Shown here: positions 1 to 64,000 of the stretch, piece by piece
Numbering within the stretch: the first letter of the stretch is position 1
Layout of the letters: each line of letters begins with the position of its first letter
DNA from: Macrostomum lignano
Lineage: Eukaryota
NCBI GenBank assembly: GCA_002269645.1
Contig: NIVC01001999.1
Coordinates: 1-64,000, forward strand
Direction of reading: 5' to 3'
DNA: 64,000 nt
Position numbers and translations under genes: made by a program
Notes under the pieces: model-generated
What the model was told of the DNA's origin: nothing
What the model saw: the letters and a program-made list of their open reading frames with translations, nothing else
Databases searched by the model: none

Positions 1-2159
1 ACTTAATCGTCGGTATCTTTGCCTAGACGATATCATATTACGAATTTTACTATGAAAGCCCTTTTTTCAGATCAAGAAGTCACAATCGCAATTACTGCTT
101 AGCCCGTATTTTCTACATATTTTTGTAAAGAAACTGGTCAACTCGATCGCGAGATGGCTTCACGAAGTCGTATTTCCTCAGTTGCGAGAAATAAATGAAT
201 TCGGAATATTTCATGTTAACAAAGAGATCATTTCGAACAAGTCTTCGTAGGAAGGGCAGCAACAGTTATTTATTACGACTAGTTTGCGCTGAATCAGCAG
301 GCTGCAAGACAGTTATTACGTTGTCGATGCAGATTTGCCTCTGATTGACAGTGTTAATTAAGGTTGCAAAAGAAAAACGAGCACAGCGGCCACAGAGTGA
401 TTCTTCCAAAAACGACAATGTCCGCCATCTGTGGGAGCATGGTTCACAAGAGTGCGAGAAAGTCGCGAGTAAGGCGGCATGCAAAGACGCAAGACCGACT
501 GAAATTTACGAGGGAAGCCTGCAGCATTTTAAGTCAGGTAAAATATGTTCCTATAGCGTCAGTGCGACAAGCATGTAGTCGTATTCAGAATGCTTCTAGA
601 AGAAGCCAAAACGAGCACGAAGATTTGCGCAAGCAAATGTTTAGATTGGAAAATATCGCTAGTATCGGAAGACGCTGTATCTGGATTTATTCAGCGTATC
701 AGTACGGCTCCATTTGGAGTCGTTATTTATTGCGCGGACAACAATTTCTTTGCGCCAATTACTTGCCAGGAATCCCTACGCTCCAGTCCACATCGACGCA
801 ACTGGTGGGCTCGTACGAAAATCGGAAACTTATACCTGAAAATGTGCTGCTCTGCAGCGCAGTTGTTAGTTCTGAATCTGAATCTGTTGTGGCAACGCCA
901 ATAGCAGAGGCGGTATTGGAGTCCACGAAGACCGAAGATATATCGCGTGGATTGAATCCTTTCTGCTCAATTTTGCCCGGTTTCAAGACCGAGGTGTTTT
1001 GGGAAGTGTCAAAGGTTGGCCCGCGTATTTATGTTATCGACTTCAGCTGGGTCTTTCTCCATGGCGTTCTTCGTGCTGCTGCCATAATGGATCTAGGAAC
1101 GTATTTAAGAAAGCAATTCAAGTGACTAACCTCATGGGCGACGTTAAACCTCCATCGTACCCACTTGTATTCATTTGCAGTTCGCATCTAATGCATCGTG
1201 TTGCAATGACGATCGCTATCAAAAACAGAGAAACGAAAAAAAACTTTCTTATCTTTTTTGCCAATCTTATTACTGCTGATAGTTTAGAAACAGCGAAGTC
1301 GGTCTGGGAGACCATGCTTCGTCTATTTTGCAGCCAGTATGTAACGTCCGTTGTGCAAGACGCTTTCGAAGTGCTTCATCAGTACAATGCTTCCTTGCCA
1401 TCTAGCTGTCATGAATTTGTGAATGAAATGCCGGATCCTGAAGAGGAAAATCAATCAGGAATTTCAGTTGATCCTCCAGATTCGGAAGCTGCTACAACAC
1501 TACGATCAAGTTCACCCTTTTCAGGAATTTTCGGTGTTCCTGAGCCAATCAATACCGAGGCAAAAGAGTTGAATCCTAACTTTTCTCTAGAGGCTATGCA
1601 AAAAGTCTTTAAACTTTATCTACCGCTTCTGCCGATTTGGAGCGTGTGTGTTTTCAAAGGAACGCCTATTAGCACGCACCTAACGAACGCACCTGTTGAA
1701 TCCTGGTTTCGTTGGGTAAAAGCTAGAGTGCGTCGTAAAAGTGGCACGCGTTTGTTGATTGGAAACTTTCTACGGGCACAACTCGAATGTGTACTAGAGC
1801 GCATTAGTCGAGTCAAAAAGAATCAGCAGACTGTTCTTCCACCTCGGCGACCAAGACGTCGCAAGGTAAATGAAGAGGCACCTCACGTTCCCAAAGGGGA
1901 CCCTTGGGCCTCCAGAGTTTCAAAACCCTCTTACTTAGGCGGGAAAATTGCCTCAAAGCTACCGTTTAAGTGCAGCCAACTGCGTCCTGCAAGAAAATCA
2001 GAGCACCGATTTGCTCCGAAATCTGAAACTCCAACGTGTGCACTAAGTCCGCCTGCCACTCTTTCCAAGAATACTTTTATTACTGTTAAGGCAGATAACT
2101 GCGGCGAAGAGATCAAATCCGTCTACAGAGGTTGCGTTTTCATACGCCGAGACTGCGCC

Positions 2160-3020
2160 AAAACTGAGATTGGCCGAGAGTGCGCAGCCACAACTGAGAT
2201 TGGCCAAGAGTGCGCAGCCACAACTGAGATTGGCCGAGAGTGCGCAGCCACAACTGAGATTGGCCGAGAGTGCGCAGCCACAACTGAGATTGGCCGAGAG
2301 TGCGCAGCCACAACTGAGATTGGCCGAGAGTGCGCAGCCACAACTGAGATTGGCAAAGAGTGCGCAGCCATAACTGAGATTGGCCAAGAGTGCACAGCCA
2401 CAACTGAGATTGGCCAAGAGTGCGCAGCCACAACTGAGATTGGCCGAGAGTGCGCAGCCACAACTGAGATTGGCCGAGAGTGCGCAGCCACAACTGAGAT
2501 TGGCCGAGAGTGCGCAGCCACAACTGAGATTGGCAAAGAGTGCGCAGCCATAACTGAGATTGGCCAAGAGTGCACAGCCACAACTGAGATTGGCCAAGAG
2601 TGCGCAGCCATAACTGAGATTGGCCAAGAGTGCGCAGCCACAACTGAGATTGGCCAAGAGTGCACAGCCACAACTGAGATTGGCCAAGAGTGCGCAGCCA
2701 TAACTGAGATTGGCCAAGAGTGCGCAGCCACAACTGAGATTGGCCAAGAGTGCGCAGCCATAACTGAGATTGGCCAAGAGTGCGCAGCCACAACTGAGAT
2801 TGGCCAAGAGTGCACAGCCACAACTGAGATTGGCCGAGAGTGCGCAGCCACAACTGAGATTGGCCAAGAGTGCACAGCCACAACTGAGATTGGCCGAGAG
2901 TGCGCAGCCACAACTGAGATTGGCCGAGAGTGCGCAGCCACAACTGAGAATGGCCGAGAGTGCGCAGCCACAACTGAGAATGGCCGAGAGTGCGCAGCCA
3001 CAACTGAGAATGGCCGAGAG
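2160..3020 (+). repeat. 30-bp minisatellite inside the MULE ORF (gccgagagtgcgcagccacaactgagattg)
   Basis: About 28 tandem copies, read as ECAATTEIGR in the open frame. Confidence 0.95.
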
Positions 3021-3049
3021 TGCCCAATCAAACTGAAGCTGGCCGAGGG

Positions 3050-3920
3050 TGCGCAGTCGAAACGGATGATGGCCGAGAGTTCGAAGCCAAACGAATGATC
3101 GCTGAGAGTCCGCAGTCAAAGCGAGGATGGCTGAGAGTGCGCAGCCGAAGCGAGATGGCTGAGAGTCCGCAGCCGAAGCGGAGGATGGCTGAGAGTGCGC
3201 AGCCGAAGCGGAGATGGCTGAGAGTCCGCAGCCGAAGCGGAGGATGGCTGAGAGTGCGCAGCCGAAGCGGAGGATGGCTGAGAGTCCGCAGCCGAAGCGG
3301 AGGATGGCTGAGAGTGCGCAGCCGAAGCGGAGGATGGCTGAGAGTCCGCAGCCGAAGCGGAGGATGGCTGAGAGTGCGCAGCCGAAGCGGAGGATGGCTG
3401 AGAGTCCGCAGCCGAAGCGGAGGATGGCTGAGAGTGCGCAGCCGAAGCGGAGGATGGCTGAGAGTCCGCAGCCGAAGCGGAGGATGGCTGAGAGTGCGCA
3501 GTCGAAGCGGAGGATGGCTGAGAGTGCGCAGCCGAAGCGGAGGATGGCTGAGAGTCCGCAGCCGAAGCGGAGGATGGCTGAGAGTGCGCAGCCGAAGCGG
3601 AGGATGGCTGAGAGTCCGCAGCCGAAGCGGAGGATGGCTGAGAGTGCGCAGCCGAAGCGGAGGATGGCTGAGAGTCCGCAGCCGAAGCGGAGGATGGCTG
3701 AGAGTGCGCAGCCGAAGCGGAGGATGGCTGAGAGTCCGCAGCCGAAGCGGAGGATGGCTGAGAGTGCGCAGTCGAAGCGGAGGATGGCTGAGAGTGCACA
3801 GCCGAAGCGGAGGATGGCTGAGAGTGCGCAGTCGAAGCGGAGGATGGCTGAGAGTGCGCAGTCGAAGCGGAGGATGGCTGAGAGTGCACAGCCGAAGCGG
3901 AGGATGGCTGAGAGCGCGCA
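3050..3920 (+). repeat. Second, related 30-bp minisatellite (gctgagagtgcgcagccgaagcggaggatg)
   Basis: About 28 copies, read as AESAQPKRRM in the frame that runs into the Ulp1 N-terminus. Confidence 0.95.
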
Positions 3921-4426
3921 ATTCAATCCAAGGACGACAGAGAGCACGCAGCTAAAAACGAGAGTGGGCAAGAGGGCGCAACCTAAACGTAGGATGGCCA
4001 ACAGTGCACAGGTCAATCGCAGACAGACTTCTGTCGAGTTAAAGAGCACTAAAAACCCTTTAGTTTCGACGAGCATCAATCAACTTTTTCATTTTATGGA
4101 CAAAAAAGAAAATTCTAAGTGTCCCGCTACGTCAAGAAAATTCATCACCAGTGACTCAAAACGCCTCAAAATTCTTCCTACTGCCAGTGCAAAATCCAAA
4201 AAAAACAGAGATGAAAATTTTACTAAGGAAGAGCTCGTGCCTTGTTTCTCAACCCAAGAAAAGTATGGAAAATTCTGTATCAGGCGCTTCGATCGCGATT
4301 CTCTTCTTAGCGAGCGCAGTTGGATCAGTGTCACGGTAAGTTGGTGTTGGTCTTGTGTCCTTTAAAGTCTTTTAATTACAGCTCAATTCTTAAATCCTTT
4401 TGATATGCTCAATTGACAATCAGTTC

Positions 4427-6085
4427 TGTGAATTATTTCAAAGAAAGTAAGCTTTATTTTGTAGACCGTGTTTACTGCAGAAGTAAGATTGAGGCTCCGG
4501 AAGAGCCAGTCGCTTCTATATATTTAGCGAGCACCGTACGCAAGCAACAAAGACCCTCGAGGGTCTCTCATACATGTACGCAAACCAAAAGGGGAAAAGG
4601 AAAGGAAGGAAGGAACAGCAAGCAAGCAATGGGTGACGCATCGCGATAATGAACATTCCTACCCCACTTCCCCCAACCCCCTCTCACACCACACTACACT
4701 GTACGTCATCACACCCCTTCCCACTAAGATCTTGATCACGGAAGGTGTCATCAAAAAAAGCAAAACAAGCGATCATCAGTTGCAATCAGTCAATTGTAGG
4801 TCAGCCTCTCCGGCTTGAATCGCAGCCTGGCCGATCTCCGCGGCACCGTCCACTCCTCGGTAGCTGCTTCAGGACCAGCATCAGCAACGCCCGTCTCTGC
4901 TGCCGGGGTCTCAGGCAACTCTGCTGTTGCGAGAGGTCGATAGTTGCCTCCTTCGGGCAGCGGCAGGATGGCGGCAGACTCGCAGGCTGCGGAGACATCA
5001 AGGGGGGCCGCCGGCACAATGGACGCCGCAGGCTTGCGTACCTTCTGTTGGTCATTGGTCCACACCCATTCGGATTCTTTCTTCATGATTCTTTCTCTCA
5101 AGGACTTGTCAGTACCGAAAAATTCACTATGAATCTTGACAAGTAATTTGCACTACCAATAAACCGTTGGAGCTGCGCTTGCTTTTCAGCACGCTGTTCG
5201 AAACGGGAGCACGAGAAATGCCCGCAGACAGATTGCCCGCCGAGATTTGCCCGCGGGGGATTTGCCCGTGGAGATTTGCCCGCCGAGCTTTTCCCGCGGG
5301 GATTTGCCCGCAGTGCATTTTGCCCGCGAGCGAGTTGCCCGCCGAGTTTTTTCCCGCCGAGGTTTGCCCGCAGTGCTTTTTTCCTGCAGCGCATTTAGCG
5401 ACGCGGCAGATTTTGTCTGCATTGCCTTCCCAATGCTTAGTACGTGTTAATCTCAATAAAGAGATTTACACGATCAAAACGTTTTGATAGTAACTGCATA
5501 TTAAATGCATATTTTTTTGGGGGGGGGCAATACAGACAGAATCTAGCTGCCAAATGCGCTGCAGGAAAAAAGCATTGCGGGCAAACCTCGGCGGGAAAAA
5601 ACTCGGCGGGCAACTCGCTCGCGGCAAATTAAGGGCAACTCGCTCGCTCGCTGGTGGGCACTGCGGGCAAATCTCGGCGGGCAATTTTCGGCGGGCAAAT
5701 CTCCACGGGCAATTCGCTCACGGGCAAAATGCACTGCGGGCAAATCTCCGCGGGAAAAGCTCGGCGGGCAAATCTCCACGGGCAAATCTCCTGCGGGCAA
5801 ATCTCGGCGGGCGGTTAGTCTGCGGGCAATTCTCATGGACCCGTTCGAAACTGTTTGGGTGCGGCATTTCTTTGATGCTGTTTACTTTTTGTGGATCTAC
5901 TTTCACACCTTTGTCAGTTAGTATGTGTCCAAGAAATCGAAGCTCAGTTTTGCCAATGCTCGTCTTTTGCCTGTTCAGAGTCAGGTTCTTTTTTCTGCAT
6001 TGCTCCAAAAGATTTCGGACTGCTTGGTCGTGCTCTTCCCGAGTCTTTCCCCATACTATGATGTCATCAATATGTAGTTAGCAGA
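4427..6085 (-). mobile_element. Truncated Ty3/gypsy LTR retrotransposon remnant (RT core and thumb, integrase tail, PPT, 3' LTR) in the MULE intron
   Basis: Minus strand: HIDDIIVWG...LRFLGHILTDKGVKVDPQKV, then LQRFIGSANYLSRFI...EWVWTNDQQK, then RRSARLRFKPERL. PPT gggaagggg at 4714-4722. LTR 4427-4713 has TGTGA...TCACA ends and a minus-strand AATAAA. Confidence 0.8.
5205..5842. mobile_element. Non-autonomous foldback/MITE element with 9-bp TSD (Mutator type)
   Basis: TSD gttcgaaac at 5196-5204 and 5843-5851. Imperfect long TIRs (gggagcacgagaaatgcccgcagac / gtctgcgggcaattctcatggaccc) built of ttgcccgc repeats. It interrupts the gypsy RT. Confidence 0.85.
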
Positions 6086-9000
6086 TTTTTCTACCTGACT
6101 TGTCACTTCTGCAAAGAGATTCTATAGTCGATGCATTTCATACACTATGGACATCGTCAGGTCTCAATTATTTATTAATTGAAAACAGAAGAAAAGAACT
6201 TGTTAAAAAACAGTTGACAAGGAAAAGAAAATTATTACAGTTGACGAAGGAGTCAAAGTTTAGTACTCGTATACAAAACTGGGTGCACAAGTTAGGGTGG
6301 AAAGGCATGGTGCGCATCAGATCAATCCAGTCCGGTTTTTGCGTACAATGCCTTTCCACTGAGTCTTATTGCAGTTTTCTATTTAACTTGATTGATAATG
6401 GTTCGAAACGCGTTGCATAAAGACTCATCGAATGCTGATCCTTGTGTTTCTTTTCTATATGTTCTCTTCTGAAACAGTACGCTACCATGTAATCCATGCA
6501 TCCTTCCCACAGATTATTAATGCACTTCTTGCTGCCGTGGCTTCTCAGCATGACGGTGCGGCTTTTCTACTGCACTATGAAGTCGACATACTCTTTCGTG
6601 GAGTGGAAGATCAATTCACAGCTGAATTGATCGATAAGCTGCACAATGTTAGCATTATGATTGATGTGCAGACATTACCGTAGTTTATCGATTATGGCAT
6701 CGTGTCTTATTGACTAAATATTGAAACTATTGACTTTCCCATGTTTTAGGCAAAGAAAGCGATAATTGGTACAATATATCGCAACCAACACTTTATGCTT
6801 TTGTTCGTGGACCTGGAGCGGCACAATGTAGCAGTTTTGGATCCTCTTTTGTCATCCGAGCAACTTAACATTTCAATATGTGCTAACTTAAAGTAAGTTG
6901 GTGCTCAAAGTATTTAAATTGTCTCAATGCAAGTATTTGAAAGTATTCTAAACTGTCGTTTGTGTCTCACTCCCCATCTTTTGTTGATTGTCGGTAATTT
7001 ATCGTTAATCGTTAATTATCGGTAATTTATTTAATTATTCATCAAGACGTCAACACAGAAGTTCTTTGGTAAAAAAATTAGCAAAAAATGGATGCGGGGT
7101 TAAAAATTGGAAAAATGAGCACCAGTGAAGCGCCAGGCACACGACCAGTTTTAATAAAGCTCTACAGGGGGGAGCAAGCAGGTAAGCATGCATACGAGTA
7201 CACCCATCTCGACCCACACCCACCCCAGCACAGAACACTGGTTTGTACTGCCTGTACGAAACTATGACGCTTAAGAAAAATTGTAGGCAATTTTAGGGTT
7301 GGCCAGTCCACCACAATGACCGCCAGTCAGTCGCGATCAAGTACCCGAGTCATGACGCTCATGACCTTGCCTCATGATATTGTGTCAAGGATCTTACCTT
7401 TTTAGCTACTATTCGCGACACTGGTTGAATTGCCAGATTGCCTAAGATACTCGTATCTAGGGCGGATCACTGGCGCCGAATGTCTATTTAATATATTTTA
7501 TCAATACCAAACGACCTGCGCGACCCAACAGTCACCTCTTATCACGAGTACTAATTACTTATATTAGTACTCTATTTTTTACTAAACTGATTGCTGATTA
7601 GACAGGAAACTAACGCATTCCATTATGTTTGTTGTTCTATTACTGCTCGTGTTTTATTCTGCCCTCAGCTCCGTTCGACACTGCTTTGGCTGGCATGAAA
7701 TGCAGCCTATTACTATAAAGCACTCGATTCAGCAGGACGGGAATAGCTGCGGAGTGCTAGTGTGTAAATTCGCTGATTTGCTACTATCCGATAGCTCACT
7801 AAATATCAATTCGGCACCAAGAGAGATGGCTCTGAGCCGTTTGGAATTGTGGAAAACTTTGCTCCTCAGGGCGGTTGACCAAGAAAATTTATGCTGGATG
7901 TGTGGAGAGAAAGAGGCGGCTTCACATGATGGTGCCTACGATAATTGGGTGAGTAGTATGCATTGGTTTGTAAGTTTTAGCGAAGATTATACCTTATGCG
8001 TACGAGTACGAAGCGTTATTACGATGTCGTAAATTTCGGAAATGTATCAAAAAGAGATTTCATAAAGGTATTGCTGAGCAGTGTCTTGGCAGTAAACTCC
8101 AATTTAGATTTTTCCTTCTCCTTTCAGATACAGTGCGAAAAATGTTTCATCTGGTTCCACGAAGCGTGCATTCGACAATCATGCATTTCAACTTGTGTCT
8201 TCTGTGACAGGATTTGACTTGCACTTTTGTGCAACTTTGTTACGAGGTGTATCCAAAATGAAAGAGTCTATCGATAATAATGGTTATGTGATTCATTTAA
8301 CTTTAATTTATGTGGATATCAGAACGACAAATGCTTTTTTATGTTTCTTTCGGGCAGCATTTTTTGCATTAAGTATCCTCCGCCAAGACGTTTGCAATTC
8401 GGTATTCAACCCCCCATCCTCCTAGGATTGCAGATCTGGTGACGGTTTTATTAGCACGTTCCTAATTAGCATGTATACAAGCAGAATACCAGATTCGGAG
8501 ACTCATTTTTATCCTCTAGAAAAGTATCTGCTGGTGGTAAATTCGATATCAATTCGGCCCTAAATTGGGTGATCAATTTGATTACGGGCACTGTTGTCGG
8601 AATATTACCCACTGCCGATGGCATCCTTTACCTGATTCGTTATGGTTCGTACCTGCTTTACCTTTGTAAGTCACGTGCTTCGTTTTTTTATTTTGACACA
8701 GCCTTATTTTTTAACTATGATGAAAGCCTACAGTGCATTTATGGCAAGATAATAGCTGTATCCATACTGGTACTAGTGTACCATAGAGTTTAAACAATCA
8801 TACTGAAGCAGTGCAACTAAAGACAAAATGTGATAGCACATATCATTACTAGACATGACTGCAATATCTGCGTATGGTATGCGCCCATTTGTGACCATAC
8901 AGACGTAGACGTTTATTATGTAAGCAAGACTTTGTGGTCAAGAGCCGTTCCTGAATTCACTAGTGCCCGCTCTTGGCTATAGAATAAACAATCTTTAAAG

Positions 9001-11295
9001 TCGGTAAATACCATGGTAGCTAGTAACGCTTTCTTCACAGACTTTATCATGCTATATTTTTCCGTTGTTTAATTGAAATTTTGTTTTCAACGTAAGCTGT
9101 AAATTTGAACTCGAAATAAATTTCGAAGTTTTTACCGATTGACATACGTGGCAATTAAAAATGTGTTGTTTGTGCATTTTAAGCAGCTAATTAATATTTC
9201 ATAATTTAGTTATTTGGGCCTAAAGGGCTTTCTATTGTAGTACAACAACACCAACACGTAAAGCAATTTTTTCTCTAGCGTACAATTTCTACAGTTTTTT
9301 ATTCTGCACTTAAGGAGTTAAGCGCTTCCAAACCATGTTTTTTCTCTATGTATCCAAATATTTATTTTGCATTTGAACTTTCTTGTTTTTTTGCTACAAT
9401 TTGCTACAATTGCTACACTTGCTACAATTATGGACAAGCATTTTTTTATTGCAATATTTTTGCTATTAAGTAAATTATTAAACATGCATCGTTAGATTTT
9501 TTCGGGCAAGTCCTGCCCTGTCTTTCCTTTAAAAAAATCGACTTTCTCTCAGTTTCCGTTCGTTTTATTTGCAACGAATAATGGATCACCAACGCAAAAA
9601 TAATTAAAACATCATTTTTTCACACACAAGAATTTACCAAAAGCAAAGCTAACTACAGGCAAGTTCAGCGCTTACAGACGCTGCCAGTCATAAGAATATA
9701 GACATCAAACTTTAGACAGGTTTATTTGTAACTCGGAATTTGTAGCGAGTGAATTAGAACGCAGTGGAATGAAATAATCTTGAAATGATCTATGGCCAAA
9801 TCTCCACTGTTTTACACATGGACATCGTGCAGGAATGACACTCTCCGTTCCTGCACGCAAACAATTTATTTAAAATTGTACGCAAATGTATGGGGAGGAG
9901 AGAGAATGTATACAGAGTGTGGAGGTAGGAAAGAGAGAGGGGGTTAAAAATAAATCGATTTTTGTGATTTTTTATTTCACGCCGACATATAAAATTAATT
10001 CAGTGAAGGGGGAGAAAAACTCTAATAAGAATGAAATTCATGAACGCTTACTCGTGCGTCTATGGCCAAAGCACAAGTGCACTGGTCTGTCTCTGGTGTT
10101 TCTCTAGTCTGTCTCTGGCCTGTCTCCGCACACTTGTGCTTTTCCCATTGACGCACTCGTAAGCGTTCAAGAATTATACATTCCTGCACGACTGCCTTCA
10201 TTCCCACGCGCTGGCTCAAATAAGAATTATTATAGTGGAAACGAGATTAGAAAGGTTGTAACTCTCGGCTCGGCTCGGCTAGCCTCGGCTTTATTTGATT
10301 GAGACAGTAACGACAAATAGAGTATTGTCTATCTATGGTCAAGAGGGTTGTAGTGATGGGTTTCGACCTTCGGGCTCCTTGTTAGGGAAGCCTTCGGGCC
10401 TCAGGCTCAGAAATAAATCACTTAGAGACCTGGCCCCCCCACTCCTGTCAGATGGTCAGCCCCATGGTAGCTTGATCGTGTGGCGAGCAGTCTAGGTCCT
10501 ATAGCTAAGAGAGGGACAGCGAGGGACGAGCAGGGAGAATTTGAAGGTATAAATCACTTAATCCGCAGATTAGCTAACTCGCTGCCACCATCCCGTACGC
10601 CCTGGCTCACCACACCGGGGCTCTCGAAATCGGGCTTCCGACTAGAAGGGGCTTTGCACTTACCTTCCCTAGTGTCTTTTTGTTGTCAATCTCGAAGTCA
10701 TAGCCGATGATAAGGGACACTGCTGGGACTGGATCGCATTGGCCATGCAGGTACAGAGGGGACTTGAGCAGCGGATTCTTGCAGTGGCGAGTCTATGGGG
10801 TAGCTACATGTACTATTACATTGCTAAATACGAAGATGTGTACTTTTGGCCTTCAACGCGCCAACTAGCCTCTCCTAGCGCTGATAATAGGCTAACTCGA
10901 ACTTCAGAGACCTCGCATGATTCATTACCCGAGCCGCTTGGCGAACCTAAAGTGCACAGAGTACATCTCTGGCGCCGATTCTGCACTTCTGGCAGTTTTG
11001 CTCACTGATTTGATAGATAGACTGAGAACTGCCTTGCCATTTGTCCACTGTGACCGGCGCCTACTAGCTTAGCTACTCATCTGAGCCATCGGCAAACAAA
11101 GAAATAAAACCGATTAAAATAACTGTTAGATTTAACCTTCTTAAATCACTTCACACTTCACATTGAATTAGAGTTTCAGACTACTAGCAGTATTATTGAA
11201 TGACTTCTGCCTCAGCAACAGCACTACTAAACAAAATGAGCAAAAGTGTGCGCCTAATTCAGCTACTGAACCAGTTGACAGATAAGGGGTCACCC

Positions 11296-14200
11296 ATGCT
11301 TCGTCCCGACAGTTAATGCTTCGTCCCGACAGTAAAATTTGGCCATATCCCGACAGTTAATGCTTTTTCCCGACAGTTATATTCGGCCATATCCCGACAG
11401 TCATTGCTTCGTGCCGACAGTTAATGCTTCGTCCTGACAGTTAAATTCGGCCATATCCCGACAGTTAATGCTTCGTCCCGACAGTAAAATTCGGCCATAT
11501 CCCGACAGTTAATGCTTCGTCCCGACAGTAAAATTCGGCCATATCCCGACAGTTAATGCTTTGTCCCGACAGTTATATTCGGCCATATCCCGACAGTTAA
11601 TGCTTCGTCCCGACAGTTAATGCTTGTCCCGACAGTTAATGCTTCGTCCCGACAGTTAATGCTTTGTCCCGACAGTTAATGCTTGATCCCGACAGTTAAA
11701 TTCGGCCATATCCCGACAGTTAATGCTTCGTCCCGACAGTTAAATTCGGCCATATCCCGACAGTTAATGCTTCGTCCCGACAGTTAATGCTTCGTCCCGA
11801 CAGTTAAATTCGGCCATATCCCTACAGTTAATGCTTCGTCCCGACAGTTAATGCTTTGTCCCGACAGTTAATGCTTCGTCCCGACAGTTAATGCTTTGTC
11901 CCGACAGTTAATGCTTGATCCCGACAGTTAAATTCGGCCATATCCCGACAGTTAATGCTTCGTCCCGACAGTTAAATTCGGCCATATCCCGACAGTTAAT
12001 GCTTCGTCCCGACAGTTAATGCTTCGTCCCGACAGTTAAATTCGGCCATATCCCTACAGTTAATGCTTCGTCCCGACAGTTAATGCTTTGTCCCGACAGT
12101 TAATGCTTCGTCCCGACAGTTAATGCTTCGTCCCGACAGTTAATGCTTTGTTCCGACAGTTAATGCTTCATCCCGACAGTTAAATTCGGCCATATCCCGA
12201 CAGTTAATGCTTCGTTCCGACAGTTTATGCTTTGTCCCGACAGTTAATGCTTCGTCCCGACAGTTAAATTCGGCCATATCCCGACAGTTAATGCTTCGTC
12301 CCGACAGTTAATGCTTCGTCCCGACAGTTAATGCTTCGTCCCGACAGTAAAATTCGGCCATATCCCGACAGTTAATGCTTCGTCCCGACAGTTATATTCG
12401 GCCATATCCCGACAGTCATTGCTTCGTCCCGACAGTTAATGCTTCGTCCTGACAGTTAAATTCGGCCATATCCCGACAGTTAATGCTTCGTCCCGACAGT
12501 TAATGCTTCGTCCCGACAGTAAAATTCGGCCATATCCCGACAGTTAATGCTTTGTCCCGACAGTTATATTCGGCCATATCCCGACAGTTAATGATTCGTC
12601 CGACAGTTAATGCTTCGTCCTCCAGAGGCGCTGTCCCTCAGCCCTCTCACCAGCTCCGGAAGCTCCTCTTGCGCCTCTCGCGCAGAGACATCCGGGCTGC
12701 CACCATGACCCTCTCTGGTCACGGCTGCTTCTCCAGGCACCAGTACCTGCAGGGCAACGCCACCAACGCCACCTGTAGTTTCTGCAACTCAGGTGACGAA
12801 ACCGCTGAGCATTTCGTCAGCATCTGTCCCGCCTTCACGCGGGCCAGACTCACTTACCTCGGGCCACACACATCTATTACTGAAGCGTGCAAACCCGAAA
12901 ACTTTAATCAGCTCATGCGCTACCTTCGGGCCACCCGCAGGGCTGAACTCTCCTTTCCAGAGAGCACCATAGCTGCTGGCGACACTGGGGGACCTCCCTG
13001 GGCGGCGCCAACCCTCCGTCCATAGCGACGCGTCGGCCGTTCAGGGACTAGCGGAATGGGCGCCCGCGCCTTCCCGCTGTGTCCCCTCCGGGACAGCCCT
13101 GCAGCTAAGTCAAGTAAGTCAAGTAATGCTTCGTCCCGACAGTTAATGCTTTGTCCCGACAGTTAATGCTTTGTCCCGACAGTTAATGCTTCGTCCGACA
13201 GTTAATGCTTTGTCCCGACAGTTAATGCTTCGTCCCGACAGTTAAATTCGGCCATATCCCGACAGTTAATGCTTCGTCCCGACAGTTAATGCTTTGTCCC
13301 GACAGTTAATGCTTCATCCCGACAGTTAAATTCGGCCATATCCCGACAGTTAATGCTTCGTCCCGACAGTTAATGCTTCGTCCCGACAGTTAATGCTTCG
13401 TCCCGACAGTTAATGCTTCATCCCGGCAGTTAAATTCGGCCATATCCCGACAGTTAATGCTTCGTCCCGACAGTTAATGCTTTGTCCCGACAGTTAATGC
13501 TTTGTCCCGACAGTTAATGCTTCATCCCGGCAGTTAAATTCGGCCATATCCCGACAGTTAATGCTTCGTCCCGACAGTTTATGCTTTGTCCCGACAGTTA
13601 ATGCTTCGTCCCGACAGTTAAATTCGGCCATATCCCGACAGTTAATGCTTCGTCCCGACAGTTTATGCTTTGTCCGACAGTTAATGCTTCATCCCGACAG
13701 TTAAATTCGGCCATATCCCGACAGTTAATGCTTCGTCCCGACAGTTTATGCTTTGTCCCGACAGTTAATGCTTCGTCCCGACAGTTAAATTCGGCCATAT
13801 CCCGACAGTTAATGCTTCGTCCCGACAGTTAATGCTTCGTCCCGACAGTTAAATTCGGCCATATCCCTACAGTTAATGCTTCGTCCCGACAGTTAATGCT
13901 TTGTCCCGACAGTTAATGCTTCGTCCCGACAGTTAAATTCGGCCATATCCCGACAGTTAATGCTTCGTCCCGACAGTTTATGCTTTGTCCCGACAGTTAA
14001 TGCTTCATCCCGACAGTTAAATTCGGCCATATCCCGACAGTTAATGCTTCGTCCCGACAGTTTATGCTTTGTCCCGACAGTTAATGCTTCGTCCCGACAG
14101 TTAAATTCGGCCATATCCCGACAGTTAATGCTTCGTCCCGACAGTTAATGCTTCGTCCCGACAGTAAAATTCGGCCATATCCCGACAGTTAATGCTTCGT

Positions 14201-16445
14201 CCCGACAGTTTATGCTTCGTCCTGACAGTTAAATTCGGCCATATCCCGACAGTTAATGCTTCGTCCCGACAGTTAATGCTTCGTCCCGACAGTTAAATTC
14301 GGCCATATCCCTACAGTTAATGCTTCGTCCCGACAGTTAATGCTTTGTCCCGACAGTTAATGCTTCGTCCCGACAGTTAATGCTTTGTCCCGACAGTTAA
14401 TGCTTGATCCCGACAGTTAAATTCGGCCATATCCCGACAGTTAATGCTTCGTCCCGACAGTTAAATTCGGCCATATCCCGACAGTTAATGTTTCGTCCCG
14501 ACAGTTAATGCTTCGTCCCGACAGTTAAATTCGGCCATATCCCTACAGTTAATGCTTCGTCCCGACAGTTAATGCTTCGTCCCGACAGTTAAATTCGGCC
14601 ATATCCCGACAGTTAATGCTTTGTCCCGACAGTTAATGCTTCGTCCCGACAGTTAAATTCGGCCATATCCCGACAGTTAATGCTTCGTCCCGACAGTTAA
14701 TGCTTCGTCCCGACAGTAAAATTCGGCCATATCCCGACAGTTAATGCTTCGTCCCGACAGTTAATGCTTCGTCCCGACAGTTAATGCTTCGTCCCGACAG
14801 TTAATGCTTTGTCCCGACAGTTAATGCTTGATCCCGACAGTTAAATTCGGCCATATCCCGACAGTTAATGCTTCGTCCCGACAGTTTATGCTTTGTCCCG
14901 ACAGTTAATGCTTCGTCCCGACAGTTAAATTCGGCCATATCCCGACAGTTAATGCTTCGTCCCGACAGTTAATGCTTCGTCCCGACAGTTAATGCTTCGT
15001 CCCGACAGTAAAATTCGGCCATATCCCGACAGTTAATGCTTCGTCCCGACAGTTAATGCTTCGTCCTGACAGTTAAATTAGGCCATATCCCGACAGTTAA
15101 TGCTTCGTTCCGACAGTTAATGCTTCGTCCCGACAGTAAAATTCGGCCATATCCCGACAGTTAATGCTTTGTCCCGACAGTTATATTCGGCCATATCCCG
15201 ACAGTTAATGATTCGTCCCGACAGTTAATGCTTCGTCCTGACAGTTAAATTCGGCCATATCCCGACAGTTAATGCTTCGTCCCGACAGTTAATGCTTTGT
15301 CCCGACAGTTAATGCTTCATCCCGACAGTAAAATACGGCCATATCCCGACAGTTAATGCTTCGTCCCGACAGTTAATGCTTTGTCCCGACAGTTAATGCT
15401 TCGTCCCGACAGTTAAATTCGGCCATATCCCGACAGTTAATGCTTCGTCCCGACAGTTAATGCTTCGTCCCGACAGTAAAATTCGGCCATATCCCGACAG
15501 TTAATGCTTCGTCCCGACAGTTTATGCTTCGTCCTGACAGTTAAATTCGGCCATATCCCGACAATTAATGCTTCGTCCCGACAGTTAATGCTTCGTCCCG
15601 ACAGTTAAATTCGGCCATATTCCTACAGTTAATGCTTCGTCCCGACAGTTAATGCTTTGTCCCGACAGTTAATGCTTCGTCCCGACAGTTAATGCTTTGT
15701 CCCGACAGTTAATGCTTGATCCCGACAGTTAAATTCGGCCATATCCCGACAGTTAATGCTTCGTCCCGACAGTAAAATTCGGCCATATCCCGACAGTTAA
15801 TGCTTCGTCCCGACAGTTAATGCTTCGTCCCGACAGTTAAATTCGGCCATATCCCTACAGTTAATGCTTCGTCCCGACAGTTAATGCTTTGTCCGACAGT
15901 TAATGCTTCGTCCCGACAGTTAATGCTTCGTCCCGACAGTTAATGCTTCGTCCCGACAGTTTATGCTTTGTCCCGACAGTTAATGCTTCGTCCCGACAGT
16001 AAAATTCGGCCATATCCCGACAGTTAATGCTTTGTCCCGACAGTTATATTCGGCCATATCCCGACAGTTAATGATTCGTCCCGACAGTTAATGCTTCGTC
16101 CTGACAGTTAAATTCGGCCATATCCCGACAGTTAATGCTTCGTCCCGACAGTTAATGCTTTGTCCCGACAGTTAATGCTTCATCCCGACAGTTAAATTCG
16201 GCCATATCCCGACAGTTAATGCTTCGTCCCGACAGTTAATGCTTTGTCCCGACAGTTAATGCTTCATCCCGACAGTTAAATTCGGCCATATCCCGACAGT
16301 TAATGCTTCGTCCCGACAGTTAATGCTTTGTCCCGACAGTTAATGCTTCATCCCGACAGTTAAATTCGGCCATATCCCGACAGTTAATGCTTCGTCCCGA
16401 CAGTTTATGCTTTGTCCCGACAGTTAATGCTTCGTCCCGACAGTA
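11296..16445 (+). repeat. Composite satellite of 20-bp (cccgacagttaatgcttcgt) and 24-bp (cccgacagttaaattcggccatat) units
   Basis: About 5 kb of interspersed units sharing a 12-bp head. Confidence 0.95.
12621..13123 (+). mobile_element. 5'-truncated 503-bp copy of the LOA-like non-LTR element
   Basis: Matches the reverse complement of 22446-22948 (same length, identical translation). Tail (taagtcaag)2. TSD taatgcttcgtcc at 12608-12620 and 13124-13136. Confidence 0.93.
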
Positions 16446-17121
16446 GTTGAATTCGGCCTTCTTGCAGCTAATATCTCGTACTGTTAAAACATTTTATTAT
16501 GTTGCGTTTTATGTTTAACAAGAACTGTTAAAGCTTTATATTTTTCATGCACTCTTCTAGACTTCAGCAGTTAATTTGAAGGTGGAGTCATTGAAAAATG
16601 TTTTTTTATGGTATATTAGTGTTGAAATTAAAGTCCTCATCAACGATAAGCTGCATTTTATGATACGTAAATGTGTTCTGAAATAATTGTTTTTTATGAA
16701 TACGAAATAATAAAAAACAAAACTAATTTGTTTGTAATAGTAATTTTTAGCAAAAAAATGGAAAATCTAGTTGCTGTAAACTTTGTTTTAGTACACTAAA
16801 ATATCGGTCGGAATATCGATAGGAATATCGATCGGAATATCGGTCGGTAAATGTTATACACGTGCGAACGACCCGCCGGCGCATGCATTGAGAGCGCGAG
16901 CAATTGACTTAGGAGACTCTCGCTGAGCACCTAATTTATACTATTCTGTCTCTAAAGTCATTAACCTAAACTATCAAACTAAAACTTTTCTTGGAGCTCC
17001 TATACTGTGCCCCATTATAAAGTAAACCATTTTTATAACTTCTTACAAACTGTCGACTGACTGTACTGTAGGTAGATTGAACAGTAGACTTAGCTAATCA
17101 CATTTTGCTTTTAAAAAAGGA

Positions 17122-20100
17122 ATGAGTGTCGTTCAAAAGATAGCAGAAATTGAAGCCGAGGTGAGTAATAATTTTGATGAATCAAAGACGTTTTGTGAAT
17201 ATTTATACAAGCTAGTGTCTTAGAAGTGATCAAAATTGTGTTTCACTTTTTACTAGGCTTAAGGCTGTCTCTAAGACAAGACCAATTCATAGGGGCTTAG
17301 AGCCTATTCTAAGTAGCAAAGGCTGCAACTGTTGTAAATTGAGTATATCATCAAAATGCTATTATTATTAAATTATGGGTTGGCAGTCATTTAGTCTGTT
17401 GCCAGTTTGTCTGCCATTCTTTTGTCTGCAAAAATACAATGCAATCATTTCGTCTACCACAGAATATTAAGATTAAGGTATGACGCCAGTATAAGGGGGC
17501 TGTAGCTGTAGCCCAGCAGTCTAGCGCAGGCTCTGGTGTGCTAGCAACCTAGGCTCGATTCCAAGTGCAATCATTAATTGGGTCTGAATTGGAATCTCGG
17601 CTTGGCTTTGCTCATGCAATTAACAGCCTTGAGAGCCAACCCCCCAAGGTGCAATGAAGTGTACATGGCCCATTCCATATAAGATAGACATATTTGGAAA
17701 ATAGAAAAGTCAATATTTTTGCTTGTCATTGCCTTATCAGCCAATTTTTTTACCAAATCTTTTTTGTATATAATGTATATATGTGCTAGGGGTGTTCCCG
17801 TAGGATACAAAATCCTACTGCTATAACCAAAGTTGTTGTAGGGCTTACTTCTGTCCTCCAACTATCCCACAGTTAAGCCACCAAAGTTGTGACAGGCCTT
17901 TCAGCTTTCTCTAGAAATTATCCTACTAATTGCCACCAACTGTGACAGGTGTATTTCTTCTTACTGAAATTTCTACTACTGACACTAAATTCTGCCTTAA
18001 TATTTTTAACTGTTTTCTTAGAATATTTTTCTGGGTAGCGTTCTCGTAGTATTTGGTCTGGTAGTGTTCTTACTAAGAATCTTAGTATATGGTCTGGTAG
18101 CGTTCTTAGTATATGGTCTGGTAGCATTCTTAGTATATAGCCTGAGTGGTCTTACTGGTATATGTACTTTCTCTCTCTAGTCTGGGCGTTACCGAGATTA
18201 AAGGGTCACAGTGATCACTTTTAATATTGCTTTTGCATGAACTCCCGATTTTTCTCTCTCTATTCTTTAGTACACTTTCTTTGTAACACTCTTAGAATCT
18301 CTTACTAGTACAATGAATAATGCTTCGAAGATCTGAGAACATGTATTATTGAACTAGCTATAACGATTTAATTTGCAAAAGCAAATGTTGACTTCTTCTT
18401 CCCTAAACTTCGCTCCTATTTATACTAATTGGGACAAGTATATTTAAACAAAAGGCTATTATTTGAGAATATTTAGAAAAGTAAAACAACATATAAAATT
18501 TTACGTGTACATTTGAAATAAAGCCTTTCTAGGAAACCCTACCACATATACAATCTAAGAATAAATAAATGATAAAATGTTGGATTAGTATGTTGTCAAT
18601 TGGCAAAGTTATTTTTGTAAAAAAATGGACATTTTCTAAGCAAAAGACATCATTAAGTTTATGTACCTTTTAAAAACAAATAGAAAGCTTTAAAAGGTTA
18701 AAACAAACTATATATAAAATTATAGTACTTGCATCATCAAATAAAAACATTAGCAACCATATAATCTATTAAATTTTTAATATATTAGTAATTCAAAGTT
18801 ACTGAATTGACAGAAAAAAAATGTTAGAACCATAAGGCTGCCTTTTCTTTTGTATCTTTTGTTGCCTTTTTGAGTTTATATATTCTAATAAAAGAGTATG
18901 ACTTCTAAGATGTTCTTAGTCAAATTAAAAAAAAATTATTGCAAAATATCAAAAATGAAAAATGTTATCAGACTTTTACCTTTTAGTTTCTTCTCTACCT
19001 TTTACCTGTTAGATATGTCAAAAATCCTGTTGTTACAACCATAAGTGCCATTCAAGGTTTAATAGCATCTATACTAATGATGATATCTATATGAAACTTT
19101 ATAAACATATTCTTGACAAAATAATCTTTCATTTAAAATATTGGTTTAGTATATTCTATTGTTAGATTTCATTTTATAAGTAAAAATAGTCTGTCATGTT
19201 ACAACCATAATTATATGGAATGGCCCACATGCTTAATGATAATATAAAACTGGGCTGCTGTACACCTGTGTGGGTATGTGCCTGCGTACGTATCTGCGTG
19301 CTTGTATGCCTGCTCAGGGGAGTCGGCAGAATGGGCAGTAATGCCTCTTGCCAGTTGTGTGCCTATGTCGCCTTAAAAAGTGAGGAAAAGACAAACAAGC
19401 AATTGTCTATGGTTGCTGAGTCTATGGAGCAAATACACATGGGAAGGAATCGGTTTGCGTGCAGTGTTCAGCCTGGCTAACATTAGTCTATGGCCAAAAC
19501 TTGTGTTGAAATCAACAGGCTCTTATGGATTCTTGTGCAGTCAGCTTTCATGGGAGAGTAAAAAAGAGTAAAAAACAATTGCTTGTTTGTCTTTTCCTCA
19601 CTTTTTTCCTCTAACCTTTATGTACATAACACCCCTATTGGAATAAATGTTGAAAACCCGCGGACGCGCGCTTTAGAATAGAGTCAAATTATTTTCCCGC
19701 GCTTTAGGATAATTAGAGATGTCCCGAAAGAACAGTTTCCTCGAAATCAAAATTCGTTAACTTTCCAAACTCAAAATTGAAATTTTCCGAAATCAAAACG
19801 CAGAAAAACAAAGTTTAGTATGACCAATACTCACTTTTTACATTCGATTTACTGCTTATGCAAAATGAAATACACGTAGATGTAGCAGAAATTACTGCTT
19901 TTTTAGCGATTTTTGACTTTTCGATTTTAGCTTCCAAATTTTGACTTCTAATTTTATTCGAAATTGAAATTTGCTCTTAATAAAAATTCTAATTTTGGAA
20001 AATTCAAATTGAAATTTCGGAACATCTCTAAGCTTTATAAATTATAAGTGTATAGGCCCCTTCCACAGAGGTATTAGATGACCCCTTTCCATGCATATGT

Positions 20101-23100
20101 ATTTGCTAGAGCAGCAGCCAGCAAGAAAAGGCAGCGCGCGCACGCCGCGCAGGCGCTGCGCGCCTGTGCGCGCGCCGCGCTTTAGAAAAATTTCAAAAGT
20201 GCGCCGGACGCCGTCCGCGGATTTACAACTTTTTCCTATAGGGCATAACACTGGCCTGTTCACACGCGCTCCTTCGAATAAACTTTTTCTTGACCACATC
20301 ATGGAGCTGAGATCCGCAGCTTTCATTTGAATCAAGTCACAATTGAAATGGACTGAAATTATGTCTGCTAGAAGACATCGTAGCAAGGGTTCCGGAACTT
20401 TTGATGGACAGTATAGCATTAGCTATGGTAATTAAAGGTGTGTGGCAACCCCCCTAGTCCTTGGACTAAATAGCCATATGCATCCTTCAGATGTGCTATA
20501 TAATAGCTGTGGCTAAGCTGTTGGTTGCAAATCTGCCTATTAAGGCATATGTAATCAAATTTTATTATTATTTGGCACATTAGCATGTCTAGGTTCAAAT
20601 GTCTATGGTAAATAAAAGGGCTAGATTTGTTTGGTATTACAGTTCATAGCTCAACTCAACAAAGATCTGTCCTTGGGCAGACTCTTCTGCCATGGCAACT
20701 ACCAGATGAAAATTTCATGCAAGAAATACAACCCAAACCGATCAACTCTGTTTAGATGGCCCGCACCCAGCGAAACAAGGCCACCATGGGTCACCTGGGC
20801 CTGCTGAAGGCTCGCCTGGCCAAGCTGAAACGCGAGCTCATCGAGCCCAAAGGCGGCGGCGGCGGCGGCACCGGCGAAGGCTTCGACGTGGCAAAAACTG
20901 GCGACGCCCGGGTCGGCTTTGTCGGCTTCCCGTCGGTCGGCAAATCGACGCTGTTGAGCAACCTGGCGGGTGTCTACTCCGAGGTGGCCGCCTACGAGTT
21001 TACGACCTTGACGACCGTGCCTGGGGTCATCAAGTACAAGGGCGCCAAGATCCAGCTGCTCGACCTGCCCGGCATCATCGAGGGCGCCAAGGACGGCAAA
21101 GGACGGGGCAAACAGGTCGGTTTTGGGGCCTGGAGAATCAGGGGAACTGTAGCAGCTGGGTGGCTGAAGAATCAGGGGAACTGTAGCAGCTGGGTGGCTG
21201 AAGAATCAGGGGATCTGTAGCAGCTGGGTGGCTGAAGAATCAGGGGAACTGTAGCAGCTGGGTGCCTGAAGAATCAGGGGAACTGTAGCAGCTGGGTGGC
21301 TGAAGAATCAGGGGATCTGTAGCAGCTGGGTGGCTGAAGAATCAGGGGATCTGTAGCAGCTGGGTGCCTGAAGAATCAGGGGAACTGTAGCAGCTGGGTG
21401 GCTGAAGAATCAGGGGATCTGTAGCAGCTGGGTGGCTGAAGAATCAGGGGATCTGTAGCAGCTGGGTGGCTGAAGAATCAGGGGATCTGTAGCAGCTGGG
21501 TGGCTGAAGAATCAGGGGATCTGTAGCAGCTGGGTGCCTGAAGAATCAGGGGAACTGTAGCAGCTGGGTGGCTGAAGAATCAGGGGATCTGTAGCAGCTG
21601 GGTGGCTGAAGAATCAGGGGATCTGTAGCAGCTGGGTGCCTGAAGAATCAGGGGATCTGTAGCAGCTGGGTGCCTGAAGAATCAGGGGATCTGTAGCAGC
21701 TGGGTGGCTGAAGAATCAGGGGATCTGTAGCAGCTGGGTGGCTGAAGAATCAGGGGATCTGTAGCAGCTGGGTGCCTGAAGAATCAGGGGATCTGTAGCA
21801 GCTGGGTGGCTGAAGAATCAGGGGAACTGTAGCAGCTGGGTGGCTGAAGAATCAGGGGATGGATATATTAATAATCAGGTTGAACTCCGCCCTTTGTGTC
21901 GCCCAGGTGATTGCGGTGGCGCGCACCTGCTCATTGATTCTAATCGTGCTGGACGTGCTGAAGCCGCTGCAGCACAAGCGTCTCATTGAGCACGAAGTGG
22001 AGGGCTTTGGCATCCGGCTGAACAAGCAGCCGCCCAACATCGGCTTCAAGCGGAAGGACAAGGGCGGCATCAACTTGCAGTGCCTGGTGCCGCAGTCCGA
22101 GCTCGATGGCGACGTTGTCAAGGGCATTCTGAATGAGTACAAAATTCACAATGCCGATATCACGCTGAGGTGAGGCGTTTTCTGTTTCATTTCTGACTGT
22201 GGTCAGATTTTAGGTGAGATTGTAGATGAGATTTTAGGTGAGATTGTAGATGAGATTTTAGGTGAGATTGTAGATGAGATTTTAGGTGAGATTGTAGATG
22301 AGATTTTAGATGAGATTTTAGGGGAGATTGTAGGTGAGATTGTAGATGAGATTTTAGGTGAGATTGTAGATGAGATTTTAGGGGAGATTGTAGATGAGAT
22401 TTTAGGTGAGATTGTAGGTGAGATTTCAGGTGAAATTTCAGGTGACTTGACTTACTTGACTTAGCTGCAGGGCTGTCCCGGAGGGGACACAGCGGGAAGG
22501 CGCGGGCGCCCATTCCGCTAGTCCCTGAACGGCCGACGCGTCGCTATGGACGGAGGGTTGGCGCCGCCCAGGGAGGTCCCCCAGTGTCGCCAGCAGCTAT
22601 GGTGCTCTCTGGAAAGGAGAGTTCAGCCCTGCGGGTGGCCCGAAGGTAGCGCATGAGCTGATTAAAGTTTTCGGGTTTGCACGCTTCAGTAATAGATGTG
22701 TGTGGCCCGAGGTAAGTGAGTCTGGCCCGCGTGAAGGCGGGACAGATGCTGACGAAATGCTCAGCGGTTTCGTCACCTGAGTTGCAGAAACTACAGGTGG
22801 CGTTGGTGGCGTTGCCCTGCAGGTACTGGTGCCTGGAGAAGCAGCCGTGACCAGAGAGGGTCATGGTGGCAGCCCGGATGTCTCTGCGCGAGAGGCGCAA
22901 GAGGAGCTTCCGGAGCTGGTGAGAGGGCTGAGGGACAGCGCCTCTGGATTGCCTGCAGTTCGTGCGGTTCGCCCAAGTCGAGCGGTGCTGAGTCCTGATC
23001 CACGCTTTGATGCGTGAGTCGATGACACAGCCAGGAATCGGGACAAGAGGTTCGGGGCCGAGAGAGGAGCCGGAGGCACCAACTTTTGCAAGGGTGTCAG

Positions 23101-26100
23101 CCAACTCATTTCCTCGGATCCCCACATGCCCCGGAACCCACTTAAGGGTAATTTTGTTGGCGGAACCCAACACATTGAGGAGTTTGATACAGTCAAGGAC
23201 TGTAGCAGAGTTGGTGCTGCAGCCACTGATGGCGTGCAAGGCAGCTTGGCTGTCCGAATGGAAAATGATGTTCTTACCAGTAACGCCAGTGGCGAGAAGC
23301 TCTGCAGTGCAGGAGCTGATGGCCAGAACTTCATTTTGGAAAACACTGGAGTTGACCCCAGTGTATTGAGCGTGGGTAGCGATGACCCTCCCGTTCAGAA
23401 AGATTCCAACACCAAAGCCGGTGTTGGCTGACTGCTTAGAACCGTCGGTGTAGCAATGAAGCTCACCAGGGTTCCAATGGTCATTGATGTTATCGCGCGA
23501 GTCGATAGCTACGGAGTAGCGCTGTCTCAGGTTGAGCGTTGAGGCAATGCCATCGGTGAAGACGCGATTGGCCTGACACTCGTTGAGAAAGTTGAGGCAC
23601 AGATCGCTATGCGGGACAAGGTTCCGCTTAGCAGGTGCTCTCATGTAAATGAATTTGACGCCGGCATCAATTAGACGCCGCGTCGTTCTAGCCGCCTCAC
23701 CCCTGATGAAGAGGTCAAGAGGCGGAAGATTAAGGAAGGCCCCCATGCCAGCAAAGGGCGTGGACCTGGTGGCGTTGCAGATGAGCCTACACGCTCTGCC
23801 TTGGATCGTGTTGAGCAGGTCTGCATGGCTTTTGACCTGGGTAGCGCTAACCCAGACAACAGAGGCGTACGTAATGGCAGGTCTAACTACGGAAGTATAG
23901 ATCCACCAAAGCCGCTTTGGGGATAGACCCCAAGAAGTGCCAAGTGCTCGTCGGAGCTGGGCCAGGATGGCTGAGGCACGCTTGGCTTTTGCTTTCACGT
24001 GGAAGGACCAGTTGAGCCGGTGGTCAAGTGTGACCCCGAGACATCTGGTCTGGTGCGCGAAGGCAATATCTCTGCCGTAGAGCTGCAGAGGACGTATGTT
24101 CCAGCGTAGTCTGCTGGTAAACATAATGGCAACGGTTTTGGGCTCAGAGAGTTCCAGACCATTGTCATTGGCCCAGGATTCTGCTTTGCGGATAAAGCTC
24201 TGCATCAGATCCCTGAGCGTGCTGGGAGACGGTCCTGCCACAATGGCCGTGACGTCATCAGCATACCCGACTTTGAAGACGGGGTCGGGTCGGGAGTCAC
24301 TCAAAAGAGCGTCCATGACCAGGTTCCAGAGCGTCGGGGTGAGGACTCCGCCTTGGGGTCCACCCTTACAGACTCTGGTGGAGGCAGTTTGCCCAAGAAG
24401 TTGGGCAGTGACCGTACGGTTGGAGATCATGTACATGATCCACCGTATGAGGGTAGCATGAGCTTTGCGATTTTGAAGGGCCCTCTGAAACGCTTCAAAG
24501 ATAACGTTGTCGAAGGCGCCAACAATGTCAAGAAAGAGAGCCAGAGCGTAACCGTCACCCAGTACCGCCCTTTCAATCTTCTCGACAATCGCATGCAGGG
24601 CGCTGTCAGTCGACCTCCCGGTGCGGAAGGCGTGCTGATTATTGCTGAGGGGCATCGCTGTCAGCTCGCAGGACAGCAGCCGCCAGAGAATAAGCCTCTC
24701 AGTGAGCTTAAGCATTGCTGACGTTAAGCTAATAGGCCGGAAGGCCTTGACGCTTTGGTAGTCACCCTTCCCAGGTTTGGGAATAAAGACTACCCGAGCT
24801 TCAGTCCAGCATTTGGGAACGTATCCCAGCTGGATAGAGGCCCGCATGAGATTGCGGGTGAGTCTCAGGAACGAGGGTATCTTGGCTGCTTCACGAAGGA
24901 GAACAGGGTAGATACCATCAGGTCCAGGAGATTTGAAGGGTTTGAAGGTTCTGACCGCACGAGCGATTAGGTCTTCAGTGACAATGCCCGCCGCTAGGGT
25001 GGCTCCATCCATCGAATGGTTGGGCTCCGGTCTAGCAGTAGGTACCCTCGGGAAGAATGTGCTAAGCATATGCTGAAGCACTTCTTCAGGGTCTTTAGTA
25101 AGAGAGCCATCATCTTTTTTGATCATGGCTAATTTGGACATTTTGTCCATTGTAAGGGCCTTGACAAGCCTAGAAGTAGGTCTGTCTTGATCCAATTCAT
25201 TGCAGAATTGGCGCCACTTACATTCCTTGGCCTTGCGCACTTCAGATTTGAAATTGCGGGAGGCTTGCCGGAAAAGCTCCATGTCCTCCGGGTTTCCGGT
25301 CTTCATGGCACGGCGATGAAGGCTTTTGGCCTTCCGCCTGAGTTTCCCCAGCTCCGGGTTCCACCACGGCGCCGAGGTCTTGCCTTTGTAGGCGCGAGCA
25401 GGACAAGCCGCTTCGTAGGCTTCAATAATGCAACCTGTCAGCGTCTCAGCCATATGATCCACATCCTCGCAGGTCTCAATCGGACGTAAGTCCGTGAGTT
25501 CCTGCAGGTGCAGATCAAGGGCAGCCTTGTAGGCCGCCCAATCAGTGTTGCGGATATTGCGTCTCCAAGTGATCGGAGACTGGGTTTTAGTGTCCGCGAT
25601 GTTAAAGGCGATAAAGCAGTGGTCAGACAGGGAGGGCTCCTCAGACCAGACTCTCCACTCCTCAACTCTGTCAAAGAGTCTTGGGGTAACGAGTGTGGCG
25701 TCGAGGACCTCGGTCCATCTGCCATTATTAAAGGTAGGAGTGCTGCCGCGGTTGCAGAGCATGAGGTTTGTGTTAGAGATGAGGGCCAGAAGCTCCTCTC
25801 CTCTAGTGTTGGTATCTTTGCTGCCCCAGTGCTTGTGGTGCGCGTTGAGGTCGCCCCCTAAGCACAGCTCAGCGTTCTGGGACTCGCAGTACTGCGCGAG
25901 GCGCAGTAAACTCTCAGGAGCAGGGTCTCTGTCGCCTGGGATATAAACCGAGGCAACAAGACACGTACGCGGAGAGAAATGATTAGATTGGATGACACAA
26001 AGGTCTCCATCAGAGAGATCAGTCCTCAGCCAAGCCTGGAGATGGCTAGCAGCGAGGATAGCCGCTCTAGGGCGGCTGTTCCCCGGGCCACACACATAAA

Positions 26101-28973
26101 AATCAGAGTAGCCAGAGGGAATGTTGGGCAACTTACCGTTGCGCATCCAGGGTTCCTGGATCAGGATGAGGCCTGGCCTGTACAGCTCAGCAATCTTCAT
26201 CAGATTTACTGACGCAGATACGCAATGCTGTAAATGAATTTGCAGACAGAATGTCGCTCCTTTGGCAGCGTGGAGCTTAGTCATACTGTATTAAATGCAA
26301 TTTCTGGCTAGAGCCCAGGGCCATCAAGGAGACTTGGACAACAGATCGTCCTCGTCCCAGGCCGCTGGGGCTTGACTGGGAGATGGGAGTTGGTCGACGT
26401 CCATGGCCTCCTCACCCCCACCGGCCCCCCAGCAGAGTCCTCAGGCTCCGATGACAGGATGGAGGAAGCTTCCTCACCTGCATCTTTACCTTCAGACCCC
26501 ACCAAGGTGGCCGAGGAGAGCTCGGATTCCGAAGACCCGGCCTCGTCCTCAACTCCTTCTCCGACTGGCAGGTTTGGTTCCCGGGGCTTGGCCGGAGCCG
26601 TTACCGCGGTCGCCGAACTGCTGCTAGCAGAGGGGCGAGATGCAGCTTTGGCTTTGGGATCGGCTTGCGCCTTTCCTTGGGCCTTAGACTGCGCCCCGCT
26701 CTTGCCGGAGATGCCGGGGTTGGCAGTAAGCCTTCCCTTTGGCAGACTTTCCTCGGCGCATCTTGAGCTTGAGGGCACCCAGCTGGAAAGAGGATCCATT
26801 AGGGTACCGACTCGCCCAAGTGCTGGAAAGGCCGAGGACAATTGAGTTGCCCGTCTCCCCCCTGCGGACTTTACGGTGATACACCAGTCCACTAGCAGGG
26901 AGGTCGGGGTTCAGACGCAGTAGGACCCGGCGAATAACGTCTGGTCCAGCTGCGGTGCTCTTAGCAGGGACGAAAACCACATAGGGTATCGTCTTTGGAC
27001 GCTGGCCCTCGCGAAGAAAAAGAGCTCCGCCAAGGTCAGCATCCAAGGAGACCGTCGGTAGCCGCTGGAGCAGCTGCCGAGCGTCCTCCTCACTGCTGGA
27101 GCAATAAGAACGAATGTGCTTCGCAGCACCATCCGCTCAATGCCGATGGAGATTCCCTCCTCGACAGTCAGCTCAATCAGATAGGAGTCAACAGCACTCC
27201 ACACTTTTTGAAGCTGATCAGTGGTCCAGTCCTGGTCGCGACCTTGGATGATCACTCCCGGGATTTTGGCCTTGGCCTTCGCCGCAAAGGTAGCTCCCGA
27301 AGGAACCTCCTTGTTGGCAGTGGCCATTTGTTGCGCCGTGGTTTCGGCCTCAGCAGCCGCGGCAGCAGCTCCAGGGAGCGCCGCCGCTGAACTACTGGAG
27401 CTTCCACCGGCCGGCCCGCCTGGTTGCCTTGGGACTCCAGTCGCTTCAGCATCCATGGTGGACGCCGCCGCTTTGGCCCCCGCAGCTCCCTTCTTGGCCT
27501 GCCTTTTGGCGCGTTGTTTAGCGCGTTTGCGCTCAAGCCGAGCCCGCTGAGCTTCATCGGATCTGCCAGATTTGGCCGGTCCTTTAGGCTCAGAGCTCGC
27601 GGTTCCCTTAGATCCACCAGCGGAGCTGGCAGGTCTTTGGGTATTTTGAGTTTGGTAGCTCTGGTCGGATCTGCCAGCAGAGCCAGCCGGTCCTTCCTTT
27701 GCCACAGTTGAATCAGTCGGTTGGGATCTGCCAGGAGGGCCGGCCGGTCCTTCGGACTGAGGTTGGGGTTTAGAAGGGTCCCCGTCCCTAGAGTTAGCTT
27801 GATTATCCATAGACGGCTCGAAGGCCATGATAAAAGGTTGGTGGGCTACCCTCAAAGGGGCGCGGTACCCACCCGGCCGCTCCACCTGACCGGGCAGTAG
27901 GCCAATAGCACCCTCAAGGCTGGCCCGACACCAGGAGGGGGACCGCTTGCGACCGGACTACTCCCCGGCCTTCCAGCCCATCGGCACGGTCAACACCTTA
28001 GGCATTAGAGAGTACGTTGAGCAGTACCACGGCCTGCAGGTTGGCGAGCCAGACCCGCATACCCAAATTCGGCCGAAGCCACTGGATAGGGTCGCCAGCG
28101 CCGGAGCCCAGTCTGTCCAGCAGCCCTAGGGACTGCCTTGAACACACGCGGGGACGAGTACCCTGGGTCGACTTGCGAGACAGCGTGGGGGGGGGGGGTC
28201 TGCGGCTGCCAGAGGCAAATAGAGGGTGCAGACCTCCCACCAGCCTTGACCTGCTGAAGATAGGGGCAGGCGTGAAGCATCGCAGACCTTAGCCCATGGG
28301 CCTAGTCTGTCTCATACTTCACTGGCATGCTGAATACGCCTTCGCGTGCAAATTTCAGGTGAGATTGTAGGTGAGATTACAAGTAAGATTGTAGATGAGA
28401 TTCCAGGTTAGATTGTAGATGAGATTCCAGTTGAGATTGCATGTTAGATTTCAGGTGAGGACTCTGGGACAGAAGGAATTTCGGTGAGACTTGAGATTAA
28501 CGAGTTCCCCTTCGCCTCCCGTCCCCGCTAGATACGACGCCACAGCAGAGGATCTGATTGACGTGATCGAGGGCAACCGAGTGTACATCCCGGCCATCTA
28601 CGTGCTGAACAAGATCGACCAGATCACCATCGAGGAGCTGGACGTGATCTACAAGATTCCCCACTGCGTGCCGATCTCGGCGCATCACAAGTGGAACTTT
28701 GACGACCTGCTGGAGCTGATCTGGGACTACCTGCACCTGGTGCGCATCTACACCAAGCCCAAGGGCCAGCTGCCTGACTACGAGGCGCCCATCGTGCTGA
28801 AGACCGGACGGCAGACTGTTGAGGACTTCTGCAACAAGCTGCACCGCAGCATCATCAGGGAGTTCAAGTACGCCCTGGTGTGGGGCTCCTCCGTCAAGCA
28901 CACGCCGCAGAAGGTCGGCAAAGATCACGAACTGGCCGATGAGGATGTGGTTCAGATCATCAAGAAGGTTTAG
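17122..28973 (+). CDS. DRG1: Developmentally regulated GTP-binding protein 1 (OBG family, TGS domain)
   Basis: Exons 17122-17160, 20756-21115, 21907-22169 and 28532-28973, all GT-AG, total 1104 nt = 367 aa. Motifs [30 protein letters not shown]. Confidence 0.95.
17495..19380 (+). mobile_element. tRNA-derived SINE copy A, split by a DNA transposon (17495-17666 + 19227-19380)
   Basis: Both halves align with the intact copy at 59656. B-box-like ggctcgattcc. Confidence 0.7.
17667..19226. mobile_element. TIR DNA transposon derivative with 4-bp TSD (ACAT)
   Basis: Ends ggcccattccatataa / ttatatggaatggccc. TSD acat at 17663-17666 and 19227-19230. Removing it restores the SINE sequence gtgtacatgc. 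Confidence 0.75.
19714..20030. mobile_element. Possible old hAT-like MITE
   Basis: TIR tagagatgtcccgaaa / tttcggaacatctcta. The flanking 8-mers match at only 5 of 8 positions. Confidence 0.35.
21140..21860 (+). repeat. 34-bp intronic minisatellite (DRG1 intron 2)
   Basis: gaagaatcaggggatctgtagcagctgggtggct, about 21 copies. Confidence 0.95.
22544..26284 (-). CDS. Retrotransposon ORF2: AP endonuclease, reverse transcriptase, RNase H, C-terminal Cys/His finger
   Basis: Uninterrupted 1246 aa: [17 protein letters not shown]; QGGVLTP, YADD; YTDGSK, SDSQAAL, WVPGH..GNELAD; CSFC..ETAEHF..C. Confidence 0.95.
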   Translation of the reverse strand: MTKLHAAKGATFCLQIHLQHCVSASVNLMKIAELYRPGLILIQEPWMRNGKLPNIPSGYSDFYVCGPGNSRPRAAILAASHLQAWLRTDLSDGDLCVIQSNHFSPRTCLVASVYIPGDRDPAPESLLRLAQYCESQNAELCLGGDLNAHHKHWGSKDTNTRGEELLALISNTNLMLCNRGSTPTFNNGRWTEVLDATLVTPRLFDRVEEWRVWSEEPSLSDHCFIAFNIADTKTQSPITWRRNIRNTDWAAYKAALDLHLQELTDLRPIETCEDVDHMAETLTGCIIEAYEAACPARAYKGKTSAPWWNPELGKLRRKAKSLHRRAMKTGNPEDMELFRQASRNFKSEVRKAKECKWRQFCNELDQDRPTSRLVKALTMDKMSKLAMIKKDDGSLTKDPEEVLQHMLSTFFPRVPTARPEPNHSMDGATLAAGIVTEDLIARAVRTFKPFKSPGPDGIYPVLLREAAKIPSFLRLTRNLMRASIQLGYVPKCWTEARVVFIPKPGKGDYQSVKAFRPISLTSAMLKLTERLILWRLLSCELTAMPLSNNQHAFRTGRSTDSALHAIVEKIERAVLGDGYALALFLDIVGAFDNVIFEAFQRALQNRKAHATLIRWIMYMISNRTVTAQLLGQTASTRVCKGGPQGGVLTPTLWNLVMDALLSDSRPDPVFKVGYADDVTAIVAGPSPSTLRDLMQSFIRKAESWANDNGLELSEPKTVAIMFTSRLRWNIRPLQLYGRDIAFAHQTRCLGVTLDHRLNWSFHVKAKAKRASAILAQLRRALGTSWGLSPKRLWWIYTSVVRPAITYASVVWVSATQVKSHADLLNTIQGRACRLICNATRSTPFAGMGAFLNLPPLDLFIRGEAARTTRRLIDAGVKFIYMRAPAKRNLVPHSDLCLNFLNECQANRVFTDGIASTLNLRQRYSVAIDSRDNINDHWNPGELHCYTDGSKQSANTGFGVGIFLNGRVIATHAQYTGVNSSVFQNEVLAISSCTAELLATGVTGKNIIFHSDSQAALHAISGCSTNSATVLDCIKLLNVLGSANKITLKWVPGHVGIRGNELADTLAKVGASGSSLGPEPLVPIPGCVIDSRIKAWIRTQHRSTWANRTNCRQSRGAVPQPSHQLRKLLLRLSRRDIRAATMTLSGHGCFSRHQYLQGNATNATCSFCNSGDETAEHFVSICPAFTRARLTYLGPHTSITEACKPENFNQLMRYLRATRRAELSFPESTIAAGDTGGPPWAAPTLRP
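26308..27885 (-). CDS. Retrotransposon ORF1, broken by at least two frameshifts (~27100 and ~26730)
   Basis: Three overlapping frames in the ORF track join into one protein (…TFAAKAK…LIAP / …PYVVFVP…LKLK / low-complexity tail). The stop lies 23 nt before the ORF2 ATG. Confidence 0.65.
28104..28349 (-). ncRNA. HDV-like self-cleaving ribozyme at the retrotransposon 5' end
   Basis: P1 GCACGCG/CGCGUGU with G.U at +1; P2 GACCCA/UGGG(C)UC; P3 GGG/CCC; L3 UACUCGU; P1.1 AC/GU; P4 GCAGUCC/GGGCUGC; J4/2 CAGAC. Folded by hand. Confidence 0.8.
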
Positions 28974-29272
28974 GTGTTGACTGGAGGTGATAAGCTGAAC
29001 TTTTTTGTCCTGTTAGTGCGGTCTGTTTTCTCGGCTTTCTGCATTATGAAATATTAAGAGTATTGTGAAGCCTATCATTTATTAAATACACTGCATGCCT
29101 ATCTTATTATTGCGTCTTGACTGCCCGGCTGACAATTCCTGTTTGATGTCGATTTCACAGCGATGTTCTTTTAAACCGTTGTCGAACGTAGAAGTTCGAT
29201 GAGCGCTGCAAGTTAAGCATAGTTGGCCACGGTTAGCTGAGATAGATATTTACCTGTGCAAGGTGGGGTTGA

Positions 29273-29415
29273 GGGGGGCGTAGTGGTCTGGCGCGGCTCT
29301 CTGATGTGCCAGCGGCCCAGGCTCAACTTCACATTGATTTGGGGCAAAATTGGAGTCTCGACTTGGCTCTGCTCGTGCAATTAACGCCCTTGATGACCAA
29401 CTTTCCAAGACTCAA
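29273..29415 (+). mobile_element. tRNA-derived SINE copy B (partial)
   Basis: Similar to 59656-59800. Confidence 0.65.
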
Positions 29416-30617
29416 TCTGTAATATAAAAATGACTGCTGCAAATGCAAAATCTTTACAATCCTACTATCAGTACTATAAGAAAAAGCGAGTGTTCAACAT
29501 TGTCATTATTTAGCAAGTGACTGAAAAGTTCGCAAACGCAGACTTTTTAAATGCCCGCTTTCACAAAACGAAAAACAATTTTTTGAGTTTGATAACAGAC
29601 TCAACAACTACGCAAGGACCACTAGAAGAAGGACGGGACACTTCGTTTCTTGGAAAATTTATTAAAGGCTGATTTTCACGGAAAGATGCACTAGCGAGAT
29701 AGTAACTTTTCACATTTTTCACTTTAAAATGGTGACAGCTTTTTATTGGAAGCAGATACAAAGCTCTTCTTTTGATGTAACTTACAAAACATGTTGCTTC
29801 GACGGGTTTTATAAATATTTTTTCGTGAATAGTTGATCTTCATATTATTTTAGTTACTAGCTATACCATGCAGCAATTATAGTCTAAAGCTAACTAGTGA
29901 CTAACTTGAATTTTACAATATCTGTTTAATCGAATTAAACTTCTTCTTCTTCTGAACTTGTTCTTCTAGTGGTCCTTGCAACTACGAAGTACCCGGATTG
30001 ATATTTACGATGGGGAAGCAGGATCTACTTTGCCTTTTTGCTGATGAATGTACATGTGGTTTACACTGTAACTTGAGGCTGCACATGAACACGGGGGCCG
30101 CCACACTGAGGTCTCCCGCTTATTCTCCCTGGAACTCCCAGGCCAGCTCAGAGGCCATCAGTGCCCGCCTGCAGCTGCCATAATCCCGTTAGCTGTGCCG
30201 CCACAGAATTCACCACCGCAGATGTGGAGATCAAGAAGCTGCTCAGCCAACTCGATCGAATAGGCAGAGTTCTTATCCTCTTTAGTCTTTAGCGCCTCTC
30301 TGATCGAGTGGTCCTCAGAGACTGGGAGCTGCACTGCCGAAGATGAACATAGCGAGAGATGAGGCGAGAACTGAAGCTGAGGGCAGAGCAACGCCTGCAG
30401 CTCCAAGTGGAGCCAAGGGCGCCAATCGAATTTCATGGCCCCAGCTGTTGAGTTATTTTTATTTTGCATTGGCCAATTTATGCGGCTAACGGAGTTGCTG
30501 GAGAGGCCATAACTGTGGGGACTTAAAGTGGCCGAGTGGGCGCAACGCCGCGTGCTCTGTCGCCACCAAGTTGACATTGGTGTGCGTAAACTGGCACTGA
30601 GAATCATTATAAACTGG

Positions 30618-31776
30618 CACTGAGAGTCACAATAAACTGACACAGAGAGTCACAATAAACTGGCATGAAGAGTCACAATAAACAGGCACTGAGAGTCACA
30701 ATAAACTGGCATGAAGAGTCACAATAAACTGGCATGAAGAGTCACAATAAACTGGCATGGAGAGTCACAATAAACTGGCATGAAGAGTCACAATAAACTG
30801 GCATGAAGAGTCACAATAAACAGGCACTGAGAGTCACAATAAACTGGCATGAAGAGTCACAATAAACTGGCATGAAGAGTCACAATAAACTGGCATGGAG
30901 AGTCACAATAAACTGGCATGAAGAGTCACAATAAACTGGCATGGAGAGTCACAATAAACTGGCATGGAGAGTCACAATAAACTGGCATGGAGAGTCACAA
31001 TAAACTGGCATGAAGAGTCACAATAAATAGGCACTGAGAGTCACAATAAACTGGCATGAAGAGTCACAATAAACTGGCACTGAGAGTCACAATAAACTGG
31101 CATGGAGAGTCACAATAAACTGGCATGAAGAGTCACAATAAACTGGCATGGAGAGTCACAATTAACTGGCATGAAGAGTCACAATAAATAGGCACTGAGA
31201 GTCACAATAAACTGGCATGAAGAGTCACAATAAACTGGCATGGAGAGTCACAATAAACTGGCATGGAGAGTCACAATTAACTGGCATGAAGAGTCACAAT
31301 AAATAGGCACTGAGAGTCACAATAAACTGGCATGAAAAGTCACAATAAACTGGCATGGAGAGTCACAATAAACTGGCATGGAGAGTCACAATAAACTGGC
31401 ATGAAGAGTCACAATAAACTGGCATGAAGAGTCACAATAAACTGGCATGGAGAGTCACAATAAACTGGCATGGAGAGTCACAATAAACTGGCATGAAGAG
31501 TCACAATAAACTGGCATGGAGAGTCACAATAAACTGGCATGGAGAGTCACAATAAACTGGCACTGAGAGTCACAATAAACTGGCATGGAGAGTCACAATA
31601 AACTGGCATGAAGAGTCACAATAAACTGCCAACTGAGATCCCAATCTGGCATGGAGAGTCACAATAAACTGGCACTGAGAGTCACAATAAACTGGCATGG
31701 AGAGTCACAATAAACTGGCACTGAGAGTCACAATAAACTGGCACTGAGAGTCACAATAAACTGGCATGGAGAGTCA
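30618..31776 (+). repeat. 23-bp minisatellite (gagagtcacaataaactggcatg)
   Basis: About 50 copies with variants. Confidence 0.95.
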
Positions 31777-32689
31777 CTTGCTGTGCATGCTTGTGGCTGA
31801 TTGCGCGACACATTTCATACCGGTTGATCAGCTGATCATACTGAGCTGTCTGAGTCTGAGACGATAACAGCCATACGTGCCTGTTTGTTGCTGTCATGCT
31901 CATTCACCCACCATCCTCATCAGATTTTATTTGCGATATCAAGTTCCGCGCTTCAACTCTGATAGGAACTATTTTGACATGGACATAGCTTGTATACCTA
32001 TCACACTGGACCATCAGATTGACAACTGCTTGACATATCTTAACTCATATTTTGGGCCCATGCAAAAGACGCTTTTACTTGCGTCACATTGCATGGTTAC
32101 TATACTATTATTTCTTCAAGTCCATGTATAATAGCATCTCGCACGCCTCGGTACACTCTTCAGCGTTTCTTGAGAATCTAAAATAATAATTTCTGTTATG
32201 CCGACTGCTCCAGTCCAAAAATTTGTTTTTACTTTATTGCGTCACGAGGAGATGGCTTTGCAATGACCGATTTTTTTATGTTGCATATACAAAGCTTTGG
32301 CGTTTCCTTCATTATTTTTTTTCAACCCCGCAGACCCCATGGAGGCTGCCCGAGAGCCCTCTTGCAGTAGGTGCAGTTGTAAATAATAAAAGAAGCCTTC
32401 CTGCACGACTCGCAGGAGTTTGAGAAGCTGTCGTAACCGCGCGCACGCAGGAAGCGCCGCTCGCATTGATTTGCATGTCTGATGAGGCTCGGCGGGAGCT
32501 GCACGGAGGGAAATCCCGGTTCGCCGTCAGAGGTCAAACCTCGGCTGGATGAGACCTCCTCACACATGGAGTCAGGCAGCTCAGCGGGGAGTCCTGCATC
32601 GATTTCGAATCCACTGCGCGAGCATCTCTGCTAATCAATTATGCAACTCAACTGTGAGCAGGGAAAGTGGTGTTGAGGGCTCAGCCCCT

Positions 32690-33185
32690 TCCCTCTCCCT
32701 TCTCTTCCAGTCCTCTCTCCCTTCTCTCCCCTCTCCCTTCTCTTTCCCTCTCCCTTCTCTCCCCTCTCCCTTCTCTCCCCTCTCCCTTCTCTCCCCTCTC
32801 CCTTCTCTCCCCCTCTCACTTCTCTTCCCTCTCCCTTCTCTCCCCTCTCCCTTCTCCCCCTCTCCCTTCTCTCCCCTCTCCCTTCTCTTCCCTCTCCCTT
32901 CTCTCCCCTCTCCCTTCTCCCCCTCTCCCTTCTCTTCCTCTCTCCCTTCTCTCCCCTCTCCCTTCTCTCCCCTCTCCCTTCTCTCCCCTCTCCCTTCTCC
33001 CCCTCTCCCTTCTCTTCCTCTCTCCCTTCTCTCCCCTCTCCCTTCTCCCCCTCTCCCTTCTCTTCCTCTCTCCCTTCTCTCCCCTCTCCCTTCTCTCCCC
33101 TCTCCCTTCTCCCCCTCTCCCTTCTCTTCCTCTCTCCCTTCTCTCCCCTCTCCCTTCTCTCCCCTCTCCCTTCTCTCCCCTCCCC
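32690..33185 (+). repeat. Polypyrimidine CT-rich simple repeat
   Basis: (ctctcccttctctcccc)-type units. Confidence 0.95.
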
Positions 33186-33569
33186 TATCTCTCAACCCCC
33201 TGCCCGATCTCCTAGGTGCCATTCACGTTAATCTGCTGTGCTGTGCAAAATGAGGGGTTGCTGACACGCAAGGTGCACGGCAAATGCTGCGAATTGCACC
33301 TGCAATCTGGATCGCCACCAAAAAGTTCTTTTTTGGTCATAAATACTCGCTCAGCCAAAATGTGCCAACAACAGACTCGATTGTTGGCGCCACTTTCAAT
33401 TTTTTCCGCCAGCGCAGGTGCCACTCGGCGGCCAGTGGCGGCAAACATCAAAGAGCGTCAATCGCACACATCAATCGAGCCTGCCCATGCAGCCCCCCAA
33501 CCCTGAGTGAGCAGGAGGGTGAGAAACAGCTAATTGCTTGGCTGCCACGCGGGCCCCACTGCATCGTCT

Positions 33570-33620
33570 AATTGGCCAACCCCGCCCCGCCGCGGCCGTC
33601 CGCCATTGGCTGCCCCGCAG
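33570..33620 (+). promoter_or_regulatory. Putative proximal promoter of the LIM-homeobox gene
   Basis: Inverted CCAAT (attgg) motifs and a GC box ccccgccc about 100-150 bp upstream of the ATG. Confidence 0.3.
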
Positions 33621-33718
33621 GCTCCACTGAGTCTCCCGCTAGACGCAGACTTCTCTCCTCTCCTCCGCCCGCTTGAAAAGCCACTCCATTACTGTTGCTT
33701 CACGTCCGGAGCTTCGCT

Positions 33719-36700
33719 ATGACACTCTGCGGATTCGAACCGGCGACCTCCACTGCCGGCGGCGCCGGCGAAATCGACATCGACATTGGCATCGACCAGG
33801 ACGACGATTCGATTACTGGTAGCGAGGGCGACAGCCTGCCGGTCAGCTCAGCGAGCTGCGCCTCCGGCTCCGCTGCCGGGCGCGGCGGCGGCGTCAAGCG
33901 CGCCGCTCCGGGCCAGCAGTCCGCGGCAGTTGGTGGCGATGAGCCGGCAGAATCCGACGAGCAGCAACCGCCGGTCAAAGCTGTCAAGGTTTGCACCGAT
34001 TGATTTATGGCACTTGATGTTGGTGCGACATGCCGGCCACGTTATTGACACCCAAAGCAGAGGCCTGACACCCAAAGCAGAGGCCTGACACCCAGGGTTA
34101 GAGATCCTGACTCCCAAAGCAGAGGCCCTGACACCCAAATTTAGACACCCTGACACCCAAGGCTAGAGACCCTGACACTCAAAGTTAGACACCCTGACAC
34201 CCAAATCTAGAAACCCTGACACCCAGGGTTAGAGACCCTGACACCCAAAGCAGAGGCCCTGACACCCAAAGCTAGAAGGCCTGACACCCAAATTTAGACA
34301 CCCTGACACTCAAAGCGAGAGACCCTGACACCCAAATTTAGACACCCTGACACCCAAGGCTAGAGACCCTGTCACCCAAAGTTAGACACCCTGACACCCA
34401 AGGCTAGAGACCCTGACACCCAAAGCTAGAAGGCCTGACACCCAAATTTAGACACCCTGACACTCAAAGCGAGAGACCCTGACACCCAAATTTAGACACC
34501 CTGACACCCAAGGCTAGAGACCCTGTCACCCAAAGTTAGACACCCTGACACCCAAATCTAGAAACCCTGACACCCAAATCTAGAAACCCTGACACCCAGG
34601 GCTAGAAACCCTGACACTCAAAGCGAGAGACCCTGACACCCAAAGCGAGAGACCCTCGTCAGTCATTAGCCAGTTTATTTTGCCATGAATGGGTAGTCCG
34701 GCAGTTTATAGCCACCATCAATCTGCCTCATTGAGTTGAAGCTCATCCTTAACAACTCCGGAAGCTTCGTACAGCTCGAGATTCTTAATGACAAGTTCTA
34801 ATGCAGTGCGAGGGGATTAAAACTTCGAAAGAGGGATTTTCGCTATTCAACAAGTCTCAAATCGCCCGAGATCTTTATGACCGGCTTTGTTCTGCGCGTG
34901 TTTGCAGCTGCTCAAAGCTGAGCCCTTCACTTTTTATTGAAGTTGCCATGCTAAACTCTAACGGATCGCCTGGTTACGGTTTGGCCGTCTTGGTTTGGCG
35001 TCTTCAGGCTTCAATGGGCAGAGATTAAGACCGCCTCGAGAGCCAAGCCCGCCACTTCAGCCTCTTGTGGGGCTGCATGGCCTGTTCCGCCTCTCCTCCA
35101 CGTTTCTCCACCGTTGTGAAATCTGGCAAGCCGGCTCAGAGCTCGTGCAGACTCGCAGACTCGAGGCCTCGTGCCTTTCCGGGATGTGACGCAATCAAGC
35201 AGTGATTTTGCAATCAGAGTCCAATAAAAGCTCTTTTACTCTGCAACTATAGAGACATGCAGACTTCGGTTGTTGCTGGGAGCAAAGTTCGAATCCCCGC
35301 CAGAGAAATTCCCGAGATTGTCCACTTGTCTTTTGTGCGCGCAGCCGCACCACTTTCTTCACTTGTTGTCAACAGGGAAAAGTTGGCGACTCTCAAGTGG
35401 CGCCTCTCACTTCAGTATGCTGACTTAATTGCGACTGTTGAATACCTGAGACAGCCTGTGCACGGCTGCTCTACCCAGAATCTACATTTTACCCTACACT
35501 CTACCCTGCAATCTACACTCTACCATGCAATCTACACTCTACCCGACAATTTACAATCGACCTTACAATCTACACTCTACCCTACAATCTACACTCTACC
35601 CTACAATCTTCAATCTACCCTTCAATCTACAATCTACCCTACAATCTACACTCTACCCTGCAATCTACACTCTACCCTAATCTACACTCTACCCTACAAT
35701 CTACACTCTACCCTTCAATCTACAATCTACCCTACAATCTACACTCTACCCTGCAATCTACACTCTACCCTAATCTACAATCTACCCTACAATCTACACT
35801 CTACCCTGCAATCTACACTCTACCCTAATCTACAATCTACCCTACAATCTACACTCTACCCTTCAATCTACACTCTACCCTTTAATATAAACTCTACCCC
35901 AATCTACAATCTACCCAATCTACAATCTACCCTATATCTACTCTACCCAAATCCACCCGAAAACTGCTGATTTCAGGTGAATCTGCGGCACACGCCGCCG
36001 TGCTCGGCCTGCGGTCTCCCCATCGTCGACTGCCAGCTGATGGCTCTGAGGCGACCGGTTGTCAAGTGAGTCAGGCTGCTGCGGGTGCTTTTAATTTTTT
36101 ATTACTGCAAGTTAATCTTTCTACTTCGGGGGCAATGCAAAAGTGAGCGCACAGCCAAAGCAGAAATGCGCCTGACCCACTGATTAAAGGTAACCACAGG
36201 GGCAAAAGCCAACCCACTGCGATCACGCTGTGTACAGCATGTAGGGTGTTGGCGCGGTGGGGTCGCATATTTCATTCTGTGTCTGGCGATGGGGCGTTTC
36301 ACAATCTCGATCGAACCTTCACAATCTCGATCGAACCTTCACAAGCTCGAACCTTCACAAGCTCGAACCTTCACAAGCTCGAACCTTCACAAGCTCGATC
36401 GAACCTTCACAAGCTCGAACCTTCACAAGCTCGATCGAACCTTCACAAGCTCGAACCTTCACAAGCTCGAACCTTCACAAGCTCGATCGAACCTTCACAA
36501 GCTCGAACCTTCACAAGCTCGATCGAACCTTCACAAGCTCGAACCTTCACAAGCTCGAACCTTCACAAGCTCGATCGAACCTTCACAAGCTCGAACCTTC
36601 ACAAGCTCGATCGAACCTTCACAAGCTCGAACCTTCACAAGCTTGATCGAACCTTCACAAGCTCGAATCTTAACAAGATCAAAAATTCACAAGTTCGATC

Positions 36701-39700
36701 GAAACTTCACAAGCTCGAACCTTCACAAGCTCGATCGACACTTCACAAGCTCGATCGACACTTCACAAGCTCGATCGAACCTTCACAAGCTCGATCGAAC
36801 CTTCACAAGCTCGATCGAAACTTCACAAGCTCAAACCCCACTCCACAACGAGCAGGTTCGGCTCGCTGGTCATCGACACGGATCAAACGGACGAGGAGGA
36901 GCAGTTCTGCTTCGATTTCCTAGAATACTATCACGTGACCTGCCTGGTGTGCTCGCACTGCGGGCGCCAGGTGACGGAGCGCGACCAGAAGTGCTGGCTG
37001 GGTGGCGGCGGCGGTGGCGGCGGCCAGTCCCAGGTGAACTCCTCGAGCGAGGCTGGCGGGCCTCCGGGGCCTCGCTGCTGTGCCCCGGCTGCGCGCACCG
37101 GCTGAGCCACTGCCACGGCTGCGGCATGCGCATCACCTCTGACTCCTGGGTGCACAGGCTCAACTCGCTGCCGTTCCACCTGAGCTGCTTCACCTGCACT
37201 GCGTGCCAGCGGCAGCTCAGCCAGGGCGAGGAGTGCGCCATGCTGGAGGACAAGCTGCTGTGCAAGATGCACTACCTGGAGACCGTGACTGGCAGCTCTG
37301 GGGATGGTGAGTGGCTGCTTTGTTCTGCCGGACCCACAGCCCCTGATGCTGAATTCATCTGTAACTGCAGTCTGAGTAGCATCTGAGTAGCACCTGAGTA
37401 GCATCTGAGTAGCATCTGAGTAGCATCTGAGTAGCATCTGAGTAGCATCTGAGTAGCATCTGAGTAGCATCTGAGTAGCATCTGAGTAGCATCTGAGTAG
37501 CATCTGAGTAGCATCTGAGTAGCATCTGAGTAGCATCTGAGTAGCATCTGAGTAGCATCTGAGTAGCATCTGAGTAGCATCTGAGTAGCATCTGAGTAGC
37601 ATCTGAGTAGCATCTGAGTAGCATCTGAGTAGCATCTGAGTAGCATCTGAGTAGCATCTGAGTAGCATCTGAGTAGCATCTGAGTAGCATCTGAGTAGCA
37701 TCTGAGTAGCATCTGAGTAGCATCTGAGTAGCATCTGAGTAGCATCTGAGTAGCACCTGAGTAGCATCTGAGTAGCATCTGAGTAGCATCTGAGTAGCAT
37801 CTGAGTAGCATCTGAGTAGCATCTGAGTAGCATCTGAGTAGCATCTGAGTAGCATCTGAGTAGCATCTGAGTAGCATCTGAGTAGCATCTGAGTAGCATC
37901 TGAGTAGCATCTGAGTAGCATCTGAGTAGCATCTGAGTAGCATCTGAGTAGCATCTGAGTAGCATCTGAGTAGCATCTGAGTAGCATCTGAGTAGCATCT
38001 GAGTAGCATCTGAGTAGCATCTGAGTAGCATCTGAGTAGCATCTGAGTAGCATCTGAGTAGCATCTGAGTAGCATCTGAGTAGCATCTGAGTAGCATCTG
38101 AGTAGCATCTGAGTAGCATCTGAGTAGCATCTGAGTAGCATCTGAGTAGCATCTGAGTAGCATCTGAGTAGCATCTGAGTAGCATCTGAGTAGCATCTGA
38201 GTAGCATCTGAGTAGCATCTGAGTAGCACTTGAGAAGCATCTGAGTAGCACTTAAGTAGCATCTGAGTATCACCTAAGTAGCATCTGAGTATCACCTAAG
38301 TAGCATCTGAGTAGCATCTAAGTAGCATCTGAGTAGCATCTAAGTAGCACTTAAGCAGAATCTGAGCATCACTTGAGCAGAATCGGAGTAGCATCTAAGT
38401 AGCACTTTAGCAGAATCTGAGTAGCCTCTGAGTAGCACTTAAGTAGCATCTGAGTAGAATCTAAGTAGCATCTGAGTAGCATGTGAGCAACATACTCGCA
38501 TCTGATCCAGCTATCTATTGTGTAAGAATTGGAGTTAATGAAAATGGCGATGTCTCAGACTTACGCTTGACTTTCACGCCGTCAATATTTTAATAGTTAT
38601 TGAGCAATTTTGAAATTCGCACTTGAAACTCCTCAGCAATGCCTGGCTAATTAGCACCTGCAGGCGGTGGGGTGGTTAATCCTGAACTCAATAGGCTGTA
38701 ATAGTTATCGAAATAGCGAAATCCCCAAAGACGCCGCCGCAATGGGAGGCAACAGAAGGTGCGAAAATCCCAACAGGGGGTCATCAGCGTCCTTGGGGAT
38801 GAATCACATATAGAGCCGTATTTATATAATCGTATGCAAAAGATTCCACGCAACGGCACAGCGAAGGACTCATATTGCTCGCTCGCTTCTGTTGGACTCT
38901 GCGACCCCCGGGGGTCCGTCAGCGGAGCTCGGGCTGGTTAAGGACGCAAATTGGCACCACTGACCCCCGCTGCGGGGGGTCCGGGCAGCTCTCACTGCCC
39001 CCGCCCGCCCATTTCATCCCCGACCTTGGAATTCATCCGCTACAATTAGGGGCGAGAAGGATAAAGGAGGCCTGGTGGAAGCAGAGACTCGAGGGGAAGG
39101 AGATCCCCGGCACATCCGGTGCAGCGGCCGCTGGCTAATAGGCAGCCCCAATTGGCCCTGTGGCTGCACAAGAAGCGAGTCTTTTCTGTGATTTGAAAAA
39201 GCAGAGAGCAGCGCCGCTCTGTCATTTCGCCGCTTCCTGATCTGCGATTTTTTAACATCGCTTTCTTCATCTCTTTCTTAAAATCTGCGATCTCAAATCC
39301 CCAAATTATTCGACTACACAATCTGGGCGGAGTCGGGTGGGGGGGGCGCCAGTCCTGAGGGAGAGACTCTCTTGAGCAGCGAAATGCCTAAATTACGACT
39401 GCAGTCACTCGCGGTAAAAGAAAATTTGTGTTTGTCTCCTTCGCCCTGCCCGGCACGGGGCTCCTCTTCGAGCTGGCGAAGAAGTTCGACCGGGCGCCAA
39501 AACTCCAGTCTGCCCGCCTGTCTCTGGGGGATTCGGGCTGAGTGTGGGGGGAAGGGTTGCAGAAGTGGCTCGGGGCGGAGTTCAAATCCTCAAATTGGGG
39601 GGTTGGTGATGAGAGAGTGGCTGCTCAAGTGGCTGTTTGGGCGCGATTTATGGCCGAGTCGTCAGTCAGTGCGTAATTTCTCGACTTTGTTCGCGATTTG

Positions 39701-42700
39701 CTGCCTGCGTTTAGGGTGGGGGGATACTGAATATAGAATGAGTAGTAGACTGAGGAGTAGCCTAAAAGTCGACTGAGAAGTTGACAAAGAAGTAGACTGA
39801 GAAGTAGACTGAGAAGTGGACTGAAAACTAGACTGAAAAGTAGACAGACGTAGACTGAAGTAGTAGACTGAGAAGTAGACTAAGAAGTAGACTGAGAAGT
39901 AGACTACGAATCTTAATGAGAAGTGGACTAAGAATCTTACTGAGAAGTAGACTGAGAAGTAGACTAAGAATCTTACTGAGAAGTAGACTGAGAAGTAGAC
40001 TAAGAATCTTACTGAGAAGTAGACTAAGAATCTTACTGAGAAGTAGACTGAGAAGTAGACTAAGAATCTTACTGAGAAGTAGACTAAGAATCTTACTGAG
40101 AAGTAGACTGAGAAGTAGACTAAGAATCTTACTGAGAAGTAGACTAAGAATCTTACTGAGAAGTAGACTAAGAATCTTACTGAGAAGTAGACTAAGAATC
40201 TTACTGAGAAGTAGACTAAGAATCTTACTGAGAAGTAGACTAAGAATCTTACTGAGAAGTAGACTAAGAATCTTACTGAGAAGTAGACTAAGAATCTTAC
40301 TGAGAAGTAGACTAAGAATCTTACTGAGAAGTAGACTGAGAAGTAGACTAAGAATCTTACTGAGAAGTAGACTGAGAAGTAGACTAAGAATCTTACTGAG
40401 AAGTAGACTGAGAAGTAGACTGAGAAGTAGACTAAGAATCTTACTGAGAAATAAAACTAAGATAAACTCCAGCAGATTAAAACAAAAAGAAAAATATGTT
40501 TAATGGATAAAGGTTAAATAATCGCGGAGCATCTGGCAGTGGCCCTCAGTTTATCCCGAGACCAATCGCTCGAACAGTCAAACCCGGTCACGCGGCAGTT
40601 TGAGCAGGCTGCCGAAAGCAGAGCTCACAGCCCCAGACCCCCCTCTGGCTAATGCAGTTATGCCCCCAGCCCGCAGCTGAAATCAAATTTCAGCCGGCCA
40701 GGATACCAGGGAATCTCTGCGTATCAATGAGAGAGAGGGAAAGGCGGGGACAGCAGAGGACCAGCGGACCGAACACGGGGGGCCTCTTGAACTGGATTTG
40801 TCAGCCGGCCGAATTCACTTAGCGGACACTGCGAGGCGAACCAAAGTAAAAAGGCGGAACATGCTGCCTCACTCGCCCCAGCCTCCTCCGCCATCCTCTG
40901 GGGACGCTTGAGTAGCCAAGACTTTCTGGAACAAAGCGAGAAGCTGCGCCTTCCCCTGGGGGATTGGAATGCATTGGATTGTATTGAAGGCCTCTATAAA
41001 CAATTCTTTTTATTGGTCATCCAATTAGTTAACCAAATTTTGTCCTTAATAGGGAGCGGCAAAAACTGCTCGCCTCGCCTTCACAAGAGGGGCTGCTGAA
41101 ATGGTGAAATATGCTGTTTCAAAACAGGACTCGGAAATTTTCTTCCGCAAAAAATTGCTTTATGAAACTGATCTCACCCACCCAGGTTTAGTCTCACCCT
41201 CCAGGTCTAATCTCACCCTCCCAGGTCTAGTCTCACCCTCCAGGTCTAATCTCACCCTCCCAGGTCTAATCTCACCCTCCCAGGTTTAATCTCACCCTTC
41301 TAGGTCTAATCTCACCCACCCAGGTCTAGTCTCACCCTCCAAGTCTAATCTCACCCACCCAGGTTTAGTCTCACCCTCCAGGTCTAATCTCACCCACCCA
41401 GGTCTAGTCTCACCCTCCAGGTCTAATCTCACCCACCCAGGTCTAGTCTCACCCTCCAGGTCTAATCTCACCCACCCAGGTCTAGTCTCACCCTCCCAGG
41501 TCTAGTCTCACCCTCCAGGTCTAATCTCACCCTCCCAGGTCTAATCTCACCCTCCCAGGTTTAATCTCACCCTTCTAGGTCTAATCTCACCCTCCCAGGT
41601 CTAATCTCACCCTCCCAGGTCTAATCTCACCCTCCCAGGTCTAATCTCACCCTCCCAGGTCTAATCTCACCCTCCCAGGTTTAATCTCACCCTTCTAGGT
41701 CTAGTCTCACCCTCCAGGTCTAATCTCACCCACCCAGGTCTAGTCTCACCCTCCCAGGTCTAGTCTCACCCTCCAGGTCTAATCTCACCCTCCCAGGTCT
41801 AATCTCACCCTCCCAGGTCTAATCTCACCCTCCCAGGCTTAATCTCACCCTTCTAGGTCTAATCTCACCCTCCCAGGTCTAATCTCACCCTCCCAGGTCT
41901 AATCTCACCCTCCCAGGTCTAATCTCACCCTCCCAGGTCTAATCTCACCCTACCAGGTCTAATCTCACCCTCCCAGGTCTAACCTCACCCTTCCAAGTAT
42001 GATATCATCTCCCAAGTTTAATCTAACCCTTCAAAAATCCAGCTTTAACTCCATAGATCTCTCCATTGATCTAGTCTCACCGTCCACAATACAATCTCAT
42101 GACTAGAAATCTAATCTTACAATACCCTGGTCTAATCTCACCTACTAAAATTCAGTGTAATTACCTCTTCAACTGTATGCTTATTCTTTCCGAATTTTCC
42201 TGTCCCTTCCAATTTTTATCTCCTCCCTCCTAAATCTCACCCCTAGGCATACAATCTCACCCATAAGCATACAATCTCACCCATAAGCATACAATCTCAC
42301 CCATAAGCATACAATCTCACTCATTAGCATACAATCTCACCCATAAGCATACAATCTCACCCATAAGCATACAATCTCACCCATAAGCATAAAATCTCAC
42401 CCATAAGCATACAATCTCACCCATAAGCATAAAATCTCACCCATAAATATACAATCTCACCCATAAGCACACAATCTCACCCATAAGCATAAAATCTCAC
42501 CCATAAATATACAATCTCACCCATAAGCATACAATCTCACCCATAAATATACAATCTCACTCATTAGCATACAATCTCACCCACAAGCATACAATCTCAC
42601 CCATAAGCATACAATCTCACCCATAAGCATACAATCTCCCCCTTCCCGAAATCAAATCTCAGGCTACGACGGCTCTGGCCGGCAGAAGTCGAAGCGGGTC

Positions 42701-43102
42701 CGCACCAGTTTCACGCCTGAGCAGCTGCACATCCTGCAGACGCACTTCGACCTCGACCACAACCCCGACGGCGCCGACCTGGAGAAGATCGCGCAACGGG
42801 CCCAGCTGAACAAGCGCGTCACCCAGGTGTGGTTCCAGAACGCCCGGGCGCGCAAGAAGAAGACGGAGCGCACCGGGCCTGCCGAACCCGGCGCTCCAAC
42901 ATCGGCGCCGAGGCGGCCGGACCAGCTCGACGATTCGTCGCTCCCAGAGTCGCCGCCGCCGCCGGCCGCTCTGGTGGATTCTTCGCCGCTGCTGCAGTGC
43001 GGAGGCCGCCTGCCGCAGGCGTTCTTCGTCGCCTCCACGTCAGTCGCCGCTGAAGCAGCGGCCGCCGGCGACCGGCTGCAGTCGGGGGGCCTGGTGGTTT
43101 GA
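33719..43102 (+). CDS. Awh: LIM-homeobox transcription factor, Arrowhead/Lhx6-8 subfamily; one apparent frameshift at ~37040-37070
   Basis: Exons 33719-33988, 35977-36065, 36856-37306 and 42663-43102. LIM2 ends FHLSCFTC..CQRQLSQGEE..LLCKMHYLETV. Homeodomain KRVRTSFT...NPDGADLE..RVTQVWFQNARARKKK. Confidence 0.85.
34045..34655 (+). repeat. ~21-bp minisatellite (ccctgacacccaaagctagaga)
   Basis: Tandem variants in Awh intron 1. Confidence 0.9.
35480..35950 (+). repeat. ctacaatctacactctacc-type repeat
   Basis: Ends just before the acceptor at 35976. Confidence 0.9.
36300..36832 (+). repeat. 16/20-bp minisatellite (cgaaccttcacaagct[cgat])
   Basis: Ends ~25 nt before the acceptor at 36855. Confidence 0.95.
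37370..38480 (+). repeat. 11-bp repeat (ctgagtagcat)n
   Basis: Near-perfect core with a decayed 3' end. Confidence 0.97.
39780..40450 (+). repeat. 12/24-bp repeat (gagaagtagactaagaatcttact)
   Basis: Direct reading. Confidence 0.95.
41170..42000 (+). repeat. 20-bp minisatellite (ccaggtctaatctcaccctc)
   Basis: Direct reading. Confidence 0.95.
42245..42640 (+). repeat. 20-bp minisatellite (catacaatctcacccataag)
   Basis: Shares the aatctcaccc core with the previous array and abuts the acceptor at 42662. Confidence 0.95.
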
Positions 43103-43477
43103 AGACTTTTTCTTCAACAAAGATATCCCCTTCAACTACTGTCCTGAGCGCGTCTAGAAGTAGTATAGTATGACTTTGAAGAGAGTTTTTTAATTCATGC
43201 TTCTAAAAAGGTAATATTCGTTTATATGATTATTGCACCATAGTTACGGCAGTAATTGAACTTTGTTCTGTTATCTTTAGTTGTTTAAACTCTGTGCACT
43301 ATTAATATAATAGCAGCTTATTGCGAACAAAGTGTTGTAAATCTGGCAGTTGGTGTTGTTGGAATCAATAAATATATGATTATGAAACTGTGTCAGTTGA
43401 CAAAGTCTGCACTGATGGTGATTCAGCCGAAGTGCTTACGAACATGAAGTTTCTTTACGAGAACCATTTTTCGAAGG

Positions 43478-45047
43478 GGAAGCGGGAGCGGAAGCGGGAG
43501 CGGAAGCGGGAGCGGAAGCGGGAGCGGAAGCGGGAGCGGAAGCGGGAGCGGAAGCGGGAGCGGAAGCGGGAGCGGAAGCGGGAGCGGAAGCGGGAGCGGA
43601 AGCGGGAGCGGAAGCGGGAGCGGAAGCGGGAGCGGAAGCGGGAGCGGAAGCGGGAGCGGAAGCGGGAGCGGAAGCGGGAGCGGAAGCGGGAGCGGAAGCG
43701 GGAGCGGAAGCGGGAGCGGAAGCGGGAGCGGAAGCGGGAGCGGAAGCGGGAGCGGAAGCGGGAGCGGAAGCGGGAGCGGAAGCGGGAGCAGAAGCGGGAG
43801 CGGAAGCGGGAGCGGAAGCGGGAGCGGAAGCGGGAGCGGAAGCGGGAGCGGAAGCGGGAGCGGAAGCGGGAGCGGAAGCGGGAGCGGAAGCGGGAGCGGA
43901 AGCGGGAGCGGAAGCGGGAGCGGAAGCGGGAGCGGAAGCGGGAGCGGAAGCGGGAGCGGAAGCGGGAGCGGAAGCGGGAGCGGAAGCGGGAGCGGAAGCG
44001 GGAGCGGAAGCGGGAGCGGAAGCGGGAGCGGAAGCGGGAGCGGAAGCGGGAGCGGAAGCGGGAGCGGAAGCGGGAGCGGAAGCGGGAGCGGAAGCGGGAG
44101 CGGAAGCGGGAGCGGAAGCGGGAGCGGAAGCGGGAGCGGAAGCGGGAGCGGAAGCGGGAGCGGAAGCGGGAGCGGAAGCGGGAGCGGAAGCGGGAGCGGA
44201 AGCGGGAGCGGAAGCGGGAGCGGAAGCGGGAGCGGAAGCGGGAGCGGAAGCGGGAGCGGAAGCGGGAGCGGAAGCGGGAGCGGAAGCGGGAGCGGAAGCG
44301 GGAGCGGAAGCGGGAGCGGAAGCGGGAGCGGAAGCGGGAGCGGAAGCGGGAGCGGAAGCGGGAGCGGAAGCGGGAGCGGAAGCGGGAGCGGAAGCGGGAG
44401 CGGAAGCGGGAGCGGAAGCGGGAGCGGAAGCGGGAGCGGAAGCGGGAGCGGAAGCGGGAGCGGAAGCGGGAGCGGAAGCGGGAGCGGAAGCGGGAGCGGA
44501 AGCGGGAGCGGAAGCGGGAGCGGAAGCGGGAGCGGAAGCGGGAGCGGAAGCGGGAGCGGAAGCGGGAGCGGAAGCGGGAGCGGAAGCGGGAGCGGAAGCG
44601 GGAGCGGAAGCGGGAGCGGAAGCGGGAGCGGAAGCGGGAGCGGAAGCGGGAGCGGAAGCGGGAGCGGAAGCGGGAGCGGAAGCGGGAGCGGAAGCGGGAG
44701 CGGAAGCGGGAGCGGAAGCGGGAGCGGAAGCGGGAGCGGAAGCGGGAGCGGAAGCGGGAGCGGAAGCGGGAGCGGAAGCGGGAGCGGAAGCGGGAGCGGA
44801 AGCGGGAGCGGAAGCGGGAGCGGAAGCGGGAGCGGAAGCGGGAGCGGAAGCGGGAGCGGAAGCGGGAGCGGAAGCGGGAGCGGAAGCGGGAGCGGAAGCG
44901 GGAGCGGAAGCGGGAGCGGAAGCGGGAGCGGAAGCGGGAGCGGAAGCGGGAGCGGAAGCGGGAGCGGAAGCGGGAGCGGAAGCGGGAGCGGAAGCGGGAG
45001 CGGAAGCGGGAGCGGAAGCGGGAGCGGAAGCGGGAGCGGAAGCGGAA
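43478..45047 (+). repeat. 12-bp G-rich repeat (gcggaagcggga)n, ~130 copies
   Basis: Only one internal variant unit seen (~43790). Confidence 0.98.
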
Positions 45048-45278
45048 GTTTTTAGGGTGAACAAGATTGCTCAAGTATGACTAATCTTCGCAGATAAAAA
45101 GGATTTAAAAGCTTTTTGCTTCAAGCAGTCAATAGAAAGGTAAAGTTTTTGGTTAATAATAACTTGAAAATATTTTAATGCAGTACAGAGGCGAAATCAG
45201 ATAAAGAAAGAATAAAGTACAATAACAAAATTGGTCCATTATGTACTGTCAGATATTTTGCAAGCTGTGGAATTGAAT

Positions 45279-46552
<1,274 letters not shown>

Positions 46553-46649
46553 GCTGACTGCCAACCGGCGGTGTCGTCTGGCTGCGGTTTCAATGCCAAA
46601 TGGTCGGGAAGAAGATCCTGCGGAGAGGGCACCACAGTGGAATGGCGCT

Positions 46650-47250
46650 AATCTCAATGAACTGCTGCCAATCTTAATGAACTGCTGTCAATCTTAATGA
46701 ACTGCTGTCAATCTTAATGAACTGCTGTCAATCTTAATGAACTGCTGTCAATCTTAATGAACTGCTGCCAATCTTAATGAACTGCTGTCAATTTTAATGA
46801 ACTGCCGCTAATCTTAATGAACTGCTGCCAATCTTAATGAACTGCTGCCAATCTTAATGAACTGCTGTCAATCTTAATGAACTGCTGCCAATCTTAATGA
46901 ACAGCTGTCAATCTTAATGAACTGCCGCTAATCTCAATGAACTGCCGATAATCTTAATGAACTGCCGCTAATCTTAATGAACTGCCGCTAACTGCCGCTA
47001 ATCTTAATGAACTGCCGCTAACTGCCGCTAATCTTAATGAACTGCCGCTAATCTTAATGAACTGCTGTCAATCTTAATGAACTGCTGCCAATCTTAATGA
47101 ACTGCCGCTAATCTTAATGAACTGCTGCCAATCTTAATGAACTGCCGCTAATCTTAATGAACTGCCGCTAATCTTAATGAACTGCCGCTAACTGCCGCTA
47201 ATCTTAATGAACTGCCGCCAATCTTAATGAACTGCCGGCCAATCTTAATG
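46650..47250 (+). repeat. 20-bp minisatellite (aatcttaatgaactgctgtc)
   Basis: Direct reading. Confidence 0.95.
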
Positions 47251-47259
47251 AACTTCCGG

Positions 47260-47535
47260 CGAGGCGCCAGACCTATTGAAGAGGCGCCAGACTTATTGGA
47301 GAGGCGCCAGATTTATTGGAGAGGCGCCAGACTTATTGAAGAGGCACCAGACTTATTGGAGAGACGCCAGACCTATTGAAGAGGCGCCAGACCTATTGGA
47401 GAGGCGCCAGACCTATTGGAGAGGCGCCAGACCTATTGGAGAGGCGCCAGACCTATTGGAGAGGCACCAGACCTATTGGAGAGACGCCAGACCTATTGGA
47501 GAGACGCCAGACCTATTGGAGAGACGCCAGACTTA
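47260..47535 (+). repeat. 20-bp minisatellite (gagaggcgccagacctattg)
   Basis: Direct reading. Confidence 0.95.
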
Positions 47536-48464
47536 ATAAATCCACACAGCACAGCAGAAGTTGCAGGTTCGAGCTCTTGCTTTTCATTAACAAATTTCTA
47601 CAGGCAGAAATTGCAGCCCTGTGGCAGTGGTTAATCCGGCACAGCGGGGATTAACAGATTAAACTGCGAATGCAAAGTTCTGCGAGTGCACGGCCTGACT
47701 GTCTGAACTGCATGATCTGCCCGCATTGCTGCCGCAGTTCCGGTTCTGCCGTCGCCCACTCGCCCAGCTTGAGGGGCTCGGCAGTTGATCGATTTATTGA
47801 TAAAAAATCTGCGCTTAACTGCAGGCACGGAGATCTCCGCACTGTGTTTCTCTCCCCTGGCGAGTGCCTTATTCTCTAACCCAAACCCCGACCCCAACCC
47901 GGAGGGGGACAAACACAGCTGTTCAATCTCTCCACCGCGCCGTGCCATGTTTTCTCGACTCAGAAAAAGCCAATTTTTTTCCAAAAAAGAAATTTTCAGT
48001 TTAGTAAAACTTCCCCAAACCCAAGTGTACTTGAGGGAACCGCCCTTGCCCAGCCCTTGAAACTTGTTTTCAAATGCTACGAATAGTCAATAGGTTTCTT
48101 ACCGAACACCACAACTGTGCTTGGGAACTGCAGAGATGAGGCACAATTGATGCTGGCAGATTACGAGCGGACTGCTTGCAGCATCATCTCTGGATGCTGG
48201 AACGGAGTTATAGAGAGAGAGCGCTAGTGTGCTCAACTACTGCAGAGCAGCAAGGTAGAGAAGGAGAGAGAAGGCTTGGCACACTGCGCACAATGGGAGC
48301 TGAGGTTGGGGTGAGAGGCATGCAGCAGATCGGCTCCAAGGCAGCGCACAAAAGAGGGTCGCGCATTCCGAGGCAATCCGGAGATTTGCTGGGGCTCCTG
48401 GGGGAGGGCAGGCGGAGAGAGGCAGAGGGCTGGGCCCTCCGAAGGCAAGACATTTTTGCAGACT

Positions 48465-48556
48465 TATAAAGGCCGCTCAACACTGCACGGTTCTCGTTCG
48501 CCCTCACTGTTGAATCTGCCATCGGCACTCGGAGAGAGCTTTTGAGCCTTTAGCAG
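48465..48556 (+). promoter_or_regulatory. Putative TATA box and non-coding first exon of tetraspanin 1
   Basis: TATAAA at 48465-48470 and donor cag|gtaaac at 48557. Confidence 0.4.
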
Positions 48557-48659
48557 GTAAACAGACTTTGTTTACAGGTTGTCTAAAAATACATTGTTCA
48601 TATTTCACATGCATTGCTCCGGACAGGGGCTCAGTCAGGAGTTTTAATGGGAGCAGCGT

Positions 48660-49165
48660 TGGGGCGCCATTTCAGTAGAGGGGGCGCCATTTCATTTGAA
48701 GGGGCGCCATTTCATCTGAAGGGGCGCCATTTCATCTGAAGGGGCGCCATTTCATTTGAAGGGGCGCCATTTCATCTGAGGGGGCGCCATTTCATTTGAA
48801 GGGGCGCCATTTCATCTGAGGGGGCGCCATTTCAGTTGAAGGGGCGCCATTTCAGTTGAAGGGGCGCCATTTCAGTTGAGGGGACGCCATTTCAGTTGAG
48901 GGGACGCCATTTCAGTTGAGGGGACGCCATTTCAGTTGAGGGGGCGCCATTTCATTTGAAGGGGCGCCATTTCATTGAGGGGGCGCCATTTCAGTTGAAG
49001 GGGCGCCATTTCAGTTGAGGGGCGCCATTTCAGTTGAAGGGGCGCCATTTCAGTTGAGGGGACGCCATTTCAGTTGAGGGGACGCCATTTCAGTTGAGGG
49101 GACGCCATTTCAGTTGAAGGGGCGCTATTTCATCTGAGGGGGCGCCATTTCATTTGAAGGGCGCA
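48660..49165 (+). repeat. 20-bp minisatellite (gggggcgccatttcagttga)
   Basis: Direct reading. Confidence 0.95.
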
Positions 49166-49264
49166 TTTCAGACAGGCAGACACAGGCATGAACACTTGCA
49201 CCAGCGCTGAGCCATTCAAAACCCAACAGACTTTGCCAGCCGAATCGCCAGCACGACAGTCAGC

Positions 49265-52200
49265 ATGGGCTGCAGCACCTCCCTCGCCAAGATGATTCTC
49301 TTCATCTTCAACGTCGCCTTCTTCATATTCGGCATCGCCAGCTTGGGCCTGGGCATCTGGGTGGCCGTCAACAAGAACGACCTGTTCAGGTTCATCAACC
49401 TGGTGGACTCACAGGTCACCGAGGGAGCCAATCAAGGTGACATAAGCTCGGTAGCCAATCAGAGCGGGGCGGTGACGGCGGCTGGCTACGTTCTGATTGG
49501 CCTGGGACTGTTCACCCTGCTGGTGGGCTTCTGCGGCTGCTGCGGCGCGATGAAGGAGTCCAAGTGCCTGCTGATGATTGTGAGCTGGGTGGCCCTGCCG
49601 GCACTCTTGGAGCCGCTCAATTCTTTGCTTTTCTGTGCCTGATATGGGCGTTATGCTGCATGACCAATGCGACTGGTAGTTCAGTCTGAATGGGGAGATG
49701 CCTATGGGAGAATGAGTGAGAGAGGCAGGAAGAGAGGGAGAGGGCGAGTGGGGGGAGGGACGGCTGGGGAAGAGGGAGGGCGGTTGAGAGGCAGGGAGAG
49801 AGGGAGGGGAAGAAGAAGGGAGAGAGGAAGGGTAGGTGAGAGGAAGGGTAGGTGAGAGGAAGGGTAGGTGAGAGGAAGGGTAGGTGAGAGGAAGGCTAGG
49901 TGAGAGGAAGGGTAGGTGAGAGGAAGGGTAGGTGAGAGGAAGGGTAGGTGAGAGGAAGGTTAGGTGAGAGGAAGGGTAGGTGAGAGGAAGGGTAGGTGAG
50001 AGGAAGGCTAGGTGAGAGGAAGGGTAGGTGAGAGGAAGGGTAGGTGAGAGGAAGGCTAGGTGAGAGGAAGGGTAGGTGAGAGGAAGGTTAGGTGAGAGGA
50101 AGGGTAGGTGAGAGGAAGGGTAGGTGAGAGGAAGGGTAGGTGAGAGGAAGGGTAGGTGAGAGGAAGGGTAGGGAGAAGGGGTATCGGAAGAATGAGTGAG
50201 AGTGAGAAACAAATTACATTACATTAGAAGAAAACAAGTAGAGAAACTGAGGGGGTAATTAGAGGGGTGAAAGCACCATAGAAGTGTATATAAATTTCTT
50301 ACAAGGGTACGAAAAGGTAGCAGTTGAGCAAATATGAGGTAAAAATGGAGAGCGATGCTCAGATCGGTGGAATTCTAAGAAACAGCAAAGCGCAGTGCCA
50401 AAAAGCTTCAGGGAGATTCGCAACTACATGTAAATTATGAGCGTATAAAGCAAATGTCAAATTGCTTAAGCCGGCAAACTTACCAAACCCGTTCGGATTG
50501 CAACTAGTGCCTGTTCACAGGCTCGGCACTTATATCTGCTTCTCTTATCTTGCCAGTGTTAAACAGCCGCGCTGTACCTCCAACCGCCGCCCGCCCCCAC
50601 CACCCCAAATTGCGCAGTACGCCGGTCTGGTCGGCCTGGTGCTGGTCCTGGAGATCACGGCCGCAATCATGGCCGCGGTGTTCCAGAGCCATGTGCACAA
50701 CAGCGCGGAGAAGGGCATGCTCCGTGTGCAGAACCGCTTCTTTGTTGCCATGCCGGACTACCTGCGGATGCAGGGGACCAACGGTGCCAACGCTCTGGCG
50801 ACCTTCCTCATCAACTATGTGCAGCTGATGGTGAGTCAGGGGTGGGGATGGCTGCAGCTGATGGTGAGTCAGGGGTGGGGATGGCTGCAACTGATGGTGA
50901 GTCAGGGGTGAGGATGGCTGCAGCTGATGGTGAGTCAGGGGTGGGGATGGCTGCAGCTGATGGTGAGTCAGGGGTGAGGATGGCTGCAGCTGATGGTGAG
51001 TCAGGGGTGAGGATGGCTGCAGCTGATGGTGAGTCAGGGGTGAGGATGGCTGCAGCTGATGGTGAATCAGGGGTGGGGATGGCTGCAGCTGATGGTGAGT
51101 CAGGGGTGGGGATGGCTGCAGCTGATGGTGAGTCAGGGGTGGGGATGGCTGCAGCTGATGGTGAGTCAGGGGTGGGGATGGCTGCAGCTGATGGTGAGTC
51201 AGGGGTGAGGATGGCTGCAGCTGATGGTGAGTCAGGGGTGGGGATTGCTGCAGCTGATGGTGAGTCAGGGGTGAGGATGGCTGCAGCTGATGGTGAGTCA
51301 GGGGTGAGGATGGCTGCAGCTGATGGTGAATCAGGGGTGGGGATGGCTGCAGCTGATGGTGAGTCAGGGGTGGGGATGGCTGCAGCTGCTGCCTGAACCA
51401 CTAATTATCAAGGGCGCTAGAGATGCCAGAGATAATCATCAGATGAGCCAGAGGTAATCATCAGATGAGCCAGAGGTAATCATCAGATGAGCCAGAGGTA
51501 ATCATCAGATGAGCCAGAGGTAATCATCAGATGAGCCAGAGATAATCACTAGAGGTGGCAGAGATAATCATCAGAGGTGGCAGAGATTGGCAGAGATAAT
51601 CATCAGAGGTGGCAGAGATTGGCAGAGATAATCATCAGAGGTGGCAGAGATTGGCAGAGATAATCATCAGAGGTGGCAGAGATTGGCAGAGATAATCATC
51701 AGAGGTGGCAGAGATAATCACCAGAGGTGGCAGAGGTAATCATCAGATGAGCCAGAGGTAATCACCAGATGGGCCAGAGATAATCATCAGATGAGCCAGA
51801 GATAATCATCAGATGAGCCATAGATAATCATCAGATGAGCCAGAGGTAATCATCAGAGGTGGCAGAGATAATCACCAGAGGTGGCAGAGATTGGCAGAGA
51901 TAATCATCAGAGGTGGCAGAGATAATCACCAGAGGTGGCAGAGATTGGCAGAGATAATCATCAGAGGTGGCAGAGATAATCATCAGAGGTGGCAGAGAAA
52001 TTCATCAGAGGTGGCAGAGATAATCATCAGAGGTGTCAGAGAAATTCACCAGAGGTGGCAGAGATAATCATCAGAGGTGGCAGAGATAATCACCAGAGGT
52101 GGCAGAGATAATCACCAGAGGTGGCAGAGATAATCACCAGAGGTGGCAGAGATAATCACCAGAGGTGGCAGAGATAATCAATAAAGGTGGCAGAGATTGG

Positions 52201-55200
52201 CAGAGATAATCACCAGAGGTGGCAGAGATAATCACCAGAGGTGGCAGAGATTGGCAGAGATAATCATCAGAGGTGGCAGAGATAATCACCAGAGGTGGCA
52301 GAGATTGGCAGAGATAATCATCAGAGGTGGCAGAGATAATCACCAGAGGTGGCAGAGATTGGAAGAGATAATCATCAGAGGTGGCAGAGATAATCATCAG
52401 AGGTGGCAGAGAAATTCATCAGAGGTGGCAGAGATAATCATCAGAGGTGGCAGAGAAATTCATCAGAGGTGGCAGAGATAATCATCAGAGGGGGCAGAGA
52501 AATTCATTAGAGGTGGCAGAGATAATCACCAGAGGTGGCAGAGATAATCACCAGAGGTGGCAGAGATAATCACTAGAGGTGGCAGAGATAATCACCAGAG
52601 GTGGCAGAGATAATCAATAAAGGTGGCAGAGATTGGCAGAGATAATCACCAGAGGTGGCAGAGATAATCACCAGAGGTGGCAGAGATAATCACCAGAGGT
52701 GGCAGAGATAATCACCAGAGGTGTCAGAGATAATCACCAGAGGTGGCAGAGATAATCATCAAAGGTGGCAGAGATAATCATCAGAGGTGGCGGCAGGGAT
52801 AATCATCAGAAATGGAAAAGGCCCCGATACATATAGCTCGTATATCAAAGCTGAAATGTCTCAACTTCAACTCGTTTCCCGAATCCCCCCTGCAGTTCGA
52901 ATGCTGCGGCGCCCGCACCATCGGGGACATCGCCAACAGCAGCAGCTGGACCGCCTCCAATCGCACCTTCGCCGGCAAGGAGCTGAAGGTGCCGCTCACC
53001 TGCTGCCGCCTGCGCGAAAACCGGAAAAACGCCGTGATGGACCCGCGTTACAACTGGACGAATTTCGCTGACGACCTGCAGGACTCCGGCTGCCCTTACA
53101 AGCCCGTCGGCGGAAACGGCGGCCTCAACAATGCGGTAAGGGCGCCTGCCGCATGCCTCCGACACAGGATGTACTTTTAAGAGAAGGGCGCCTGCCGCAT
53201 GCCTCCGACACAGGATGTACTTTTAAGAGAAGGGCGCCTGCCGCATGCCTCCGACACAGGATGTACTTTTAAGAGAAGGGCGCCTGCCGCATGCCTCCGA
53301 CACAGGATGTACTTTTAAGAGAAGGGCGCCGTTACAGGGATAGAGGCGCGCCCTTCTATGGGGGACCATTCTAAAGACTTCCATTCTAGAAGGCGCCATT
53401 CGAAAGGGCGCCACTCTAAAGGGCGCCATTCTAAAGGGCGCCATTCTAAAGGGCGCCATTCTAAAGGCCGCTACTCTAAAGGGCGCAATTCTAAACGGTG
53501 CGATTCTAAAGAATGCTATTCTAAAAGGTGCCATTCTAAAGGGCGCCATTCTAAAGGAAGCCATTCTTAAAGGCGCCATTCCTAAAGGCACCATTCTTAA
53601 AGGCGCCATTCTAAAGGGCCCGATTCTAGAGGGCGCCATTCTAAATGGTGTTATTCTAAAAGCGACCACTCAAAAATTGACAAAAATTCCGGAGTACACA
53701 AAAGAAGCCTCTCTGAAAGATTTCCTGAGAATGTCTGCGAATGTCTGAGAATAAAAGTGGCGCCATTCTCAGAGTTCAAACGCCTTCCTGAGAACTGCTG
53801 CCTTTCAGGCTGACCAACTGCATGGTGGGATTCCTCGGGGGGAATTTTAAAAATTTGGGAAACGAATTCTTACTCAAAAACTTAAAACTTTCCAATTCCG
53901 AGCAGACTTGCTACAACAGCCTGCTGGAGTACGTGAGCCAGTACTCAAAGCCCATCATTATAATCTGCGTCGGAATCGGCCTGTTCGAGGTGAGTGCCAG
54001 ATAAGATTGCGGAGTGACAGATAAGATTGCGGAGTGACAGATAAGATTGCGGAGTGAAAGATAAGATTACGGGGTGACAGATAAGATTGCGGAGTGACAG
54101 ATATGATTATGGAGTAACAGATAAGATTGCGGAGTGACAGATAAGATTGCGGAGTGACAGATATGATTATGGAGTGACAGATAAGATTGCGGAGTGACAG
54201 ATAAGATTGCGGAGTGACAGATAAGATTGCGGAGTGAAAGATAAGATTACGGGGTGACAGATAAGATTGCGGAGTGACAGATATGATTATGGAGTGACAG
54301 ATAAGATTGCGGAGTGACAGATAAGATTGCGGAGTGACAGATAAGATTACGGGGTGACAGATAAGATTGCGGAGTGACAGATATGATTACGGGGTGACAG
54401 ATAAGATTGCGGAGTGACAGATATGATTACGGGGTGACAGATAAGATTGCGGAGTGACAGATATGATTACGGGGTGACAGATAAGATTGCGGAGTGACAA
54501 ATATGATTACGGGGGTGACAGATAAGATTGCAGAGTGCTAGATATGATTGCGGTGCCAGATAAGAGACAGAGGTTATTAAGGAGTGACAGATAAGATTGC
54601 GGGGTGACAGATAAGATTGCGGAGTGACAGATAAGATTGCGGAGTGCCAGATATGATTGCGGAGTGCCAGATATGATTGCGGAGTGCCAGATATGATTGC
54701 GGAGTGCCAGATATGATTGCGGTGCCAGATAAGTGACAGAGAATATTGAGGAGTGACAGAGGATATTGAGGAGTGACAGAGGATATTGAGGAGTGACAGA
54801 GGATATTGAGGAGTGACAGAGGATATTGAGGAGTGACAGAGGATATTGAGGAGTGACAGAGGATATTGAGGAGTGACAGAGGATATTGAGGAGTGACAGA
54901 GGATATTGAGGAGTGACAGAGGATATTGAGGAGTGACAGGTGATATTGAGGAGTGACAGAGGATATTGAGGAGTGACAGAGGATATTGAGGAGTGACAGA
55001 GGATATTGAGGAGTGACAGAGGATATTGAGGAGTGACAGAGGATATTGAGGAGTGACAGAGGATATTGAGGAGTGACAGAGGATATTGAGGAGTGACAGA
55101 GGATATTGAGGAGTGACAGGTGATATTGAGGAGTGACAGAGAATATTGATGAGTGACAGAGGATATTGAGGAGTGACAGAGGATATTGAGGAGTGCCAGG

Positions 55201-55354
55201 GGAGCCTGGAAAAAACAAAATAATGATTTTTGGCATTATTAGCATTCAGCTAATGGAGTCATTCATTAAAAATCTATTCCAGATTCTCGGCATTTTGTTC
55301 GCATGCTGCCTCATCAAGGCCATTGAGAACGACGTGTCCTATGCCAAGCAGTGA
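49265..55354 (+). CDS. Tetraspanin (paralogue 1, ~307 aa)
   Basis: Exons 49265-49579, 50618-50830, 52896-53135, 53906-53989 and 55283-55354, all phase 0. Four TM segments, GFCGCCGAMKESKCLL, CCG motif, VPLTCC. Confidence 0.92.
49830..50172 (+). repeat. 16-bp purine repeat (gagaggaagggtaggt)
   Basis: Direct reading. Confidence 0.95.
50821..51387 (+). repeat. 33-bp minisatellite whose unit contains the exon end and 5' splice site
   Basis: gcagctgatg|gtgagtcaggggtggggatggct, about 17 copies. Confidence 0.95.
51420..52800 (+). repeat. ~22-bp minisatellite (cagaggtggcagagataatcat)
   Basis: Direct reading. Confidence 0.95.
53139..53665 (+). repeat. 46-bp repeat x4 followed by 15-bp repeat (aaagggcgccattct)
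   Basis: Starts 3 nt after the donor at 53136. Confidence 0.9.
53995..55200 (+). repeat. Two related 20-bp minisatellites (gacagataagattgcggagt; gagtgacagaggatattgag)
   Basis: Start immediately after the donor at 53990. Confidence 0.95.
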
Positions 55355-56235
55355 GCGGTGAAGCTTCTATGAGCAAAATGTTATTGAAGAATAAAGCAAT
55401 CAACTATGCTACTTATTGATATTACTGACTAAGTCAATGATATTCAGACTTTTAGTTTATTCGATATATTTATTACCACGTAAAGTAAGGTACGGTAAAA
55501 GTACACGATGTATTATACTCTCTGGTCATGGAAAATTGCAACTCATCTAAAAATGAGGATTCCTGATACTTTGCTGAGCACAAGAACAAAATGTCAGGAA
55601 TCCTGCGCTTTGATTTGCGGTTTTGTTTTAATTTTCTCTCAATTTTCTTCTTACGGAATTGTTGGTCCGCGGTTTCGGTGACTGCTGGTTTAAATTGCTT
55701 TCCCGCTGTAAACTCATTGGATGCCAACTCACAGTATGAGAGAGCTCCCAGCGTCTCTGTGACTTTCTTATCCGACATTTAAGTATATCGCATTGATGAT
55801 GCTGCTATTTTCTGAGTTACAATAATAAACAGAGAAATATATTCTTCAATTGAGCAGCAATAAGAAAAGAAAAATGTAGCATTTTGTTCACTTGTTGCAT
55901 GCAAGGAAAGCCAAATGACAAAACAGCGAGGATTCTCAACAGGTGCTTTTGCCATTAATGCAAATATAGTAAATAAGGAATTATTCAAACTAATATTTCA
56001 TAGTTTCATAGTCTGCTGTACAAAGTATTACAACTTCAGTTTATTATTTAAAATAATTCTATCAGAGTTGACAGCTGGCAACCTGGCCAACCGCCTCGCA
56101 CACGGCTGCTTCGATAACTGATCGGTAATAAAAATTGCTAAATAAAAACCCATTTTGCGCTCCCTTCTCGCCAGCAAGCAACCACGAGCTTAGTCTGGCG
56201 CACCAGAGCACAGCGCAGTGGATTCTGAAACTGCA

Positions 56236-59200
56236 TCAGTCGGAGTCTGAGTCCGAGTCCGAATACGAGTCCGAGTCGAAGTGGTCGAAGCCGTTGCATA
56301 GTTGAGCGGCAATCATGCCGGCTGCAGAAGCCTTCAATTTTGCGCACATTGAGCTGCTTTATTAATTTAAGAATTTGCTCAAAGTTCACAACGTCGAAAG
56401 TACACTGGAGAGATAGGAGACTTCACAAACCCGAAGGTTCACTGGAGAGATAGGAGACTTCACAAACCCGAAAGCTCACTGGAGAGATAGGAGACTTCAC
56501 AAACCCGAAAGTTCATGGGAGAGATAGGAGACTTCACAGATCCGAAAGTTCACAACGTCGAAGTTCACTGGACAGATAGGAGACTTCACAAACCCGAAAG
56601 TTCACTGGAGAGATAGGAGACTTCACAAACCCGAAAGTTCGCTGGAGAGATAGGAGACTTCACAAACCCGAAAGCTCACTGGAGAGATAGGAGACTTCAC
56701 AAACCCGAAAGCTCACTGGAGAGATAGGAGACTTCACAAACCCGAAAGTTCACTGGAAAGATAGGAGACTTCACAAACCCGAAGGTTCACAACGTCGAAG
56801 TTCACGGGAGAGATAGGAGACTTCACAGATCCGAAAGTTCACAACGTCGAAGTTCACTGGACAGATAGGAGACTTCACAAACACGAAAGTTCACTGGAGA
56901 GATAGGAGACTTCACAAACCCGAAAGTTCATGGGAGAGATAGGAGACTTCACAAATTCGAAAGTTCACAACGTCGAAGTACACTGGACAGATAGGAGACT
57001 TCACAAACCCGAAAGTTCACTGGAGAGATAGGAGACTTCACAAACCCGAAAGTTCACAACGTCGAAGTTCACTGGACAGATAGGAGACTTCACAAACCCG
57101 AAAGTTCACTGGAGAGATAGGAGACTTCACAAACCCGAAAGTTCACTGGAGAGATAGGAGACTTCACAAACCCGAAAGTTCACAACGTGTAGTGTATTTC
57201 GATGTTGTGAAATTTCGGGTTTATGAAATTTCGATGTTGTGAAATTTCGGGTTTATGAAATTTCGGGGTTAGGAAATTTCGGGTTTATGAAATTTCGGGT
57301 TTATGAAAGTGTCCCCGCTAGAGTCAAGAGTTTAGAGTTGACCCCTGAGCTACTCCGGCGGCCCATGTTAAGCTAGGGGTGTTATAGCAAATCAAAGCAC
57401 TCACCAGTACCAAGATGAAGATGCCGCTCATGATGAGGCCCGGCAGAGTCAGCTTGTCAACCAGTCGCGACACTGGAGCTATGCAGGGCTGCAGACATAC
57501 ACGCGAGAGGAGTTGAGATTAATGCATTGCATGAATAGACAGTTGACTATTTCAAGTGACAGTGACTGTGTCTCTGTCTTTGACTCTGTGCAGCAGATAC
57601 CAGCTTCATCAAAGATGCTGAGATCATCAAAAAGCATTTGGCTAAATTTCTTTGCTTCGATCTGAGTTGTTGCGATCTGAGCAGGGGAGGGAAGAGAGCA
57701 GGAGAGGGAAGAGAGCAGGAGAGGGAAGAGAGCAGGGGAGGGAAGAGAGCAGGGGAGGGAAGAGAGCAGGGGAGGGAAGAGAGCAGGGGAGGGAAGAGAG
57801 CAGGGGAGGGAAGAGAGCAGGGGAGGGAAGAGAGCAGGGGAGGGAAGAGAGCAGGAGAGGGAAGAGAGCAGGGGAGAGAAGAGAGCAGGAGAGGGAAGAG
57901 AGCAGGAGAGGGAAGAGAGCAGGGGAGGGAAGAGAGCAGGGGAGAGAAGAGAGCAGGGGAGGGAAGAGAGCAGGGGAGGGAAGAGAGCAAGGGAGGGAAG
58001 AGAGCAGGGGAGAGAAGAGAGCAGGGGAGGGAAGAGAGCAGGGGAGGGAAGAGAGCAGGGGAGAGAAGAGAGCAGGAGAGGGAGGAGAGCAGGAGAGGGA
58101 AGAGAGCAGGGGAGGGAAGAGAGCAGGGGAGGGAAGAGAGCAGGGGAGGGAAGAGAGCAGGGGAGGGAAGAGAGCAGGGGAGGGAAGAGAGCAGGGGAGG
58201 GAAGAGAGCAGGGGAGGGAAGAGAGCAGGGGAGGGAAAAGAGCAGGGGAGGGAAGAAGACAGGCACAGATTCCCATGGGAGCCAACTTGCCTGAGTGTAC
58301 ATGCTGGTGCTGTTCTCTGTAAGCGGGCATTTTTCATCAACCAGCATTAGCGGTGCCAAATCAGCGAGTGCTTCACCTCGGTTGCTTATTTTGCAGCAGC
58401 TGGCGGGCAGAACCTCATTGAAGTCCGGGTCGCGTGTTCGCGATCTCTGGTAGCTGGCGCTCTTCACGATGTCGTGCGGCTTCGCAACGCCGCAGCATTT
58501 GAACTGGGAATTAAGTTGAGTTCGCAGTATGGGGCGATATGAGCAGTGGAAGGAGAACGGTGCTTATTTTGTAACTTTTTTACCTGATGCTGTTGCGATG
58601 ACTATACAGATTACACAACTTGGCTTGCTGTAGCAAACGCTTAGGGGTCAATGGCTCAAATCTCAAAGATCGTGAAATTTTAGGAGGCCAATTTCCTCAA
58701 AAAATACACTGCGGAGATGGGATAGTTTCATTTTTCATCGCCAAATCCTTGTGAATGCCGGTACTCTTAGTCCTAAGCCAGGCTTTGGCTTAAAAATTGA
58801 TGGCTTTTAACTCTAAAGACTGGGTCAACAACAATACAAGAAATAATATTGCTAACAATTTTATCACAAATATGCTTGCTTCAAGAAAGAAGAAAAAAAA
58901 TTTACAACTTCGGCTTGGAATAAAAAGAGGAGGACAAGATGAAAATGAAACTTTCACAGAAAAACTAGATGAAACACAGCAGATTAACATGTTGTGCGTG
59001 CTAAACTGTAAAGGAATGTAATCTTCACTGCCCCTGGTCAACTGCAATAATTGATTTTGTGATAGAAAATTTGTTTTCCTATCTCCGCAGTGTATTTTTT
59101 CCAGGAAATTGGCCTCCTAAAAACTACCGGGTCTTGGAGTTTTACGTCCGGTTATTAGTACTATAGTGGTCCTTGGCCTATGCCAGCTTGTCAGCGAGAA

Positions 59201-60369
59201 AAAGCAAGTCTTTTCACCCTGTGAATGTGTGCCATATTCGTTCAATTTTGTCTCAATCCTCTCTGCTGGCTGTGTTGGCACCGAACGCGTTGAGTCAACT
59301 ACGTAGTCAATATAACAAAGCATTTTCTCACCGAAATATGCATGTGCTCGAAGAAGCGCGTGTGAGAAATGCGCAAGTCTCCAGTTTGATTAAAATATTG
59401 CGTACGAGCCACGAAATATTTGGCCTGGGCCTTCAGCAGCATAATGCGCATCTGCTTCTCTATAGTCGGCTTCTTCAGCAACAGAACGGCTGTGAAGATC
59501 ATCTGGCCCGCCAGCAGGCACAGGAGGACCAGCTTGTACTGCGGTGGGGGTGGATTACTTACTGTATTACTGCATGTAAACTAGATTATGTCTTTGCTTT
59601 GAGCTCTGCTCTCCCATATGTGAACATATGTACATTAGCTCATGATTCAAGGGATGGGGCCGTAGCCAGTGGTCTGGCGGGGTGCTCTGATGTGCCAGCG
59701 GCCCAGGCTCGATTCCAAGTGCAGTCGCATTAATTTTGGGGTTGAATTGGAATCTCGACAGGGCTCTGCTCGTGCAATAAACGCCCTTGATGGGCCAACC
59801 CCCAAGGCACAGTGAAGTGTACATGCCTAACGATTAATAGTTAGGGCCCCTGTGTGAGTGTTGCCTGCTCAGGGGAGTCGGCGGAATGGGCAGTATGCCT
59901 CTCGCATGTTGTGTGACAATGTCACCTAAAGTGCGCCAGAGTGCACACAACCCGGCTTCTGGCTCTAAAAAGGCTCATTATTCCCTGGCTCTCTCAGTCT
60001 CCTCCATCTATAGTTTCATCACCCACATGATCATGTACTATCCATAAGACAGACAGCCCAGCTCCTCTCACTTACAGAGATTCCAAGAGCCCTGCTCCGC
60101 TTGAGGACCGCCAAGATGCCAGTAGAAGCGACAAGCATAGCAATGCCGCCCCCGCCAATGGTGACGAAGGCGATCGTTCTTACGAGACCTTTGGCCTCGA
60201 TAATGTCAAACAGTTTCTCAATTGAGATGCCTGATTTTAGCGACTTGTCAAACGAGGCCAATGTTTGCATCAGCGAGTCCGTGGCCAGAAGGATCCAGAC
60301 TCCGAGGCAGATGATGAAGCCTCCCGCGACGAAAGCCAGCGAGTTGATGAAGACCAGACAGTTGAGCAT
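56236..60369 (-). CDS. Tetraspanin (paralogue 2, divergent)
   Basis: Exons 60369-60076, 59538-59332, 58503-58291 (FKCCG, LPASCC; GC donor), 57488-57405 and a tentative last exon 56331-56236. All phase 0. The start codon and last exon are less certain. Confidence 0.75.
56385..57317. repeat. 37-bp array plus an inverted 16-bp array (foldback-like)
   Basis: ttcacaaacccgaaag units on the left are mirrored by aaatttcgggtttatgaa on the right. Confidence 0.8.
57680..58256 (+). repeat. 17-bp purine repeat (gggagggaagagagcag)
   Basis: Direct reading. Confidence 0.95.
59656..59960 (+). mobile_element. tRNA-derived SINE copy C (most complete)
   Basis: Head ggggccgtagccagtggt (A-box-like) and ggctcgattcc (B-box-like), followed by a body and tail shared with copies A and B. 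Confidence 0.75.
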
Positions 60370-61945
60370 GTCATATGTGACTAGGATTGCTTTCTCGTGT
60401 CCTGCCCGGACATTTCTCAATGAGCAATTGCCACACCAGATGAAATTAACATTGTCAAAACAAAATTATTTTGTGTCGAACACTGCAGAACTTGGTGGAT
60501 TATGGCTAAGAAATGATACCGGTATGCATGTAATTGTAAAGTTTGAACTTCTAAATATGCATGTGTTCGAGCTTCCGCTTCGATATTAATATACAAGATG
60601 AAACTGCAAGCAACAATTAGCTGCATGGGATCATGACATAGAGTACGTGTTTTTAATTGGGAACATCAGTTGCGGATTGATGCAGAAGAAGCAGTTAAAA
60701 TTAGGGTTTCCATAGTCGGTTTTGAGTGCTTAAAGTGCTACAAGCATCTTGTAATGTTACATGATTATAATGTTGTAATGAAGTCAAGTCGATGATTTTG
60801 GAGTTACCCACTTGAGGCAAAAACCTCCACGCTCTGTATATTTTATAGGCCAAGAGGCACGGTGACCCGCGCATGTACATCGCCGAACGTACTACTAACT
60901 AGGCTTACTAAACAAGCTCCACCCCTACCACACGGCCTCACGCCAAAAGTCATGACAATGTTTTGAAAGCATTATTATCATATATTGTCATATAAGCCAA
61001 TACACGATTAGTAGTAGCCGTTTAAACACGATTTATTTTAACATTTAATGCACGTTGAATCGTGTTACAGTGTTCAGTATTGGTCAATGATCGCTTCGCT
61101 TCCCAAAAAAGCGACACTGCACACCCAAGGAGACGTACGGCGAGATTTACAAGTCGCTTAATTAGCATCAGTGACTAGGGGGAGGAGCACCTGGGGGCAG
61201 CCATATGGAAGGTTTTATTTTTCCATAGGGTTCTTCCACTCAAATTTTATGCAAGTTTATATCCTATGTAAAACTTAAGACACCTCAATTGATTGCTTTC
61301 TTGATATTCCTGTTTTGTTTTACTAACGAAAAACCATATTAATTTGTTAACTTCCGTTGGCGAAATTTTTCAAACGAGATTTTATATGACACAGATTTCC
61401 TTGTTTCCAGTTTCCAACAGCCCTATCTGCCGCTGCTGTTTCGTGACTAATTTGTGGTTGTGGCCTTTTGAGTGCTACAACGGATAAAAAACTCAAATTT
61501 CTATAGTAATTGTCTCTTAATAATGGGTGAGTTTTCCAAATTTTATCATAAGTTACTTGGACTTCGTTATTTTTTGCATGGCTCAGGTCTAGGAGCTGCA
61601 CTGCACTCTGTAGTGTAGAACTGTAGAACAGGTGGGGAAGTTCGAAGACTGGAAGGGTGACGCAGTATGCAGCTGCTTTGTTTAAAGCAAATTAAATGCC
61701 TATTAGTAATTAAGTATCTGTAATATTGTTCTAATAATATATAAAATCTGTTTATAAATATTAGTAGATAGGGGCCTAGGTAAGACTAGGTAAGACCTAT
61801 AATTATAAAAATTTCCATGCTATAACTCTATACTATACTATACCATTGATAGTATTAGTAGTAAACATTGTATATGGCAAAGTTCTTAATAAAATTCCTA
61901 TTATAAACTGTATAGTATGACTATAGTATTGAGTAAGACTTTGTT

Positions 61946-62498
61946 GGCAATCCTACACTTCCGTTCGGTAAATTATTTTGACATTGAATTTTGAACAGGC
62001 GTGGTAAATAACAATGTAACCAAACAAAACTAAAACAGTGGAACATGGTAGCAGTCTGTTAGAGCGCATAGTCACTTAGAGTGTGTCTGTAGGTCATTAA
62101 GGTGTCTACAATGGATAGTAATGTCCAATCTAGTACAGGATAGCCCCAAATGGACATTGGGGATACAGACGACGCCAGAGAAATTCCTCAATGTGTGCAT
62201 CGAAGAGAGCGTCGCTCGTGCCATGCATGTTGCGGATCTTGCACTTCGCGTGGGCCCATGTGCCCTCCACGGTGTTGGTGTGGACATGTCTCCATGGCAA
62301 TGAAGACTGGAAGATATGAGAAATTGAAGCTCAATAAAACAAGCAGCTCACAAGCAACAGCTCCCTTAAACTGACACCCCTTTAAACTCTGTTCGCTCAA
62401 ACTTTTGGCCATAGACACATTGCCAATCGACATCATTTGACTCGGTGGTACAAATTCAAATGTGAAAATAATTTACCGAACGGAAGTGTAGGATTGCC
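61946..62498. mobile_element. Non-autonomous TIR element with 8-bp TSD, Merlin-like ends
   Basis: ~50-bp TIRs starting ggcaatcctacacttccgttcggtaaattatttt. TSD actttgtt at 61938-61945 and 62499-62506. Confidence 0.8.
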
Positions 62499-63396
62499 AC
62501 TTTGTTATATATAAGAAGTTATCCAAAAAAGTATCTTCAAAAGTATAGCTAGAAATGGGCCTATCTAAGCTCTTTAATGCCTTGGCCCTTAGGTAGGCTT
62601 TTCTAAAGTATTAATATATTTCAATTCTCAAAAAAGATCTTATAAAATAGATTTATAATTTGTTATTGTACAGAATATATTATTATAGTTGACAAGCTAT
62701 TGAAACCCACAGATTTTGAACCCACTGAATTCTGATCCCTGGAACTGTTTTTGCATGCATTCTTAAATCTAAAGTCAAAAAGGCAATAGTCAAAAAGGGG
62801 ATAATCAAAGGGCACGGTTGGGCTGGAATAAGATTTCGGGGTAAAAAAATGCCCAATAAAACGACCACTGCAGTGTGATAGAGGAACATCTCAGCTGCTA
62901 GGGGAATATTTTCCTAAAATGAAATCGGTTTGTCCTGACCAGTTATGCCTAATTATGTTAATTAGCTAGCATAATTAATTTATGTACTCGAAATTAGCCG
63001 CTTCCTTCGTGTGAAATCGCCTAAAAACTGCTTTTATGGCCTGGTCTGCTTTTATGTTTTTATGATATAAACTGCTATTATACTGGATGAGCAGTTGCTA
63101 ATCAGAATGTATGCAGCAGCCAATGCTCTGCTCTAGCTTCAATATGAACTGTTGTGCTCTAGGTCTCACGCACTCTCTTTGCTCAATATCGAAATTAGCA
63201 CATGAACGTACGTACGTTCGTACTGTTCTATTTCATATGCGTCGGACTGTCAGATGTACATTGATTATTGCAACTTTCATAGCCAACTCATATCAGCACT
63301 CAAATAAATATCACAACCAATACTCAAGTCAAGGCCAAATTCAAAACATTTGTCTCTTGCATCAGTGGCCAGCGATCAATTTCAGAATTTCAGAAT

Positions 63397-64000
63397 ATGC
63401 CGAATGCAAAAAAATCACATGAGGAGTGCAGAGAGAGTCTGTGTTTGCTCTGTTTGCGGAAAGCCTCGCGCTCAATTTGGTCGGTAGCCAATTTTTCTGC
63501 TGAGGATTTGGTGCCGAATTTCGCCTCTGTACAGCACATTCTGCCGACCGGCTTGTGTGACGGGTGTCGACGCATCATTTCATCTCTATCTGGTCCAGCG
63601 CCTCGTGAGTTGCCACCAAGGCTAAACTATGAGCAGATGGTTGCCGACCTGCAGAGTCTGCCTCCGTCCACAAGAAATAATCCGCATTGCTCTTGCGAAC
63701 TGTGCGAGCTTGCCAGATCGAAGAACAGCAGCAAGTTGACAACTTCTGTCAGCTCTTACAGTACTGGCGCTGCTGCATCTCGTCCAGGACGACCTCGAAA
63801 ACATCCATTGTCGGCAGCTGATGCAGCACAACCACAGTTCATTTGCTCGTTTTGTCGATCAGAAATTGGCCGTGGCAAGAAACACAACTGCTCAAGAGCA
63901 ACGCGACTGACTAATCTGCAGCAGGGTGTCAGTCCTGATACGCAGGACATGCTGGCCAGCAGCTGCATATCAACAAAGGCTGCAGCAAGTGGCTCCAGCT
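63397..64000 (+). CDS. N-terminus of a Cys-rich protein, probably a Chapaev (CMC) transposase; runs off the window
   Basis: Open frame missed by the ORF track because it has no stop: MPNAKKSHEECRESLCLLC...LPTGLCDGCR...CSCELC...RPGRPRK (AT-hook)...CSFC..IGRGKKHNC. The family call is from memory of the motif pattern. Confidence 0.55.
   Translation, partial: MPNAKKSHEECRESLCLLCLRKASRSIWSVANFSAEDLVPNFASVQHILPTGLCDGCRRIISSLSGPAPRELPPRLNYEQMVADLQSLPPSTRNNPHCSCELCELARSKNSSKLTTSVSSYSTGAAASRPGRPRKHPLSAADAAQPQFICSFCRSEIGRGKKHNCSRATRLTNLQQGVSPDTQDMLASSCISTKAAASGSS

What the first reader, a model, noticed from the sequence alone, without database searches (positions are those of the whole stretch)
28104..28349. 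HDV-like ribozyme defines the retrotransposon 5' end, with a covarying P1.1
Seen (minus strand): the element's first 7 nt GCACGCG (28349-28343) pair with CGCGUGU (28150-28144), giving the G.U wobble at +1. The order P2 GACCCA, P3 GGG, L3 UACUCGU, P3' CCC, P1', J1/4 GU, P4 hairpin (28141-28116), J4/2 CAGAC (putative catalytic C at 28115), P2' UGGG(C)UC matches the nested double pseudoknot. The usual P1.1 CC/GG is replaced by AC/GU, a compensatory change. J1/2 is ~170 nt and holds its own hairpin (28322-28272). The predicted cut site coincides with the TSD boundary. Established: HDV-like ribozymes process R2 and some APE-type elements. Inference: this element is released from read-through host transcripts by self-cleavage; novelty for this lineage is unchecked.
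Basis: partly seen in the sequence, partly recalled or inferred. Interest (0 to 1): 0.85.

Follow-up and report, generated by a model that had tools for sequence, protein, structure and literature searches.

The report
HDV-like ribozyme heading a flatworm LINE
The first 246 bases of a young LINE retrotransposon, probably in the flatworm Macrostomum lignano, can fold into the double-pseudoknot shape of an HDV-like self-cleaving ribozyme; one related element keeps the fold through compensating base changes, so it is probably a real but ordinary new example of a known way for such elements to cut their own RNA 5' end.

Summary
P1 starts on the first base after a 12-nt target-site duplication. [quoted passage not shown] A second, 5'-truncated copy in the window matches it 100% over 504 nt.

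One sequence alone is modest evidence: a loose descriptor with P1 fixed at nt 1 matches 1% of shuffles, a strict one 0.01%. The decisive evidence is one relative, L001 (ORF2 57% identical). Its contig begins at the homologous base and has the same layout. Of 18 core pairs, 8 are unchanged, 8 changed on both sides and still pair (2 in P1, 2 in P1.1, 4 in P2), 1 changed on one side, and 1 is lost.

The 173-nt J1/2 is a conserved, closed three-hairpin domain. No Rfam model matches. Seven relatives at 31-36% ORF2 identity show no such core. Catalysis is untested. This copy has a broken ORF1 and lies antisense in an intron of a DRG-type GTPase gene, so host read-through cannot feed it.

Verdict: a probable HDV-like ribozyme and a new member of a known kind. 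I found no published report from flatworms.

The parts
22445..28349 (-). Full-length LINE (5905 nt): 5' UTR 28349-27832, ORF1, ORF2, 3' UTR, simple-repeat tail
   Evidence: Bounded by the TSDs. The 3' end is confirmed by a second copy that is 100% identical up to 22445.
28350..28361 (-). Upstream target-site duplication CACCTGAAATTT
   Evidence: The ATTT variant of the 12-nt satellite unit occurs only in these two units.
22433..22444 (-). Downstream target-site duplication CACCTGAAATTT
28343..28349 (-). P1 5' strand GCACGCG. The predicted cleavage is 5' of G28349.
   Evidence: P1 is in the MFE fold. Two of its pairs covary with L001.
28170..28342 (-). J1/2 peripheral domain (173 nt): closing stem plus three hairpins. 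Hairpin A is 28322-28272.
   Evidence: Independent folds of the window and L001 give the same architecture. RNAalifold reports 7 both-sided changes.
28164..28169 (-). P2 5' strand GACCCA
   Evidence: Four of its six pairs covary with L001.
28151..28163 (-). P3 GGG / L3 UACUCGU / P3' CCC. L3 nucleotides 28159-28158 form the 5' strand of P1.1.
   Evidence: P3 is invariant. The L3 positions U...CGU are conserved in L001.
28144..28150 (-). P1 3' strand CGCGUGU
28142..28143 (-). J1/4 GU, the 3' strand of P1.1
   Evidence: Both pairs covary with L001: C-G/A-U becomes U-A/C-G.
28116..28141 (-). P4 hairpin
   Evidence: Folds at -11.6 kcal/mol. L001 has a different sequence that forms a longer hairpin in the same place.
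28111..28115 (-). J4/2 CAGAC. C28115 is the candidate catalytic cytosine, at the first position of J4/2.
   Evidence: L001 has C at the same place (CUGC). The rule that the catalytic C is first in J4/2 is from PMC10879173.
28104..28110 (-). P2 3' strand UGGG(C)UC, with a bulged C
26308..27831 (-). ORF1. ATG at 27831. Frameshift near 27094-27088 and an in-frame stop at 26913-26911, so it is broken in this copy.
22544..26284 (-). ORF2, 1246 aa, intact: AP endonuclease, reverse transcriptase, RNase H, C-terminal Cys/His motif
22445..22463 (-). 3' tail TAAGTCAAGTAAGTCAAGT
   Evidence: The identical tail is on the second copy.
12621..13124 (+). Second copy of the same family, 5'-truncated, with its own 12-nt TSD AATGCTTCGTCC (12609-12620 and 13125-13136)
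   Evidence: 504 of 504 nt identical.

Best explanation
The first 246 nt of this LINE's sense RNA fold into an HDV-like self-cleaving ribozyme, a nested double pseudoknot.

Shown here: the fold is present. P1 begins at the exact first base of the insertion. The fold is kept by compensatory changes in one related element.

Inferred: when the element is transcribed as part of a longer RNA that starts upstream, P1 (nt 1-7) pairs with the strand just after P3/L3. The structured 173-nt J1/2 domain holds P1 and P2 together. C28115 at the start of J4/2 and a bound Mg2+ then catalyse cleavage 5' of G28349. That leaves the element RNA with a 5'-OH at its own first base. No upstream sequence is needed and the whole ribozyme stays on the product, so target-primed reverse transcription copies it to each new full-length insertion.

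This particular copy is a defective, antisense-in-intron insertion. It carries the ribozyme as inherited cargo and is not a source element.
For: - The pairings and their order are present.
- P1 starts at the TSD boundary.
- The strict descriptor is unique in 128 kb of real sequence (both strands of the 64-kb window) and matches 2 of 20000 shuffles.
- L001 (ORF2 57% identical) starts at the homologous base. It is the only strict hit in its own contig and matches 1 of 20000 shuffles.
- Core pairs, window against L001: 8 the same, 8 changed on both sides and still paired, 1 changed on one side, 1 lost. Randomising the changed bases keeps as many pairs in 92 of 200000 trials. Independent mutation at the same rate does so in 0 of 200000. 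Sliding the partners by 1-3 nt leaves 4-8 of 17 pairs.
- P1 and P4 appear in the MFE folds of both sequences.
- J1/2 is a closed domain in both. This matches the 'pinch' domains that activate large HDV-like ribozymes (PMC4908430).
- The L3 U and G positions and the J4/2 C are conserved in both.
- The family is young: its two copies are identical over 504 nt.
Against: - There is no biochemical evidence.
- Only two sequences carry the comparison.
- No Rfam HDV-like model matches, even at E<=10 on the core alone. This is expected with a 173-nt insert and pseudoknots, but it is still a negative result.
- P1.1 has no pair of G-C pairs.
- L001 has G-C rather than G.U at +1, a 6-bp P1, and no A in J4/2 (CUGC). 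R2 ribozymes keep a constrained A there (PMC3774820).
- In L001 the J4/2 C could pair with G197.
- Seven relatives at 31-36% ORF2 identity show no such core.
- This copy is antisense to its host gene.
Confidence: 0.75

Rival explanations
1. The 5' end is set by an internal RNA polymerase II promoter that initiates at +1, as in many LINEs. The conserved 5' UTR, especially hairpin A at +28 to +78, is promoter DNA, a protein-binding element or an IRES-like element. The ribozyme-like fold is then inactive, or only a back-up. This is partly compatible with the main explanation: L1Tc has a dual promoter and ribozyme.
For: - Hairpin A is conserved in sequence (41 nt at 88% identity), more than pairing alone requires.
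- This copy has no sense-strand host transcript.
- L1Tc combines a promoter and a ribozyme in the same 77 nt (PMC3383444, listed).
- L001 deviates from the consensus in J4/2 and at the +1 wobble.
Against: A promoter or linear binding site does not explain 8 both-sided compensatory changes spread over P1, P1.1 and P2 in a pseudoknotted topology. It also does not explain why P1 starts exactly at nt 1 in both elements.
Confidence: 0.17
2. A conserved long-range RNA structure with another function, such as packaging, ORF1p or ORF2p binding, or translation, that happens to share the HDV-like topology without catalysis.
For: - In R2 the protein binds a pseudoknot within the ribozyme region, and the fold is proposed to act as an IRES (PMC6765202).
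- L003, a 35% relative, also pairs its extreme 5' end with a site about 90 nt downstream, yet lacks a canonical core.
Against: The full set of family features is present together: P3 of 3 bp, a 7-nt L3 with the conserved U and G, a 2-bp P1.1, C first in J4/2, and P1 at nt 1. The set is unique in 128 kb.
Confidence: 0.06
3. A chance match found by a reader who was free to choose a long J1/2.
For: The loose descriptor hits 1% of shuffles at a fixed start and about one site per kb in real sequence.
Against: - The strict descriptor matches 1e-4 of shuffles.
- The same fold occurs at the homologous place in L001, with compensatory changes.
Confidence: 0.02

Closest known systems
[quoted passage not shown]
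   Same: The host element has the same domain set: AP endonuclease, RT, RNase H and a C-terminal nucleic-acid-binding motif. It inserts dispersedly with roughly 12-bp TSDs. The ribozyme occupies the extreme 5' end and cleaves at nt 1.
   Different: L1TcRz is compact (77 nt) and doubles as the Pr77 promoter. Here the ribozyme spans 246 nt, with a 173-nt structured J1/2. The host is a flatworm. No sequence homology was shown. Clade membership of the element was not tested.
R2 element ribozymes (PMC3774820)
   Same: HDV-like fold at the 5' end. P1 is 6-7 bp and P2 at least 5 bp. P4 is variable. J1/2 ranges from 23 to over 700 nt. P1 shows compensatory change between species. The function is to release the element from a co-transcript.
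   Different: R2 has a restriction-like endonuclease and a single ORF, and it inserts only in 28S rDNA, where RNA polymerase I supplies the co-transcript. The present element is APE-type, has two ORFs and is dispersed. R2 P1.1, P3 and L3 are highly conserved, and P1.1 is usually G-C.
Large HDV-like ribozymes with a J1/2 peripheral domain (PMC4908430)
   Same: A closed, stable domain inserted between P1 and P2. That paper shows such domains 'pinch' P1 and P2 together and accelerate cleavage by up to about 1000-fold.
   Different: Whether this J1/2 domain is needed for activity here is untested. Its hairpin A is conserved in sequence beyond what structure needs.
HDV-like ribozymes of baggins and RTE elements (Ruminski et al. 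2011, as summarised in PMC6765202)
   Same: APE-type LINEs that lack their own promoter, are transcribed from introns or upstream elements, and are released by a 5' HDV-like ribozyme.
   Different: Different hosts (insects and others) and different clades. The original paper was not available to me, so details were not compared.
Twister-variant ribozymes at the 5' end of Perere-3 LINEs in Schistosoma mansoni (PMC8501958)
   Same: A flatworm APE-type LINE with a 5' self-cleaving ribozyme next to the TSD. The logic of 5' processing is the same.
   Different: A different ribozyme class (twister). Part of that ribozyme's P1 is regenerated from the target site, whereas an HDV-like ribozyme needs nothing upstream.

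Membership tests
HDV-like self-cleaving ribozymes | Nested double pseudoknot in the order P1, J1/2, P2, P3, L3, P3', P1', J1/4, P4, J4/2, P2'. P1 crosses P2, and P1.1 crosses P3. | tested here: met
   The same order and spacing occur in L001.
HDV-like self-cleaving ribozymes | The cleavage site is the first nucleotide of P1, and no upstream sequence is needed. | tested here: met
   Position only. P1 nt 1 is the first base after the TSD, and it is the first base of the L001 contig. Cleavage itself was not observed.
HDV-like self-cleaving ribozymes | P1 of 6-7 bp and P2 of at least 5 bp (R2 survey, PMC3774820). | tested here: met
   Window: P1 7 bp, P2 6 bp with one bulge. L001: P1 6 bp, P2 6 bp.
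HDV-like self-cleaving ribozymes | A 3-bp P3 closing an L3 of about 7 nt that keeps the functionally important G. The first U of L3 partners it. That U.G pairing is from my own knowledge of the crystal structures. | tested here: met
   GGG / UACUCGU / CCC in the window and GGG / UCUCCGU / CCC in L001. The importance of the L3 G is from PMC3774820.
HDV-like self-cleaving ribozymes | A two-base-pair P1.1 between L3 positions 2-3 and J1/4. | tested here: met
   A-U + C-G in the window and C-G + U-A in L001; both pairs are compensatory. This is not the usual pair of G-C pairs.
HDV-like self-cleaving ribozymes | Catalytic cytosine at the first position of J4/2 (PMC10879173). | tested here: met
   C28115 follows P4 directly. 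L001 has C228 in the same place. Its catalytic role is untested, and in L001 it could pair with G197.
HDV-like self-cleaving ribozymes | G.U wobble at the cleavage-site end of P1. | tested here: inconclusive
   G28349.U28144 in the window, but G1-C194 in L001.
HDV-like self-cleaving ribozymes | Conserved A in J4/2. This is a 'constrained A' in R2 (PMC3774820); the A-minor contact with P3 is from my own knowledge. | tested here: inconclusive
   The window has CAGAC, with two A residues. L001 has CUGC, with none.
HDV-like self-cleaving ribozymes | Match to a curated covariance model (the HDV-like ribozyme families in Rfam). | tested here: not met
   No hit at the gathering threshold, nor at E<=10, on 501 nt or on the 86-nt core, nor in L001. 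The models cannot encode the pseudoknots or a 173-nt J1/2, so this result is weak.
HDV-like self-cleaving ribozymes | Mg2+-dependent self-scission that gives 2',3'-cyclic phosphate and 5'-OH ends and is abolished by changing the catalytic C to U. | not testable with these tools
   Needs in vitro transcription and cleavage assays.
APE-type non-LTR retrotransposon (LINE) with RNase H | ORF2 with AP endonuclease, reverse transcriptase and RNase H; TSDs; 5'-truncated copies; a simple-repeat 3' tail. | tested here: met
   Pfam hits. 12-nt TSDs on both copies. A truncated identical copy. The tail (TAAGTCAAG)2T.
L1Tc/ingi clade | Phylogenetic placement of the RT within the ingi clade, and the Pr77 hallmark at the 5' end. 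| not tested
   No reference LINE sequences were available, so only the domain order and TSD length are shared. Named relatives in the protein search are from insects and from M. lignano.

The most novel reading that the evidence does not exclude
The conserved three-hairpin J1/2 domain is more than a passive 'pinch'. Hairpin A is kept in sequence as well as in structure. On this reading the domain is a binding site for the element's own proteins, or an internal promoter or IRES module, that gates ribozyme folding. Release of the 5' end would then be coupled to ribonucleoprotein assembly or translation. This would be a regulated HDV-like ribozyme in a flatworm LINE lineage that acquired it independently of its relatives at 31-36% ORF2 identity.
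Probability: 0.12. Interest if true: 0.6.

Novelty: new member of a known kind. Interest (0 to 1): 0.42.

Why it matters
HDV-like ribozymes at LINE 5' ends are established in R2, RTE, baggins and L1Tc/ingi elements, so the principle is not new.

What is new:
- The host. The element is in a free-living flatworm. No paper in the searchable library pairs 'HDV-like' with Macrostomum. The only two papers listed that hold both 'HDV-like' and 'flatworm' are a twister-ribozyme survey and an arthropod RNA-virus survey, judging by their titles. The flatworm LINE ribozyme described so far is a twister variant (PMC8501958).
- A natural pair of ribozymes in which both P1.1 pairs, four P2 pairs and two P1 pairs have been swapped. 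This is a ready-made mutate-and-rescue series.
- A young, probably still active family in a genetically tractable laboratory animal. There, 5' processing, the role of a large J1/2 domain, and the balance between promoter and co-transcription could be tested in vivo.

Tried and rejected
- **Rfam.** Nothing HDV-like at the gathering threshold on the whole window, in E-value mode on 501 nt and on the 86-nt core, or on L001, L003 and L004.
- **ORF1 protein search** to find more 5' ends: no hits. ORF1 is only about 35-41% identical even to L001.
- **Profile search with five ORF2 sequences:** no new close relatives that come with contigs.
- **Exact look-up of the window ORF2:** not on record.
- **L002** (44% relative): its contig starts inside ORF1, so it has no 5' UTR.
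- **Scan of JGI metagenome contigs** for the conserved hairpin-A motif: 8 hits, all about 20-nt chance matches with no ORF2 nearby.
- **IMG/VR scan** with the ORF2 profile: nothing.
- **Seven relatives at 31-36% ORF2 identity** (L003, L004, L013-L017): no strict core upstream of ORF1. An nhmmer profile of the 5' UTR, run against L002, L003, L004, L013 and L014, found no homology.
- **Alternative P2'.** UGGGUAUG at 28065-28058, preceded by a very canonical-looking CGAAUU, was rejected because L001 has no matching partner there.
- **My first, looser descriptor** produced many spurious hits and was tightened.
- **Ruminski et al. 2011** could not be read.
- **No third sequence was found,** so RNAalifold-type or R-scape-type statistics on the core were replaced by my own pair counts and controls.
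Full report
**Observation.**
- P1 GCACGCG (28349-28343) pairs with CGCGUGU (28150-28144): 7 bp, with G.U at +1.
- P2 GACCCA (28169-28164) pairs with UGGG(C)UC (28110-28104).
- P3 GGG pairs with CCC around L3 UACUCGU (28163-28151).
- The two J1/4 bases G28143 and U28142 can pair with C28158 and A28159 of L3. This is P1.1.
- P4 is a hairpin at 28141-28116.
- J4/2 is CAGAC, with C28115 directly after P4.
- J1/2 is 173 nt.

**The element.** It is a 5905-nt LINE at 28349 to 22445 on the minus strand.
- ORF2 (26284-22544, 1246 aa, intact) has AP-endonuclease, reverse-transcriptase and RNase H domains and a C-terminal Cys/His motif.
- ORF1 starts at 27831. It is broken by a frameshift near 27090 and an in-frame stop at 26913-26911.
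- The 3' end is (TAAGTCAAG)2T.
- The insertion sits in a 12-nt satellite. It is flanked by CACCTGAAATTT on both sides, a variant unit found nowhere else in the array. The 5' boundary is therefore fixed to the base, and it coincides with P1 nt 1.
- A second, 5'-truncated copy at 12621-13124 (+) is 504 of 504 nt identical. It has its own 12-nt duplication and the same tail. The family was therefore active very recently, and the 3' boundary is confirmed.
- Partial protein hits of 96-99% identity name Macrostomum lignano.

**Is it more than chance?** I wrote an HDV-like descriptor. It requires:
- P1 of 6-7 bp and P2 of 6-8 bp with at most one bulge;
- P3 of 3 bp and L3 of 7-8 nt;
- a 2-bp P1.1 and a stable P4;
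- C as the first base of J4/2;
- J1/2 of up to 400 nt.

With P1 fixed at nt 1, it fits 202 of 20000 dinucleotide shuffles of the 518-nt 5' UTR. In the real window it gives 121 start sites on the two strands. Adding the published core features (L3 with U first and C-G-pyrimidine at positions 5-7, and a GC-rich P3) leaves 2 of 20000 shuffles. In the real window it then finds a single core, this one, whose only 7-bp P1 partner starts at 28349.

**Comparative evidence.** Of all ORF2 relatives found, only one close relative came with a 5' UTR. This is L001, a 6.5-kb Logan contig whose ORF2 is 57% identical.
- Its first base aligns with 28349.
- The same descriptor hits it once, at nt 1. It is the only strict hit in the contig on either strand, and it matches 1 of 20000 shuffles.
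- Layout in L001: P1 GCCUGC (1-6) with GCAGGC (189-194); J1/2 of 163 nt; P2 CUCAGA (170-175) with UCUGAG (232-237); P3 GGG/CCC; L3 UCUCCGU; P1.1 C180-G196 and U181-A195; P4 197-227; J4/2 CUGC.

Comparing the 18 core pairs of the window with L001 gives this count:

| Class | Pairs |
|---|---|
| Identical | 8 |
| Changed on both sides and still paired | 8 (2 in P1, 2 in P1.1, 4 in P2) |
| Changed on one side and still paired | 1 (G.U to G-C at +1) |
| Lost | 1 (the seventh P1 pair) |

Controls, all:
- Keeping the changed sites but randomising the new bases preserves as many pairs in 92 of 200000 trials.
- Mutating stem bases independently at the observed 50% rate preserves them in 0 of 200000 trials.
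- Sliding the 3' partners by 1-3 nt leaves 4-8 of 17 pairs in L001.

P4 differs in sequence but is a hairpin in both. P1 and P4 are in the pseudoknot-free MFE folds of both RNAs. The pairings are therefore under selection, and they have the crossing topology that defines this ribozyme family (PMC4908430).

**J1/2.** Folded separately, the two J1/2 segments give the same architecture: a closing stem and three hairpins. RNAalifold reports 7 both-sided changes. Large HDV-like ribozymes are known to be activated by such closed domains, which pinch P1 and P2 together (PMC4908430). R2 ribozymes have J1/2 loops of 23 to over 700 nt (PMC3774820). A long J1/2 is therefore normal for the family. Hairpin A is also conserved in sequence (41 nt at 88% identity), which hints at a second role.

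**Negative and limiting results.**
- No Rfam model matches.
- Seven relatives at 31-36% ORF2 identity have no strict core and no detectable 5' UTR homology. As far as I could sample, the ribozyme belongs to the window/L001 lineage only.
- L001 departs from the consensus in three ways: G-C at +1, a 6-bp P1 whose 3' strand is duplicated in two overlapping registers (GCAGGCAGGC), and a J4/2 without A.
- Only two sequences carry the covariation.
- Catalysis is untested.

**Context of this copy.** Pfam hits on + strand ORFs show exons of a DRG-type GTPase gene: MMR_HSR1 at about 20756-21220, its extension domain split between about 21859-22173 and 28491-28973, then TGS. The LINE lies in the intron between the last two, in antisense. 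Host pre-mRNA therefore cannot supply the sense ribozyme RNA, and with its ORF1 frameshift this copy is a dead insertion. That does not bear on function in source copies. An internal promoter is not excluded; L1Tc has both a promoter and a ribozyme (PMC3383444).

**Mechanism.**
- Shown: fold, position and conservation.
- Inferred from the family: co-transcriptional folding, then cleavage 5' of G28349 that depends on C28115 and Mg2+ and gives a 5'-OH. The ribozyme stays on the element RNA, so every full-length insertion starts at G1 and carries it along. It may also help translation of the uncapped RNA, as proposed for R2 and L1Tc (PMC6765202).

**Comparison and novelty.** The closest known case is L1TcRz of the L1Tc/ingi LINEs. 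It shares the protein domain set, the roughly 12-bp duplications and a ribozyme at nt 1, but it is compact and comes from trypanosomatids. In architecture it resembles the large R2 and insect ribozymes with structured J1/2. In flatworms the described LINE ribozyme is a twister variant (PMC8501958). No paper in the library pairs 'HDV-like' with Macrostomum. The only two papers listed that hold both 'HDV-like' and 'flatworm' are a twister-ribozyme survey and an arthropod RNA-virus survey, judging by their titles. I rate this a new member of a known kind. It is a solid annotation, useful to ribozyme and transposon specialists, and not surprising in principle.

Noticed in passing
window 12609-13136 (+): A 5'-truncated copy of the same LINE (12621-13124), 100% identical over 504 nt to the 3' end of the full copy. 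It has its own 12-nt TSD AATGCTTCGTCC and is inserted in a 20-nt minisatellite. Both insertions of this family in the window lie inside tandem-repeat arrays, which may reflect a target preference.
   Followed up: partly
window 20756-21220, 21859-22173, 28491-28973 (+): Exons of a DRG-type GTPase gene (MMR_HSR1, MMR_HSR1_Xtn, TGS). The full LINE and the 12-nt satellite fill the intron between the last two exons, with the LINE in antisense.
   Followed up: partly
window 27094-27088 and 26913-26911 (-): ORF1 of the full copy is broken by a frameshift (homology to L001 ORF1 switches frame) and by an in-frame stop. ORF2 is intact.
   Followed up: yes
window 21130-21860: A 34-nt tandem repeat, 21.5 copies at 97% identity, between two exons of the GTPase gene and overlapping the end of the first ORF.
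   Followed up: no
window 28071-28058 (-): A second possible P2 partner, UGGGUAUG, preceded by CGAAUU. It looks like a textbook J4/2-P2' junction but has no counterpart in L001. It could be an alternative or competing pairing.
   Followed up: partly
L001 189-198: The P1 3' strand is present in two overlapping registers (GCAGGCAGGC). The MFE fold uses the second, non-canonical register, which could compete with the ribozyme fold.
   Followed up: no
L003 114-217: In a 35% relative, the first bases after a poly-T flank (CCGGGCUGC) pair with GCAGCCUGG about 90 nt downstream, followed by a long hairpin (z = -4.3). A P2-like pairing overlaps the ORF1 AUG. No canonical P3/L3 sits next to P1', so this is either a different 5' structure or a diverged ribozyme.
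   Followed up: partly
window 28322-28272 (-) and L001 27-77: Hairpin A of J1/2 contains a run, GGCCCA-N-GGGCUAAGGUCU, that is conserved in sequence between elements whose ORF1 proteins are barely alignable. This suggests a role beyond structure, such as a protein-binding site or a promoter element.
   Followed up: partly
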